Positions 1 to 64,000 are shown, counted from the first letter of the stretch. The stretch: 64,000 nucleotides of DNA from an uncultured Clostridium sp. (GCA_964426905.1 CAYRSG010000001.1:4786-68785), one strand, 5' to 3'. Notes: generated by a model from the letters alone, not told the origin. Numbers and translations are program-made.

Positions 1-273
1 TGCTATATCGTCAGGATATTCCGGTCCGAGTTTTGAGCGCCCTTTTATAAGCTCAAAGCCGCGCGGAAAACGTTTTTTATAATGTTCAAATGTTTCGGGC
101 GCGCATACGAAACGGTTAGCGCCGAGAAAGTGAATTTGAATATCCGCGTGCGACGAAACAGCGTCGTATAAAAAATCAAGTTTCATTGTCGGTATCACCG
201 TAAAACCGATATTTTCCATAGAGTATACCGTTCTGACGTCCGCGCGGCAGTCAATAATCGCGATTTTCATCAT
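1..273 (-). CDS. Partial CDS running off the window start; DUF6873-like (GME/amidinotransferase-fold) hypothetical protein
   Basis: Absent from the ORF track. Open frame MMKIAIIDCRADVRTVYSMENIGFTVIPT...YDAVSSHADIQI...LGPEYPDDIA, with AAGGAT RBS 7 nt upstream, directly after the amidohydrolase stop. Family call from memory of the HxD and YPxDI motifs. Confidence 0.65.
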   Translation of the reverse strand, partial: MMKIAIIDCRADVRTVYSMENIGFTVIPTMKLDFLYDAVSSHADIQIHFLGANRFVCAPETFEHYKKRFPRGFELIKGRSKLGPEYPDDIA

Positions 274-284
274 AACATAAATCC

Positions 285-3439
<3,155 letters not shown>

Positions 3440-3655
3440 TTACTCCTTATTTAAGGTAATCCGTTCCATGCCGGATTGATTTTTGGCATACGTTTGACGC
3501 GCTCGAATTCATCAGCCGATCACTTAATTATAATACCATTATTTATTAATTATGTCAATAATCTATATTTCGTTAACGGATATTGTCGGAAGACGGCGAA
3601 AAATCCGCGGGATTTTAAATAAGGTCGGATAATTCGTGTAAAAAAACGCGTATAC

Positions 3656-3690
3656 AAAAAACAAACCGCCAATTGGGCGATTTGTTTTTT
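3656..3690 (-). terminator. Intrinsic terminator after tRNA-Arg
   Basis: AAAAAACAAACCGCC-aatt-GGGCGATTTGTTTTTT imperfect inverted repeat abutting the tRNA CCA end. Confidence 0.75.
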
Positions 3691-3767
3691 TGGCGCACCT
3701 GACAGGATTCGAACCTGCGGCGCCAAGAATCGGAATCTTGTGCTCTATCCGGCTGAGCTACAGGTGC
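3691..3767 (-). tRNA. tRNA-Arg(CCG)
   Basis: Reverse complement GCACCTGTAGCTCAGCCGGATAGAGCACAAGATTCCGATTCTTGGCGCCGCAGGTTCGAATCCTGTCAGGTGCGCCA: cloverleaf with anticodon arm CAAGA-TTCCGAT-TCTTG, GTTCGAA T-loop and encoded CCA. Confidence 0.96.
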
Positions 3768-3775
3768 ATAACAGT

Positions 3776-3804
3776 ATTTTACCATATACGCGCTGTAATG
3801 TCAA
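3776..3804 (-). promoter_or_regulatory. Sigma-A promoter of tRNA-Arg
   Basis: TTGACA-N17-TAAAAT with TGn extension on the minus strand. Confidence 0.75.
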
Positions 3805-6800
3805 TCAAAAAATCATTTTTATCGAGCTTCCCAAGGGACTTCGTTTTACAATAATTTTTTTATCAATTTTGTCTTTAAGTTCGCTTATGTGAGATATTAT
3901 GCCCACCATTCTGTCGTTCTCAGAAAGGGAATTCAACGCTTCGACAGCCTGTTCAAGCGATTCGCTGTCAAGTACTCCAAACCCTTCGTCCACAAACATT
4001 GAGTCAAGTTTCACTCCGCCGGAACTGCGCTGTATAACTTCAGAAAGTCCGAGCGCCATACACAGCGACGCTTTAAACGATTCTCCTCCCGAAAGAGATT
4101 TCACATCACGGCTTTTTCCCGTATAATTATCAAAAACATCAATTTCAAGACCGCCGCGTGATTTAAGATTATCGCTCATATCGCGCTTTACAAGCTCGAA
4201 TCTTCCGTTTGTCATATAAGTAAACCGCTTATTCGCCTCATTTAAAATAGACTTAAAATAAGCCGATTGGATATACTGTTCAAACGCTATCTTTCTCCTT
4301 TGCGGAAGCTCTCCGCATGCTGTCTGCGAAATATTAAGAAGCATTGAATATTCTCTTTCATCCTTTTTCATTTGCTTAAAAAGCTCCGAAACAGTCTTTT
4401 TTACCTTTTTATTTATACTTATTTCCGTATGCAGGTTTCTTGCGGTCTCCGCGATACTTTCCAGAGATAAGTTCAATTCTTTTCTCTCTTGCTCAAGTTT
4501 GGTTAAATCGACGATTTCTTTGGAAGCCGCCGCTCCTTCAAGAGCTTTTATTTTCCCTTTTATTCCCTCAAGAGATGAAAAGAAGCTGTCTGTTTCGTCC
4601 TTCATTTCAGCAATCTCATCCGCGCTTGGGATAGTCTTAAGATCATTCTCCGAATATCCGAATTTTTTCAGTAATCTCTCAACCTCAAGTCTGTCGCGCT
4701 CCGCTTCTTCCGACGCTTTAACGGCAATAGGCTCGTTTTTTTCAATAACCTTTTTTGCGCCGGCGACGTTGCTTACACAGTTATTATACGTCTCCTCGGC
4801 TTCCGCAAGGCTTCTCGCAAGATCGTCCCGCTCTCTTTTGAACGCGGAAATTTTTTCGCGCGCGTCTTCCTCGCTATCGCAGCTTATAAGAGCTTTGAGA
4901 GTATTAATTCTTTCCTCAATTCCTTTGAGAGTTATGCTCAGATCTGTAATCGTTTCGCTTACCTCTTTAATACAGGCTTCGGTTTCGTTTAGTTTTTCGC
5001 GGCAGACGCTTATTTTTTTCTCATATTCCTTTTTTTGCAAAACAGCATTTTTTGCTTCTTCCGCTATTTTCCTGTTTTCAGCAAGCGCGGACGCGTTCTT
5101 TTTCTCCGCGTCTCTTACCGAAGCGGTTATATCCTCCGATACGTCCGCGCCTATATCATTTAAAACAGCTTCAATAAGACCCGACGCTTTTTCGTACTCG
5201 TTTTTCTTCGACGCGGCGTTATCCGCGAGAAGTCTGCATTCATTGCCGAGCGATTCGGTTTCCCTTTTCAGCGTATCAAGCTCCCGCTCGGTAGGAGCAG
5301 ACCCGCTCGTTTTCGCCGGCTTCGGATGTTCATGGGAACCGCAGACGGGACAAGGTTCGCCGTCACGAAGATTTTTTGCCATTATTCCGGCTTGTTCGCG
5401 GAGAAACCGACTGTATTGCTCATTGTATATAGCGGTTTTTTCTTTAAATTTATTCTCACGCTCAAGGTATTTTTCAGTAATCGCGGCGTAAGCATTTTTT
5501 GCGTTTTCAAATACTTCGCAGTCAAGAAGCGCTTTTAATAATCTGCCGCGCGTTTTTTTTGCTTCCTCAAGCATATTGCCGGCTTTTTCACAGTCCGCCT
5601 CCGCCATTTTTACATCAGACAGCTTTACATCCAAATCGGAGATGGTTTCTATAATACTCTTTCGTTCATTGCTCAAGCTTTCGGCGTATTCCCTGTATGC
5701 GGAAATTTTCTTGTCCGTTTCTTCTCTATCCGCTTCAAGCGCGTTTATTTCACTGTAATATGTCAGCTCGTTTCCGATAGCGGCTATATTTTCCGCAATC
5801 CGATTTCTTTCTTCCTGTCTGCCCTTTTCTTTCTCCAGCGCGTCCTTCAGAAGGCTAAGCCTTTTTTCATTTTCCGTTAGAATATTCCTTTGCTCGTCTA
5901 TGACCGAGTTTAGCTCCGCCGCGCTTTTTTCGCGGTCGCCAAGCCGCTTATACAGCGGCGCTATCTGCTGCGCGATATTATTGTACATTTCGATTATTTT
6001 TTTCTTATTCCGAATATCCGTATCCCTGCTTTTCATGTCTTCGAGGCGGCGTTTTTCTGCGGCTAACGTCTGAAGCAAGGCGTTGTTTTTTTCAGCCGCG
6101 CTTATTGACAGCGAAAGCGTATCTATTTTTTTCTTTACGCCGGTCTCGTCTTTCATGAGCCGACTGTTTTCCATCTCGGACTTTTTTATAATTTCATCGG
6201 CTTTTTCAAGAAATTCATCTGCCCTTGACCAATCAAAAGGAAGCGCGTCGCCGCATATTATATTTTTCATTTCACGGTCTATATTCTCTTTTTCGTTTTC
6301 ATACGTTCTGCGCTTTTCAGCGCACGCCGCTTTAAGTCTGTCCTGAAAACGGCGATAAAAATCAGTGTTGAAAATTTTACGGAATATGCGTCCGCGTTCT
6401 TCCGTGCCGGCAAGGAGAAGCTTAAGAAAATCCCCTTGCGCTATCATTGCGATCTGCGTGAACTGTCCGTAGTCTATACCGAGAAGCTCTTCCACTGCGG
6501 CGTTAACTTCCTTTACGCCCGCTCTTACGCTTCCGTCGGGATACGTAAGCTCCGCCTTCGCGCTTTCCTCGGTTTTTAATCCGTCCCTTTTATACCGCGG
6601 ATTTCTGTATATTTTATATATTTTGTCTCTGTATTCAAACTCCAGCTCGACAAAGGTTTTTATATTTTTTTTCGCGAAATCGCTTCTGAACATGCTGTTT
6701 TCGCGTCTGCGCGTTGAGGCTTCGCCGTAAAGAGCAAATGTAATCGCGTCGAATATTGTGGTTTTTCCCGCGCCTGTATCGCCCGTAATTATGTATAAGC

Positions 6801-6882
6801 CGTTCAGGTACTTTTCAAAATCGACCGTAACCTCTCCGGCATAAGGTCCGAACGCGCTCATAGTAACCTTTAAAGGCTTCAT
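3805..6882 (-). CDS. sbcC: SbcC/Rad50-like SMC ATPase, exonuclease subunit C
   Basis: Walker A GDTGAGKTT, long coiled coil with CPVC zinc hook, LSGGE signature, Walker B FVDEGFG; overlaps sbcD by 4 nt. Confidence 0.95.
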   Translation of the reverse strand: MKPLKVTMSAFGPYAGEVTVDFEKYLNGLYIITGDTGAGKTTIFDAITFALYGEASTRRRENSMFRSDFAKKNIKTFVELEFEYRDKIYKIYRNPRYKRDGLKTEESAKAELTYPDGSVRAGVKEVNAAVEELLGIDYGQFTQIAMIAQGDFLKLLLAGTEERGRIFRKIFNTDFYRRFQDRLKAACAEKRRTYENEKENIDREMKNIICGDALPFDWSRADEFLEKADEIIKKSEMENSRLMKDETGVKKKIDTLSLSISAAEKNNALLQTLAAEKRRLEDMKSRDTDIRNKKKIIEMYNNIAQQIAPLYKRLGDREKSAAELNSVIDEQRNILTENEKRLSLLKDALEKEKGRQEERNRIAENIAAIGNELTYYSEINALEADREETDKKISAYREYAESLSNERKSIIETISDLDVKLSDVKMAEADCEKAGNMLEEAKKTRGRLLKALLDCEVFENAKNAYAAITEKYLERENKFKEKTAIYNEQYSRFLREQAGIMAKNLRDGEPCPVCGSHEHPKPAKTSGSAPTERELDTLKRETESLGNECRLLADNAASKKNEYEKASGLIEAVLNDIGADVSEDITASVRDAEKKNASALAENRKIAEEAKNAVLQKKEYEKKISVCREKLNETEACIKEVSETITDLSITLKGIEERINTLKALISCDSEEDAREKISAFKRERDDLARSLAEAEETYNNCVSNVAGAKKVIEKNEPIAVKASEEAERDRLEVERLLKKFGYSENDLKTIPSADEIAEMKDETDSFFSSLEGIKGKIKALEGAAASKEIVDLTKLEQERKELNLSLESIAETARNLHTEISINKKVKKTVSELFKQMKKDEREYSMLLNISQTACGELPQRRKIAFEQYIQSAYFKSILNEANKRFTYMTNGRFELVKRDMSDNLKSRGGLEIDVFDNYTGKSRDVKSLSGGESFKASLCMALGLSEVIQRSSGGVKLDSMFVDEGFGVLDSESLEQAVEALNSLSENDRMVGIISHISELKDKIDKKIIVKRSPLGSSIKMIF

Positions 6883-7988
6883 TCGTTTTCATCCTCCCTC
6901 ATATACGTCGCCGCTATTTCTTTTTGCTCGTCGTCAAGCGGTCTGCCGTTTTGTTTCTCATAAAATTCCTCAAACAATTCCTCCGGTGATTTGGACGTGA
7001 CGTCCTCAGCCTCGTAAAATCCGGTCTCATCGGTTTTCCGGCAGGCAAACTCAAGCTGCATTACATTCGGGTAAACGCTGCGCGCTTTATCCATAGCGTC
7101 TATAATGCGGTCTTCATCCGTAAGCGTTATATGAAGGTAGTCGTTTCTGTCGGCAGCCGCCGCGGTTTCTTCCGAAAGTATGTTTTCTATATTTCCTTTT
7201 ATCGCGCGCATATCATGAAGAGGAACAAGCGGTATTGTTTTTACGGAAAAATCATCGCTGTCTACAACCGTTAATGTTTTGCCGCACGAGGCTTCGGAAA
7301 ACGAGTATTTCAGCGGCGAACCGCAGTAGCGGATATTTTCAAGAACATACTGAGGTCTGTGGATATGACCGAGCGCGGCATAATCAAACGCGCTGAAAAC
7401 CGACGCGTCGATATTGTCGACGCCGCCTACGGAAACGCTTTCCGAATCGCTTCTTATTATTTCTTTGCCTGCGGCGGTTACAAACTGATGCGATATTATA
7501 ACATTTTTTTCTCCGCGATGTATATCGCAGGCTTCAATAACGCTTTTCACAGCGTCTTCAAAGCTCTCTGCGTCGGGATAAAATCTTCTCGCTTCGGCGG
7601 GCTTTATAAACGGAAGCATATAAAAATTTACGCCGTCTATCGAAACGGAGCGCGTTGTTCCGTCGAACACGGAGTATATATATACGCCGCTGTTCTCCAT
7701 TATTCCGCTTCCGAAGCCGAGACGCTCGGGTGAATCGTGATTGCCGCTTATAATTAAAACGGGAATATTTAAAAGCGCGAATTCAGTCAGAAACGCGTCG
7801 AATATTCCGACCGCCTCCACAGGCGGAACGGATCTGTCATAGACGTCTCCGGCAATCAGGACGGCGTTTATTTTTTCTTTTTTTGCGATATCAACTATTT
7901 GGTCAAGTATATAAATCTGATCGTTTATCATTGAAAACTCATTGATTTTCTTGCCTATATGCAAATCGGATAAATGTATAAATTTCAT
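6879..7988 (-). CDS. sbcD: SbcD/Mre11-like nuclease subunit D
   Basis: DLHIG, AGDVYD, GNHD, SHQF, LGHIH and GSPLKYSFSE metallophosphoesterase motifs. Confidence 0.96.
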   Translation of the reverse strand: MKFIHLSDLHIGKKINEFSMINDQIYILDQIVDIAKKEKINAVLIAGDVYDRSVPPVEAVGIFDAFLTEFALLNIPVLIISGNHDSPERLGFGSGIMENSGVYIYSVFDGTTRSVSIDGVNFYMLPFIKPAEARRFYPDAESFEDAVKSVIEACDIHRGEKNVIISHQFVTAAGKEIIRSDSESVSVGGVDNIDASVFSAFDYAALGHIHRPQYVLENIRYCGSPLKYSFSEASCGKTLTVVDSDDFSVKTIPLVPLHDMRAIKGNIENILSEETAAAADRNDYLHITLTDEDRIIDAMDKARSVYPNVMQLEFACRKTDETGFYEAEDVTSKSPEELFEEFYEKQNGRPLDDEQKEIAATYMREDENE

Positions 7989-8023
7989 GCAAAGTTCCTC
8001 GTTTTTCGTCTTTACTCACATTT

Positions 8024-8109
8024 ATTGTACTCTTATGCGCTCATAAAGTCAATATAAGTCACAAAATTATTAAATTATTGTTGACATAAAAAGAAAAATG
8101 ATGTATACT
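8024..8109. promoter_or_regulatory. Divergent sigma-A promoters for sbcDC and the SCP2 gene
   Basis: Minus strand TTGACT-N17-TACAAT (8052-8024); plus strand TTGACA-N17-TATACT (8081-8109). Confidence 0.7.
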
Positions 8110-8185
8110 GAATTTGAATTGTAGGTAAATAATAAAACTACGACATGCGGATTATATCTGCAAATACGAAAGGAGGATTTTTAAA

Positions 8186-8740
8186 ATGACATTTGAACAG
8201 GCATTTTTAAAAATCAAAGAAAAGTTTGAAAACGCCGACGCAAGCGGCACAGATGATTTTGCCATTCAGGTAACGTTTACGGACGAAGATTGCGGCGGTA
8301 CATTCTATGCTGAAGTAAAAGACGGAAAACTCGCTGTAGAACCATACGACTATTGGGACAATACTGCTTCGCTTGATATTTCCAAATCGGCGCTTCTCGC
8401 CATCCTCGGCGGAAGATCGACTCTTGACAAGGCCGTAGCCGACGGCGAGGCTTTTGTCCATGGCGACGCTTCAAAAATTGCCGACTGGAAAAAAACAATC
8501 AAAAAAGCTCCCGCCAAAAAGACGGTCGCTAAAAAGCCGGGAACTAAAAAGACCGCGAAGTCCGCTCCCGCAAAAACGGAAGCAAAAGCCGTTTCCGCTA
8601 AGAGCGCTAATTCTGAAGCGAAGACCGTTCCCGCTAAGAGCGTTAAGTCCGAAGTAAAGACCGCTTCCGCTAAGAGCGTTAAGCCTGAGGCAAAGACCGC
8701 TCCCGTTAAGCCGGCGGCGAAGAAGACAACGAAGAAATAA
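8186..8740 (+). CDS. SCP2 sterol/lipid-binding domain protein with histone-H1-like Lys/Ala/Pro-rich tail
   Basis: N-terminal ~105 aa SCP2-like (AIQVTFTDEDCGGTFYAEVKDGKLAVEPYDY); C-terminal ~80 aa K/A/P/T/S tail; RBS AAGGAGG. Confidence 0.8.
   Translation: MTFEQAFLKIKEKFENADASGTDDFAIQVTFTDEDCGGTFYAEVKDGKLAVEPYDYWDNTASLDISKSALLAILGGRSTLDKAVADGEAFVHGDASKIADWKKTIKKAPAKKTVAKKPGTKKTAKSAPAKTEAKAVSAKSANSEAKTVPAKSVKSEVKTASAKSVKPEAKTAPVKPAAKKTTKK
8579..8710 (+). repeat. 36-bp coding tandem repeat, about 3.5 copies
   Basis: Encodes EAKAVSAKSANS / EAKTVPAKSVKS / EVKTASAKSVKP / EAKTAPVK. Confidence 0.85.
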
Positions 8741-8823
8741 TCAAACGCGGCAATTCATAACCTCTTGTTTTTCTTTATGAAAATTCATGCGGTTAAGCAA
8801 AAATATTGATTCATTGTTTATTT

Positions 8824-8857
8824 AAAAGGGACTGTAAAGCTTTACAGTCCCTTTTTT
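8824..8857 (+). terminator. Perfect 32-bp palindrome, intrinsic terminator
   Basis: AAAAGGGACTGTAAAG|CTTTACAGTCCCTTTT followed by further T residues. Confidence 0.85.
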
Positions 8858-9060
8858 ATATTTGCCGGCGCGGATTCGCTTATTTTAATCGTCTTCCCCG
8901 ACGCATCGTTATTTTCGTTTGCGTATCCGGACGCTTATCATCAAATAAGGAAAATTACGTATGACAAAATTGAAGTCCACGGTTTTACCGAAACGTTCTT
9001 TGCCTTCATACGCGCTTTTTTAAATTTTGTTTGCGTTTACAGGCAAAAAAATTTCTAAGC

Positions 9061-9093
9061 TTTAACTTTATTTTAACCTACGGCGTTTACAAT
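9061..9093 (+). promoter_or_regulatory. OmpR/PhoB-type tandem direct repeat plus -10 box (VTC operon promoter)
   Basis: TTTAAC-tttat-TTTAACCT-acggcgtt-TACAAT; 11-bp period; same architecture as 15747-15779. Confidence 0.65.
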
Positions 9094-9154
9094 ATAGTTA
9101 ACCCAATCGGGAAATCTATGTTTTGCAAATAAAATATAAGAAGGCGGCGGCAAT

Positions 9155-9820
9155 ATGAAAATACTTATAATCGACGACGCGATTGAACTTAATAACACAA
9201 TATCCGAAATTCTTTCAAATCATAATTACGAGGTCGAAAGCGCTTACGACGGGAAAAGCGGTTTAAGAATGGCTCTTGAAAAAGAGTACGACATAATCCT
9301 TCTCGATATTATGCTGCCTCAATTGAACGGATACGACGTATTGAAAAAGCTGAGAAACGCGGGTAGAGACGTCCCTGTTATTCTAATAACCGCGAGAGAC
9401 GATATAGACGATAAAATAGACGGATTAGAGCTTGGCGCGGACGATTATCTTTCAAAGCCGTTTAATATAAACGAATTGATTGTGAGAATTAAAGCTGTCG
9501 CGAGGAGAAGCAAAAAGTCAACCGCGGACGACAGTCTTATATATTATGCCGACGTCGCGTTAAATACGGACGCCGGAGAAATTATAAAAGAACAATCGGC
9601 GATTTCTATAAATGAAACCGAATGTGAAATAATAAAATATCTTATAAATCACAGCGAGGTTATTGTTCCGGAAAAAAATCTTATAAAGAAAACGGGCTTG
9701 CGGCCCGAAGAAAAAGAAAAACTGAATTTGTATATAAATCATCTGCGGGATTTGCTCAATATACTTAAATCTAAAATAAAAATTATTTATATCAGAGACT
9801 GCGGATACAAATTGTGCTGA
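9155..9820 (+). CDS. OmpR-family response regulator with degenerate winged helix
   Basis: Receiver motifs IIDD, LLDIMLP, ITAR and DDYLSKPF intact; C-terminal LYINHLRDLL / YIRDCGY departs from VYIxxLRKK / TVRGVGY. Confidence 0.9.
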   Translation: MKILIIDDAIELNNTISEILSNHNYEVESAYDGKSGLRMALEKEYDIILLDIMLPQLNGYDVLKKLRNAGRDVPVILITARDDIDDKIDGLELGADDYLSKPFNINELIVRIKAVARRSKKSTADDSLIYYADVALNTDAGEIIKEQSAISINETECEIIKYLINHSEVIVPEKNLIKKTGLRPEEKEKLNLYINHLRDLLNILKSKIKIIYIRDCGYKLC

Positions 9821-9841
9821 TAGAGGAAAGGCGGTGATAAC

Positions 9842-10507
9842 ATGAAATTCAGGCACGAATACAAGCATCAAATCAATCTCGCGGACATTTTTGTTCTCAA
9901 AGCAAGGCTGTTGGCAGTAGCGAAACATGATTCAAACGCCGGCGAAGACGGCGCGTATTATATCAAAAGCCTATATTTTGATAATTACGCCGACAAAGCT
10001 CTTCGCGAAAAAATAGACGGCGTAAACAAAAGGGAAAAATTTCGTATCAGGTATTACGGGACGGACGTCTCTTTCATACGCCTTGAAAAGAAAAGTAAAA
10101 TAAACGGTCTATGCAGTAAAGAAAGCGCCGAGATTACGGCGGAGGAGTGCGAAAAAATCATCGACGGAGATATAAATTTTCTTGCGGAAAGAGACAGCGG
10201 ACTTTTAAACGAGCTGTACGCCAAAATGAAATATCAAATTCTTCGTCCCAAATGTATTGTGGCGTACAGGCGGGAATGCTTTGTATATCCTCCCGGGAAC
10301 GTACGCGTTACAATCGATACGGATATTTGCGGAAGCAATAATGTAAAGGAATTTTTAAATCCCGATTTGGAGTTCGTACAGACTTATCGCAATTCCGTAT
10401 TGGAGGTAAAATGGGACGAGTATCTGCCGCAAATAATACGGGACTGCGTGCAGGTAAAATCGAGAAGGTCGGCCGCTTTTTCAAAATACGCGGCGGTAAG
10501 GTTTTAA
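9842..10507 (+). CDS. VTC / polyphosphate polymerase domain protein (CYTH tunnel fold)
   Basis: RHEYKH, SLYFD, KFRIRYY, LEKKSK, YRRECF, RVTID, LEVKW and FSKY motifs of the bacterial VTC domain. Confidence 0.9.
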   Translation: MKFRHEYKHQINLADIFVLKARLLAVAKHDSNAGEDGAYYIKSLYFDNYADKALREKIDGVNKREKFRIRYYGTDVSFIRLEKKSKINGLCSKESAEITAEECEKIIDGDINFLAERDSGLLNELYAKMKYQILRPKCIVAYRRECFVYPPGNVRVTIDTDICGSNNVKEFLNPDLEFVQTYRNSVLEVKWDEYLPQIIRDCVQVKSRRSAAFSKYAAVRF

Positions 10508-10536
10508 TATTTTAATAATGAAAGGAAGTAAAAATT

Positions 10537-11208
10537 ATGAGTTTTAGCGATGTTTTTAAATCAAGCTTTTTGGCGAATGTTAATTCATTCTCTACGGCGG
10601 ATGTGCTTTTGGCGCTTGGATTGTCCTTTGTGTTGGGGTTGTTTATATTTATTATTTACAAAAAAACCTATCAGGGCGTTATGTATTCCGACTCGTTCGG
10701 CGTCTCGCTTATCGCGATGTCTATGATAACAAGTCTTGTAATTATCGCGGTTACATCTAACGTAGTATTATCGCTCGGTATGGTCGGCGCGCTTTCCATT
10801 GTCCGTTTCAGAACAGCGATTAAGGAGCCTATGGATATTGCGTTTTTATTCTGGGCGATAGCGGTCGGCATTGTGCTCGGAGCGGGGCTTTTATCTTTGG
10901 CAGTAATCGGTTCCGTTATAATCGGTATTATTATCGTTGTTTTCTCCACGCGAAAAATCGGAGATACTCCGTATATTCTTGTGGTAAACTGCAAAAACGG
11001 CGAAGCGGAAAAAGCGGCGGACGCGCTTATTAAAGAAGAAGCAAAGAAAAGCGTTTTAAAATCCAAATCCGTAAACAAGCTTGGCGTCGAGCTTACCTAT
11101 GAAATCCGTATCAAAAATGACGATACAAGCTTTATAAACAGCGTTTCCTCCGGCGAGGGCGTAACCAATGCCGTTCTCGTCACCTATAACGGCGAATATA
11201 TGTCGTAA
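10537..11208 (+). CDS. DUF4956 membrane protein (MgtC/SapB-like TM region plus C-terminal soluble domain)
   Basis: Hallmark SLGMVGALSIVRFRTAIKEPMDIAFLFWAIAVGIVLGAG; several hydrophobic helices; usual partner of the VTC gene. Confidence 0.9.
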   Translation: MSFSDVFKSSFLANVNSFSTADVLLALGLSFVLGLFIFIIYKKTYQGVMYSDSFGVSLIAMSMITSLVIIAVTSNVVLSLGMVGALSIVRFRTAIKEPMDIAFLFWAIAVGIVLGAGLLSLAVIGSVIIGIIIVVFSTRKIGDTPYILVVNCKNGEAEKAADALIKEEAKKSVLKSKSVNKLGVELTYEIRIKNDDTSFINSVSSGEGVTNAVLVTYNGEYMS

Positions 11209-11217
11209 GGAATACCG

Positions 11218-13038
11218 ATGATAAGTTCAAGAAGAATCAATCTCATTGCAATACTTTTGGTTGCATTGGTTTTAATCGGTACAGTATATGCAATGTTTTT
11301 GCCAAACGAAAGCCTTACCGGTAATATTACGGGCGTAGTCGCTTACAGTGATATTCATCGGATCGGCATAACCGACGACGATTATTATACAACTTACGCG
11401 GACGGCTCAATCGGCAAAATTTTGTTAAACGGCGAATCCGCCGAGACGAAAAGCAATAATATTGAAATTTCGGACGGCGATGTGAAAATCCTGGCGGGCG
11501 GCGTTTATATTCTGTCGGGCGAGCTGTCCGACGGAAGCGTTATTGTAGATTCCGGCGACGGAGCGGAGGTACGAATCATTTTAAACGGCGCGAATATAAC
11601 ATCCTCCGACTTTTCGGCGATTTATGTAAAGCAGGCGGAAAAAACCGTAATATCGCTCGCGCCAAACACGGAAAATATTTTAACGGACGGTTCTTCCTAC
11701 AACGAAGACAAATCAGAGGACGGGAAACCGTCGGCCTGTTTGTATTCCAAAGACGACCTTACGATAAACGGTACTGGAAAGCTTACGGTTAACGCAAACT
11801 TCAGCGACGGAATAAAAGCGAACGACGTTCTGAAAATAATCGAGGGAAACATCGAAGTAAACGCGGTCGACGAGGGAATTAACGCTAACGATTACATCGC
11901 CGCGATTGAAGCGAATGTCAATATCGCTTCAGGCGGAGACGCGGTAAGGTGCGAGCATGACGATAACGAAAAGGGATTTATCGTATGCGAAGCCGCGTCG
12001 TTTTCAATTACAAGCGAGGGCGACGGTATATACGCTTCATCTGCGTTGTATATGAACGACGTCTCCGCGCAGATAACATCGGGCGGCGGAAGTAAAAACG
12101 CTTCAAAAAGCAGAGGCGGTTTCGGCGGCGGTATGGGCGGCGGTCAGAACGAGGAAGCCGCCGATACATCGAGCGCAAAGGCGATAAAAGCCGGTACAAA
12201 TATTGTTATAAACGGCGGAGACTTCAATCTCGACAGCAGCGACGATTCCATTCATTCGGACGGCGATTTAACCGTTGAAGGCGGCGCGTTCGCAATTTCA
12301 GCCGGAGACGACGCCGTTCATGCCGAAACAAATCTTATTGTCAATCCAAAAAATATGAATATAACAAAATGCCGCGAGGGTTTAGAGGGCGCGTGTATTA
12401 CCATTAACGGCGGAGATATTGCTATTGTTTCCGATGACGACGGTATCAACGCCGTCGGCGACGGTTCAACCGGCGGTATGGGTATGATGAGAGGCGGTAC
12501 GGACGAAGAGGAAAGAACCTCCGAAGACGACTTTTGGCTAATCGTAAACGGAGGTCATATATACATTGAAACATCCGGAGACGGACTCGACTCCAACGGC
12601 TCCGCCGTTATAAACGGCGGCTATCTTGAGATATACGGTCCCGAAAATAGCGGAAACGGATCTATTGACGTCGGCGACGGCGGATACGTCCTCATTGCGA
12701 ACGGCGGCAGCCTTCTCGCCGCCGGAAGCTCCGGGATGGCGGAGTATCCCTCGGAAAATTCACCGCAGCAGTCGCTTGTATTCTCTCTAAGCGAGACATA
12801 TCAACAGGGAAGCGCGATACAGGTAACAGATTCAAACGGAAATGAAATCATATCGGGAACGTCCTCCAAGAGGTTTAATTGGGTATGCATAAATACCGAA
12901 ACGATTGCTGAAAATGAGACGTATACGCTTTTAATCGACGGTAATACCGTTTCGGAAGCGACCGCCGGCGAAAGTCTCGCCGCGGCGGGCGCCGCAGGCG
13001 GCATGGGAAATATGAACGGTATGGGAAGGAGAAAATGA
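11218..13038 (+). CDS. Membrane-anchored Cthe_2159-like (DUF4353) beta-helix carbohydrate-binding protein
   Basis: N-terminal hydrophobic anchor; GVYILSGELSDGSVIV, LYSKDDLTINGTGKL, repeated DDxIHx/DGIxA rungs, GDGLDSNG. Confidence 0.88.
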   Translation: MISSRRINLIAILLVALVLIGTVYAMFLPNESLTGNITGVVAYSDIHRIGITDDDYYTTYADGSIGKILLNGESAETKSNNIEISDGDVKILAGGVYILSGELSDGSVIVDSGDGAEVRIILNGANITSSDFSAIYVKQAEKTVISLAPNTENILTDGSSYNEDKSEDGKPSACLYSKDDLTINGTGKLTVNANFSDGIKANDVLKIIEGNIEVNAVDEGINANDYIAAIEANVNIASGGDAVRCEHDDNEKGFIVCEAASFSITSEGDGIYASSALYMNDVSAQITSGGGSKNASKSRGGFGGGMGGGQNEEAADTSSAKAIKAGTNIVINGGDFNLDSSDDSIHSDGDLTVEGGAFAISAGDDAVHAETNLIVNPKNMNITKCREGLEGACITINGGDIAIVSDDDGINAVGDGSTGGMGMMRGGTDEEERTSEDDFWLIVNGGHIYIETSGDGLDSNGSAVINGGYLEIYGPENSGNGSIDVGDGGYVLIANGGSLLAAGSSGMAEYPSENSPQQSLVFSLSETYQQGSAIQVTDSNGNEIISGTSSKRFNWVCINTETIAENETYTLLIDGNTVSEATAGESLAAAGAAGGMGNMNGMGRRK

Positions 13039-13553
13039 TAATGTTAAAAAGAATGACGGTAATATTGCTTTGTATTGTTCTCGCTTTTGGAATAAGCGCG
13101 TACGCCGCAAACACTGCCGATGAAAACGCCGCGGAACAATCGGCTGCGTCGGAAGAAGCGCCTATGCAAGGCGGCGGCAGACGAGGCGGCGGAGGCGGAG
13201 GCGACCGCGACGGCATGGAAATGCCGCCGGACGACGCAATGCGCGGCGAAACGCGCGATATGCCGGAAGGCGAAGGAGCTCCTCCCGAAAGCAATGAAAA
13301 TAACCAACACGATACGCCGGACGGCGCTCCGGAAATAGATGCAAATCATTCTCAAGGAGGCGGTATGAACGCCTCTACGGGCGATCAAGGCGGTATGAAT
13401 AACGGAGAAAGCCCTCAAAACACAGACGCCGCCGGTAAAGCCGCGGACGGTATAGTTACGTTCCTTAAAACATACTCTACTCCGATAACAGCCGTAATAC
13501 TTTTGGTATTTGCGTTTGCGTTTGTCATATTCTACAAGAGAAAGCAATATTAA
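13035..13553 (+). CDS. Secreted Gly/Met/acidic low-complexity protein with C-terminal TM anchor
   Basis: Signal peptide ending AYA; disordered body; TM segment PITAVILLVFAFAFVIFY followed by KRKQY; ATGA-coupled to the upstream gene. Confidence 0.75.
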   Translation: MIMLKRMTVILLCIVLAFGISAYAANTADENAAEQSAASEEAPMQGGGRRGGGGGGDRDGMEMPPDDAMRGETRDMPEGEGAPPESNENNQHDTPDGAPEIDANHSQGGGMNASTGDQGGMNNGESPQNTDAAGKAADGIVTFLKTYSTPITAVILLVFAFAFVIFYKRKQY

Positions 13554-13559
13554 TTTATG

Positions 13560-13585
13560 AAGAGCGGGCGCTTTGTCCGCTCTTT
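13560..13585 (+). terminator. Terminator closing the VTC operon
   Basis: AAGAGCGGGC-gcttt-GTCCGCTCTTT hairpin just after the stop codon. Confidence 0.65.
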
Positions 13586-13663
13586 AAATAAATATTTTAT
13601 TGATTTATACGAAATATATGATATAATTAACAATATAAACTTTTTGACAAACGGAGTGATACA

Positions 13664-14335
13664 ATGCGGCTGCTTATAGCGGAGGACGAAAAAAATCTCA
13701 ACAAAACAATATCGGAAAGGCTTACCCGCGGCGGCTATACCGTCGACAGCTGCTATGACGGCGAGGACGCCTTGTATTATATTGAAAACACGCAATACGA
13801 CGGAATAATTCTTGATGTAATGATGCCTAAAATTAACGGCTTCGAGGTGTTGAGAATTATCAGAGAGAAAAATGTTCTCACACCCGTTTTGATGCTTACG
13901 GCAAAGGATGCGGATGAAGATATAATAACGGGACTTGACGCCGGCGCCAACGATTATCTCACAAAACCGTTTTCCTTTGCGGTGCTGTGCGCAAGAATAA
14001 GAGCGATGCTGAGAGTGAAGGAAAACGTCGCAAGCGCGGTTTTAGAGCTTGCGGATTTAAGCGTTGACACCACAAAGAGAATTGTGAAGCGCGGAGATAC
14101 AAAAATCGAGCTGTCCTCAAAGGAATATTCTATTTTAGAATACATGATGAGAAATAAAGGTATTATCGTCTCAAAAGAAAAAATTGAGGAAAACATATGG
14201 AATTACGAATATGAAGGCACAAGCGACGTCGTTAAAGTATATATACATCATTTAAGGAAAAAGATTGACAACAACTTTGAAAAAAAATTGCTGCATACCA
14301 TTAAAAACGTCGGGTATGTAATAAAGGAAGATTGA
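13664..14335 (+). CDS. OmpR-family DNA-binding response regulator
   Basis: AEDE, ILDVMMP, LTAK and DYLTKPF receiver motifs; intact wHTH VVKVYIHHLRKK / HTIKNVGY. Upstream TTGATT-N16-TATAAT (13600-13627). Confidence 0.95.
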   Translation: MRLLIAEDEKNLNKTISERLTRGGYTVDSCYDGEDALYYIENTQYDGIILDVMMPKINGFEVLRIIREKNVLTPVLMLTAKDADEDIITGLDAGANDYLTKPFSFAVLCARIRAMLRVKENVASAVLELADLSVDTTKRIVKRGDTKIELSSKEYSILEYMMRNKGIIVSKEKIEENIWNYEYEGTSDVVKVYIHHLRKKIDNNFEKKLLHTIKNVGYVIKED

Positions 14336-14336
14336 T

Positions 14337-15695
14337 ATGAAAAAGCCAACCTCGATAAAAACGCGAATCACAATATGGTATACCGCCTTAATGTTCGTTT
14401 TAATTTTTGTCGTGCTTTGTCTTGTCGGCGCGTTATCCTACCAGCTATCTATGGATAACGTTAAAAATAATATAAAAATGCAGGTGATGCAAATTGCCGA
14501 TAAAGTCGGAGCAAGACAGTCGGAGGACATTTTTTACACCGTTGAAAGCAAAGAGGAATTTAAAAACGTTTCCGTCTATCTTGAAAACGGCGAACACGTT
14601 GTCGGTCAGTATATCTACGATTTATCAAACATAGACTTTAAGGACGGTCTTTTAAGAAAAGAAAGCGCGGACGGCGAAATATATATTGTGTATGATGTTT
14701 TTAAGCCGTCAAGACCCGGAGATATGAGAGGGTATTGGATAAGAGGCGCCGAATCGATCAGCTACACAAATATACTCAGCCGATCTGTTTTTAAGATATT
14801 ACTGTTTGTAATTCCGCTTATTATTTTATTAACCTCGCTCGGCGGATATTATATTGCCAAAAAGGCGTTTATGCCCATAAATAATATTACAAATACGGCA
14901 AACGATATATATATGTTAAACGATCTCAGCAAGAGAATTGAAATTGCCGACGGCGCGCGCGAGGACGAGCTTTACAGCCTTTCGGTCACGCTTAACAGAA
15001 TGCTTGATAAAATCGACAGCCTGATAAAGCAAGAGAAGCAGTTTACCTCCGACGCGTCGCACGAGCTCAGAACTCCCGTAAGCGTGATACTCGCGCAGGG
15101 CGAATATCTGTTGGAAATAGCGGATACCGATAAGGAAAGAGCCCTTGCGCGGACAATTGTTGATAAATCAAATCAGATATCCAAGCTTGTTTCGGAGCTT
15201 TTACTGTTGGCGAGAATTGATTCGAGCAGACAAAAAATCAAGAAAGAAAAGCTTGACCTGAGCGCGCTGATTGATATAGCGGCGGAAGAAATGAAACCTC
15301 TCGCGGACAAAAAGAACGTTTCTATTATTACAAACGCAAATGAAAATGTAATCGTAAATACTGATGAAACACTGCTTTTGAGCGTTTTTTCCAATCTTAT
15401 AAGCAACGCGGTAAAATACGGCAAAGAATCAGGGTACGTTATTGTCGAGGCGAAGAAGACCCCGGATTACACGGAAATTACCGTTAAAGACAACGGTATA
15501 GGAATCGCTGATGAAAATATAGAAAAAATTTGGGATAGATTTTATCGCGTCGACGACGTGAGAAACGACGACTACGGTTCAAGCGGACTCGGTCTTTCTA
15601 TGGTTAAAAGCATCGTAAAGCTTCTCGGAGGGGAAATATTTGTAAAAAGCAGACTTGGAGAAGGGACGGAATTCAGAATTATTTTTAAAGATTAA
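14337..15695 (+). CDS. HAMP-domain sensor histidine kinase
   Basis: Two TM helices, HAMP, H-box FTSDASHELRTP, N-box NLISNAVKY, G-boxes DNGIGI and GSSGLGLS. Confidence 0.95.
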   Translation: MKKPTSIKTRITIWYTALMFVLIFVVLCLVGALSYQLSMDNVKNNIKMQVMQIADKVGARQSEDIFYTVESKEEFKNVSVYLENGEHVVGQYIYDLSNIDFKDGLLRKESADGEIYIVYDVFKPSRPGDMRGYWIRGAESISYTNILSRSVFKILLFVIPLIILLTSLGGYYIAKKAFMPINNITNTANDIYMLNDLSKRIEIADGAREDELYSLSVTLNRMLDKIDSLIKQEKQFTSDASHELRTPVSVILAQGEYLLEIADTDKERALARTIVDKSNQISKLVSELLLLARIDSSRQKIKKEKLDLSALIDIAAEEMKPLADKKNVSIITNANENVIVNTDETLLLSVFSNLISNAVKYGKESGYVIVEAKKTPDYTEITVKDNGIGIADENIEKIWDRFYRVDDVRNDDYGSSGLGLSMVKSIVKLLGGEIFVKSRLGEGTEFRIIFKD

Positions 15696-15746
15696 ACAAA
15701 ATCCTCTAAAATAATTCAGCGGATATTTTTAGAAAAAATTTATTTT

Positions 15747-15779
15747 TTTAACGTTTGTTTAACCTTTCTCGATTATTAT
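15747..15779 (+). promoter_or_regulatory. OmpR/PhoB-type tandem direct repeat plus -10 box (SLH gene promoter)
   Basis: TTTAAC-gtttg-TTTAACCT-ttctcgat-TATTAT; spacing identical to 9061-9093. Confidence 0.65.
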
Positions 15780-15840
15780 ATAAACAGAACCGATGAATAA
15801 GGGTTTTACAATCACATATTATTTTACAAGGAGGAAAAAA

Positions 15841-17928
15841 ATGAAACGTTTAACAAAAGTAATAGCGATAACCGCCGCCGCGGCAATGATAGCGTCGTCT
15901 GCGCCGTTTGCGTTTGCCGCGGACGAGGAACCGCCTGCAATACCCGAAGGCGGTATGAACGCCATGACAAACGGAGAAGAGCCGCCCGAAAAGCCAGAAG
16001 GCGGTATGGGCGCCATGACAAACGGTGAAGAGGCGCCCGAAAAGCCCGAAGGCGGAATGGGCGCGATGATGAACGGAGAAGAACCGCCCGAAAAGCCTGA
16101 CGAGGAAACGGGCGGAAGAAATACGCTTCCGTTTACCGACGTCGGCTCGGACGACTGGTTTTATGAGTCTGTCGCTCAGTCATATATGAGAGGCTTGGTA
16201 TACGGCGTAAGCGATACGGAATTCGCGCCTCAGTCGGAACTTACCGGCGGCGCCGTGCTTACAATGCTTTACCGCGCCGACGGTAACAAGGCGTCGGAAA
16301 ATCAGACGGGCGCTTGGTATGACGAGGGCGTCGAATGGGCGAAAAACAATTCTATTATAACCGGAGAATGGAGCTTCGATCCCGAAGCGGCTGTTACGAG
16401 AGAACAGATGATGGATATTGTTTATAAATATCTTACATACAAGGGAATAGATCAATCGGAAACCGGTGATATATCCGCGTATGCCGACGCCGTTAACGTT
16501 TCCGATTACGCGATCGACGCGGTTAAATGGCTTGTCGGACAAGGCATAATCGCGGGCGACGAAACCGGTCTGCGCCCCGCGGATTCGCTTACGAGAGCGG
16601 AAATGTCCGCTATTCTTATAAGAACGCTTGATAAATACGGAGCGGGAGCCCGGGCGGGCGGTATGGATAAACCTTCCGATACGCCTAACGCAAACGGCGC
16701 GCCGGGCGGCTTCGGAGGCGGTTCGCAGACTGTGGAGCAGGGCGCGTCGGCAAATACGATTGCAGAGGACGGCGACTACAGCGGCGGAAACTATGCTTCG
16801 ACCGGAGATAACGAAAACGCTTTAAGAATTGAAGGCGCGTCGGTAACTCTCGACGGCATAACAGTCAACAAAAGCGCGGGAGCTTCTTCAAACGCCGAAA
16901 CCGGTGATTTCTACGGAATGAACGCCGCGCTTTTGGCAACAGACGGCGCAAACGTGACGATTACCAACGCAACCGTCACTTCCTCCGCGCAAAACGGAAA
17001 CGGTATCTTCAGCTACGGCAGCGGAACGGTTGTTAACGTGTCGGACTCGGTTATCACAACGACAGCCGATAATTCGGGCGGTATTCAGACGACCGGCGGC
17101 GGCACGACAAACGCGAGCAATCTGACAGTCAATACAAGCGGCAGCTCGGCGGCGGCAATTCGTTCGGACCGCGGCGGCGGCACGGTAATTGTTAACGGCG
17201 GCGAATATACCTCAAACGGTTACAATTCGCCCGCTGTATATTCAACCGCCGATATAACCGTTTCAAACGCGTCGCTTACGGCGAATAATTCCGAGGCTCT
17301 CGTTATCGAGGGTAAAAATTCAATAACGCTCAAGGACTGCGATGTTTACGGAAATATGAGCGACACAAAGGGTACAAGCTCGGACGAAAATGTGCATAAC
17401 GTAATGATTTATCAGTCGATGTCGGGCGACGCCGAGGTCGGAACGTCCTCCTTCGCGATGAGCGGCGGAACGCTTACAAGCAATAACGGCGACGTATTCT
17501 ATATAACCAATACTCACTCGTTAATCAGTCTTTCGGACGTCGCGATAGAGAATAAAGACAGCGACGGTCTTCTGATGCGTATAAGCGGCAACAGCGCGTC
17601 GCGCGGATGGGGCGGCGCAGGCAAAAACGGCGCGCAAGCGGAGGTAACGGCTGATAATCAGGAGCTTAACGGCGATATAGAGGTCGACTCTATTTCAACA
17701 CTTACGATGAGCCTCCAAAACGGTTCGGTTCTTACCGGCAAAATAAACATTGTCGAAAACGCGCAGGGCGGTACGGCGGTCGAAAATAACGCCGATATCA
17801 CGATTGACGCGGACAGCGCATGGAATTTGACCGGCGATTGCGTAATAACAAGCCTTACGAATAACGGCGCGATTAATTATAACGGCTATACAATAACTCT
17901 TGCGGACGGAACCGTGTTAAGCGAATAA
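15841..17928 (+). CDS. S-layer homology (SLH) surface protein with C-terminal right-handed beta-helix
   Basis: Start moved from 15793 to the ATG at 15841 after AAGGAGG. Signal peptide ending AFA; three SLH repeats (PFTDVGSDDWF, VTREQM, LTRAEMSAIL); G/S/T/N-rich beta-helix rungs (FYGMNAALLA, AAIRSDRGGG). Confidence 0.85.
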   Translation: MKRLTKVIAITAAAAMIASSAPFAFAADEEPPAIPEGGMNAMTNGEEPPEKPEGGMGAMTNGEEAPEKPEGGMGAMMNGEEPPEKPDEETGGRNTLPFTDVGSDDWFYESVAQSYMRGLVYGVSDTEFAPQSELTGGAVLTMLYRADGNKASENQTGAWYDEGVEWAKNNSIITGEWSFDPEAAVTREQMMDIVYKYLTYKGIDQSETGDISAYADAVNVSDYAIDAVKWLVGQGIIAGDETGLRPADSLTRAEMSAILIRTLDKYGAGARAGGMDKPSDTPNANGAPGGFGGGSQTVEQGASANTIAEDGDYSGGNYASTGDNENALRIEGASVTLDGITVNKSAGASSNAETGDFYGMNAALLATDGANVTITNATVTSSAQNGNGIFSYGSGTVVNVSDSVITTTADNSGGIQTTGGGTTNASNLTVNTSGSSAAAIRSDRGGGTVIVNGGEYTSNGYNSPAVYSTADITVSNASLTANNSEALVIEGKNSITLKDCDVYGNMSDTKGTSSDENVHNVMIYQSMSGDAEVGTSSFAMSGGTLTSNNGDVFYITNTHSLISLSDVAIENKDSDGLLMRISGNSASRGWGGAGKNGAQAEVTADNQELNGDIEVDSISTLTMSLQNGSVLTGKINIVENAQGGTAVENNADITIDADSAWNLTGDCVITSLTNNGAINYNGYTITLADGTVLSE
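15925..16100 (+). repeat. 51-bp coding tandem repeat, about 3.4 copies
   Basis: Encodes EEPPAIPEGGMNAMTNG / EEPPEKPEGGMGAMTNG / EEAPEKPEGGMGAMMNG / EEPPEKP. Confidence 0.88.
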
Positions 17929-17939
17929 CAGAAATAAGT

Positions 17940-17985
17940 AATAATTAAGGGACTGTATCAAAAATGATACAGTCCCTTAATTATT
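17940..17985. terminator. Bidirectional terminator between convergent genes
   Basis: Perfect 21-bp inverted repeat AATAATTAAGGGACTGTATCA-aaaa-TGATACAGTCCCTTAATTATT. Confidence 0.8.
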
Positions 17986-18145
17986 CTTTGAAGCCTAGGT
18001 TTTAAACTATTTCGACGCCAATACCGTCAAAAATGATTTTACCTGAAACCGGCGCCTTGTCTTATAATCAAAGCGGACAGATTAAAGACGAAAACTTTTT
18101 TATTCCGCGAGATTAAGACGCGGGGCGTCGCTCCAATATAGTAAA

Positions 18146-21100
18146 TTACATGACGCTTGCCGTCAATTTACACGAGGACGAGCCTGAGTATGAACCGCCT
18201 GTTACTATACCGTAGGAGCCTTTTCCCGTGAATGTGCCGCCCGTTACGCTTCCGCCGTAATTTAAGGTATAGGAGCCGCTTGTCATTTCAGGCGTCGATA
18301 TAAATACCCACGAGTATGATTTTGAAGGAACATAGGTTACAATTTCATTCCCGCTCGAATTTGTAAGCTTAAACGCTTTACCGGCTGACTGTGAAGATAG
18401 TCCGGAAAAACCGGACGACGTTACAACATGGTACTGCGTCGAGCTGCTCGGAGTTACAGCCATATCTGACGAACCCGCGCCGATTACCGTACCGCCTGTA
18501 ATCGTAAGCGTGTCGCCGCTGTTATCTCCGATATCAAATACGCCGTTTCCTCCGCTTGTCGGACCGTTTACAAGTACAGCGCCGCCTGAAATAAGACCGC
18601 TCCCGTTACTGTCAAAGCCGTCGCCCTCCGCCTCAATGTAGAGAAGTCCGCCCGAAACCTCGATATAGCCGTAGCTTGACGTATCCTCGCCACCCCAGTT
18701 GGGACCGGTATTTCCGCCTTGATTGCCGCCGGGAACTCCTTGATTACCGCCCGGTCCGGCAAACAATTCAACAGACATGGCGGAAACGTTATCAAGGTCA
18801 TACGCGCTGCCCGACGGCTTATCGCCCGCGGCGTTCGCGCCGTCGTCAGAAGCAACGACTCTTGTTTCGCCGCCGGATATATAAATTTCCGCGGCTTCTA
18901 TGCCTTCATAGCTCTTTGTAATGTTGATATCCGCGTTATCGCTTATATATAAATAACTGTCGGCGTGGACGCCGTCGTCGCCCGTAGCCGCCGTAATACT
19001 GCCGCCCGTCACACGTACGGTGTGGTTTGAATGAACAGCGTCGTCATATGTGTTGATATCAAATGTACCTCCGCTTATATAAACGAGATTTCCCGCCTTT
19101 ACGCCTTTACAGCTTTCAGCCGCTTCGGGATTATTTTCCGATACTGTTTGCGGCGCGCCGCCGTACGCGGTTAAATCAAAAGCGCCGCCCGAAATATTTG
19201 TTATATATTCGCCCTGTATGCAGTCCTGCTGCGAATTTACCGTTATATCGCCGCCTGTGATAACAACGTTGCCCGTTCCGCACTGTATTCCGTCCTCGGA
19301 GCAGGTTATATTAAGCGTTCCGCCTTTAATATCAATTTCGCCGTCTACCCAGTAAGCGGCGGTTGTGCCGTCGGTATCGTATATGACCTCGTTTACTTGC
19401 ATTCCTTCCAACGCCTTGGTTATTGTTATATTCGCGCTGTCGCTTATTGTAATGTTTTTTACCGCCTTTATTCCGTCCTCGCCGGCAGACGCGTTGATTG
19501 CGCCGCCGCTGATTACTATACAGCCGTCGCCTTCCGCCGGCGTTTGAGCGGCTGTTTCATCTTCCAGATATTCAACGCTTGACGCGTTAGCCTTTAACGC
19601 TTCGCCCTGCGCGTCAACGGTAATCGATCCGCCTGTAATTGTCAGAAGCGTGTCCGCCTGTATACCGTCGCCGTTTGTTACCTCGCCTGTTGTCGCGTCT
19701 GCGGTTGAGCCTGTCGTAATGTTTATCATGCCGCCGTTTATCTCGACTGTGCCGCCCGTTACATATTCGCCTGATGTTTCATCAAGGGAGGGAGCGGCGT
19801 CGGACTTAATACCGTCGCCGCCCGAAACAACCGTTACGGAGTTGTTCTTCTTTGTAATCTTGACCGACTCATCGCCCTTTATTCCGTTATTTGCGGCGTT
19901 TACGTTTAAATCGCACACGCCTATTTCAAGGTCGTTTTTACAGCGTACGCCGTTTCCGTATTCGGATACGGCATTGAGCGTTCCGTCGCCCTTTATCGTA
20001 AGGTCGTTTTTGCTGTAAATCGCCGTTGTATCCGCGCCCGACGAGGTTGATGTAAACGTGCTTCCGTTTGACGTCGGAACAAGGAAAACCTTGCCTTTTA
20101 ATCCGTCGAACGCGTTTCCTGTTGAACTCGTTACATTTACGCCGTCAAGATTAATTATGATTTCATCTGTCTTCACGGCGGAATTAACTATAATTTGTCC
20201 GTCCGCGAGCGTACCCTCGACGGTATATTCGCCCGCCGCTGTTATTGTCGCCGTCGTTCCGTCTACCGTCACATTTTCAACGCCATCGGCGTTTATGCTG
20301 TCGCCGTTAAGATGAATTATTCCGTCGCCGGGCGTCGGTGTGGCGTTCGGGTCGGTTGTAGGCGTCGGAGTCGGCTCCGCCGCTTCCTTTGTCGTAACCG
20401 TAACGGTAACGTCGCCGGTCATCTTTGTTATTCTGTAGCCGTTTTCTATTTCCGTATCGTCAGGTCCTTTTAAATTTTTATAGTTACTCGAGGGGCTTAC
20501 CTCAACAGCGTCAACCTCATATCCGTCCTCTAATATGATTTTAAAATTAACCTGTCCGTTTCCCGCGGTATCAATCGCTCCCGTAGAACTGTCTCTGGCG
20601 TACGCTTCCGTGACATTCTCGTACGCGTCAGTGAAATCCTGTGTGTCCGACGCCGTAATTGACGCGTGAGAGTCGGTTACAAAGGTTGCTTTGAAGCCGT
20701 CCGTTTCCGACGGCTGCTCCGTTGTATCCGGCTGCCGCGTCGCTTCCGGAGTGTTTTCCGGCGCAGGTTCAAAGGTCGGCTGATTTTCAGGCGTATACGC
20801 GGCGCTGAGCGGTTCAAGAGTCATTACGCCGTTCTCCGTTTTCCAGAAAAACGCCTTTAAAACATCGCCGTCTGTTTTTAATATATCGTTAAAAACAAGA
20901 GTTTTATCTCCCGTTCCGTCTGTTTCCTCCGACATTACAAGACTTTTAAGACGTCCCGAGACGTCATAGACCGCGACAATTCCTTTTCCGCTTTCGCTTG
21001 CGGATTTGTTTACAATCATCGTTACGCTTCCGTCGTTCGCAATATCCAATGAGCTTATCGCGGAAGTAAACTCTGCCGCCTGAGCGGCGGCGGAAAACAT

Positions 21101-21151
21101 CATTGATAAAACAATGATAATGCTTAGTACTTTTGCGGGAATAAATTTCAT
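18146..21151 (-). CDS. Large secreted Cthe_2159-like (DUF4353) beta-helix carbohydrate-binding protein
   Basis: Signal peptide ending AQA, N-terminal modules, PT linker, then ITAAGEYTVEGTLADGQIIV, AIYSKNDLTIKGDGTL, repeated DGIxA/DDxVH rungs and GDGFDSNG; RBS AAGGAGG. Confidence 0.88.
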   Translation of the reverse strand: MKFIPAKVLSIIIVLSMMFSAAAQAAEFTSAISSLDIANDGSVTMIVNKSASESGKGIVAVYDVSGRLKSLVMSEETDGTGDKTLVFNDILKTDGDVLKAFFWKTENGVMTLEPLSAAYTPENQPTFEPAPENTPEATRQPDTTEQPSETDGFKATFVTDSHASITASDTQDFTDAYENVTEAYARDSSTGAIDTAGNGQVNFKIILEDGYEVDAVEVSPSSNYKNLKGPDDTEIENGYRITKMTGDVTVTVTTKEAAEPTPTPTTDPNATPTPGDGIIHLNGDSINADGVENVTVDGTTATITAAGEYTVEGTLADGQIIVNSAVKTDEIIINLDGVNVTSSTGNAFDGLKGKVFLVPTSNGSTFTSTSSGADTTAIYSKNDLTIKGDGTLNAVSEYGNGVRCKNDLEIGVCDLNVNAANNGIKGDESVKITKKNNSVTVVSGGDGIKSDAAPSLDETSGEYVTGGTVEINGGMINITTGSTADATTGEVTNGDGIQADTLLTITGGSITVDAQGEALKANASSVEYLEDETAAQTPAEGDGCIVISGGAINASAGEDGIKAVKNITISDSANITITKALEGMQVNEVIYDTDGTTAAYWVDGEIDIKGGTLNITCSEDGIQCGTGNVVITGGDITVNSQQDCIQGEYITNISGGAFDLTAYGGAPQTVSENNPEAAESCKGVKAGNLVYISGGTFDINTYDDAVHSNHTVRVTGGSITAATGDDGVHADSYLYISDNADINITKSYEGIEAAEIYISGGETRVVASDDGANAAGDKPSGSAYDLDNVSAMSVELFAGPGGNQGVPGGNQGGNTGPNWGGEDTSSYGYIEVSGGLLYIEAEGDGFDSNGSGLISGGAVLVNGPTSGGNGVFDIGDNSGDTLTITGGTVIGAGSSDMAVTPSSSTQYHVVTSSGFSGLSSQSAGKAFKLTNSSGNEIVTYVPSKSYSWVFISTPEMTSGSYTLNYGGSVTGGTFTGKGSYGIVTGGSYSGSSSCKLTASVM

Positions 21152-21187
21152 TATCCTTCCTCCTTGTTTTTTTCAAATATATATATT

Positions 21188-21218
21188 ATTCGTACCGTTA
21201 AATATTTTTTTCGGGGTA
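21188..21218 (-). promoter_or_regulatory. Sigma-I-type promoter of the large Cthe_2159-like gene
   Basis: Minus strand TACCCCGA-N16-TACGAAT; fits the sigma-I pattern of a C-tract -35 and CGAA -10. Confidence 0.8.
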
Positions 21219-21254
21219 GCTGCAAAAATCTCCGAAATTTCGGAGATTTTTAAA

Positions 21255-22979
21255 TTACGGCAATTCCGTGTTTTCACTATGTCCGCTAAATCCCTCGTTT
21301 GAGATGTGATTGCCGCCGTCGTTTTGCGGTTTCGGTTCAGATTGCCGCGGCTGTTCGCTTTGTGGGAAAGCGTCTCCGTTGTCTGCTTCACCCGAATGCC
21401 GCGCGTTGTTTTGCTGATTATCGCTATTTTGTATCGGCGCATCCGCCCATGGTTCCGGTTCGGCTTGCGGCGGCATATTGTTTTCCCGCTTCGGCTCACC
21501 CGACTGTGATTTATATGTATCATTATCTGATTGCGGAGGCTGACCGCTCTGCTCTACGACGGGTTCGAGTTTTGTTTCGGCGGGCGCCGCCGGATTATCC
21601 TGCGGTTTATCACTATCAGGCTCCGCGCCACTCGGTTCCTGTTCTTCCGGCGGCTGCTTCTCGGACGGCGCGGTCGCTTCAGGATTTTGATTGCCGGTTT
21701 GCGGCGGAATATCGTGAGTATCTTCACCGTCTTGATTTGGTATGCTGTCTTGCGGCTTTTGTTCGGTTGTCTGCCCGCCGTCTGTTGATGGTTTGTCATC
21801 TCCGCGCACAGGCTCGCTTAGCTCCGAAATTCCGTCCGGCAGGTTTCTGTCGCTTTGATACGGCGCGCTTTCCCGCGGCTTTTGCTCCGTTTGTATGGGT
21901 TCGGCGTCAACAGGCGGATTTTGTTGCGCGGGTTCGGATGTTTGCTGAGGTTTCCTTTGCAAAATGTTATCGTCCTGTGTTTTTTGTTCTTGCCTCATAG
22001 ACTGACTATTTACGGCGGCAATATTCCAAGACGGCTGTTCGCCAAGTTCAAACGGAATTTCCTGCGGACTGCCATCGCCTTGAACCGATATATTTTCAGG
22101 CGGTTCGTACTTATTCCGGGTACTCTGATTAACGGAAGATATATCATTCCCGCGTTTGATTTCACCGGCTGTAAATGTATTTTTGTTTATGATGTACGGC
22201 TGTTCATAATTTACGCTTTTATTTTCCCGATACGCGGGAGGTTCCGAAATGTTTTCGATTTTTCTCCCCTGCGGCTTCGGAGTTTGCGTAAGTATATCAT
22301 CCGCTTTTTTGTCGGATAAGTTACCGGTATCAAGCATAATATTCAGTATTTCTTTTACGGATTTATCGCTAAGCTTGACCGCGTTTGAGCGCATATCTCC
22401 GCCGTTTTTATCGGTGTATTCCTCAAGCGCCTTTGCCTTCGCTATTGACACTCCGATATTCTGAGCGGTCCGGAGCGCCTCCATATCCGCAGTCTCTTTT
22501 ATAATATTGATATTACTGTAATTTACGTTTTCAATACGCGGTTTTACTATTCCCGAAACCGCGGCTAAAATAACGCTGCGGTTATTGTCGTTTATATATC
22601 CGATTTCCTCCGAGATTTTAATAAGCGTTTCAACAGAGTCCTCCGCGCTTTTCCCTTTTATATTTGTTTTATTCAAAAGAACCCGGGCGTCGTCGTTTAA
22701 TGATTTAACGTCGATAACCCTGTTATAAATATTAACCGTCATCATAAGGCTTGGATTTATATCAACGCTGACGTATCCCGCCGGCATAAAGTATGAGCCT
22801 ATGCAGCCGGCGCATATAATAACAAGGCTTGCCGCCATAGCGCGCAAACGCCCTTTGTTTAAAGCAATATTTACTTTATCGCCGACAGAATAGTTTTTAT
22901 CTTTAATATTTACAAACCCGCCGCCCTTTGTTAAAAGCACGGCTCTTCCGTTTTGGATTTCCATTATAACGCCTCGCAC
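21255..22979 (-). CDS. rsgI: Anti-sigma-I factor RsgI with long disordered C-terminus
   Basis: RsgI_N (GVIMEI...AVLLTKGGGF...YSVGDKV), one TM helix, YVSVDINPS motif, then a Q/P/E/S-rich tail; GTG start 3 nt after the sigI stop. Confidence 0.88.
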   Translation of the reverse strand: MRGVIMEIQNGRAVLLTKGGGFVNIKDKNYSVGDKVNIALNKGRLRAMAASLVIICAGCIGSYFMPAGYVSVDINPSLMMTVNIYNRVIDVKSLNDDARVLLNKTNIKGKSAEDSVETLIKISEEIGYINDNNRSVILAAVSGIVKPRIENVNYSNINIIKETADMEALRTAQNIGVSIAKAKALEEYTDKNGGDMRSNAVKLSDKSVKEILNIMLDTGNLSDKKADDILTQTPKPQGRKIENISEPPAYRENKSVNYEQPYIINKNTFTAGEIKRGNDISSVNQSTRNKYEPPENISVQGDGSPQEIPFELGEQPSWNIAAVNSQSMRQEQKTQDDNILQRKPQQTSEPAQQNPPVDAEPIQTEQKPRESAPYQSDRNLPDGISELSEPVRGDDKPSTDGGQTTEQKPQDSIPNQDGEDTHDIPPQTGNQNPEATAPSEKQPPEEQEPSGAEPDSDKPQDNPAAPAETKLEPVVEQSGQPPQSDNDTYKSQSGEPKRENNMPPQAEPEPWADAPIQNSDNQQNNARHSGEADNGDAFPQSEQPRQSEPKPQNDGGNHISNEGFSGHSENTELP

Positions 22980-22982
22980 AGC

Positions 22983-23645
22983 TCACACCTCCCTTATGTC
23001 GAAATATGCGGATATTTCAGGATAATCACGCGTTAAGATAATCACCGCCGCTATTATGTATTTCCTATGCCTTTCAAGCGTCTTTCTGTTTAGAGGAACT
23101 CCTTCGGATACTTCTTTTAAAGGCAAAATATGTTTGCTGATTACTGTTTTAAAAAGTTTTTCGTCATTTATAATATAACGCAGCGCGTCAAAACACAGCC
23201 TTTTTGTTTTACGGCTTTTGGGCGAAACGTTTGCAAGCTCGAAAAAAGATATTCCAAATTCCGCGAGTTCGGCTGTAAGCGCCTCTATTTCCCACTTAAT
23301 ATCATGGTTATCGTTCGAGGGAATATCAAACGGCGCTCCGTTCTCGTTTTCAAGCTCGGAAAATGTCGCCGCCGTATTTCGGGAATTACGGCGAAGCTCA
23401 TCTACGAGACGATTGTGTATAACCATAGAGGCAAAGGATAGAAATTTACCCTTGCTTTGTTCATAGCTGTCAATCGCTTCGTTAAACGCTATCATCGCGG
23501 TCATAAATTCGTCGTCGCTGTCCGTAATAACGCGATTAAGCGTTTTACTCGCGGACGATAAGATGAAATTGCGGTATTCTCCGATAAGCTCATTTTTCAC
23601 TTTTTTGTCTTTTGCAGCGGCGGCCGCTCGTTTTTCTAAGTTCAT
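22983..23645 (-). CDS. sigI: RNA polymerase sigma-I factor
   Basis: DDEFMTAMIAFNEAIDSY, GKFLSFA, FGISFFELANVSPKSRKT and RKTLERHRKYIIA sigma-I motifs; adjacent to rsgI. Confidence 0.93.
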   Translation of the reverse strand: MNLEKRAAAAAKDKKVKNELIGEYRNFILSSASKTLNRVITDSDDEFMTAMIAFNEAIDSYEQSKGKFLSFASMVIHNRLVDELRRNSRNTAATFSELENENGAPFDIPSNDNHDIKWEIEALTAELAEFGISFFELANVSPKSRKTKRLCFDALRYIINDEKLFKTVISKHILPLKEVSEGVPLNRKTLERHRKYIIAAVIILTRDYPEISAYFDIREV

Positions 23646-23676
23646 ATTTTTCTCTCTGAACTATATACAATATATA

Positions 23677-23707
23677 ATTCGTATCGCATTATTTAAAAAT
23701 CGGGGTA
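23677..23707 (-). promoter_or_regulatory. Sigma-I-type autoregulatory promoter of sigI-rsgI
   Basis: Minus strand TACCCCGA-N16-TACGAAT, with the same boxes and spacing as 21188-21218. Confidence 0.8.
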
Positions 23708-23727
23708 CGTTTAAATTTAAGGACGTT

Positions 23728-23765
23728 AAAAAACAAGGCTGTTTAAAAATGACTTTTAAACAGCC
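23728..23765 (-). terminator. Terminator of the 555-aa surface protein gene
   Basis: GGCTGTTTAAAA-N5-TTTTAAACAGCC stem followed by TTGTTTTTT on the minus strand. Confidence 0.75.
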
Positions 23766-23771
23766 CCTCCG

Positions 23772-25439
23772 CTATTTTATATTTCTTCGTTTGTCGAACT
23801 TTCGTCTGTTTCTGTATTTTTCACGGTTTTCGTATTTTCTGTGCTGTTCTGTCCTTCTGTGGTTTTTGGCTTTGTAGCTTTTATCCGTTTTCTTCTCTTT
23901 TTTGCCGGTAAAGACGTTTACAATATTGTCTACAGCGTTTTCTATTGATTTCGGAAGAAGCCCTTTTCCGCGCAGATACCAAATCGCAAATACGCCGGCA
24001 ATCGCAATGAGCGCTATTATTCCGACAACAACCGCGGCAGCCGAGCCGTTAGACGTTTCTTTCTTTTCGTTCGCGCCGTTCAAAGGCTGCTGCGAGGGTT
24101 CGGAAGACGGCATCGGACCCGGCATTTCAACGGGTCCTACAAGCGCCGGACGCTTTGTCGCTTTCGGAGTTTCTTCGGGCTTTGAAGAGGCGGACGGAGC
24201 TCCCGACGAATAAGGCGCGGTCGTTCTCGCCGGTCTCAAAGTATTTGAAGGCTTTGCAGTCGCTTTTGACGCGTTTGACGAAGAAGGCTTTGCAGTCGCT
24301 TTTGACGCGCTTGATGAAGAAGGCTTTGCAGTCGCTTTTGTCGCGCTTGACGAAGAAGTCTTCGCAGTCGCCGACGGACGAGCCGTCGCGCTTGACGAAC
24401 CGCTTCCGGAAGACGGCGAGCTTTCCGAAGGCTCCGCTGTTGCGGTAGATGGCGCCTCAAGCTCTACGTAATCATTTATTTTAAAATTAAAAATCGTCGA
24501 CTTATCCTGCATATATCTCAGATGGCTTGTCAACGCGCATAACGCAAACGAGGTCGCTTCACCGTCCGAATCGTTCAAATCTGACGAAAAGCCTCCGTCC
24601 TTTTCCTGATACATCATCAATCCGTCAAGAGCGGTTCCCTTTTTCGCCTTGAAACGATAATCATCGTCAGCGTCAATACCCATAGCGTCAAGCGCGATAA
24701 TCGTCATTGCCGTCGATTCCAAATCCCCCCAGTCTCCGTCGCGCGACTGCTCATCCGACAAATAGTTTATCGCGCTGTCGACAGCGCTGCGCGGACTGAG
24801 ATCGAAAGTCCATCCTGTCTGATTCTGCGTTATTGTATACGCACCGCTCGTTTCGTAATAAGGCGCGAGCGCCGCGACCGCCGCCGCCGTTTCGGAAACG
24901 CTTCCGTCAAAACTTCCGTCGGTGTTCTGATGCGAAAGCAGACCCGCTATTATTTGATTTCTGTTTTTGAGCGCCCAGTCGGGAGTTTCATAACCTTTTG
25001 AATCAAGAGCGATTAGAGCCCATGAATATCCGTCGGCGCCCTCCTTGTCGAGGGGAGCCGCGGCGTCTCTGTAATATGTGCTTTCGGCGATAAGATCTCT
25101 ACCGCCTATATTACCCGGATCGCCGTTTGAAGCAATTGCGGCAAGTACCGTTCTCTGCATATCGGAGGCGTTATGCTCCGCTCCGTAACCGGCGGCGATA
25201 CCGTCGAGTCCCGCTAAATAAGAAGCGTAGTCGTAATCCATACCCAGTCTTCTGAGCGCTATAATATATAAATTAGAATTATTTGTTCCTATTCCGTAAA
25301 ACGGGCTGTCATTATCTTCCTTCCAATCTATAGCATTTTCAGCGGCGTCTTTTAAGTCGTTTTGATTATATTCCGCTTTTACACATAATACCGGCGTCAT
25401 CGCTGCCGCGCATAATACCGCTATGATTTTTTTCTTCAT
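23772..25439 (-). CDS. Membrane-anchored surface protein with prenyltransferase/squalene-oxidase-repeat (alpha/alpha barrel) domain
   Basis: Signal peptide; QW-like repeats (HQNTDGSF, EQSRDGDW, YQEKDGGF); S/T/A/K/P linker; C-terminal TM helix and basic tail. Confidence 0.75.
   Translation of the reverse strand: MKKKIIAVLCAAAMTPVLCVKAEYNQNDLKDAAENAIDWKEDNDSPFYGIGTNNSNLYIIALRRLGMDYDYASYLAGLDGIAAGYGAEHNASDMQRTVLAAIASNGDPGNIGGRDLIAESTYYRDAAAPLDKEGADGYSWALIALDSKGYETPDWALKNRNQIIAGLLSHQNTDGSFDGSVSETAAAVAALAPYYETSGAYTITQNQTGWTFDLSPRSAVDSAINYLSDEQSRDGDWGDLESTAMTIIALDAMGIDADDDYRFKAKKGTALDGLMMYQEKDGGFSSDLNDSDGEATSFALCALTSHLRYMQDKSTIFNFKINDYVELEAPSTATAEPSESSPSSGSGSSSATARPSATAKTSSSSATKATAKPSSSSASKATAKPSSSNASKATAKPSNTLRPARTTAPYSSGAPSASSKPEETPKATKRPALVGPVEMPGPMPSSEPSQQPLNGANEKKETSNGSAAAVVVGIIALIAIAGVFAIWYLRGKGLLPKSIENAVDNIVNVFTGKKEKKTDKSYKAKNHRRTEQHRKYENREKYRNRRKFDKRRNIK
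24247..24370 (-). repeat. 36-bp coding tandem repeat, 3 copies plus a partial
   Basis: Unit GAAGGCTTTGCAGTCGCTTTTGACGCGyTTGAyGAA on the plus strand, encoding SSSSASKATAKP-like units. Confidence 0.88.
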
Positions 25440-25747
25440 AATTAAAATCCCTTCTGACTTTAAATACTTTATATCAATTTATAATTATAACATACATTAT
25501 GCATATATTTCAACCGTCATTAGCAACAAAATTTAAAAACAAACAAAAAAATACGTTTCGTGTCTTTGCCTCCCCTATCGAATTGCGAGGCGGGATTTTA
25601 TAGCTTTCAGCGGCTGAAAACGGCGGATATATTTCAACTCGATTATCCTTGACGCAGTAAGACGGAAAAAGCGCAGCCTTGTTAACGGTTGTGATTTTTC
25701 ACATATTATATATATAACCGTCTTTTTTAATTCGCCTGCGTATACCT

Positions 25748-26308
25748 CTACATCTCATATCCAAGCTCAAACGCTTTTAAATTTACGTCAAGCAGCTTAG
25801 CCGGAACAGTTTCCTTAATTACGTCGATCCAAACCTGTTTATCCGCGTCCGTGCTTTTCGCCAGAAGACCTATTAAAACGACGTTTACAGCCTTTATATT
25901 TCCCGCGCTTTCAGCGAGTGAAAGCGCGTCAACCGCCTGTAAATTTACTTTTTGGGAAAGCTTTTCCTCTATATTTTCAGGATATTTCACCGCGCCGGTA
26001 ATCACCGGCATAGGATTCATTTTCTGTGTATTGACAATTATCCTGCCGCCTTTTTTCAGATACGGAAGCGCACGCATCGCCTCAAGCATCTCAAATGCGA
26101 GAATCAAATCCGCCTCGCCCCTGTCTATAATCGGAGAGTAAACCTTATCGCCGTACTTTACGTATGTAATAACGCTTCCGCCGCGCTGACTCATGCCGTG
26201 AACCTCGCTTACCTTAACGTCATAGCCTTCCTTGATGGCGGTTTTTCCAAGAATACGGCTCGCTAAAAGCGTACCCTGACCGCCGACGCCTACTATCATT
26301 ATATTCAT
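25748..26308 (-). CDS. iorB: Indolepyruvate ferredoxin oxidoreductase beta subunit
   Basis: GVGGQGTLLAS and SEVHGMSQRGGSV motifs; follows iorA. Confidence 0.95.
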   Translation of the reverse strand: MNIMIVGVGGQGTLLASRILGKTAIKEGYDVKVSEVHGMSQRGGSVITYVKYGDKVYSPIIDRGEADLILAFEMLEAMRALPYLKKGGRIIVNTQKMNPMPVITGAVKYPENIEEKLSQKVNLQAVDALSLAESAGNIKAVNVVLIGLLAKSTDADKQVWIDVIKETVPAKLLDVNLKAFELGYEM

Positions 26309-26325
26309 ATCTAAAATTCTTCCTT

Positions 26326-28065
26326 TCAGTTCATATCTATCGCGCCGAACGGACAGACATTAACGCAAAGTCCGCAGCCGTTGCACTGAGTCGCGTCAAT
26401 TTTAACCGCATCGCCGTCCGACGAAATCGCGGGACATCCAAGCTTCATGCACATCTTACATTTTCTGCATTTGTCGATAACAGCGCAGTGTCCCGTATAC
26501 TTTTTACGCATATTCGGAAGCAGCGCGCACGGTCTCTGCGCTATAATCACCGAAACGTCTTCCCTTGCCGTTTCTTCCTTTACCGCATTTTCAAAATTCT
26601 TCACATCAAACGGGTCGGCGACTACAACATGCTCGATTCCGATTGACTCGCACAGAGTAATAAGATTTACCTGTTTTGTGGGTTCTTTTCTGATTGTATA
26701 GCCTGTTGTCGGATTATCCTGATGTCCCGTCATGCCCGTTATGGAATTGTCAAGAATCAACACCGTATTTATACCCTTATTATAAACCATATTTATAAGT
26801 CCGGTAATTCCCGAATGAATAAACGTTGAGTCGCCGATTACGGAAACCGTCTTTTTGGCAAAGCCGTTTCCTCTCGCCTTTGCCATGCCGTGCGCCTCGC
26901 CGATTGCCGCGCCCATGCAAAGGTTCGTGTCCATCGCGGACAGCGGCGCGTTCGCTCCGAGAGTGTAACAGCCTATATCTCCGGTCACGTTCAGTCCGAG
27001 CTTTTTCAGCACGTAAAACGTTCCTCTGTGCGGACATCCGGCGCACATTACCGGCGGTCTAACAGGCGCCGTTTCGTCAATCGTATCAAACTCCGGAGGG
27101 TCAATTCCCAAAATCTGCTTTTTTATCATTGACGGCGTGTACTCGCCCAAAAGCGTAAACACATCCTTACCGATAACGTCGACGCCGATTTTTTTGCAGT
27201 GATTTTCTATAAACGGGTCAAGCTCCTCTATTATGTACACTTTGGAACACTTTTTTGCAAAGTCCTTAATTTTCTTTTCCGGCAGCGGATAAATCATACC
27301 GAGCTTGAGATAATTAACGCTTGAGCCGAGAGCCTCCTTGGCGTACATATAAGCTATACCCGCGGTAATTACTCCTATATCGGCTCCGTTATCCTCAACC
27401 GTATTAAGCTCCGTTGTCTCCGCGAAAGCCGTTAGGGCGCGCATACGCTCCTCAACTATAACATGACGCTTTATCGCGTTAGCGGGAGTCATTACGTTTT
27501 TTTCGGGATTTTTAACATAATCCTTCAACTCGTAATCAATTCTTTCCCGTTCCTCGACAAGGCTCTGCGAATGAGAAACTCTCGTCGTAAGACGCAGGAA
27601 CGCGGGCGTATCATATTTTTCGGACAATTCATAAGCCGTTTTCGTAAAATCACGGCACTCCGCGCTGTCCGACGGTTCAAGCATCAGTATCTTCGCCGCT
27701 TGGGCATAGTGGCGGGAATCCTGCTCGTTCTGCGACGAATGCATTCCGGGGTCGTCGGCTACGCAGTAAACCAGTCCGCCGTTTACGCCTCTGTAGCTTG
27801 ATGTAAACACCGGATCCGCCATTACGTTCAGTCCGACATGTTTCATGCATGACATAGCTCGCGCGCCGCCTGTCGCCGCTCCGACTGCAACCTCGGCGGC
27901 AACCTTTTCATTGGGCGCCCATTCTACATATATATCGTCGTATTTTACAATATTTTCGGTTATCTCGGTACTCGGAGTGCCGGGATATGAGGAAACCACG
28001 CTTACGCCGGCTTCATACGCGCCGCGCGCTACAGCTTCGTTTCCAAGCATAAGTTTTTTCATCAT
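26326..28065 (-). CDS. iorA: Indolepyruvate ferredoxin oxidoreductase alpha subunit
   Basis: LGNEAVARG, YPGTPSTE, MKHVGLNV, SSQNEQD, RPPVMCAGCPH, TPP-binding GDSTFIHSG and C-terminal 2x[4Fe-4S]. Confidence 0.96.
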   Translation of the reverse strand: MMKKLMLGNEAVARGAYEAGVSVVSSYPGTPSTEITENIVKYDDIYVEWAPNEKVAAEVAVGAATGGARAMSCMKHVGLNVMADPVFTSSYRGVNGGLVYCVADDPGMHSSQNEQDSRHYAQAAKILMLEPSDSAECRDFTKTAYELSEKYDTPAFLRLTTRVSHSQSLVEERERIDYELKDYVKNPEKNVMTPANAIKRHVIVEERMRALTAFAETTELNTVEDNGADIGVITAGIAYMYAKEALGSSVNYLKLGMIYPLPEKKIKDFAKKCSKVYIIEELDPFIENHCKKIGVDVIGKDVFTLLGEYTPSMIKKQILGIDPPEFDTIDETAPVRPPVMCAGCPHRGTFYVLKKLGLNVTGDIGCYTLGANAPLSAMDTNLCMGAAIGEAHGMAKARGNGFAKKTVSVIGDSTFIHSGITGLINMVYNKGINTVLILDNSITGMTGHQDNPTTGYTIRKEPTKQVNLITLCESIGIEHVVVADPFDVKNFENAVKEETAREDVSVIIAQRPCALLPNMRKKYTGHCAVIDKCRKCKMCMKLGCPAISSDGDAVKIDATQCNGCGLCVNVCPFGAIDMN

Positions 28066-28176
28066 GTATTACTCCCTTGTTATTATCATTGCATAGTAAT
28101 TGTACCAAAAATTCGCCGTAAGGTCAATACTTGAAAAATTTATTCCCGACGCAAATCGGTAATATCCTTACCGGCG

Positions 28177-29274
28177 TCACACAAATTCACATAAAACGGA
28201 ATTTGAAATATCTATACCTCTGCGAGTCAGACTGTAGCAATCCCCGTCAAAATTCATCAATCCGAGTTCCGTAAATCTACGCAATTTTTCTCCGAACATA
28301 TCGTTTATGCTTTCTCCGAAGCGTTTTTTAAATTCAACGGAGCTTATTCCCCTCGTCATGCGAAGTCCGGTTATCATGAACTCCGAAATTTTGTCCATGC
28401 GCGTGAGTAAAACTGTTTTCCGCGGCGCGCCTTTTATATACTCCTCCAAATCCGAAACATTATAAAAACGCCTGCCGCCGATGTACGAGTGTGCGGCAGC
28501 GCCCAGTCCGATATATTCCTCGCCTGTCCAGTATTTTATATTGTGGCGGCATTCACAGCCGTTTTTCGCAAAATTCGATATTTCATACTGTAAAAAGCCG
28601 TTTTCCCTAAGAAAATCCACTGTGTAAGCGTACATTTCCCTATCCAAATCGTCGTCAGGCAGGATAAGCTCTCCCCGCGAATACTCCTTCTCAAGAGCTG
28701 TTCCGTCCTCTATTATAAGGCTGTACGCCGATATATGAGATACGGGAAGCGATACGGCTGTTTTAAGAGAATTTTTCAACGATTCCATAGTCTGATACGG
28801 CAGAGCCGTCATAAGGTCTATATTAATATTTGAAAATCCCTCTTTTTTAAGACGCAGAATCGTATTATACGCCGTTGCCGCGTTATGAATCCTTCCTATT
28901 CCCCCGAGCTCGGCGTCATTAAAAGACTGTACTCCAACGCTTATCCTGTTTATTCCGCCTTCAAGCATCGCCGTCGTTTTACCGCCGTCAAGCGTACCGG
29001 GATTTGCCTCTATTGTGAACTCGCATCCGTCAATTATATCGAACGTATCATGACATATCTTTGTTACGGCTCTGATTTGCTCCGGTGTAAGAGCCGACGG
29101 CGTGCCGCCGCCTATAAATATTGTATCGGTCTTTTCCCCCATATATCCGCGCGCTTCCCCTGCGAGCGCCTCAATATAGGCGTCTGTCATATCCTCCCGT
29201 CCCGAATATGATACAAAATCGCAGTATTTGCACTTTTTGCGGCAAAACGGTATGTGAATATATATTCCCTTCAT
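28177..29274 (-). CDS. hemW: Radical SAM heme chaperone HemW (HemN-like)
   Basis: YIHIPFCxxxCxYCDF, GGGTPS, YEISNFA and HNIKYW. Start moved from 29289 to MKGIY (29274), since GGAGG lies just upstream of it. Confidence 0.9.
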   Translation of the reverse strand: MKGIYIHIPFCRKKCKYCDFVSYSGREDMTDAYIEALAGEARGYMGEKTDTIFIGGGTPSALTPEQIRAVTKICHDTFDIIDGCEFTIEANPGTLDGGKTTAMLEGGINRISVGVQSFNDAELGGIGRIHNAATAYNTILRLKKEGFSNINIDLMTALPYQTMESLKNSLKTAVSLPVSHISAYSLIIEDGTALEKEYSRGELILPDDDLDREMYAYTVDFLRENGFLQYEISNFAKNGCECRHNIKYWTGEEYIGLGAAAHSYIGGRRFYNVSDLEEYIKGAPRKTVLLTRMDKISEFMITGLRMTRGISSVEFKKRFGESINDMFGEKLRRFTELGLMNFDGDCYSLTRRGIDISNSVLCEFV

Positions 29275-29324
29275 TAAAAATTCCTCCATAGGCTGTATGA
29301 TAAATGCATTTAACGGCGTATATC

Positions 29325-29351
29325 AAAAAAGGGACTCGCAAGGTCCCTTTT
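29325..29351 (-). terminator. Terminator of the efp operon
   Basis: AAAAAAGGGAC-tcgcaag-GTCCCTTTT. Confidence 0.75.
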
Positions 29352-29359
29352 AATAATCA

Positions 29360-29809
29360 TTATTCATGATTGTGTCCGCAGTCTTCATCGTCGCAGTCGC
29401 ATTCAAACTCAAGCTCGATTTCCTCATGGCAATTCGGACATACGATAGCGTTATCGTCGTCTATCATATCAAAATCAATCATTACGTCCTCGCCGCAGTT
29501 CGGACACTGGATTTCAAAATAATCGTCGCCGCCCTCGTAATCATCGTCGTAATCGCCGAGAAAATCGTCCCTGTCGTCCTCGTCGTCGCCGTATAAATCT
29601 TCGGCGATATCAAATACGCAATCGTCGAGCTCGCCGGTTACATCCTCCAATTCATCGACTCTGTCCGTGAGTTCTTCAATCTTTTCCGCCATTTCTGCCA
29701 TAACAGAGAGCATTTTAGTTATAAGCTTTCCCTCGTCGCTTTTCGGACTGATATCAAGTCCTTCTGCATAGCCCTTGAGATATGATACTTTCTTTATTAA
29801 ATCTTCCAT
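29360..29809 (-). CDS. CD1247-like acidic protein with C-terminal zinc ribbon
   Basis: KVSYLKGYAEGL N-terminus, Asp/Glu tract, two CPNC motifs; typical clostridial neighbour of efp. Confidence 0.8.
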   Translation of the reverse strand: MEDLIKKVSYLKGYAEGLDISPKSDEGKLITKMLSVMAEMAEKIEELTDRVDELEDVTGELDDCVFDIAEDLYGDDEDDRDDFLGDYDDDYEGGDDYFEIQCPNCGEDVMIDFDMIDDDNAIVCPNCHEEIELEFECDCDDEDCGHNHE

Positions 29810-29824
29810 TATATTACCTCTCTA

Positions 29825-30385
29825 TTATTTAACTCTTTCCATATACTCGCCGGTTCTCGTGTCGACTCTGATTTTTTCGTTGACGTCGACAAACAGCGGA
29901 ACCTGAATCGTAGCTCCCGTTTCGAGCGTCGCCGGCTTTGTCGCGTTTGTAGACGTATTTCCGGCAAATCCCGGTTCTGTCTCCGTAACCTCAAGTTCGA
30001 CAAACGTCGGCGGTTCGACGCCGAATATATTTCCCTTATACGACATTATCTTACATACGTCGTTTTCCTTGACAAACTTCATAGCGTCCTCAATTTCAGC
30101 CTTCGCGATATCGATCATATCGAATGTCTCGTTGTCCATGAAATGATAGAAATCATCGTCGCCGTACGAATACGCCATATCTTTTCTGTCAATATGAGCT
30201 TCCTCAAATTTTTCCGTCGGTCTGAACGTCTTTTCAACAACGCCGCCGCTGATAATGTTTTTAAGCTTTGTTCTTACGAACGCCGCGCCCTTGCCCGGCT
30301 TAACGTGCTGAAATTCAACAATCTGATATACATTTCCCTCGTGCTCGAAGGTTCTTCCGTTTCTAAAATCGCCTGCTGTAATCAT
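29825..30385 (-). CDS. efp: Elongation factor P
   Basis: [27 protein letters not shown] and VDTRTGEY motifs. Confidence 0.98.
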
Positions 30386-30492
30386 AAATAAATCCTCCTG
30401 AATCTTTTGTGATTTAGTTTAATACCTATATTCTAATATATTTTGCCATAAAAATCAAGTTTTATTTACATAAATCCGCAAATTTTCCTAAA

Positions 30493-31239
30493 TTAGAGAA
30501 CCTTATTGATAAAGTCAATCGTTCTCGGCTCCTTCGGGTTCTTTATAACGTCGTCGGGAGTTCCCTCCTCGACTATATATCCGCCGTCCATAAATATTAC
30601 GCGGTCGGCAACCTCGCGGGCAAAGCCCATTTCATGAGTTACTATTACCATTGTCATACCGTCGGCGGCAAGCTGCTTCATAACGTTTAAAACCTCGCCT
30701 ACCATTTCCGGATCGAGCGCGGAGGTCGGCTCGTCAAAAAGCATTATGTCGGGGTTCATGCAAAGCGCTCTCGCTATAGCGACGCGCTGCTTCTGTCCGC
30801 CGGAAAGCTGAGCGGGGTACGAATCCGCCTTTTCAGACAGTCCAACCTTGTCAAGCATGTGCATCGCCTGATTATATGCTTCCACCTTCGACCTCTTTTT
30901 AAGGTCAACGGGAGCGAGCATCAGATTTTTCAAAACGTTAAGGTTATTGAAAAGGTTAAAATGCTGAAAAACCATTCCCACATTTTCTCTTACCTTATTA
31001 ATATCGATTTTCTTATCCGAAATATTATACCCGTCGATCACAACGTCGCCCGACGTTATATCCTCAAGACGGTTCATGCACCTGAGAAACGTTGATTTTC
31101 CGCTTCCCGACGGTCCTATTATACATACGACCTCGCCCTCGCAAATATCGGTTGAAATATCCTTTAACACCTCAAGCTTTCCGAAATTCTTTTTCAGATG
31201 CGAAACGTGAATTTTTATTTTCTCCTTATTGGCGGTCAC
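30493..31239 (-). CDS. Polar amino-acid ABC transporter ATP-binding protein (GlnQ-like)
   Basis: [36 protein letters not shown]. Start moved to the GTG at 31239 after GAAAGGAGG. Confidence 0.93.
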
Positions 31240-31900
31240 GGTTAAGCCTCCTTTCCAACAGCTTTGCAAGCTTTGATAAAAGCGTTATTACCACAAGATA
31301 CATAACCGCGACTATCGCCCATGTCTGAAACGACTTAAAGGTGTTTGCCTGAACGTTTTTAGCCGTGTTTACAAGCTCAGGAAAGCCTATAACAGACAAA
31401 ATAGACGTATCCTTCAAGGTAATAATAAACTGATTTATAATGCTGGGTATCATAGTACGGATAGCCTGCGGCAAAACAACGCGCTGCATCGCGCGCCAAT
31501 ACGGAAGTCCGAGGCTCCTCGACGCCTCCATCTGTCCTATGTCGACAGACTGAATACCCGCTCTTATAATCTCAGCCATATACGCGCCGCAGTTTAAGGC
31601 AAGACATATCGTACCCGCCTGGAGCGCGGTAAGCGTAATTCCGCCTATTCCCATAATATTATTCAACAGATACGGAACTCCGAAAAATACGAAAAACGCG
31701 AGAACTATCATCGGCACTCCGCGTATAACATCAACAAAAATCTGGGATATGACGTTGCAGACCTTGTTTTTAAGAACGCTTAAAATTCCGAAAATCAAAC
31801 CGAGAATACACGCGAAAAACAGTCCGCAAAGCGCGAGAAGAAGCGTTTGTCCCATTGCGCGCAGCAGCATCGTTCCGTAATTTGTTATAATCTGAAGCAT
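31226..31900 (-). CDS. Polar amino-acid ABC transporter permease
   Basis: [33 protein letters not shown] (EAA loop) and LKDTS. Start moved to MLQII (31900) after GAGGGG. Confidence 0.93.
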
Positions 31901-31923
31901 GTTTTCCCCTCTCTTCCACAACT

Positions 31924-31960
31924 GAAAAGGCTGTTGCGTAAAAACGGCAACAGTCCCTTC
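31924..31960 (-). terminator. Intercistronic hairpin between binding-protein and permease genes
   Basis: GAAAAGGCTGTTGC-N9-GCAACAGTCCCTTC imperfect inverted repeat. Confidence 0.6.
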
Positions 31961-31989
31961 ATTGTAAACTATTGTTTTTTCAGGTATTA

Positions 31990-32775
31990 TCAGCCGAGGT
32001 ATTTTGCAATAATCTCGTCATACTTGCCGTTAGCTTTTATGTTCTTCAAACCTGCGTTGAACATATCAATAAGCTCCTGTTTGTCAGCGCTGAAAACAGC
32101 GAAGCCGTATGGATTACCCTCGTTTTCGGTTCCTTCAACGATCTTAAGATTAAGGTCGCCGTCCTTTATGGACGAAGCCATAATCGGAGTATCCTCGAAG
32201 CAAGCGGCGGCCTGACCGCCCGCTACCGCCTGATACATCGTCGGCGAATCCTCAAAATATGTAATACTGAAGCCGTTTGCGTCCTTGAGACTTTCAGCGT
32301 AGGACGCGCCCTGCGTGCCTGTCTTTACGGCGACGGTCTTGCCGTTAAGATCTTCAAAGCCCTTTATTTCCGAATCAGCCGCAACCGCTATCGACTGCGT
32401 AGCGTCATAATATCCGTCAGAGAAAATCCAGCCGCTTGCCTTACGCTCGTCTGTAATAGACGCGCCCGCAATCATGCCGTCGGCCTGACCGGCTTGACAA
32501 GCCGCGATAGAAGCGTCCCAACCGAGACTCTTCATTTCGTATTCGAAGCCCTGATCCTCCGCTATCGCCGCTACGATATCAACGTCGATACCTACGAAGT
32601 CGCCGTTTTTATCCGTGTATTCAAACGGCTTGAATACGGTATCGGTAGCGATAACCCATTTTTTCCCCGATGCGTTCGTTCCGTTTTCCGCCGCATTCTC
32701 CGCCGGCGCGCCGCAGCCTGCGAGAACTCCCGCCGCAAGAACAGACGTCAGTAAAACCGCAAATAATTTTTTCAT
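31990..32775 (-). CDS. Polar amino-acid ABC transporter substrate-binding lipoprotein
   Basis: Lipobox LAGC; FKPFEY, GIDVDI, ITDERK and VAVKTGT family-3 SBP motifs. Confidence 0.93.
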   Translation of the reverse strand: MKKLFAVLLTSVLAAGVLAGCGAPAENAAENGTNASGKKWVIATDTVFKPFEYTDKNGDFVGIDVDIVAAIAEDQGFEYEMKSLGWDASIAACQAGQADGMIAGASITDERKASGWIFSDGYYDATQSIAVAADSEIKGFEDLNGKTVAVKTGTQGASYAESLKDANGFSITYFEDSPTMYQAVAGGQAAACFEDTPIMASSIKDGDLNLKIVEGTENEGNPYGFAVFSADKQELIDMFNAGLKNIKANGKYDEIIAKYLG

Positions 32776-32954
32776 AATTTCATTTCCTTTCTTTGCCGTA
32801 CATTAACGGCGTTTTTAATACATTACTATAATTATAACCGTAAAATCGCCGTATGTCAAGAAAAATATGAATATAAAGGCAATTATACCGTATTTCGGAA
32901 GTTTGACCGTTCAAAAAAGCGAAAAATCAGGAAATCGTCGTCTTTCTCATTTAT

Positions 32955-33000
32955 AAAAAACGATGATTAAAAATGAGCAAATCATTTTTAATCATCGTTT
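32955..33000 (-). terminator. Terminator after the SASP gene
   Basis: AAACGATGATTAAAAATGA-gcaaa-TCATTTTTAATCATCGTTT perfect 19-bp stem. Confidence 0.75.
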
Positions 33001-33045
33001 ATTTGGGTTAAAATCTTATGATATAAGGTTTAGCTTCAGAACGAC

Positions 33046-33237
33046 TTATTTCATTCTGCTTTCGTAATCCGTAATCATCTTCTTAACCATCTGTCCTCCG
33101 ACGCTGCCCGCCTGCTTAGCCGTAAGGTCGCCGTTGTAACCCTGCTTAAGGTCAACTCCCACCTCGCTTGCAGCTTCCATCTTGAACTGTTCCATCGCCG
33201 CCTTAGCCTCAGGAACCTGAATCTTGCTTCTGCTCAT
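33046..33237 (-). CDS. Alpha/beta-type small acid-soluble spore protein
   Basis: FKMEAASEVGV...YNGDLTAKQAGSVGGQMVKKM; RBS AAGGAGG. Confidence 0.96.
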   Translation of the reverse strand: MSRSKIQVPEAKAAMEQFKMEAASEVGVDLKQGYNGDLTAKQAGSVGGQMVKKMITDYESRMK

Positions 33238-33309
33238 TTCTTTTCCCTCCTTAAAACCAAAGTCTTTACTCTATTTAAAATTTGTGTCGAATTATATCGG
33301 CTACACTAC

Positions 33310-33338
33310 TATTTTGTACACGGATTAAAATAATATTC
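33310..33338 (-). promoter_or_regulatory. Sigma-G-like forespore promoter of the SASP gene
   Basis: Minus strand GAATA-N17-CAAAATA, resembling the sigma-G consensus GHATR-N17/18-CATXHTA. Confidence 0.55.
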
Positions 33339-33429
33339 TAAAATCATCTTAGTAATATTTAACTTTATAAAATATTGAAAAAAAAGTCGAACAGTGGTAC
33401 AATATAATTAAATAATCCACGAAAGGATA

Positions 33430-34701
33430 ATGACAATGATAAAGGAGATTATATTACTCAAGCTCAAATCCGCGTCCGAATATATTATAACGTTTTTTAA
33501 ATGGGGGCTGATTTCCGTTATTATCGGAGGCGTGGGAGGAATTGTCGGCGCGCTGTTTCATACAAGCGTCAGCGAGGCGAATATATTTTTTACAAAATAC
33601 GACAAGCTGATATTTCTTCTGCCGGCGGGCGGTCTCTTGATTGTCGCTATGTACAAAAAATGCCGCATGCTCGAAAACAAAGGCGCCGACAGCGTTATTT
33701 CATCCATAAGAAGCAACGAGGGCGTGCCGTTTTCGCTTGCGCCGCTGATTTTTGTAAGCACCGTTATAACTCATCTGCTCGGCGGAAGCGCGGGACGCGA
33801 GGGCGCGGCGCTGCAGCTCGGCGGAAGCATAGGCAGTAATATAGGAAAGCTGTTTCGTCTTGACGAAAAGGATATGCACATGGTTATAATGTGCGGAATG
33901 AGCGCGGTATTTTCCGCTCTGTTCGGTACTCCGATAACGGCGACGCTGTTCGCGCTGGGAGTAACAAGCGTCGGAATAATGTATTATTCGGGACTTGTGC
34001 CGTGCCTTATATCCTCGCTCGCCGCGTATCTTATCACAACGCTTTCAGGTATCGCTCCGACGCATTTCACCATTATGTATATTCCCTCCGTTACCGTTAT
34101 TACGGTTCTTAAAACGATTTTCATAGCCGTATTATGCGCGGAGCTTAGCATAATTTTTTGCACGGTAATGCATTACACGGCGCGGTATATGAAAATATGG
34201 TTTAAAAATCCGTACCTGCGTATATTTATCGGAGGTCTCGCGATAATAGCGCTGACGTATCTCACGGGAACGAGAGATTACAACGGCTCGGGTATGAATA
34301 TCATTACAAACGCGGTTGAAAACGGCTATGCGAACGGATGGGCGTGGGCGCTTAAAATCATTTTTACGGCGATTACCATCAGCTCCGGCTACAAAGGCGG
34401 AGAAATCGTTCCCACCTTCTTTATCGGAGCAACCTTTGGCTGTTTTATCGGAAATCTTATAGGACTTACGCCCGCCTTCAGCGCGGCGGTTGGTATGGTC
34501 GCAATGTTCTGCGGAACGCTCAACTGTCCCGTAGCCTCTATTATTCTCAGTATTGAGCTTTTCGGCGCGAAAGGACTTATACTGTTCGCCGCTTCCGCCG
34601 GAGTAAGCTACATGCTGTCGGGCTATTACGGTCTTTACAGCTCTCAGAAAATTGTTTACTCAAAACTAAAAGACGAATATATAAACGCCGACACAAAATA
34701 A
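33430..34701 (+). CDS. ClC/EriC family anion channel or transporter
   Basis: GGSAGREGAALQLG, FSALFGTP, GYKGGEIVP, ELFG; many TM helices. Confidence 0.9.
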   Translation: MTMIKEIILLKLKSASEYIITFFKWGLISVIIGGVGGIVGALFHTSVSEANIFFTKYDKLIFLLPAGGLLIVAMYKKCRMLENKGADSVISSIRSNEGVPFSLAPLIFVSTVITHLLGGSAGREGAALQLGGSIGSNIGKLFRLDEKDMHMVIMCGMSAVFSALFGTPITATLFALGVTSVGIMYYSGLVPCLISSLAAYLITTLSGIAPTHFTIMYIPSVTVITVLKTIFIAVLCAELSIIFCTVMHYTARYMKIWFKNPYLRIFIGGLAIIALTYLTGTRDYNGSGMNIITNAVENGYANGWAWALKIIFTAITISSGYKGGEIVPTFFIGATFGCFIGNLIGLTPAFSAAVGMVAMFCGTLNCPVASIILSIELFGAKGLILFAASAGVSYMLSGYYGLYSSQKIVYSKLKDEYINADTK

Positions 34702-34717
34702 TTAAGGAGTTGATTAC

Positions 34718-35596
34718 ATGATTTTAGGATTTTCTTTTTACGAGCTTATATGGCTTTTCTTTATCTACGCCTTTTTAGGCTGGTGCATAGAGGTCGCGTG
34801 GTGCGGTATAGGCGAGGGACATTTTGTGAACCGCGGATTTTTAAACGGTCCCGTATGCCCGATTTACGGGGCGGGCGCCGTCGCCGTTATTCTGTGCCTT
34901 ACGCCGATAAAAAATACGGCTCTGCTCTTTGTATGCTCAATGATTGTGACGTCGCTTTTGGAGCTTATAACAGGCTTCGCGCTTGAAAAAATATATCATA
35001 TGCGCTGGTGGGATTACAGCGATATACCCTTTAACCTCGGCGGCTACATATGCCTTAAATACTCGATTTACTGGGGAGCGGTATGTATCGCGCTGATGAA
35101 AGGTATTCATCCGGCGATATATGAAATTGTGAAAAAATTCCCGCATACCGCGGGTATAATCATTCTTATATTTTTATCCGCAGTATTTATTGCGGACATA
35201 ATTATCACGGTAATAGCTACCGGCAAGCTCACAAAACGCGTAAAGCTGATGAGCGAAATTGCCGAAAAAATACACGGCGTTTCCGACGATATCGGCGAGC
35301 ATATATACGACGGCGTGTCAACCGTGATGAAAAAGGGCGAAGAGATATACAACAGCGAAAACGCAAAAGAATTTCGGGAAAAATACTCCGCCGGTATGGA
35401 TGATGCGAAGCAGAAAAAAGATGAAATCAAGACAAAATACGGAAAGGATATCAAGGAGCTTAAAGATAAATACGCCGCTCTTGCCGGCGAAAGCCATATT
35501 TTCCAAAGACGTATTATTAAAGCCTTCCCTAATATTAAATCAAAGCGTCATAACGAACATCTCGAAAAACTGAAGGAAAAAATAAAACGGAAATAA
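34718..35596 (+). CDS. Putative ABC transporter permease (DUF1113/CmpB-like) membrane protein
   Basis: YAFLGWCIE, NRGFLNGPVCPIYG and RWWDYSDIPFNLGGYICL motifs; C-terminal coiled tail. Confidence 0.85.
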   Translation: MILGFSFYELIWLFFIYAFLGWCIEVAWCGIGEGHFVNRGFLNGPVCPIYGAGAVAVILCLTPIKNTALLFVCSMIVTSLLELITGFALEKIYHMRWWDYSDIPFNLGGYICLKYSIYWGAVCIALMKGIHPAIYEIVKKFPHTAGIIILIFLSAVFIADIIITVIATGKLTKRVKLMSEIAEKIHGVSDDIGEHIYDGVSTVMKKGEEIYNSENAKEFREKYSAGMDDAKQKKDEIKTKYGKDIKELKDKYAALAGESHIFQRRIIKAFPNIKSKRHNEHLEKLKEKIKRK

Positions 35597-35672
35597 ATTC
35601 CGTAATAAAATTTACAGCGGGGGCGGTCTCACGGCCGCTCCCGCAGACTTAACCGCGTGCGCCGGCGGCATT

Positions 35673-36953
35673 TTAAAATACAAAATCAAATTCCAAATCG
35701 CCTATTCTTACGGTATCGCCTTCTTTAATTCCCATATTGACAAGCTCCTCGATAACTCCGCGGTTTAAGAGAGCGCGCTGGAAATACTGTAACGACTCGT
35801 TATCGGAAAAATTAACGCTTCCTCCTACCGCTTCAATCCACGAGCCGGACACAACGTACGTCTCATTATCGCGCGTAATCTCAAAGCCTTTTTCGTCCTT
35901 TAAGATATATTCCTCCTCGTCCACGCTCATCTCCGGCTCAAACACAGTCACGGGCGGCAGCTTTGTAAGCTCCTCATACGTTCTGTTCATAAGCTCCTTA
36001 ACGCCCTTGTTCGCGGCGGCGGAGATCTCAAACACTTCGATACCGCGTTTTTTCATTTCCGAGAGAAACGCTTTGTACGCTTCTTTATCCTGTATGATAT
36101 CCGTTTTGTTCGCGGCGACAAGCTGAGGTCTTTCCTCAAGAGCCATATCGTATTTTGAAAGCTCCAAATTTATTATATCGAAATCCTCGACGGGGTTTCT
36201 GCCCTCAATTCCCGATACGTCTACAACGTGTATCAGTATCCTCGTGCGTTCTATATGTCTTAAAAACTCGTGTCCGAGTCCTACTCCCTCGCTCGCGCCC
36301 TCGATAATACCCGGAATATCCGCCAGGACGAAGCTGCGGCTATCGCCCAAGTCTACGACGCCGAGATTCGGCTCAAGCGTCGTAAAATGATAATTGGCGA
36401 TTTTCGGGTCGGCTTTCGTCGTCATCGACAGCAGCGTTGACTTACCGACGTTCGGGAAGCCGACAAGTCCGGCGTCAGCCAGAAGCTTCAATTCGAGAAT
36501 TATCTCCCTCTCGTCTCCCGGCTGACCGTTCTTTGCGAAATTCGGAGTCTGCCGCACAGCCGTCGCAAAATGCGCGTTGCCCCAGCCGCCGTTGCCGCCT
36601 CTCGCGAGCACAACCTCCTTTTCGGGGTCGGACATATCCGCAATAATCCGGTTGCTTTCAGCGTCGCGCACAATCGTTCCCTGCGGAACCTTTATTACGA
36701 CGTCGTTTCCGCTCGCGCCTTTACGGCGTTTGCCCGAGCCGTCCTCTCCCGCGGGAGCGGAATATTTGCGCTTGTACTTAAAATCCATGAGCGTCGTCAT
36801 TCCAAGCTCCGCTTTAAATATAACGCTTCCGCCTTTTCCGCCGTCGCCTCCGTCAGGTCCGCCCGCCGCGATATACTTTTCCCGCCGGAACGATATCGCG
36901 CCGTTGCCGCCTTTGCCGGCCTTTATAAATATTTTCGCTTTATCTATAAACAT
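35673..36953 (-). CDS. obgE: GTPase ObgE
   Basis: Gly-rich Obg fold (FRREKY, GGPDGGDGG), GFPNVGKST, YHFTT, DIPG, NKTD and C-terminal OCT domain. Confidence 0.98.
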   Translation of the reverse strand: MFIDKAKIFIKAGKGGNGAISFRREKYIAAGGPDGGDGGKGGSVIFKAELGMTTLMDFKYKRKYSAPAGEDGSGKRRKGASGNDVVIKVPQGTIVRDAESNRIIADMSDPEKEVVLARGGNGGWGNAHFATAVRQTPNFAKNGQPGDEREIILELKLLADAGLVGFPNVGKSTLLSMTTKADPKIANYHFTTLEPNLGVVDLGDSRSFVLADIPGIIEGASEGVGLGHEFLRHIERTRILIHVVDVSGIEGRNPVEDFDIINLELSKYDMALEERPQLVAANKTDIIQDKEAYKAFLSEMKKRGIEVFEISAAANKGVKELMNRTYEELTKLPPVTVFEPEMSVDEEEYILKDEKGFEITRDNETYVVSGSWIEAVGGSVNFSDNESLQYFQRALLNRGVIEELVNMGIKEGDTVRIGDLEFDFVF

Positions 36954-36969
36954 ATCCGTTTTTTTCTCC

Positions 36970-37638
36970 TTATATTTTCTTTACCGCGTTATAGATATCG
37001 TTTTGAATATCGGAAACCGAACGCATACGCGAATTCTTCACACATGCGATCCGCGTCCAGCCGAAACGCTCCGCAACAAATACGGCGTTTTTATAGCTTG
37101 TTTCAAGATACGCAAAATCACTCTCGTGAATATCCTTTTCGCTTCCTCCGCCGTATTTATTGGCGCGGTCTTTCATAAGGCGCGCGCCGTACTCCGGCGG
37201 CATATCGAGAAATATTGTCGCGTCGGGACGCGGAAGCGAGTATATATTGTATTCCAAATCGTCAAGCCAGTCGAGGAATTTCAGCTTTTCCTCCGCGCTT
37301 TCGATTTTACTTGCCTGATGAATAAGATTCGAGGAAACATATCTGTCCGCGATAATTATCGCGCCGTCGTTATAATCCTTACCCCAGTCTGTACGGTACG
37401 TCGCGAAACGGTCGGCGGCAAACAGCGTAGAAGCGGCGTACGCGTTCACGTCGGACGGCTTTTTCCCGAAATCGCCGTTAAGGTACATCTTCACAAGCGC
37501 CGACGACGGTTTGTCATATGCCGGAAACGATATTCTTTTTGCTTTTTTTCCCTCGCTGAGCAGTTTTTTATACAAAAGCTCCGTCTGAGTCTGCTTTCCG
37601 CTCGCATCGACGCCGTCGATCGCTATAAGTATTCCCAT
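36970..37638 (-). CDS. tmk: Thymidylate kinase
   Basis: P-loop IDGVDASGKQTQ, FAADR, DRYVSSN and DIHE. Confidence 0.9.
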   Translation of the reverse strand: MGILIAIDGVDASGKQTQTELLYKKLLSEGKKAKRISFPAYDKPSSALVKMYLNGDFGKKPSDVNAYAASTLFAADRFATYRTDWGKDYNDGAIIIADRYVSSNLIHQASKIESAEEKLKFLDWLDDLEYNIYSLPRPDATIFLDMPPEYGARLMKDRANKYGGGSEKDIHESDFAYLETSYKNAVFVAERFGWTRIACVKNSRMRSVSDIQNDIYNAVKKI

Positions 37639-37647
37639 AACTTCTCC

Positions 37648-38385
37648 CTAATTCTGTTTATAATTTTTGCCCTTCGCTACAACAGTCGCCGCAAATTTCG
37701 GCAGTTCCATCATTCTGCCGATTCTCCACGGCTCCTTACACAGTCTGTAGAACCACTCAAGACCCGTTTTGCGGAAAAACTCCGGCGCTCTTTGTACTTT
37801 ACCCGCGAACACGTCAAGGCTTCCGCCTATTCCCATAGCCACGCGCACTCTAAGCTCATCGCGGCGACGGTCTATCCATTCCTCCTGCTTCGGCGCTCCG
37901 AGACACACAAAGACTATATCCGCGCCGGAATTATTGATTTCCTCAACAATTTCAGCCTCCTCCTCCGGTTTAAAATAACCGTTGCGAAGTCCCGCTATAT
38001 TGAGCTTGGGATAATCCTTCAAAAGACGCGCTTTCGCTTCCTCCGCCACTCCCGGCTTTCCTCCGAAAAGAAACAGCTTATGGTCTGTGTAATTCATTTT
38101 CTCAAGCACCTGTCTTGCTATATCATAGCCCGCCGCGCGTTCCTTTATCGGCTTTTTCAGTATCTTCGACGCGTAAACCACGCCTATCCCGTCAGCCGTA
38201 AGAAGATCGGCGCGGTTCAGCAGCGCGGCAAATTCGCTGTTTTTGTACGCGTGCATAATTATCTCGGAATTCGGCGTAAAAACGGCGTGAAATTTGTCCT
38301 CGCTCAAAAAACGCATAATGAGGTCGGCCGCTTCCGATATATTAACCATATCAACATGTACGCCGAGTATATTTACCTTTTCCAT
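37648..38385 (-). CDS. tagA: WecB/TagA/CpsF family glycosyltransferase
   Basis: TPNSE, ADGIGVV, LGAPKQE, GIGGSLDV, RAP, GLEWFYRL and EPWR motifs. Confidence 0.9.
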   Translation of the reverse strand: MEKVNILGVHVDMVNISEAADLIMRFLSEDKFHAVFTPNSEIIMHAYKNSEFAALLNRADLLTADGIGVVYASKILKKPIKERAAGYDIARQVLEKMNYTDHKLFLFGGKPGVAEEAKARLLKDYPKLNIAGLRNGYFKPEEEAEIVEEINNSGADIVFVCLGAPKQEEWIDRRRDELRVRVAMGIGGSLDVFAGKVQRAPEFFRKTGLEWFYRLCKEPWRIGRMMELPKFAATVVAKGKNYKQN

Positions 38386-38394
38386 AATTTTCTC

Positions 38395-39759
38395 CTATCT
38401 GTCTTCTATTTTTACATATTCCTTTGAGTGAAGCATTGATTTATACGCGGGGCGGATAATTCTTCCGCATCCGATAACCTCCTCGAGTCTGTGCGCGCAC
38501 CAGCCGACGATTCTTGAAATCGCGAACAGCGGCGTATACATATCCGGCGGTATCGAAAGCATCTTGTAAACAAAGCCCGAATACATATCGACATTCGCGC
38601 ACATTACCTTAGAGCTGCGCTTAACCTCGGCAAATACCTCCGGAGTAAGTCTTTCTACGGCGCGGTAAAGATTAAATTCCTTCTCAAAGTCGGGATTTTT
38701 CTCAACAAGTCCCTTCGCCTTATCCTTTAAAAGAATACATCTCGGGTCGCTGTAGGTATAAATCGCGTGTCCCATTCCATAAACGAGTCCGGAGCCGTCG
38801 AACGCTTCTTTTCTCATAATCTTCGCAAGGTACGCTTTTACCTCGTCATCGTCCGCCCAATCATTTACATGGCTCTTGATATCCTCCATCATGCCCATTA
38901 CCTTCGCGTTAGCGCCGCCGTGCTTAGGACCTTTCAGCGAGCCTATCGCCGCGGCGATAGCGGAGTATGTATCCGTATCCGAGGACGAAACGACTCTTGT
39001 GGCGAACGCGGAATTGTTACCGCCGCCGTGTTCCGCGTGGATCATGAGCATAACGTCAAGCATCTCAGCCTCCTCGCGCGTATACTTATTATCGGGACGA
39101 AGCATATACAGAAGGTTTTCAGCCGTCGAAAGTCCCGTCTGCGGAGTGTGCAGGTAAAGACTGTTTCCGTCATGATAATGGCTTTTCGCCTGATATCCGT
39201 AAGCCGCCATAACAGGCAGACGCGCGATAAGCTCTATCGACTGACGAAGTATGTTTCCGACGGTTATCTCGTCGGGATTCGGATCATAAGAATACGCGGC
39301 AAGAACGCTTCTCGCCATTTTGTTCATTATATTTTTGCTCGGAGCCTTCAGTATCATGTCCTCCGCAAAACCGTCGGGCAACGCGCGAAGATTGCCTATA
39401 AGGCGCGAAAAATCCGAAAGCGTTCTGCTCTGCGGAAGACGTCCGAACAGCAAAAGATACGCTACTTCCTCAAAGCCGAAGCGTTTTTCCTTCTCGCAGT
39501 TTCTCACAAGGTCTGTGACGTCGTATCCTCTGTAACGAAGACGTCCGTGAGTAGGCAGCTTCTCGCCGTCGTCAATATAATAGCCTATAACGGCTCCGAC
39601 AGACGTCAGTCCCGCCATTACGCCCGTTCCGTCTTCGTTGCGGAGTCCTCTTTTTACGCTGTACTGCTTGAAAAGGTCCTTTTTAAACGGCTTGTAAATA
39701 TCAGCCGCCGCCTTCTGAAATCTTTCCTGAAGCCTTTCTCTGTCTTCCTTGTTAAGCAT
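38395..39759 (-). CDS. gltA: Citrate (Si)-synthase / 2-methylcitrate synthase family
   Basis: LRYRGY, HAEHGGGNNS, GPKHGGAN, YGMGHAIY, DPR, ANVDMYSG and RP motifs. Start moved to MLNKED (39759). Confidence 0.88.
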   Translation of the reverse strand: MLNKEDRERLQERFQKAAADIYKPFKKDLFKQYSVKRGLRNEDGTGVMAGLTSVGAVIGYYIDDGEKLPTHGRLRYRGYDVTDLVRNCEKEKRFGFEEVAYLLLFGRLPQSRTLSDFSRLIGNLRALPDGFAEDMILKAPSKNIMNKMARSVLAAYSYDPNPDEITVGNILRQSIELIARLPVMAAYGYQAKSHYHDGNSLYLHTPQTGLSTAENLLYMLRPDNKYTREEAEMLDVMLMIHAEHGGGNNSAFATRVVSSSDTDTYSAIAAAIGSLKGPKHGGANAKVMGMMEDIKSHVNDWADDDEVKAYLAKIMRKEAFDGSGLVYGMGHAIYTYSDPRCILLKDKAKGLVEKNPDFEKEFNLYRAVERLTPEVFAEVKRSSKVMCANVDMYSGFVYKMLSIPPDMYTPLFAISRIVGWCAHRLEEVIGCGRIIRPAYKSMLHSKEYVKIEDR

Positions 39760-39802
39760 ATCCTTGCCGCTTCCTTTCCGCCCGCGTTTTCCGGGCAATC
39801 AA

Positions 39803-42016
39803 TCATATCAGGCTGAGCTGCGTATCCTCCTTTGAAAGAATACCGCCCGCAGCCGGAATATTCTTTGTTCTGTATTTTCCGAAATTCTCTATACCGCAGT
39901 TTTGCGCGTCCATAACCTTTATTACCTTCGCGCCCTTTTTGCGCAGCGTCATCGCCTGAACTCCCTGTGTGCTCTTCGTGGCTTTAAGCGGGATTTTCTC
40001 CGTGTTAAGACAAAGCGCTCTGTTATTATCCGACGTCAGAACAACGTCCGTATTGCCGTTTATGAGCCTTATATCGCATATAGGCGACTTATCGCTGTAC
40101 GCGCCGACGAGCTTTTTACGGTTTGTTTTCGTAGCGTAATTGTTAAGCTTGACCTTAGCCATTTTACCGTTCTCAAACGTAAAGAGCATCTCCCCCTCGT
40201 AATCCGCGGTCACAACGATATACAATATTTTCTCGTCCTCCTCGAGTCCGAGTATTCCCGGCAGATACTCGCCCATTGTGCTGACCTTGGCGTCGGCAAT
40301 GTCATATGTCTTCATCTTATACGCGACGCATTTATTCGAGAAGAAAATAATTTCCGATTTATTGGTCGATTCTATTGTCTGCAAAATCTCGTCGGTTTCC
40401 TTCAGCTTATGCTCGGTTGTGCTTGAGCGCAGCGAAACCGCTGAGATTTTCTTCAGGTAATTTTCTCTCGTAAAGAATATCGTAAGCGCGTAATCATCTA
40501 TATTTTTCGTTTCCTTATATTCGGTTATATCGTCTCCGCTTATGAGCGTCGTCCTTCTGTCCTTTCCGTACTTTTTCGCAATTTGCGTAAGCTGCTTCGA
40601 GATTAACTTCTTAACCTCCTTGTCGCTTCCCAGAATACGGTTCAGCTCTTCAAGCTCCTCCATAAGCTTTTCAATATCGGAAATTCTGTTTAAAATATAT
40701 TCCTTATTCAGATTACGGAGCTTTATTTCCGCGATATATTCCGCCTGAATTTTATCAATTTCGAAGCCGTCCATCAAATTCGGCACAACGTCCGCCTCAA
40801 GCTCCGTATGACGGATAATCGATACGGCTTTATCTATATCGAGCAATATCTTTTTCAAGCCCGTCAAAAGATGCAGCTTTTCGCTCTTTTTCTCAATATC
40901 ATATTTCAGTCCGCGTTTAATGCAGCCCATGCGGAATTCTATCCAGTTCTTGAGTATATCCTTAATTCCCATAACCATGGGATGAGCGTTTATCAGAATA
41001 TTGAAATTACAGCTGAAGCTGTCCTCAAGCGGCGTCAGCTTATAGAGCTTCGCCATTAACGCGTCCGGGTCGATTCCGCGCTTCAAATCAAGAGTGATTT
41101 TAAAGCCGTTTATATCTATTTCATCGCGCGCGTCCGATATTTCCTTAAGCTTGTTCGCCTTTATAAGCTCCATTATTTTACCGATTATCGCTTCGCAGGT
41201 GGTAGTATACGGTATTTCAATGATTTCTATACAATTATTGGATTTGTCGTAAACGTACTTTGCTCGCAGTCTGAAGCTACCTCTGCCCGTATCGTAGATG
41301 GTCTGCATTTCCTCTTTATTATATATTATCTGCGCGCCGAGCGGAAAATCAGGCGCGGGCATAATGTCAATTATATCCGCGTCCTCATTTTTCATATACG
41401 CGATTGTCGCCTCGCATACCTCGCGCAGATTAAACGAGCATATATTGCTCGCCATACCTACGGCTATACCCTGATTAGGGTTAACAATAACGTTGGGGAA
41501 CGCCGCCGGCAGCAGCGTCGGCTCCTTCATTTCACCGTCGTAGTTATCGACAAACTCAACCGTATTCTTGTTTATATCTCCGAAAAGCTCTTGACATATC
41601 GGTTCAAGACGCACCTCGGTATAACGCGAAGCGGCGTACGCCATATCGCGCGAATACTGCTTTCCGAAATTACCCTGCGACTCTACGAGCGGATGCAGAA
41701 GAGTTTCGTTTCCGCGCGTAAGACGAACCATCGTCTCGTAAATCGCCGCGTCGCCGTGCGGATTTAGCTTCATTGTCTGACCGACAACATTAGCCGATTT
41801 CGTCATTTTACCGCCCAGCAGTCCCATTTTATACATCGTATATAAAAGTTTCCTGTGCGCCGGCTTTAGTCCGTCAATTTCGGGAATTGCTCTGGAAACT
41901 ATAACGCTCATAGCGTAGGGCATATAGTTCTTCTCAAGCATCTCCGTAATCGGCTGGTCCTCTATCGGCGCGTATTTAATTATCTGTTCTTCTTCCTGCT
42001 TCTTTTTCCTCGCCAT
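39803..42016 (-). CDS. parC: Type IIA DNA topoisomerase subunit A (GyrA/ParC family; Topo IV-like)
   Basis: YAMSVIVSRAIP, DGLKPAHR, PHGD, AASRYTE catalytic Tyr, GIAVGMA; short CTD with no GyrA-box. The family is secure; ParC versus GyrA is inferred. Confidence 0.8.
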   Translation of the reverse strand: MARKKKQEEEQIIKYAPIEDQPITEMLEKNYMPYAMSVIVSRAIPEIDGLKPAHRKLLYTMYKMGLLGGKMTKSANVVGQTMKLNPHGDAAIYETMVRLTRGNETLLHPLVESQGNFGKQYSRDMAYAASRYTEVRLEPICQELFGDINKNTVEFVDNYDGEMKEPTLLPAAFPNVIVNPNQGIAVGMASNICSFNLREVCEATIAYMKNEDADIIDIMPAPDFPLGAQIIYNKEEMQTIYDTGRGSFRLRAKYVYDKSNNCIEIIEIPYTTTCEAIIGKIMELIKANKLKEISDARDEIDINGFKITLDLKRGIDPDALMAKLYKLTPLEDSFSCNFNILINAHPMVMGIKDILKNWIEFRMGCIKRGLKYDIEKKSEKLHLLTGLKKILLDIDKAVSIIRHTELEADVVPNLMDGFEIDKIQAEYIAEIKLRNLNKEYILNRISDIEKLMEELEELNRILGSDKEVKKLISKQLTQIAKKYGKDRRTTLISGDDITEYKETKNIDDYALTIFFTRENYLKKISAVSLRSSTTEHKLKETDEILQTIESTNKSEIIFFSNKCVAYKMKTYDIADAKVSTMGEYLPGILGLEEDEKILYIVVTADYEGEMLFTFENGKMAKVKLNNYATKTNRKKLVGAYSDKSPICDIRLINGNTDVVLTSDNNRALCLNTEKIPLKATKSTQGVQAMTLRKKGAKVIKVMDAQNCGIENFGKYRTKNIPAAGGILSKEDTQLSLI

Positions 42017-42027
42017 GATTTCTCCTT

Positions 42028-44046
42028 TTACGATAAATCCAACTGTTCCATATACATTGCGCCGTTATCGGCGATAAAATCTTTTCTTCCCTGAATATTA
42101 TCCCCGAGCAGCACGTCGAACATCGCCGCGGTACGCTCCATACTCTCGGGAGTTACGCGTATAAGACGTCTTGTCGCGGGATGCATTGTCGTAAGGCTCA
42201 TCATATCCGGCTCGTTTTCGCCGAGACCCTTTGAGCGTTTTATATCGTACTCATCCTTTTCCTTTGAAAGCCCGTCCTTCCGAAGCTTCGCGAGAAGCTC
42301 CTCCTTCTCGCCGTCCGTATAAGCGAAAAGCTTTTCGCCTTTGCGCTTTGTTTTTGTAATCGTTATCTCATAAAGCGGCGACTCCGCGATAAATACCTTG
42401 CCCGCCTCTATAAGCGTGGGCATGAGCCGGTAAATCATCGTAAGAACAAGCGTTCTTATCTGGAAGCCGTCGACGTCCGCATCGGTACAAATTATTACCT
42501 TGTCCCAGCGCAGATTGTCAAGACTGAAGCTGTCTATTCCGCGGTTATTCTTTGTCTTTATCTCAACGCCGCAGCCAAGCACGCGTATTAAATCGGTTAT
42601 GACGTCGCTCTTGAATATTCTCGGATAATCGACCTTCAGGCAATTCAGAATCTTTCCGCGTATCGGCATAATAGCCTGAAATGAAGCGTCGCGCGCAAGC
42701 TTGCACGAGCCTAACGCCGAGTCGCCCTCGACGATATAGACCTCGCGCTTGGTCGCGTCCTTACTGCGGCAGTCGACAAACTTTTCAACTCTGTTTGTAA
42801 CGTCCATCGTACCCGTGAGTTTTTTCTTTATATCTATTCTCGCTTTTTCCGCATTCTCGCGGCTGCGTTTGTTTACAAGCACCTGATTCGCTATTTTCTC
42901 CGCGTCGGTCTTGTTCTCGATAAAATATATCTCAAGCTGATGACGCAGAAACTCTGTCATGGCTTCCTGAATAAACTTATTGTTTATCGCCTTTTTAGTT
43001 TGATTCTCATAGCTCGTCTGGGTCGAGAACGAGTTTATGACAAGCGCCAGACAATCCGCGACGTCGTTAAACGTTATTTTCGAGTCGTTCTTGTTATATT
43101 TGTCGTTCTGCTTCAGATACCTGTCTATAGCGTATACGAACGCGTTTTTAACGGCCTTGTCGGGCGAGCCGCCGTGTTCAAGAAAGCTCGAGTTATGATA
43201 ATATTCAAGCATATTTACCTTGTTTGAGAAGCAGAACGCGACCTGCATCTTCATACGGTAATCTTCCTTGTCCTCGCGGTCTCTGCCCTCGCGCTCGATT
43301 TCCCATGTTTCAACCGTCGTGAAGCCGTCCTCTCCGACAGCCTCCTTAACGTAGTCCGCAATGCCGTTTTCGTAGTAATACTCAAACATTTCCATGCCGG
43401 TTTCCGTCTCGTTATACAGAACGAATTTCAGTCCGGCGTTTACCATCGCCTGTTTATCGAGTACATCCTGAAAAAATTCCAGCGGAATATCTATATCTGT
43501 AAAAACCTCGGCGTCCGGCTTCCATTTCTGCACCGTTCCCGTCTGAATACTTCTCGTATCCGACTTTTTTAGTCCGCCTATGTTTTCTCCTTTTTCAAAA
43601 TGAAGAGAATACACTGTCTTATCGCGCACAACGGTTACATCCATATACTCGCTGCTGTACTGCGTCGCGCACGCGCCCAGACCGTTCAAGCCGAGACTGT
43701 ACTCATACATTCCGCCTTTGTTGTTGTCATATTTTCCGCCGGCGTAAAGCTCGCAGTATACAAGCTCCCAATTATAGCGTCCCTCGCCCTCGTTGTAGTC
43801 GAGAGGCACTCCTCGTCCGTGGTCTCTGACCTCAATGGAATTGTCCATAAAACGCGTGACTTCTATAAGATTTCCGTAGCCCTCGCGCGCCTCGTCTATA
43901 GAATTTGATAATATTTCAAAAAAAGAATGTTCGCAGCCCTCAAGTCCGTCGGAGCCGAAAATTACCGCCGGACGTTTTCTTACCCTGTCCGCGCCTTTAA
44001 GACTTGTTATGCTGTCGTTTCCGTATTCCTGTTTCTTTTTTGGCAT
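42028..44046 (-). CDS. parE: Type IIA DNA topoisomerase subunit B (GyrB/ParE family; Topo IV-like)
   Basis: VRKRP, EILSNSIDE, DHGRGVP, TOPRIM VEGDSA, PIRGKILN, TDADVDG and KGLGE. ParE versus GyrB is inferred from its partner. Confidence 0.8.
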   Translation of the reverse strand: MPKKKQEYGNDSITSLKGADRVRKRPAVIFGSDGLEGCEHSFFEILSNSIDEAREGYGNLIEVTRFMDNSIEVRDHGRGVPLDYNEGEGRYNWELVYCELYAGGKYDNNKGGMYEYSLGLNGLGACATQYSSEYMDVTVVRDKTVYSLHFEKGENIGGLKKSDTRSIQTGTVQKWKPDAEVFTDIDIPLEFFQDVLDKQAMVNAGLKFVLYNETETGMEMFEYYYENGIADYVKEAVGEDGFTTVETWEIEREGRDREDKEDYRMKMQVAFCFSNKVNMLEYYHNSSFLEHGGSPDKAVKNAFVYAIDRYLKQNDKYNKNDSKITFNDVADCLALVINSFSTQTSYENQTKKAINNKFIQEAMTEFLRHQLEIYFIENKTDAEKIANQVLVNKRSRENAEKARIDIKKKLTGTMDVTNRVEKFVDCRSKDATKREVYIVEGDSALGSCKLARDASFQAIMPIRGKILNCLKVDYPRIFKSDVITDLIRVLGCGVEIKTKNNRGIDSFSLDNLRWDKVIICTDADVDGFQIRTLVLTMIYRLMPTLIEAGKVFIAESPLYEITITKTKRKGEKLFAYTDGEKEELLAKLRKDGLSKEKDEYDIKRSKGLGENEPDMMSLTTMHPATRRLIRVTPESMERTAAMFDVLLGDNIQGRKDFIADNGAMYMEQLDLS

Positions 44047-44358
44047 AAAACGTATCCTATCCTTTCATAGCTCCGTCTAAATATAGAGCTTTTTGATTAT
44101 ATATTAATTAATTATACTACTATATATCCGTTTTTGTCAAATGCCGCTTGTCTCTATTTGATTAAATGATTATTACAATTCGATTATATTTTTGCTCTTT
44201 TATGCAAATTTTATAAAAGAAGACCGAATGACAGAAAAAAAATCATTAATTGCGTAAAATTTGATTTTTCCTATTGTTTTATGCTCATGTTTGTGATAAA
44301 ATAACGATGTGTACGCGGACAATCTGCGTTTAACAATTTGCAAACGTGAGGTTATAAA

Positions 44359-44877
44359 ATGAATACCGCATATATTTATCTGCAATTATACAGATTATTT
44401 GACAATGCGACTCCGGTTCCGATCGACTGCGAACGCCTGTGCGATAAAGCATGCTGTAAAGGGAGTGACAGCGGAATGTTTCTTTTTCCCGGCGAAAAAA
44501 AAGTATTTGATTTGCTCAATCCCGAATGGATCAGAATTGGCAGGACAGATTTTTTCTATGATTACAATGGAAAAAAAAATAATGTTCCCATAGCGATGTG
44601 TCAGGGACGATGCGACAGATATCAGCGTCCCATGGCGTGCAGGATTTTCCCTCTTACGCCCTATCTTAACGAAAACGGACAGCTCGAAATAATTATTGAT
44701 CCGCGCGCTAAGGGAATATGTCCTATGGCAAAGGCGTTTTACTTAGACGATTTTGATGAAAATTTTCTTAGAAATGTCAGAAAAACTTTTTCGCTGCTCT
44801 CAAAAAGCAAACAGTTTTGCGCGTTTCTTAAGGAATATTCAGCGTATATTGATGAATTCAGACGGTTTTATAAATAG
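44359..44877 (+). CDS. Cys-rich hypothetical protein (YkgJ/CxxCxxCC-like metal cluster)
   Basis: DCxxLCxxACC, CxGxC, RPMACRIFP and CP pattern; RBS GAGG. Confidence 0.65.
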   Translation: MNTAYIYLQLYRLFDNATPVPIDCERLCDKACCKGSDSGMFLFPGEKKVFDLLNPEWIRIGRTDFFYDYNGKKNNVPIAMCQGRCDRYQRPMACRIFPLTPYLNENGQLEIIIDPRAKGICPMAKAFYLDDFDENFLRNVRKTFSLLSKSKQFCAFLKEYSAYIDEFRRFYK

Positions 44878-44892
44878 AAGGGGATAGAATTA

Positions 44893-46575
44893 ATGCAGGA
44901 AGGTAAAAACGAAAACACCAATGATATTGAAAATTTTGACAATATTATCAGCGAAAATGAGATAGAAGAAAATTACAGCTTCGACGATGAAGAGGATGAT
45001 TTTGCCGTTGCCTCCGAGCCTGAAGCGGAGAAGGTCAGCTCATCGGAGGTTATCGAGGAGCATGCGGACGCTCTCGAGGAGGAAAACGAAAGAACAAAAA
45101 AACGCCGCAGAGAAAACCGCACAGCGTTTATACGGAAAATTAAAATACCGTCAATCATTGTTCTTATTGTTGCCGTATGCTCATTTGTCGCTTTATTCGC
45201 CTATGCCCTGACTACCATAAAGGCTGACCGCGTAATGAACAACGTATACATTGAAAATCTTGACGTGGGCGGTCTTACATACGACGAGGCTGTGGCGTCG
45301 GTAAGCGCGACATATTTGTTTGAGAAATCAGAAATAACGCTGCAAAACGGCGACAAATCGTTTACAATAAAAGGCTCCGATATCGGTCTGACGGCTGTTC
45401 CCGAAGAAACAGCGGACAAAGCGTTCGCCTACTGTAAATCGGGAAACTTTTTCGCGGACGGCTTCAACGCTATGATGCTTCTTTTCAAGGAGCATGTAAT
45501 AGTTCCCGCACCGCAGGCGGACATGGAGCGTCTTGATGAAAAAATAAACGAATTCGGAAATATCGTTCTCGGCGAGAGAAAACAGCACTCCGTCGAAATC
45601 GGCGATGACGGAATCGTTACGATATCCTCCGGCAAAACGGGATATGACGGAGACCCGTCTGCGGCAAGAGAGGAAATACTCGCCGCCATGAATAACGAAC
45701 AGTTTACCGGCATAAACGTGACATACTCGTCCGCGCCGCCGGATAATATGACCGTCGAAGCTCTGGACGCTATTGTATACAAGGACCCTGTGGACGCGAG
45801 ATATGAAGTTGAAGGAAATACCGTAAACGTTATACCGGGCGAGACGGGACGCTTTATAAACAAGGAGGAGGCTGCCGCGGCTATACAGAATGTGTACGAG
45901 GGCTGCGAGCCGGTAACTCTGCCGTTCTATGTTTCTCAGCCGGACAAAACCGCTCAGACGCTTAAGGACAAGCTGTTTTCGGCTACACTCAGCTCGTACT
46001 CCACATCATACGGCACTTCTACCTCCAACAGATGCGCCAACATTGCCCGCGCGGCAAGTCTTATAAACGGCGCCGTTATCGCGCCGGGCGGAGTATTTTC
46101 TTTCAACGATACCGTCGGACGCAGAACAACGGCAAACGGCTTCTACACAGCCAAAGAATATGTTGACGGAAAGAGCGTAGACGGTATCGGCGGCGGTACA
46201 TGTCAGGTGAGCAGCACGCTTTACTCAGCCGTGCTTTACGCCGATATGACAATAGTCGAGCGCCTGAATCATATGATGACGGTAGGCTATATCCCTCTCG
46301 GTCAGGACGCCACGGTTTCAGACGGCGGAGTTGATTTCAAATTTAAGAACAGCAGCGAATATCCCGTAAAGATTTCCGCTTACACAAGCGGAGCGACTAT
46401 TACAATAAGCATAATCGGCACGGACTGGACGCCGCATAAGGAAGTGAAAATTTCCAACACCAGCTCTCAGTCCGGCAAAAATACCGTTGTGCACTCAACA
46501 AGATATGTATACGCAGACGGCAGTCTCGTTCAGACGGAAACTCTGAACTCAAGCACTTACATGCCTCACGAATAA
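44893..46575 (+). CDS. VanW family protein with peptidoglycan-binding domain
   Basis: Acidic N-terminus, one TM helix, NVYIENLDVGGLT; VanW motifs FSFNDTVG, GIGGGTCQVSSTLY, GQDATV and DFKFKN. Confidence 0.9.
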   Translation: MQEGKNENTNDIENFDNIISENEIEENYSFDDEEDDFAVASEPEAEKVSSSEVIEEHADALEEENERTKKRRRENRTAFIRKIKIPSIIVLIVAVCSFVALFAYALTTIKADRVMNNVYIENLDVGGLTYDEAVASVSATYLFEKSEITLQNGDKSFTIKGSDIGLTAVPEETADKAFAYCKSGNFFADGFNAMMLLFKEHVIVPAPQADMERLDEKINEFGNIVLGERKQHSVEIGDDGIVTISSGKTGYDGDPSAAREEILAAMNNEQFTGINVTYSSAPPDNMTVEALDAIVYKDPVDARYEVEGNTVNVIPGETGRFINKEEAAAAIQNVYEGCEPVTLPFYVSQPDKTAQTLKDKLFSATLSSYSTSYGTSTSNRCANIARAASLINGAVIAPGGVFSFNDTVGRRTTANGFYTAKEYVDGKSVDGIGGGTCQVSSTLYSAVLYADMTIVERLNHMMTVGYIPLGQDATVSDGGVDFKFKNSSEYPVKISAYTSGATITISIIGTDWTPHKEVKISNTSSQSGKNTVVHSTRYVYADGSLVQTETLNSSTYMPHE

Positions 46576-46630
46576 TGCAGATTGCATAAAGTAATTTATA
46601 ATAAATTTTTATATTTTATTAAATTACCCC

Positions 46631-46723
46631 TTGCAAACATTTTCAAAATATGATATATTATACTAAAGTGTACAGCAAAGACGTTGTATAACGGGATAAT
46701 ATTCCGCTATATAGCGTCTTTTT
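46631..46723 (+). promoter_or_regulatory. gatCAB-aspS promoter and leader attenuator (ANTAR-like hairpin overlapping a terminator)
   Basis: TTGCAA-N17-TATATT; hairpin TACAGC-AAAGAC-GTTGTA (46671-46688) overlapping the stem AAAGACGTTGTATAACGG / CCGCTATATAGCGTCTTT plus T-run. Confidence 0.6.
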
Positions 46724-46754
46724 GTTTTAAATTTATAAGGATTGGAGAATTAAT

Positions 46755-47033
46755 ATGTTTAACTCGGATTTAACAAGACGTCTCGCCGAGCTGTCGAAAA
46801 TTGAATTAACGGATGAAGAGCTTGATACTATGACCGCGGATATGACGAATATAATCGCGCTTATGGATAAGGTATGCGAATTTGACTCCTCAAAGCCGCC
46901 TTACGCGCTGGACGCGGTAGATTACAACGATTTGCGCGCGGATGAACATAAGGATTCATATCCTACAGACAAAATTGTCGCTAACGCAAAAAATGTTAAA
47001 AACGACAGTTTCGTTGTTCCGAAGGTAGTATAA
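46755..47033 (+). CDS. gatC: Asp-tRNA(Asn)/Glu-tRNA(Gln) amidotransferase subunit C
   Basis: LAELSKIEL, LRADE, FVVPKVV; first gene of gatCAB. Confidence 0.92.
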   Translation: MFNSDLTRRLAELSKIELTDEELDTMTADMTNIIALMDKVCEFDSSKPPYALDAVDYNDLRADEHKDSYPTDKIVANAKNVKNDSFVVPKVV

Positions 47034-47052
47034 ACAGAAGGGATTGATTTTA

Positions 47053-48489
47053 ATGAGCCTTAAAGAGTTAAGAGAAAAGCTCGATAAAAAAGAGATAAGC
47101 GCGGTTGAGCTTGCTGAGGAATATCTCGGCAGAACGGAAAAAGCCGATAAAGTCATAAACAGCTACATTACGGTATGCCGCGAAAGCGCTCTGTCAGACG
47201 CAAAGGCGGCGCAGGAGAGAATTGACGCGGGGCAGCCGGGAGCGTTCACGGGTATCCCTGTAAGCGTTAAGGATAATATCTGCACCGAAGGCGTCAGGAC
47301 AACCTGCGCGTCGCGTATGCTTGAGGATTTTGTTCCGCCTTACGACGCCTCTGTCATAGAAAAGCTGAAAAGAGAAAATATAGTAATACTCGGCAAAACA
47401 AATATGGACGAGTTCGCTATGGGCGGATCGTCGCAGACGTCGTATTTCGGCGGAGTCAGAAATCCGTACGACACAACACGCGTTACCGGCGGTTCGTCCG
47501 GAGGCGCGGCGGCAAGCGTCGCCGCCGGTTTCTGCGCCGCGGCTTTAGGCTCCGACACGGGCGGTTCTATTCGCCAGCCCGCGGCTTTCTGCGGAGTTAC
47601 AGGCTTAAAGCCGACCTACGGCGCCGTTTCAAGATGGGGACTTATCGCGTTCGCCTCGTCGCTTGACCAGATAGGCGTAATCGCGAAATCCGCCGAAGAT
47701 ACAGGGTACGTTTTAAACGGCATTTACGGCTATGACGCAAACGACGCGACTTCAAGCAAAAAGAGCGAAGGCGATTACACCTCGCTTGTCGGAAGCGGCA
47801 TAAGCAATCTGAAAATAGGCGTGCCGAAGGAATTTTTCGGGGACGGTCTTAACGGCGAGGTAAAGGCGGCGGTGTTAAACGCTGTTGAATACTACAAAAA
47901 ACTCGGATGCGAAATAGCCGACGTTTCCCTCCCCTCTCTTGAATACGCCGTTTCGGCGTATTACCTCATTTCCTCAGCGGAGGCCGCAAGCAATTTATCG
48001 CGCTTCGACGGAATTAAATACGGATTGCGCTCGGGACTCGGCGAGGATTTCAACGATCTGATTAAAAAATCGCGCCGCGAAGGCTTCGGAAACGAAGTTA
48101 AGCGCCGTATCATGCTCGGTAATTACGCTCTTTGCTCCGGCTACTACGATGCGTACTACAAGAACGCGACGCGCATACGCACGCAAATCCGCGAGGAATA
48201 CAAAACAATATTTGAGCAGTGCGACGTTATGCTCACGCCTACAGCTCCTACAACGGCTTACAAAATAGGAGAGCAGGAAAACGATCCGGTTAAAATGTAC
48301 CTCGCCGATATATACACCGTGACGGTCAATATCGCCGGACTTCCCGCCATATCGACCACCTGCGGCTATGATAAAAGCGGCATGCCGATAGGCATGAGCC
48401 TTGTGGGAAAATCATTCGACGAAAAAACAATCATAGCGGTATGCGACCGCTTTGAAAAGGATTTTGAGAGAAAGGAGGCTGTATTATGA
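47053..48489 (+). CDS. gatA: Amidotransferase subunit A
   Basis: Amidase signature VKDNI, GKTNMDEFAMG, GGSSGG, GSDTGGSIRQPA; ATG at 47053 preferred over TTG at 47044. Confidence 0.96.
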   Translation: MSLKELREKLDKKEISAVELAEEYLGRTEKADKVINSYITVCRESALSDAKAAQERIDAGQPGAFTGIPVSVKDNICTEGVRTTCASRMLEDFVPPYDASVIEKLKRENIVILGKTNMDEFAMGGSSQTSYFGGVRNPYDTTRVTGGSSGGAAASVAAGFCAAALGSDTGGSIRQPAAFCGVTGLKPTYGAVSRWGLIAFASSLDQIGVIAKSAEDTGYVLNGIYGYDANDATSSKKSEGDYTSLVGSGISNLKIGVPKEFFGDGLNGEVKAAVLNAVEYYKKLGCEIADVSLPSLEYAVSAYYLISSAEAASNLSRFDGIKYGLRSGLGEDFNDLIKKSRREGFGNEVKRRIMLGNYALCSGYYDAYYKNATRIRTQIREEYKTIFEQCDVMLTPTAPTTAYKIGEQENDPVKMYLADIYTVTVNIAGLPAISTTCGYDKSGMPIGMSLVGKSFDEKTIIAVCDRFEKDFERKEAVL

Positions 48490-49904
48490 GATATCAGCCT
48501 GTAATAGGACTTGAAATTCACGCGGAGCTTTTAACCGACTCCAAAGTATTCTGCTCCTGCCGCAACGAATTCGGCGGCGGCGAGAACACTCGCGTATGCC
48601 CGCGCTGCTCCGGTATGCCGGGAACGCTTCCGCTCGTAAATCAAGGCGCGGTAAGGCTTGCCGCAAAAGCCGGTTTCGCCACCGACTGCACCGTTCACAG
48701 CTACAGCTCCTTCGACAGAAAAAACTACTTCTATCCCGACCTCCCGAAAGCGTATCAGATTACGCAGTTTGAGCATCCGATATGCACCGGCGGTCATATA
48801 ACCGTTAAAGACGGGAAAAATATACGGATTAACCGTATCCACATCGAAGAGGACGCGGGAAAGCTTGTACATGACGATTACGAGGGTATTTCTATGGCGG
48901 ATTACAACCGCTGCGGCGTGCCTCTTATAGAAATTGTAACGGAACCCGATTTCCGCACAATCGAGGAGGTTCAGGACTTTGTCGAGCAGATTGCTCTGCG
49001 TCTTAAATACGCCGGAGTGTGCGACGCGAGAATGGAACAGGGCTCGCTGCGCGTGGACGTTAACATTTCGATTATGCCGGCAGGCTCGGAGGTATTCGGA
49101 ACCCGCGCGGAGCTTAAAAACCTCAACTCTTTAAAAGCAATCGGACGCGCGATTGAATACGAAATAAACCGTCAGGCGGAAATTCTCGACAACGGCGGAG
49201 AGGTTATTCAGGAAACGCGCCGCTACAACGACAACCACGGAGACACAAAAGCGCTCCGTTCAAAAGAGGAAGCTCATGATTACCGCTATTTCCCCGAACC
49301 TGATATCCCTCCCGTGCTTTTGAGCGACGAGGATATGCGCTCAATCAGAAATTCCATGCCCGAAATGCCGCAGTCGCGGTTCGAGCGTTATACCAAACAG
49401 TATGGACTGTCGGACGAGGACGCTTCTCTCATAATTTCAAGCATGGATTTTTCCGACTTCTACGACGAAGCTGTAAAAATCAACCCCGACTACAGGCAGA
49501 TTTCAAACATGATGCTGGTGGAGCTTAACAGAAATCTGAACGATTCCGAAAAAACAATCGCGGACGTGACCTTCTCCCCCGCCGACCTCGCGGAGCTTGT
49601 CAAAATGTCCTCGGACGGAGTCGTTTCAAAGAACGCCGCAAAGGATATTCTTAAAATCATGTTCGACAGCGGCAAAAAGCCTATGGATATCGCCAAAGAA
49701 AGCGGATTTATTATGAATAACGACGCTTCGGGACTGGAGGATATTATAGACAAGGTTCTCCGCGAAAATGCCGACAGCGTGGAAAGCTATAAAAACGGCA
49801 ACGCTAAAATATTCGGATTTCTTATGGGACAGGTTGTCCGTCTCGCCGGAAAAGGCGCCAACCCGAAGCTGGCAAAGGAGTTGCTCAGCGAAAAACTGAA
49901 ATAG
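48486..49904 (+). CDS. gatB: Amidotransferase subunit B
   Basis: IGLEIHAEL, FDRKNYFYPDLPKAYQITQ, HIEEDAGK, DYRYFPEPD and Yqey-like tail. Confidence 0.97.
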   Translation: MRYQPVIGLEIHAELLTDSKVFCSCRNEFGGGENTRVCPRCSGMPGTLPLVNQGAVRLAAKAGFATDCTVHSYSSFDRKNYFYPDLPKAYQITQFEHPICTGGHITVKDGKNIRINRIHIEEDAGKLVHDDYEGISMADYNRCGVPLIEIVTEPDFRTIEEVQDFVEQIALRLKYAGVCDARMEQGSLRVDVNISIMPAGSEVFGTRAELKNLNSLKAIGRAIEYEINRQAEILDNGGEVIQETRRYNDNHGDTKALRSKEEAHDYRYFPEPDIPPVLLSDEDMRSIRNSMPEMPQSRFERYTKQYGLSDEDASLIISSMDFSDFYDEAVKINPDYRQISNMMLVELNRNLNDSEKTIADVTFSPADLAELVKMSSDGVVSKNAAKDILKIMFDSGKKPMDIAKESGFIMNNDASGLEDIIDKVLRENADSVESYKNGNAKIFGFLMGQVVRLAGKGANPKLAKELLSEKLK

Positions 49905-49919
49905 ATTGGAGTGTTATAT

Positions 49920-51230
49920 ATGCAGAAAATAGACGGCTCACAGCTCATAAGCGAAATTTCTCTCGAAGACCTCGAAAAAGCCGAAGGAAAATCGGTTACA
50001 TTTTGCGCTTGCGTACACAAGCTGCGAAAAATGAGCGGCTTTACATTCGTTATACTGCGTACGGGAAGATATATCCTGCAGTCGGTATATATGAAAAAAA
50101 GCTGCGAGGGTGATTTTGACGCTCTGTGCGAGGGCGCGTATGTAAAAATCACGGGAACCGTTAAAAAGGAGGAACGCGCCAATTACGGCTGCGAGATTAC
50201 GCTCTCGTCGTTTAGTATACTGTCAAAGCCGAAAGCGGACTATCCGCTGCATGTTTCCTCAAAAAAGCTCGGCTGCTCGATTGAGACGTCTATGGAACAC
50301 CGCAGCGTGGCTCTGCGCCATCCCGAACAGAGAGCCGTATTTAAAATCGCCGAGGGCGTTGTTTCGGGCTTCCGCGAGTTTATGCTTAAAAACGATTTCA
50401 CCGAAATTCACACGCCCAAAATCGTCGCCGCAGGCGCTGAAGGCGGAGCGAATATTTTTAAGCTGAAATATTTCGGTCAGGACGCTTATCTCGCGCAAAG
50501 TCCGCAGTTTTATAAGCAGACGTGCGTCGCGTTCTTTGACAGAGTTTTTGAGATTGCGCCCGTTTACAGAGCGGAGAAACACAACTCAACCCGCCATCTG
50601 AACGAATATATCGGGCTGGACTTTGAAATGGGATTTATAAACGATATGCACGACGTAATGGCGATGGAAACGGCAATGCTGAAATATGTCATGAACTACC
50701 TCAGAGAAAACTACGCCCACGAGCTTGCAATGCTTGAGGCGAAGCTTCCCGTAATAGACGCTATTCCGTCCGCGACGTTTTTCGAGGCGCTCGATATTCT
50801 GGGCAAATCGCACAACCAGTTCGATCTTGACCCGACCGACGAGGTAAAATTATGCGAATACGCCAAGGAACATTATAACAGCGAGTTCATATTTGTGGAA
50901 AAATTTCCGGGGCTGAAACGTCCTTTCTACGCGATGGACTCAAAGGACGACCCAAAACTCGCCGAAAGCTTCGATCTTCTGTTCCGCGGTCTCGAGATTA
51001 CGACCGGCGGTCAGAGAATACACGATTATGACGAGCAGATTGAAAAGCTCAGACGATATCATATAGACCCGGAAGCTCTCGGCGCGTATACCGAGATACA
51101 CAAATACGGCATGCCTCCGCACGGAGGTCTCGGAATTGGTCTTGAACGCGTCGTTATGAAGCTTCTCGGTCTTTCCAACATACGCGAGGCAAGTCTCTTC
51201 CCGAGAGATATTCACCACCTTGACCCGTGA
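49920..51230 (+). CDS. aspS: Short archaeal-type, probably non-discriminating, aspartyl-tRNA synthetase
   Basis: AEGGANIF, YLAQSPQFYKQ, YRAEKHNSTRHLNE, EITTGGQRIH, GMPPHGG, FPRD; no bacterial insertion domain; in the gatCAB operon. Start placed at ATG 49920. Confidence 0.92.
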   Translation: MQKIDGSQLISEISLEDLEKAEGKSVTFCACVHKLRKMSGFTFVILRTGRYILQSVYMKKSCEGDFDALCEGAYVKITGTVKKEERANYGCEITLSSFSILSKPKADYPLHVSSKKLGCSIETSMEHRSVALRHPEQRAVFKIAEGVVSGFREFMLKNDFTEIHTPKIVAAGAEGGANIFKLKYFGQDAYLAQSPQFYKQTCVAFFDRVFEIAPVYRAEKHNSTRHLNEYIGLDFEMGFINDMHDVMAMETAMLKYVMNYLRENYAHELAMLEAKLPVIDAIPSATFFEALDILGKSHNQFDLDPTDEVKLCEYAKEHYNSEFIFVEKFPGLKRPFYAMDSKDDPKLAESFDLLFRGLEITTGGQRIHDYDEQIEKLRRYHIDPEALGAYTEIHKYGMPPHGGLGIGLERVVMKLLGLSNIREASLFPRDIHHLDP

Positions 51231-51289
51231 TTGACTATTTTGCATAATTTAATAAGAAGAATACGACAGTAAATTTTGCAACTTGCATA

Positions 51290-51410
51290 TTGACAAAACG
51301 CCGAATAGTGGTATAATAACTATATATTGATTTTAAATAAACAACTCAACAGCTGATTTTTGAATAAGACAAAGGTGTTTTATATTATAAAATATAATTC
51401 GCCTTTTTTT
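51290..51410 (+). promoter_or_regulatory. glnA promoter and leader attenuator (ANTAR-like hairpin overlapping a terminator)
   Basis: TTGACA-N16-TATAAT with TGn; hairpin ATAAGAC-AAAGGT-GTTTTAT (51364-51383) overlapping the terminator AAAGGTG..TTATATT / AATATAA..CGCCTTTTTTT. Confidence 0.62.
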
Positions 51411-51463
51411 CATAAACAGCTGAAACTTAGCACAGTCTAACAAATTTTTAGGAGGTATTAAAA

Positions 51464-53539
51464 ATGAGTAATGTTGCGGAAATTTTCGGCAGTAAGGTGT
51501 TTAACCTGCCCACAATGAAGGAGCGTCTTCCGAAGGAGATTTACAAATCGCTCGTAAAGACAATCAATGACGGTACGAAGCTTGATATTAACGTCGCGAA
51601 CGCCGTCGCTCACGCAATGAAGGAATGGGCAATCGAAAACGGCTGCACTCACTATACGCATTGGTTCCAGCCTATGACGGGTCTGACCGCGGAAAAGCAC
51701 GATTCGTTTATTCAGCCTACGGATGACAGAACGGTTATCATGGAATTTTCGGGCAAGGAGCTTGTTATGGGCGAACCGGACGCGTCCTCGTTCCCCTCGG
51801 GCGGTCTGAGAGCCACCTTTGAAGCGAGAGGCTATACGGCATGGGATCCTACATCATTCGCTTTTATAAAAGACCATTCGCTATATATCCCCACCTCCTT
51901 TGTCTCATATACCGGCGAGGTGCTCGATAAGAAAACGCCGCTGCTTCGCTCCGAGGCGGCGATTGACAAGGCGGCGAAAAGAGTTCTCGCTCTATTCGGA
52001 AAATATCCTAAGAGAGTTGTCGCGTACGTTGGTCCCGAGCAGGAATATTTCCTTGTTGACAAGCGGCTTCGCAACAAGCGTAAGGACCTTCTTCTGACAG
52101 GCAGAACGCTGTTCGGCGCAAAACCCGCGAAGGGTCAGGAAATGGACGACCACTATTTCGGACAGATTAAGGAAAGAGTCGCCGACTTTATGAAGGAGGT
52201 TGACGAGGAGCTTTGGAAGCTCGGCGTATTTGCTAAAACAAAGCACAACGAGGTGGCTCCGGCTCAGCACGAGATAGCGCCTGTTTTCTCGACAACCAAT
52301 ATTTCCTCCGACCATAACCAGCTCACTATGGAGGTACTGAAAAAGGTAGCCGACCATCACGGTCTCTACTGCCTGCTTCACGAAAAGCCGTACGAGGGCA
52401 TCAACGGCTCTGGCAAGCACAATAACTGGTCTATCGGCACGTCGGACGGCGAGCTTCTCTTAAAGCCGGGCAAAAAACCCGAGCAAAACGTTCAGTTCCT
52501 GCTGTTTTTGGCCGCTGTTATCAAGGCTGTCGACGATTACGCCGATATTTTGAGAGTTTCCGTCGCGACAGCCGGCAACGACCATAGACTCGGCGCTAAC
52601 GAAGCGCCTCCGGCTATTATCTCCATGTACTTAGGCGACCAGCTCGCCGCTGTAGTTGAACAGCTCAAGAGCGGTCACGGAGTTAAATACGAGGAAGGCA
52701 AGATTATCGAAACGGGCGTTGAGTCGCTCCCCGATATAGAAAAAGACACCACCGACAGAAACAGAACTTCTCCGTTCGCGTTCACCGGAAACCGTTTTGA
52801 GTTCCGCGCGCCCGGATCAAGACAGTCTATCGCGGGTATCAACATCGTTATTAACACTATCGTAGCGGAAACGCTGACGGAAATTGCCGAGAAACTCGAG
52901 GGTCAGCAGAATATTTCAAAGGCGGCTCTTGAAACGGCTATTCAGATTTTCAAGGATCATGACAGAATCATCTTCAACGGCAACGGCTACAGCGACGAAT
53001 GGGTTGCAGAGGCTGAAAAGAGAGGTCTGTACAATCTTAAAACAACTCCGGACGCTATGCCGTACTTCGTTACTCAAAAATCGATCGACCTTTTCACAAA
53101 GCAGGGCGTATTTACCGAGGTTGAGGTTAAGACGCGAGGCGAAATCATGATGGAGGACTATAACAACACAATCCATTTCGAGATGCTGACAATGCTCGAA
53201 ATGGCTAAGCAGGAAATCCTTCCGGCTTGTCTCAAGTATACAAAATTTGTCACGGACGATATTTCCTCGAAGAAGGCTCTCGGTCTCGACGCTCCCAAGG
53301 AGCTTGAAAAGGCGAAAAAGCTCACCTCACTTACGGAGGAGCTTATGGCAAAAATCGACGCGCTCGACGACGCCACCGCTGTTCCGTCTCTCGACGCTTA
53401 CGCTGTGGGTATGTACTATAAAGATACCGTCATTCCCGCGATGGATACGCTGCGCGAAACCGCGGATGAGCTTGAAACCATAGTTTCAAAGGAATTTTGG
53501 CCGTTTCCGACATATACGGATTTGCTCTATCTTATATAA
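51464..53539 (+). CDS. glnA: Glutamine synthetase type III
   Basis: [80 protein letters not shown]. Confidence 0.97.
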
Positions 53540-53563
53540 CAGAAACAACTGAATGAAAATTTT

Positions 53564-53593
53564 AAAAACGAGGGTTTTAACCCCTCGTTTTTT
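53564..53593 (+). terminator. Terminator after glnA
   Basis: AAAAACGAGGG-ttttaac-CCCTCGTTTTTT. Confidence 0.8.
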
Positions 53594-53716
53594 GTTATCG
53601 ATAAATCGTCTAAAGAACCGCCGGATACCGAAAAATATTGTATAATTTATCCATAGACAAAAAAACAGAACTGTGGTATATTTATCTATAATATCATTAT
53701 TAAGAGGTTTCATCTA

Positions 53717-56026
53717 ATGTTAAAGCTAACAAAATCCGACAAAAGTATTCATTATACAATAATTCTTGTAATTATGCTTGCAATCTGCTTCGCGGCGGCG
53801 TTCGTCGGGGTAAATAAAATCGCCGAGATTTCCTGCGCGGAAACGCTTGGCGATATTGCCGACAATATGGCGTTAAAAGCGGAAAACAGTCTGCAAAGCA
53901 ACATTGAAGAATTGGAGATAATAGCGGATCTTATATCCTCTCATCATACGACCGACGCGGCGGACATTGCTTCGCACCTTAATTCATTCAAGCGCCGAAG
54001 TCAGACGTCTTCGCTTGCGGCGCTTCTTCCCGGTGATGAAATCATATATCCCGACTATCCTGAATTTGTTTTCGACAGCATACCTAATTTTGAAAGTGAA
54101 AAAGAACGCGCGCCGTATATTTCCGCGCGCAGCGGAGAAGAAAATAAATATATTTATTTCGCTGAGCCGTTATTTTTGACCGAAAGCGATGATATCGGCG
54201 GAATTTTGTACGGATTTCTCGATCTTAACGCTTTATCGTCATTGTTTCCCACTTCGGCTTACAACGGGCAGTGTCAGGAATATATAATCGACGGCGCCAA
54301 CGGCGATTTCATTATGGACACATGGCATGAGGAGCTTGGAAATGTGAACGATCTTGGCGAAAGGAAAACTAAGCCGGGTTACGGCGCGGATAACGATTTG
54401 ATCAAAGTAAGCGAAGATATGGCGAACGGCGTAGGCGGATATGTGATATTCCGCTCAGAAACCAGCGGCGATTTTTTTCATTCCGCTTATCGTCCGGTAG
54501 GCGACGGGAGATTTTCGGTAATGGTAATGGCGCCCGAGAGCGTTGTTTTTGCCAAAGCAGATAAAATAAAGCATATTTTTCTTGCTTTCGCCGCGGCGGA
54601 TATCGCGGTTTTATCTGTATACTTCTTTACGCTTCTGGCGGGAGTGCGCAAGCGCGAACGCAAAAACGATATGCAGCTGGCGAAAACCGTTTATATGTAC
54701 GATATTCAGAAAACGCTTTTTGAGGCTTACAAGGACCCGAAGCTTATGGTAAAGGCGTTAAAAAAGACCGCTGAAGCGGTGAGTGCGGAGGGAGCGATAC
54801 TGGCGTCGTATAATTCCTCTTCGGCGAGCGACGTATTCGTATGGCGTTCCGAAAAGTCAAAGCTGAGCGATATTATTCCCCCTGAAAAATTCGTCTTAAA
54901 AAAGGAAATAATAGAAAAATTGAAGCGCGGCGAAACCGTAACTCTGGATGATGGAAGCGTTAACGACGATAAAACCGCCGAAATAATTAATACGCTGCTT
55001 ACTCCGGTACTGGATAATAACGAAGAACTTGTCGGAATACTGGGAGTAGCGAATCTGAGGTATGAACATGAAGAAAACGTCGAGCTGCTTAAGGCCGTAT
55101 CGAGAGACTTTATGATGGCTCTGCGCGATATGGAATCCCACAATCTTATAGTTAGGATGGGTACGATAGACCCTGTAACGCGGCTTAAAAACCGCGCGGC
55201 TTATCAGGAAGCCCTCAAGAGGCTCGCGTTGATAAGCAAGGGAATGATCTGCTGCGTTTACATCGACGCAAACGGTCTGCATAACCTCAACAACAGCCTG
55301 GGACACGCGGCCGGCGACGCTATGCTAAGATACGTCGCGGCAAAGCTGAAAGCCGCTTTCGGGGAAGATACATTCAGGATAGGCGGCGACGAGTTTACAG
55401 CCTTCCTCTTCGATACGCCGTCCGAAAAAATTGACGACGTCATACGCGCGCTTACGGAGAATATAGAGCGTAGCGGCTACAGCGTTTCAATAGGATATTC
55501 GCTTATGGAAGCGCCGGTACGTACGGACAGACTGGTAAGAACCGCGGAGCAGGAGATGTACGCTGCAAAGCGCCGTTATTACAGCGAGAGGAAGAACGTC
55601 GAAAAAACCCGTGAGATGAACAAAAAGCTCGAAAAAATTCTTTTGGATAAGAAGGACTCCGACAACTTTTTAAAGATTATTGCGTCGTATTTCCTGGGCG
55701 TTTACGTTGTAAATCTTGCAACGGACAACACGCGTACCATCTACATACCGGATTATTTTGAAAAAATGCTTAGGCGTTCCGATTTCAAATTCAGCAAAGC
55801 GCTGCGCCTTTATGCCGACGAATATGTAGTAGCCGAGGATAGCGAGAAATTCCTGAAGCTTTTCGACTATTCGGCGATAGAACGCACGCTTGCCGGCGGA
55901 ACCGCCGAAATAGCGTACAGCAAACCGAACGGCGATACCATAAACGTAAAAATATTCAAAGCCGAGGATTATTCCTCCGAAAAAAAAGAAACCTTCTGGT
56001 TGTTTGAACTGCACAATAACGGCTGA
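53717..56026 (+). CDS. Membrane sensor diguanylate cyclase (Cache-like, GAF-like, GGDEF, C-terminal extension)
   Basis: Two TM helices around an extracellular domain; DPVTRLKNR, IDANGL..NNSLGHAAGD, RIGGDEF and AEQEMY. Confidence 0.88.
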   Translation: MLKLTKSDKSIHYTIILVIMLAICFAAAFVGVNKIAEISCAETLGDIADNMALKAENSLQSNIEELEIIADLISSHHTTDAADIASHLNSFKRRSQTSSLAALLPGDEIIYPDYPEFVFDSIPNFESEKERAPYISARSGEENKYIYFAEPLFLTESDDIGGILYGFLDLNALSSLFPTSAYNGQCQEYIIDGANGDFIMDTWHEELGNVNDLGERKTKPGYGADNDLIKVSEDMANGVGGYVIFRSETSGDFFHSAYRPVGDGRFSVMVMAPESVVFAKADKIKHIFLAFAAADIAVLSVYFFTLLAGVRKRERKNDMQLAKTVYMYDIQKTLFEAYKDPKLMVKALKKTAEAVSAEGAILASYNSSSASDVFVWRSEKSKLSDIIPPEKFVLKKEIIEKLKRGETVTLDDGSVNDDKTAEIINTLLTPVLDNNEELVGILGVANLRYEHEENVELLKAVSRDFMMALRDMESHNLIVRMGTIDPVTRLKNRAAYQEALKRLALISKGMICCVYIDANGLHNLNNSLGHAAGDAMLRYVAAKLKAAFGEDTFRIGGDEFTAFLFDTPSEKIDDVIRALTENIERSGYSVSIGYSLMEAPVRTDRLVRTAEQEMYAAKRRYYSERKNVEKTREMNKKLEKILLDKKDSDNFLKIIASYFLGVYVVNLATDNTRTIYIPDYFEKMLRRSDFKFSKALRLYADEYVVAEDSEKFLKLFDYSAIERTLAGGTAEIAYSKPNGDTINVKIFKAEDYSSEKKETFWLFELHNNG

Positions 56027-56239
56027 AAAACGCCGCCGGATATTGAGTTCTAACAATTTGATAATTTTATTGAGGTTAAGTCAATAGACAATCAAATAGG
56101 CGCGCGCTATAATTGATTTATAGGATGGCGTCAAAACGGAAAGCGGGTTTACGGTTGAAAAATTGATAACGATACTTTGTGAACGCGGTCATTTTACGAC
56201 AGGGAGCGATTTGTATGTCGCGAATTTTTTAAAAATATC

Positions 56240-56268
56240 TTGACATTTCGCTTTTTATATGCTACAAT
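56240..56268 (+). promoter_or_regulatory. Sigma-A promoter of tRNA-Gly
   Basis: TTGACA-N17-TACAAT with TGn extension. Confidence 0.8.
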
Positions 56269-56287
56269 ATCAAGGTAAGTAAGAAAC

Positions 56288-56362
56288 GCGGGAGTGGCTC
56301 AGTGGTAGAGCGTCACCTTGCCAAGGTGAACGTCGCGAGTTCGAATCTCGTCTTCCGCTCCA
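56288..56362 (+). tRNA. tRNA-Gly(GCC)
   Basis: GCGGGAGTGGCTCAGTGGTAGAGCGTCACCTTGCCAAGGTGAACGTCGCGAGTTCGAATCTCGTCTTCCGCTCCA: anticodon arm TCACC-TTGCCAA-GGTGA, U73 discriminator and CCA. Confidence 0.97.
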
Positions 56363-56364
56363 TT

Positions 56365-56396
56365 AAAAAAGGCGTTGCGTAAGCATCGCCTTTTTT
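56365..56396. terminator. Bidirectional terminator (tRNA-Gly / dut)
   Basis: AAAAAAGGCGTTGC-gtaa-GCATCGCCTTTTTT. Confidence 0.85.
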
Positions 56397-56438
56397 AATT
56401 TGGTTAAACTCAAAAACCGGCGTTTCGCCCGATTTTCT

Positions 56439-56945
56439 CTATTTCCCCGTGCTTCCGAAGCCGCCGTTGCGCTCGTCGCTTGCGTCATCGTCGAACGTTA
56501 TTCCGTATTCCACGAATATTCCCTGACAAAAACCCGAGCCTTTATTCAGCGATACGGTTTTATCCTCGTTCGTGTCGTTAGTTATTTTACAGAATATATG
56601 TCCCTCATTGTCGCTGTTGTAATAATCGCTGTCGATTATGCCGACAGTGTTGTTTAGCTGAAGCCTGAACTTAAAGCCGAGACCGCTTCTCGGGTAAATT
56701 TTCAGAACCCACCCGTCGTTTATCTTTACTCTTATTCCCGTCGGAATTTTCACTGTTTCGCCGGATTTAAGCTCAAACGTCGCGGGCGAATAAAAATCAT
56801 AACCCGCCGAACCGGATGTAGCGCGCTTCGGAAGTTTTATATCGTTATAAATTTCCTCAATCCCGTCCGTCACATAGAACGTATCGGCCCAGTCCTGTTT
56901 AAACCGTTCAAAGCTTACCTTTTCAAATTGCGCGATTCTTTGCAT
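56439..56945 (-). CDS. dut: Trimeric dUTPase
   Basis: SAGYDF, PRSGLG, VGIIDSDY, CQGIF and RNGGFGSTG motifs I-V. Confidence 0.95.
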   Translation of the reverse strand: MQRIAQFEKVSFERFKQDWADTFYVTDGIEEIYNDIKLPKRATSGSAGYDFYSPATFELKSGETVKIPTGIRVKINDGWVLKIYPRSGLGFKFRLQLNNTVGIIDSDYYNSDNEGHIFCKITNDTNEDKTVSLNKGSGFCQGIFVEYGITFDDDASDERNGGFGSTGK

Positions 56946-56978
56946 ATTACTCCTCCATTCTGCCGTTTATTTTTCACG

Positions 56979-57470
56979 TTATTTCATTACAAGCACTATC
57001 TTCCCCAATTCCAAGCTCTTTTTTACGTCTATTACCTTCTGATTCGAGCTGCCGCGCCACGGAATTCTGTTATCCTTTAACTTCTCAACAAATTCTCCGT
57101 CAACAAAAACGTCAACCTTCTCCATAAAAGGGAGATCCTTTACGTCCTGCCACTCATATCCGCTGTACATCCATATAGTCTTATCCGGAAATTTTTCAGC
57201 TATTTCCTCAATAAGCTCTCCGACTTCTTTTCTGTTCATCGTATGCAGCGGGTCGCCGCCGCTCAGAGTTATTCCGGAAATATAGTCCCTTTCAAGTTCG
57301 TCAAACACCTCGCGCTTCGCAGCGTCGTCAAATTCAATACCTCCGTTTATATCCCATGTTATCGGATTTTGGCAGTTTGGGCAGCGATGCTCGCATCCCG
57401 CAACCCACAACACCACGCGCAGACCGTCGCCGTTGAGCATATCGTCCTTTGTTATGTTGTGATAACGCAT
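56979..57470 (-). CDS. nrdG: Anaerobic ribonucleotide reductase activase
   Basis: NGDGLRVVLWVAGCEHRCPNCQN, SGGDP, VDGEF and RGSSNQ. Confidence 0.96.
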   Translation of the reverse strand: MRYHNITKDDMLNGDGLRVVLWVAGCEHRCPNCQNPITWDINGGIEFDDAAKREVFDELERDYISGITLSGGDPLHTMNRKEVGELIEEIAEKFPDKTIWMYSGYEWQDVKDLPFMEKVDVFVDGEFVEKLKDNRIPWRGSSNQKVIDVKKSLELGKIVLVMK

Positions 57471-59587
57471 TACATACTTTTCCTTTCAGCTATTTCCGCC
57501 ATTTTGGCGCTGTTAAGTCTCGTATCGCCCTTGACGCGCGAATACGACAGATATCCGTTCATACGCTCAATTTTCGTAAGGTTTTTGCTTCCGCATTTCG
57601 GACATATATCCATGTCGAGCTCCTCGTATCCGCAGTCGTCGCAGTACGCCAAAGACAAATTCACGCCCTCGTAAAAGCCCATATCCATAGCGCGTCTCAC
57701 AAGCGTTTTTATCGCTTCTTTGTTATAGCTTATCGGGTATTTTACGTATTGAATTTTTCCGCCGTTGGAAAGCTCCCAGAAACGTTTTTCAAAGTTCTGT
57801 TTTTGAATCGGCGTTATATCCTCCGTTACATGGCAATGAAAGCTGTTTGACACATATTCCCTGTCCGACACGTTTTCAATCACTCCGTATTTCTTTCTGA
57901 ACTGCTCCACCTGCAAGCCGCAAAGCGACTCCGCCGGGGTGCCGTAAATCGCGTAAAGCTTTCCGTCTTCCTCCTTAAATTTGTTCACCATTTCGTTTAT
58001 ATGCTCAAGCGTTTTAAGCGCAAATTCGCCGTCCTCGACAAGCGATTTCTTATTGTAGAGCTGCTGAAGCTCATTAAACGCCGTTATTCCGAAGGAAGCC
58101 GTAGCCGATTTTAAAAGCGGCTTAATTTTATCATGTATGCCAAGACGTCCTCCGTAGAAACCGCCTTCGCAGTATGCGAGAGGATTTGTAGACGCGCGCA
58201 TTTCGCCAAGATAATCGTATGTTCGAAGATGCAACTGTCTTATAAGCTGCAGATAATAATCAAGAACCTCAAAAAAGTCCTTTCCCTCCTGGCGAGACTT
58301 CGCAAGTATCATCGGCAGATGAAGCGAAACCGCGCCTATATTGAAGCGTCCGACAAAAATCGGAGTATCGTTTTCGTCAGCCGGCTTTATACCGCCTCTT
58401 TCATACCACGGAGACAGAAACGCGCGGCATCCCATAGGCGATATAATCTTTCCGTACTTTTTATACATCGACGGTACATATCCCTCGCCCGTAAGGCTGA
58501 GCCAGTCGGGGTACATCGTCTTGGACGAGCATTCGATTCCCGCTTCAAATACATCCTCGAGTATCTTGCCTTCGCCGTGAAGATTTTCATCGTACAGAAA
58601 TACAATTTTCGGGAAAAGCACCGGCTTTTTATGTCCCTTTTTCCCCTGACCGTTCTTTCTTACGTTAAGCATGGTTATCGACGCCATTTTAGCGAAACGT
58701 CCCGTTCCCGTGCCTACCGTCACCGTTATAAACGGATAGTCGCCGCGGCTGGAGGAAACGGAATTAAATTTATACTCCCAACCCTGGAAACCCTGTTCAA
58801 AATCACGCTGAATGTCCCGCATCGCCACTTCCTCCGCCCTCTCGCGGGAAAGCCCTAAATCCGTGTACTTCTCAATATATTTTTTATACGATTTTTCCGC
58901 GTAAGGCTCGAGAATAAGGTCGGCGGAGGGTACTGTAAAACCGCCGTACTGCTGACTTGCGGCGGAAAGCACTATGTCGCCTATAACGTCAAAGGCAACG
59001 TCGAGCGTTTTCGGCTCGTTATACCACAAATTTCCCATTTCAAAGCCGCCCTTTAAAACATTTTCCACGTCGAAAAGACAGCAGTTCATCGTATCGCGTC
59101 TCGCGGACATATCGTGTATGTATATATATCCGTCGCGGCACGCCTGAAGCTCCTCCGTCGTAAGGAAAAACTTTTTATAAAGCTCCTTGTTGAGCTGGTT
59201 GAAGATAAGGCTTCTCTTTGTGGAAACAAGGGCGCTGTCGGTATTGGAATTTTCCTTGTCGCCTATGTACATTATAGACTGGCTCTTTTTGTAAACCTCG
59301 TCGAGCATCTGAACGAAATCCTGTTTGTAATTTCTGTAATCGCGGTAGCTTTTTGCAACCTTCGGATTAACTCTCTCAAGCGCGCCCTCTACAATATTGT
59401 GCATTTCGGCAATCTGAATTTCCTCCTTGCCCATTTTCTTCGCTTCTTCTTCGACGAATTTACAGATAAAGTCAATCTCCTCATCCGTAAATTTCACAAG
59501 CGCGCGGAACGCGGATTTATTTACCGCCACAACCACCTTTTGCACATTAAACGGTTCTTTTGTGTTATCTTTCTTAACTACTTTCAT
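57470..59587 (-). CDS. nrdD: Class III anaerobic ribonucleoside-triphosphate reductase
   Basis: N-terminal ATP cone, YIHD, NCCL, MGCR, CxxC/CxxC zinc site and glycyl-radical loop RMNGYL. Confidence 0.96.
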   Translation of the reverse strand: MKVVKKDNTKEPFNVQKVVVAVNKSAFRALVKFTDEEIDFICKFVEEEAKKMGKEEIQIAEMHNIVEGALERVNPKVAKSYRDYRNYKQDFVQMLDEVYKKSQSIMYIGDKENSNTDSALVSTKRSLIFNQLNKELYKKFFLTTEELQACRDGYIYIHDMSARRDTMNCCLFDVENVLKGGFEMGNLWYNEPKTLDVAFDVIGDIVLSAASQQYGGFTVPSADLILEPYAEKSYKKYIEKYTDLGLSRERAEEVAMRDIQRDFEQGFQGWEYKFNSVSSSRGDYPFITVTVGTGTGRFAKMASITMLNVRKNGQGKKGHKKPVLFPKIVFLYDENLHGEGKILEDVFEAGIECSSKTMYPDWLSLTGEGYVPSMYKKYGKIISPMGCRAFLSPWYERGGIKPADENDTPIFVGRFNIGAVSLHLPMILAKSRQEGKDFFEVLDYYLQLIRQLHLRTYDYLGEMRASTNPLAYCEGGFYGGRLGIHDKIKPLLKSATASFGITAFNELQQLYNKKSLVEDGEFALKTLEHINEMVNKFKEEDGKLYAIYGTPAESLCGLQVEQFRKKYGVIENVSDREYVSNSFHCHVTEDITPIQKQNFEKRFWELSNGGKIQYVKYPISYNKEAIKTLVRRAMDMGFYEGVNLSLAYCDDCGYEELDMDICPKCGSKNLTKIERMNGYLSYSRVKGDTRLNSAKMAEIAERKSM

Positions 59588-59631
59588 CTAAAATTCCCCT
59601 TTTATAATAATATATACCCTCCGAAATATAA

Positions 59632-59694
59632 CCACAATATCTTGTGGTTATATAACTGTTTTTTTATTATAGCGCCCCATATCTGTTTTTTCAA
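59632..59694 (-). promoter_or_regulatory. nrdD promoter with NrdR boxes
   Basis: TTGAAA-N17-TATAAT (59694-59666); strong box CCACAATATCTTGTGG (59632-59647) downstream of the predicted start site; weaker box (59674-59689) in the spacer, 42 bp away. Confidence 0.8.
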
Positions 59695-60023
59695 TAACAG
59701 ACTTATTATCAATTTTTTACAACAATGTTACATCGCTTTCTCCCTCGCCGCTTCGGTAATATTTGCCCGTCAAAACAAAAATTACATGGCTAACAAAATC
59801 CGTTTTGAAGATACTATTACTGTAAAATTCGGAGACAAAACGCGAAAGTTCTCTTCACGTCGGTCTCCGACCGGATTAAATTTGCTCGCGCGATATTTTG
59901 CGCGCCGGCGTCTCGCAAAACGCACATGCGCAATAATAATCTCTTGTCATTCCTTTCCCTGCGGCGAGAGATTGAATTTAATTCCCAATAGCGCCGGCGC
60001 GGGGCGGCGGAATGGAGATTATT

Positions 60024-60260
60024 ATGAAATTACTTCTTAAAGCGACATATCTATTTTTACTTGGGATTTACGCCGAAACATATAAACGCGGCTTCGACGC
60101 GGCGGTGGACAGACGCGTAAAAAAAGGCGGGAACATCTCCTGCGCCGCTTTGACGCGAAAATCCGACAGGAGCTACGGTCTGTACGTAAAATTCAGAGAA
60201 TACGAGAACGATCTTCGGCATGAGATCGATATAAAAAAGCTCCGCGATAAGACAAAATAA
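60024..60260 (+). CDS. Small basic hypothetical protein (78 aa)
   Basis: GGAG RBS before ATG 60024; the only plausible ORF between nrdD and nifJ; no family recognised. Confidence 0.5.
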   Translation: MKLLLKATYLFLLGIYAETYKRGFDAAVDRRVKKGGNISCAALTRKSDRSYGLYVKFREYENDLRHEIDIKKLRDKTK

Positions 60261-60343
60261 ATTAGCGCGCCGAAACATTTTGCGGCGACGTTTCAGCTTT
60301 TTTGTGCAATTTTATTAAAATTTACCGGACTGACGTTGTAAAA

Positions 60344-60437
60344 AAACCATATCTTTACACTTATATAAAAAAATATGCACAAAACATACAAAATATTGTG
60401 TATATAACTTGATTTTATCGGATAAAAGTGATATTAT
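60344..60437 (+). promoter_or_regulatory. nifJ sigma-A promoter with upstream NrdR-like box pair
   Basis: TTGATT-N17-TATTAT (60409-60437); ATACAAAATATTGTGT (60386-60401) and a weaker box at 60344-60359. Confidence 0.5.
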
Positions 60438-60517
60438 ATATTTATGTATGTAACAAATACACCAAGAAGCGCCTATGCGCTTCCGAAAGACAAACAATAA
60501 GAGGAGGAAAAATTCCG

Positions 60518-63500
60518 ATGGGAAGAAAAATGAAAACCATGGACGGTAACAACGCCGCCGCTTACGCTTCATACGCGTTTACGGACGTCGCTGCTATCTA
60601 TCCTATCACACCATCATCCACAATGGCGGAAGTGACTGACAAATGGTCGGCTGCCGGTCAGAAAAATATTTTCGGTCAGACTGTCAAGGTTGTGGAAATG
60701 CAGTCAGAGGCGGGCGCCGCGGGCGCTGTTCACGGCTCGCTTACGGCGGGCGCGCTTACAACTACTTATACGGCTTCGCAGGGTCTTCTTCTGATGATTC
60801 CTAATATGTATAAGATTGCCGGCGAGCAGCTCCCCTGCGTATTCAACGTATCGGCGAGAGCGCTTGCTTCACATGCGCTTTCAATTTTCGGCGACCACAG
60901 CGACGTTATGGCGTGCCGTCAAACAGGCTTTGCAATGCTCGCTTCAACAAATCCGCAGGAAGCTATGGATCTCGGTGCGGTTGCTCATCTTACGACAATC
61001 AAGGGCAGAATTCCGTTCCTGCACTTCTTCGATGGTTTCAGAACGTCGCACGAGTATCAGAAGGTTGCCTGCTGGGATTACAAGGACCTTGCCGAAATGG
61101 TTGACTGGGACGCTCTTAACGAGTGGAGACATTCGTCTCTCAATCCCGAGCATCCCGCTCAGAGAGGTACGGCGCAGAACGGCGACGTATTCTTCCAGGC
61201 AAGAGAAGCATGCAACGAGGCTTATAACAAGATTCCCGCTATTACTCAGGAATACATGGACAAGGTTAACGAAAAACTCGGCACGGACTATAAGCTCTTT
61301 AACTACTATGGCGCGGCTGACGCTGAGCAGATAATCGTAGCTATGGGCAGCGTCTGCGACACAATCGAGGAAACTGTCGACTACTTAAACGCCAACGGAC
61401 AGAAGGTAGGTCTTGTTAAGGTTCGTCTTTACAGACCGTTCTGCGCTGATAAGCTTATCGAGGCTATCCCGTCAACCGTTAAGAAAATCACGGTTCTTGA
61501 CAGAACAAAGGAGCCGGGCGCTCTGGGCGAGCCGCTTTATCTTGACGTTGTCGCGGCTCTTCAGGAAAGCGACGCATTTAAGAACGTTTCCGTATATGCG
61601 GGTCGTTACGGCTTGGGTTCAAAGGACACAACCCCGGCATGCATAATCGCGGCGTTCAAGAACACAGAAAAGAAACACTTCACAATCGGTATTGTGGATG
61701 ATGTTACAAATCTTTCGCTTGAGCTTGACGAGAATCCCGACACAACTCCCGAGGGTATCACAAGCTGTAAGTTCTGGGGGCTTGGCGCTGACGGTACCGT
61801 AGGCGCGAACAAGAACTCGGTTAAAATTATCGGCGACCACACAGATATGAATGTACAGGCTTATTTCGACTATGACTCAAAGAAGTCGGGCGGTCTTACC
61901 TGCTCGCATCTTCGTTTCGGTCATCCGAAAATTACGTCTACATACCTTATTAATAAAGCTGATTTTGTTGCCTGCCACAAGGCTTCATACATAAGACAGT
62001 ATGATATGGTTTCAGACATTAAGCCGGGCGGCGTATTCCTCTTGAACTGCTCATGGAATGCCGAAGAGCTTGAAAAGCATCTTCCGGGTCAGGTTAAGAA
62101 GTATATCGCCGACAACAATATTCAGTTCTATACAATAGACGGCGTTAAGATTGGTAAGGAAATCGGTCTCGGCAACAGAATCAACACTGTACTGCAGTCG
62201 GCATTCTTTAAGCTGTCGGGTATCCTTCCCGAAGCCGACGCTATTCAATACATGAAGGACGCGGCTACCGCTTCATACTCAAAGAAGGGCGACGCTATCG
62301 TTAAGATGAATCACGACGCTATCGACGCCGGCGCTCAGCAGGTTGTTAAGGTCGACGTTCCCCAAAGCTGGAAGAACGCTGAATACGAGGATATTTCGGT
62401 TAAGCACGAGGGAGACGGCGAGCTTACAAAGTATGTAAACGATATTCTCGTTCCGATAAGCCAGTTCAAGGGCGCTTCGCTGCCTGTTTCGGCATTCTCG
62501 GCTTATCAGACAGGCGAAGTTCCTCTGGGCAGCGCCGCTTACGAAAAGAGAGGCATTGCTATAGATGTTCCGGAGTGGAACAGCGAAACCTGTATCCAGT
62601 GCGGCAACTGTTCATATGTATGTCCGCACGCTTGTATCCGTCCTGTAGTTCTTACCAAGGAAGAGCTTGACAACGCTCCCGAGGGTATCAAGTATAAGAA
62701 CGCTATGCAGCTTGACGGACTCTACTACACAATGGCTGTTTCGGTTCTTGACTGTACAGGATGCGGAAGCTGCGCTAACGTATGTCCTGTTAACAACGCG
62801 GGCAAGAAGGACCCGGCTCTTACGATGAAGCCGCTTGACACTCAGCTTAACGAGCAGGCTAACTTTGATTACGCGGCGGCGCTGGGTGAAAAGCAGGCTG
62901 TTCTTGACAAGTTCCCCGCTACTAAAGTTAAGGGTTCACAGTTCAAGAAGCCGTATCTTGAATTCTCAGGCGCGTGCGCCGGCTGCGGCGAGACGCCGTA
63001 TGCGAAGCTCGTTACACAGCTGTTCGGCGACAGAATGTTTATCGCGAACGCTACAGGCTGTTCTTCAATCTGGGGCGGCTCCGCTCCGTCAACGCCGTAC
63101 TGCGCTGATGAAAAAGGCAACGGTCCCGCATGGGCTAACTCACTGTTTGAGGACAACGCCGAATTCGGTCTCGGCATGTTCATCGCTCAGGATACGCTTA
63201 GAAATACAAATATCGAAAGACTGGAAAGAATTGCGGCTGAAAACGCTGACGTTAAGCCGGCAGTTGATAAATTCATCGAAACAAAGAACGAGGCTGCCGC
63301 TAACAGAGTCGCGACTGATGAACTGCTTGCGGCAATTACAAACATCAATTCGGAAGACGCTAAGAACGTAATTGCCGACAAGGAATATCTCGCTAAGAAG
63401 TCATGCTGGATTTTCGGCGGCGACGGCTGGGCTTATGATATCGGCTTCGGCGGCGTCGACCACGCTATCGCTTCGGGCAGCGACATAAATGTACTCGTAT

Positions 63501-64000
63501 TCGATACAGAGGTTTATTCAAACACAGGAGGTCAGTCGTCAAAGGCTACGCCGACAGGCGCTATAGCTCAGTTTGCCGCGGCGGGTAAGGAAGTTAAGAA
63601 AAAGGATTTGGCCGCTATCGCTATGAGCTACGGCTACGTATATGTCGCTCAGGTTGCTCAGGGCGCCGACCAGCAGCAGCTCCTTAACGCTCTTATCGAA
63701 GCCGAAAGCTACAACGGTCCTTCGCTTGTTATCGCTTACGCTCCGTGTATCAACCACGGTATTAAGGGCGGTATGAAGATTGCGCAGACAGAGGAAAAGA
63801 AGGCTGTTCAGGCAGGCTACTGGCACCTGTTCAGATATGACCCGAGACGCGCTCTTGAAGGCAAGAATCCGTTCCGGCTTGATTCAAAGGCTCCGACAAT
63901 GGATTACGAAGACTTCATCATGGGCGAGGTTCGTTATAATTCACTTGCTCGTTCTAATCCGGAAAGAGCTAAAGAGTTATTCGCTAAGGCTAAGAAGAAC
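60518..64000 (+). CDS. nifJ: Pyruvate:ferredoxin (flavodoxin) oxidoreductase, truncated by the window end
   Basis: Absent from the ORF track (no stop in window). GAGGAGG RBS; MGRKMKTMDGNNAAA..YPITPSS, EMQSEAGAAG, GLGADGTVGANKNS, 2x[4Fe-4S], EFSGACAGCGE, GGDGWAYDIG and DTEVYSNTGGQ. Confidence 0.97.
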   Translation, partial: MGRKMKTMDGNNAAAYASYAFTDVAAIYPITPSSTMAEVTDKWSAAGQKNIFGQTVKVVEMQSEAGAAGAVHGSLTAGALTTTYTASQGLLLMIPNMYKIAGEQLPCVFNVSARALASHALSIFGDHSDVMACRQTGFAMLASTNPQEAMDLGAVAHLTTIKGRIPFLHFFDGFRTSHEYQKVACWDYKDLAEMVDWDALNEWRHSSLNPEHPAQRGTAQNGDVFFQAREACNEAYNKIPAITQEYMDKVNEKLGTDYKLFNYYGAADAEQIIVAMGSVCDTIEETVDYLNANGQKVGLVKVRLYRPFCADKLIEAIPSTVKKITVLDRTKEPGALGEPLYLDVVAALQESDAFKNVSVYAGRYGLGSKDTTPACIIAAFKNTEKKHFTIGIVDDVTNLSLELDENPDTTPEGITSCKFWGLGADGTVGANKNSVKIIGDHTDMNVQAYFDYDSKKSGGLTCSHLRFGHPKITSTYLINKADFVACHKASYIRQYDMVSDIKPGGVFLLNCSWNAEELEKHLPGQVKKYIADNNIQFYTIDGVKIGKEIGLGNRINTVLQSAFFKLSGILPEADAIQYMKDAATASYSKKGDAIVKMNHDAIDAGAQQVVKVDVPQSWKNAEYEDISVKHEGDGELTKYVNDILVPISQFKGASLPVSAFSAYQTGEVPLGSAAYEKRGIAIDVPEWNSETCIQCGNCSYVCPHACIRPVVLTKEELDNAPEGIKYKNAMQLDGLYYTMAVSVLDCTGCGSCANVCPVNNAGKKDPALTMKPLDTQLNEQANFDYAAALGEKQAVLDKFPATKVKGSQFKKPYLEFSGACAGCGETPYAKLVTQLFGDRMFIANATGCSSIWGGSAPSTPYCADEKGNGPAWANSLFEDNAEFGLGMFIAQDTLRNTNIERLERIAAENADVKPAVDKFIETKNEAAANRVATDELLAAITNINSEDAKNVIADKEYLAKKSCWIFGGDGWAYDIGFGGVDHAIASGSDINVLVFDTEVYSNTGGQSSKATPTGAIAQFAAAGKEVKKKDLAAIAMSYGYVYVAQVAQGADQQQLLNALIEAESYNGPSLVIAYAPCINHGIKGGMKIAQTEEKKAVQAGYWHLFRYDPRRALEGKNPFRLDSKAPTMDYEDFIMGEVRYNSLARSNPERAKELFAKAKKN

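Follow-up and report, generated by a model that had tools for sequence, protein, structure and literature searches.

A two-component-linked envelope cassette of Bacillota pairing a predicted Vtc4-like enzyme and DUF4956 with exchangeable surface proteins

A 64,000-nucleotide stretch of DNA from an uncultured gut-type member of the Clostridia (hereafter the window; the source genome of 1.77 Mb is 86.6% complete) carries what is best explained as a conserved envelope cassette of Bacillota under two-component control, with predicted Vtc4-like synthesis of polyphosphate and its transfer outward, a tentative reading to which a probability of roughly one in three is assigned. Gene calls and Pfam searches define a tightly coupled operon (9155-13553; plus strand, as are the genes, repeats, promoter and hairpin located below) encoding an orphan response regulator, a triphosphate-tunnel (VTC-domain) protein, a DUF4956 membrane protein, a Cthe_2159-family β-helix protein and a disordered protein, p172. 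The VTC and DUF4956 genes are 29 nt apart, the DUF4956 and Cthe_2159 genes 9 nt apart, and the Cthe_2159 and p172 genes overlap by 4 nt (ATGA), with a purine-rich ribosome-binding site at each of these junctions; the placing of these four genes in a single operon by the first-pass annotation is borne out by both their coordinates and their spacing. The unit exceeds the originally delimited segment (9842-13553), taking in the regulator gene (9155-9820), a repeat at 9061 and a two-component system (13664-15695). At the operon end lies a terminator-like hairpin (13560-13590), read by eye, with a weak T-run and absent from the consensus-scan list, and the flanking genes encode SbcCD, an SCP2-like protein, the two-component system, an SLH-domain protein and SigI/RsgI.

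The enzyme of the cassette (9842-10507) is a soluble, Vtc4-like protein of 221 aa that matches PF09359 at 142.7 bits (E 1.8e-41; cut-off 23 bits), consisting of a VTC domain only and containing no hydrophobic segment. Its assignment as Vtc4-like, and not as a generic CYTH protein, is upheld by profile and predicted fold: a profile built from its homologues retrieved Vtc4 (E 2.6e-15), catalytic residues in register, and, up to E 1, none of the other tunnel enzymes, while in a Foldseek search its AlphaFold2 model (pLDDT 93.9) placed Vtc4 on top (E 1.6e-15, TM 0.74-0.76), seven orders of magnitude in E-value ahead of other tunnel enzymes, the next-best families (CYTH, ygiF) scoring E 5e-8 or worse. 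Residues R4, K8, R68, R70, K84 and K93 align with Vtc4 R196, K200, R264, R266, K281 and K294, and Y142, R144, R155, E188, K190, S214 and K215 correspond to Vtc4 Y359, R361, R373, E426, K428, S457 and K458. The basic tunnel motifs, initially described as intact, are therefore all aligned with those of Vtc4, and the 13 aligned residues are invariant across 61 homologues, both catalytic lysines of Vtc4 (K200 and K458) being retained as K8 and K215. R4, K93 and K190 are basic, as in Vtc4, where hydrolase-type tunnel enzymes carry acidic residues (PMC4641920). A glutamate that is likewise invariant in the 61 homologues, E6, occupies the position of Vtc4 T198 as a remnant of the ancestral ExExK motif, so that the active site is not identical to that of the Vtc4 polymerase.

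As half of the metal-binding ExExK motif of the hydrolases, E6 also lends itself to a different assignment, in which the protein would be a hydrolase or transferase with a tunnel fold (for instance one that cleaves tri- or polyphosphate, or one that uses nucleotides) and the cassette would handle some other phosphorylated envelope molecule. Near-identical tunnel centres can indeed carry different activities, as in AtTTM3, which has a Vtc4-like centre, yet hydrolyses only tripolyphosphate (PMC4641920). This assignment is nonetheless judged unlikely, given that basic residues take up three of the four acidic-patch positions, just as in Vtc4, that the lysine aligned with K458, a residue needed for catalysis by Vtc4 though not by AtTTM3 (PMC4641920), is invariant, and that profile and predicted fold group the protein with Vtc4, Vtc2 and Vtc3, apart from ygiF, AtTTM3 and the CYTH cyclases. 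The literature searched yielded no bacterial VTC-domain protein that had been tested biochemically. A genome search identified PPK1 encoded elsewhere in the same genome, and the cassette is thus not required for bulk polyphosphate. The fused VTC-DUF4956 and VTC-CotH proteins that were found, which are without the SKY motif, look like deletion or frameshift chimeras.

Pairing of VTC with DUF4956 is near-obligate among related loci. The DUF4956 protein of the window (10537-11208; 223 aa; PF16316, E 6.9e-13) comprises five predicted transmembrane helices and, C-terminal to them, an ACT-like domain in the cytoplasm, an architecture that it has in common with MgtC/SapB (C-terminal domain structures 2lqj, 7qa5). 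The C-terminal domain of MgtC, 2lqj, is the best structural match for its AlphaFold2 model (pLDDT 90.1; Foldseek E 8.9e-4; VIA Z 10.0), corresponding to the C-terminal domain of DUF4956, and the structure search returned no solved structure matching the membrane part. The NCBIfam MgtC/SapB model (NF007431) matches residues 69-194 at E 2.9e-7, its 30.3 bits falling well short of the cut-off (214), which makes DUF4956 a distant relative of MgtC/SapB at most. MgtC is not known to act as a transporter. Peculiar to DUF4956 is a TM3-loop-TM4 signature motif with R90, R92 and K96, in which, across 79 homologues, R90 is invariant, as is G84, and R92 and K96 are at least 90% conserved; the R90/R92/K96 loop is placed by us on the cytoplasmic face. 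A role for DUF4956 as a Vtc1-type channel subunit was considered and rejected, the protein being MgtC-like and unlike the membrane domain of Vtc1/3/4.

The yeast VTC complex (Vtc4/Vtc3 or Vtc2/Vtc1; 3g3q, 3g3r, 7ytj, 8i6v), which couples a polyphosphate polymerase with a membrane channel, resembles the cassette in the Pfam family and tunnel residues of its enzyme, in the fold of Vtc4, to which the bacterial model is closest, and in the tie between enzyme and multi-pass membrane protein, with the far side of the bacterial membrane topologically equal to the vacuole lumen. The bacterial enzyme, in contrast, is a separate and soluble protein without an SPX domain and with Glu in place of Thr198; its membrane partner has five helices and an ACT domain in place of the three-helix Vtc1-type domain; and two-component control would take the place of regulation by inositol pyrophosphates. 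Synthesis in yeast is coupled to translocation of the chain along a positively charged path (PMC9911596). Of the proposed split VTC machine that would export its product to the surface, the operon, the Vtc4-like enzyme and the occupancy of the slot otherwise held by CotH are supported; synthesis, export and capture of polyphosphate are putative, and the MgtC-like nature of DUF4956 speaks against the proposal.

Kinship with MgtC bears also on a reading in which VTC and DUF4956 act only on the cytoplasmic side and export nothing. DUF4956 would then be a regulatory membrane protein that senses a ligand through its ACT domain and might thereby adjust phosphate or energy homeostasis, a local phosphate signal would be made or consumed by the VTC protein, and the surface proteins (CotH, Cthe_2159, the SLH protein) would simply be co-regulated in an envelope-stress or surface-remodelling regulon. 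The MgtC-like architecture and weak MgtC/SapB sequence match are consistent with such a role, as are the action of MgtC on ATP synthase and PhoR, as summarised in PMC12345266, and the phenotypes of Streptococcus intermedius, in which deletion of the DUF4956 or CotH gene altered phenotype (Pel level and aggregation changed in the DUF4956 mutant) and deletion of the VTC gene was not reported to affect aggregation or Pel (PMC12345266). A promoter repeat common to the operon and another surface protein, described below, would on this account reflect plain co-regulation. Translational coupling of the third slot to DUF4956, the constant presence there of a membrane-anchored exported protein that is repeatedly swapped in place, and the retention of the full Vtc4 polymerase residue set in the enzyme are not explained by plain co-regulation, and a purely cytoplasmic function is regarded as rather improbable.

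The composition of the third slot was compared across the related loci with a scorable third gene (n=60), where CotH is found in 52, Cthe_2159 in 7 and an exported choice-of-anchor-I protein in 1, in keeping with the earlier statement that VTC-DUF4956 pairs often lie beside CotH. Every one of the 52 CotH and 8 Cthe_2159 partners, that of the window included, has an N-terminal membrane or signal segment, and when partner type is mapped onto the VTC tree, 8 changes are needed, of which well-supported branches force 5 or more. CotH (PF08757) was detected neither in the window nor in the 86.6%-complete genome. Taken together, the counts, the anchors and the switches on the tree support the suggestion of the first-pass annotation that, with CotH missing from the window, the β-helix protein occupies its slot: the neighbourhood analysis shows a slot shared by CotH and Cthe_2159, which are interchangeable there through repeated exchange.

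Similar arrangements, a VTC-DUF4956 pair with an exported protein after it, have been described among the cotH, polyphosphate-polymerase-domain and DUF4956 genes that are accessory to pel loci in Gram-positives (10.1101/768473), S. intermedius SIR_1592-1594 (PMC12345266) among them, as well as in C. perfringens NELoc-2 (PMC2879425). The window differs from this triad in replacing CotH with a Cthe_2159 β-helix and in adding a two-component system, an orphan regulator and p172; a genome search for PelG (PF16933) gave no match, and the cassette is not contiguous with pelDEADAFG.

The third-slot protein of the window (11218-13038; 606 aa; PF14262, 281.7 bits, E 6.7e-84, cut-off 25.8 bits) matches the crystal structure of Clostridium thermocellum Cthe_2159 (4peu/4phb; a PL9-like β-helix) over residues 67-292 at E 1.4e-40, and a hydrophobic segment at residues 9-27 forms an N-terminal membrane anchor, confirming its description as a membrane-anchored Cthe_2159-like protein. 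Unlike its C. thermocellum relative, it is membrane-anchored, lies inside a VTC-DUF4956 operon, and adds a second β-helix stretch, Gly/Met-rich loops and a C-terminal domain. It is acidic (pI 4.09, with 88 Asp+Glu against 32 Lys+Arg), as are the surface partners at large (pI about 4.1-4.4), and any binding of polyphosphate would therefore need bridging cations. We know of no Cthe_2159 protein that binds a phosphate polymer. The family is described as a binder of cellulose and polygalacturonate (10.1101/401869).

Such ligands, cellulose and pectin, would suit an unrelated plant-fibre-binding surface protein that neighbours VTC-DUF4956 by chance, and the same genome holds two further Cthe_2159 genes unlinked to VTC, as well as a second VTC-DUF4956 pair with no Cthe_2159 neighbour. 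Chance adjacency is already disfavoured and considered highly improbable in view of the comparative evidence: across 61 related genomes, 13 VTC loci have an adjacent Cthe_2159 gene and 12 an adjacent CotH gene, the former distributed over 11 genomes, in addition to the 7 of 60 more distant loci; the association is found again across two VTC subfamilies sharing only about 23% identity and with two different gene orders; and the gap between the DUF4956 and β-helix genes is just 9 nt. Orthologues of the 606-aa protein itself follow VTC-DUF4956 in six loci (L014-L017, L025, L031).

The last gene of the operon (13035-13553, an ORF overlapping the preceding gene) encodes p172, a disordered protein of 172 aa with no Pfam or NCBIfam match, in which a hydrophobic, signal-peptide-like N-terminus leads into an acidic, disordered region rich in Gly, Met and Pro; the C-terminus forms a conserved anchor composed of a TPI-T/I-S/A motif, a hydrophobic helix and a basic KRK tail. 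With hydrophobic segments at both ends and its gene translationally overlapping the one before, p172 is the coupled, membrane-anchored disordered protein anticipated at this position. Within the window's clade, 9 loci contain homologues, CotH-type and Cthe_2159-type cassettes alike, and in one locus (L032) the CotH protein itself ends in a fused, p172-related tail.

Regulatory features surround the operon on both sides. Its promoter region contains a direct repeat, TTTAAC-N5-TTTAAC followed by CCT (9061-9077), identified by a genome pattern search, and a second copy, again followed by CCT (15747-15763), lies 30 nt upstream of the SLH gene; only 4 matches to TTTAAC-N5-TTTAAC exist in the 1.77-Mb genome, 2 of which flank the cassette. 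A one-mismatch repeat followed by TATAAT is located just upstream of the VTC operon in seven related loci (L016, L017, L026-L030), and an OmpR-type response regulator probably binds the repeat. Two regulators of this family are encoded nearby. The orphan OmpR-family regulator RR1 (9155-9820; Response_reg E 1.1e-30) has a receiver domain that is intact in translation (D51, T79, K101) and a weakly matching DNA-binding domain (Trans_reg_C 26.5 bits, cut-off 26.2), and is kept upstream of VTC, at 85-90% identity, in both copies of the cassette in one related genome (G016; L016, L017). Downstream of the operon, a sigma-70-like promoter with an extended -10 (13600-13627; TTGATT-16-TATAAT, 10 of 12 hexamer positions matching and TG preceding the -10) stands ahead of the OmpR-type regulator RR2 (13664-14335; Response_reg E 1.7e-29, Trans_reg_C E 7e-24) and a sensor histidine kinase (14337-15695) with HAMP, HisKA and HATPase domains, whose two transmembrane helices (hydrophobic segments 7-25 and 151-169) flank an extracytoplasmic domain of about 125 aa.

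Orthologues of this OmpR-type two-component system adjoin both VTC subfamilies, RR2 orthologues of 54-56% identity being found beside VTC-DUF4956 of the other subfamily in four loci (L018, L019, L021, L022), and 31 of 78 related loci have a response regulator-histidine kinase pair no more than 6 kb away. The best NCBIfam model for the kinase is a heavy-metal sensor subfamily (219.2 bits, below the cut-off of 292.55), with RR2 scoring 224.5 for the corresponding subfamily against a cut-off of 279.2; these scores do not support a heavy-metal (CusRS/CopRS/SilRS-type) identity, PhoR-/PnpS-type models scoring almost equally. The SLH-domain protein (15793-17928; 711 aa; SLH E 3.1e-23), which has a β-helix-like region (Beta_helix E 0.0035, a weak match) and is followed by a bidirectional terminator at 17940-17985, is probably a co-regulated surface protein, its gene carrying the promoter repeat.

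In the two-component-controlled cassette favoured here, the kinase would sense an envelope signal and RR2 would bind the TTTAAC repeats, switching on the operon and the SLH gene. The VTC protein would dock on a DUF4956 oligomer and polymerise phosphate from ATP, like Vtc4, and the polyphosphate chain, or phosphoryl groups from it, would be handed to the outer face of the membrane, where the third-slot protein, kept beside the machine by an anchor of its own and possibly also by p172, would use or hold the product; the acidic β-helix would do so through divalent cations. The invariant R90 and conserved R92/K96 of DUF4956, set beside the charged path of yeast (PMC9911596), were counted in favour of this mechanism; counted against it were the MgtC-like character of DUF4956, E6, the acidic partners, the S. 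intermedius VTC deletion, the VTC-fusion chimeras, the lack of a report on a biochemically tested bacterial VTC protein, and the cellulose and polygalacturonate ligands of Cthe_2159.

A more specific and decidedly speculative version, given a low probability, is that gut Clostridia possess a signal-induced split VTC machine that threads polyphosphate outward for CotH effectors in most lineages and a Ca2+-loaded Cthe_2159 effector in the window, the exported polymer serving as phosphoryl donor or polyanion scaffold for these interchangeable surface proteins. If true, this would constitute a PPK-independent route to extracellular polyphosphate, and would explain how phosphoryl groups are supplied to exported CotH kinases where ATP is absent.

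Five plus-strand genes spanning 9155–13553 of the window form a compact cassette, in which an OmpR-family response regulator, RR1 (9155–9820; receiver domain intact, DNA-binding domain marginal), is followed by a VTC-domain protein of 221 aa (9842–10507; PF09359, E 1.8e-41), a DUF4956 protein of 223 aa (10537–11208), a 606-aa Cthe_2159-family beta-helix protein (11218–13038; E 6.7e-84) and p172, a protein of 172 aa without family match (13035–13553). Gaps of 21, 29 and 9 nt separate the first four genes, the 606-aa and p172 genes overlap by 4 nt, and a purine-rich ribosome-binding site lies ahead of each of the DUF4956, 606-aa and p172 genes. The terminator of the gene upstream is found at 8824–8855 and a hairpin at ~13560–13590, after p172; a sigma-70-like promoter with an extended −10 element (13600–13627) is followed on the same strand by the OmpR-type response regulator RR2 (13664–14335), which makes a complete pair with the adjoining sensor kinase (14337–15695), and by a 711-aa SLH/beta-helix gene (15793–17928). 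The gene set placed at 9842–13553 by the first-pass annotation was recovered in full, although its extent was drawn too narrowly: RR1 and the RR2/kinase pair also belong to the unit. The host genome comprises 1.77 Mb in 98 contigs (86.6% complete), and the closest public relatives of the window are uncultured gut and rumen Clostridia. RR1, an orphan regulator, heads the operon in just two genomes, this one and G016 (a related genome with two cassette copies), and so seems to have joined the cassette recently.

Queried as a single sequence against the Protein Data Bank, the VTC protein gave almost nothing (E 0.13) and a homologue profile was required; built from 12 homologues, this profile matched yeast Vtc4 (E 2.6e-15), with other tunnel-enzyme families unmatched. 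Residues R4, K8, R68, R70, K84, K93, Y142, R144, R155, E188, K190, S214 and K215 align with Vtc4 R196, K200, R264, R266, K281, K294, Y359, R361, R373, E426, K428, S457 and K458, respectively, and all Vtc4-aligned tunnel residues are invariant in 61 homologues from two subfamilies ~23% identical to each other, upholding the initial observation that the basic tunnel motifs are intact. The best structural matches of the AlphaFold2 model (pLDDT 93.9) are Vtc4, Vtc2 and Vtc3 (E 1.6e-15 to 5.5e-13; TM ≤0.76), with ygiF, AtTTM3 and CYTH cyclases appearing only from E 5e-8. In hydrolase-type tunnel enzymes, an acidic patch stands where Vtc4 has basic residues; AtTTM3 makes no polymer although its tunnel centre is very similar, and the K458-equivalent lysine is catalytic in Vtc4 and dispensable in AtTTM3 (Martinez et al., PMC4641920). 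The window's protein has basic residues at three of the four acidic-patch positions and an invariant K458 equivalent. An invariant glutamate, E6, replaces Vtc4 T198, and the predicted active site is for this reason Vtc4-like, not identical to that of Vtc4.

Gut and rumen Clostridia are rich in VTC-domain proteins that have the full Vtc4 residue set, and the membrane partner of these proteins is near-obligate. Bacterial polyphosphate synthesis is attributed to PPK1 and PPK2; PPK1 is encoded elsewhere in the window's genome, and PPK2 was not found in this 86.6%-complete assembly. VTC is regarded in reviews as a eukaryotic enzyme (PMC10657179), and a literature search found neither an enzymatic test of any bacterial VTC protein nor a mention of Cthe_2159 alongside VTC.

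The predicted DUF4956 model (pLDDT 90.1) comprises five helices (20–44, 52–72, 76–88, 98–115 and 119–138) and a beta-alpha-beta-beta-alpha-beta domain, the best match of which is the MgtC C-terminal ACT-like domain, 2lqj (Foldseek E 8.9e-4; VIA Z 10.0). Residues 69–194 match the MgtC/SapB model weakly, far under the cut-off, and these MgtC-like features agree with those described for the S. intermedius homologue SIR_1592 (PMC12345266). By the positive-inside rule, the N-terminus would lie outside and the ACT domain inside. Conservation is strongest across TM3–loop–TM4, with G84 and R90 invariant, R92 and K96 highly conserved, and small-residue motifs of the kind usual in helix packing. The family is large (5922 representatives at E ≤1e-3), and its membrane part is without match among solved structures, which does not imply a novel fold. 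The yeast complex makes and translocates the polymer in a coupled process, the path through its five Vtc1-type helices being positively charged (PMC9911596); the bacterial membrane protein, in contrast, is unrelated to the yeast one, and no link to a Vtc1-type channel was found. By analogy, yeast-style coupling of synthesis and translocation could be conceived for the bacterial pair.

Fused proteins were rejected as Rosetta-stone evidence: VTC–DUF4956 fusions (P0271, P0284) are singletons lacking the C-terminal SKY motif, VTC–CotH fusions (P0276, P0277) have a mid-domain junction and skip DUF4956, and both kinds are read as deletions or frameshifts; DUF4956–CotH chimeras (P0137, P0229), also truncated, were likewise set aside.

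The gene after VTC–DUF4956, here termed the third slot, varies among relatives. VTC matches were found at 45 places in 34 of 61 related genomes, with cross-referenced coordinates placing a Cthe_2159-like gene beside 13 and CotH beside 12 of the VTC loci; two gene orders are seen in the loci retrieved, VTC, DUF4956, Cthe_2159, RR, HK (L018, L019) and Cthe_2159, VTC, DUF4956, RR, HK (L021, L022), and the Cthe_2159 linkage is present in both VTC subfamilies. Across 185,579 species genomes, 80 loci of the window's subfamily were recovered, nearly all labelled Bacillota and one record E. coli. The third slot, scored when the gene after DUF4956 encoded 300 aa or more (most 450–800 aa), was occupied in 60 of these 80 loci, with Pfam assignments to CotH (52), Cthe_2159 (seven) and choice-of-anchor I (one). 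A quick IQ-TREE maximum-likelihood tree built from 85 VTC proteins requires eight changes of the Cthe_2159 label, at least five of them forced by well-supported branches, and the window's own clade (13 members, 99% support) holds six Cthe_2159 and five CotH cassettes. From the third-slot counts and these repeated switches it follows that the beta-helix does fill the CotH slot, as first proposed, and that the exchange has been repeated. An N-terminal hydrophobic segment is present in all 52 CotH and all eight Cthe_2159 partners (the window's counted), and both sets are acidic (median pI 4.4 and 4.1, respectively). The choice-of-anchor-I protein (L091:7064–8776; PF22494, E 3.3e-64) is neither CotH nor Cthe_2159.

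Two further Cthe_2159 genes in the window's genome, both apart from any VTC, speak against strict dependence between VTC and Cthe_2159. A second VTC–DUF4956 pair (G000 C2, L003:4299–8874, minus strand) argues the same way, since the genes after it encode a YdcZ-type membrane protein and a BspA-type leucine-rich-repeat protein of 694 aa, and neither CotH nor Cthe_2159; it is a member of the other subfamily (~23% identity to the window's), in which the relatives' pair is followed by Cthe_2159 and a sensor pair. The second Cthe_2159 protein (1001 aa) is encoded within 18146–23645 of the window (minus strand), directly downstream of an RsgI-like anti-sigma factor (21255–22979) and a SigI-like sigma factor (22983–23645, minus strand), and is hence a separately regulated surface beta-helix beside the cassette. 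The third, of 625 aa with a copper-amine-oxidase N-terminal-like domain (G000 C6, L013:6863–9510, minus strand), has a weak Cthe_2159 match of 301 aa after it, adjoins ferrous-iron transport and regulator genes, and is not linked to VTC.

Homologues of p172 occur at nine loci, all in the window's clade, situated between DUF4956 and CotH (L027, L028, L030, L033) or after CotH (L029) in CotH cassettes, and after the beta-helix gene in Cthe_2159 cassettes (window, L015, L025, L031). Conservation is limited to the signal peptide and the last ~30 residues, where a TPI-T/I-S/A motif precedes a hydrophobic helix and a terminal KRK-N/Q-Y; between them lies a disordered region with abundant Gly, Met, Pro and Gln. 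A tail related to that of p172 is fused onto the CotH C-terminus at L032, and five of the eight Cthe_2159 partners have a C-terminal helix and basic tail of their own. We read p172 as a putative detachable linker-plus-anchor module of the surface component; in the ESM Atlas, only unnamed clusters were found for it. Low complexity rich in Gly, Met, Pro and Gln is seen in every extracytoplasmic part of these cassettes: in p172, in both the loops and the tail of the 606-aa protein, and in CotH inserts (window 11218–13553; L027–L033; CotH-partner alignment A2), with 22 of 52 CotH partners reaching at least 70% G/M/P/Q/N in some 30-aa stretch.

Orthologues of RR2 and its kinase adjoin VTC–DUF4956 of both subfamilies (identity 54–56% and 36–40%, respectively), and a regulator–kinase pair lies within 6 kb, upstream, divergent or downstream, in 31 of 78 related loci. 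The repeat TTTAAC-N5-TTTAAC has four occurrences in the whole genome. Of the two copies that flank the cassette, both extended by CCT, the one at 9061 precedes RR1 and the operon and the one at 15747 precedes the SLH gene. A one-mismatch repeat followed by TATAAT is located just 5′ of the VTC operon at L016, L017 (both G016) and L026–L030, including CotH-type cassettes without RR1. Repeats of this type are typical of an OmpR-family site replacing a −35 element, and RR2 is the likely candidate binder. The top curated models for the sensor pair are heavy-metal types, which, with the Met-rich stretches, might suggest copper or silver sensing; this reading was not adopted, as both scores are under the cut-off, PhoR-type models are close and the Met content is modest.

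VTC, DUF4956 and CotH genes occur together beside Gram-positive pel loci (10.1101/768473; PMC12345266) and in C. perfringens NELoc-2, where DUF4956 is annotated as tubulin-like (PMC2879425). Deleting the DUF4956 and CotH genes of S. intermedius altered the level of Pel and more than halved aggregation in sputum medium, and a VTC deletion is listed without reported change (PMC12345266), which argues against the simple view that the neighbouring genes cannot function without the enzyme. For the proposed split VTC machine, we put the probability of polyphosphate synthesis at the membrane with delivery outward at about one in three; capture of the polymer by the beta-helix is more doubtful still.

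A dedicated sensor pair and a recognisable promoter element mean that the cassette can be switched on, and the small anchor protein p172 offers a further experimental handle at the locus. If the VTC–DUF4956 pair does make and move polyphosphate, it would give bacteria a second way of producing the polymer, would be a source of polyphosphate outside the cell and could plausibly supply exported CotH kinases; the presence here of a non-kinase third component argues that what the pair provides is of broader use than a kinase substrate.
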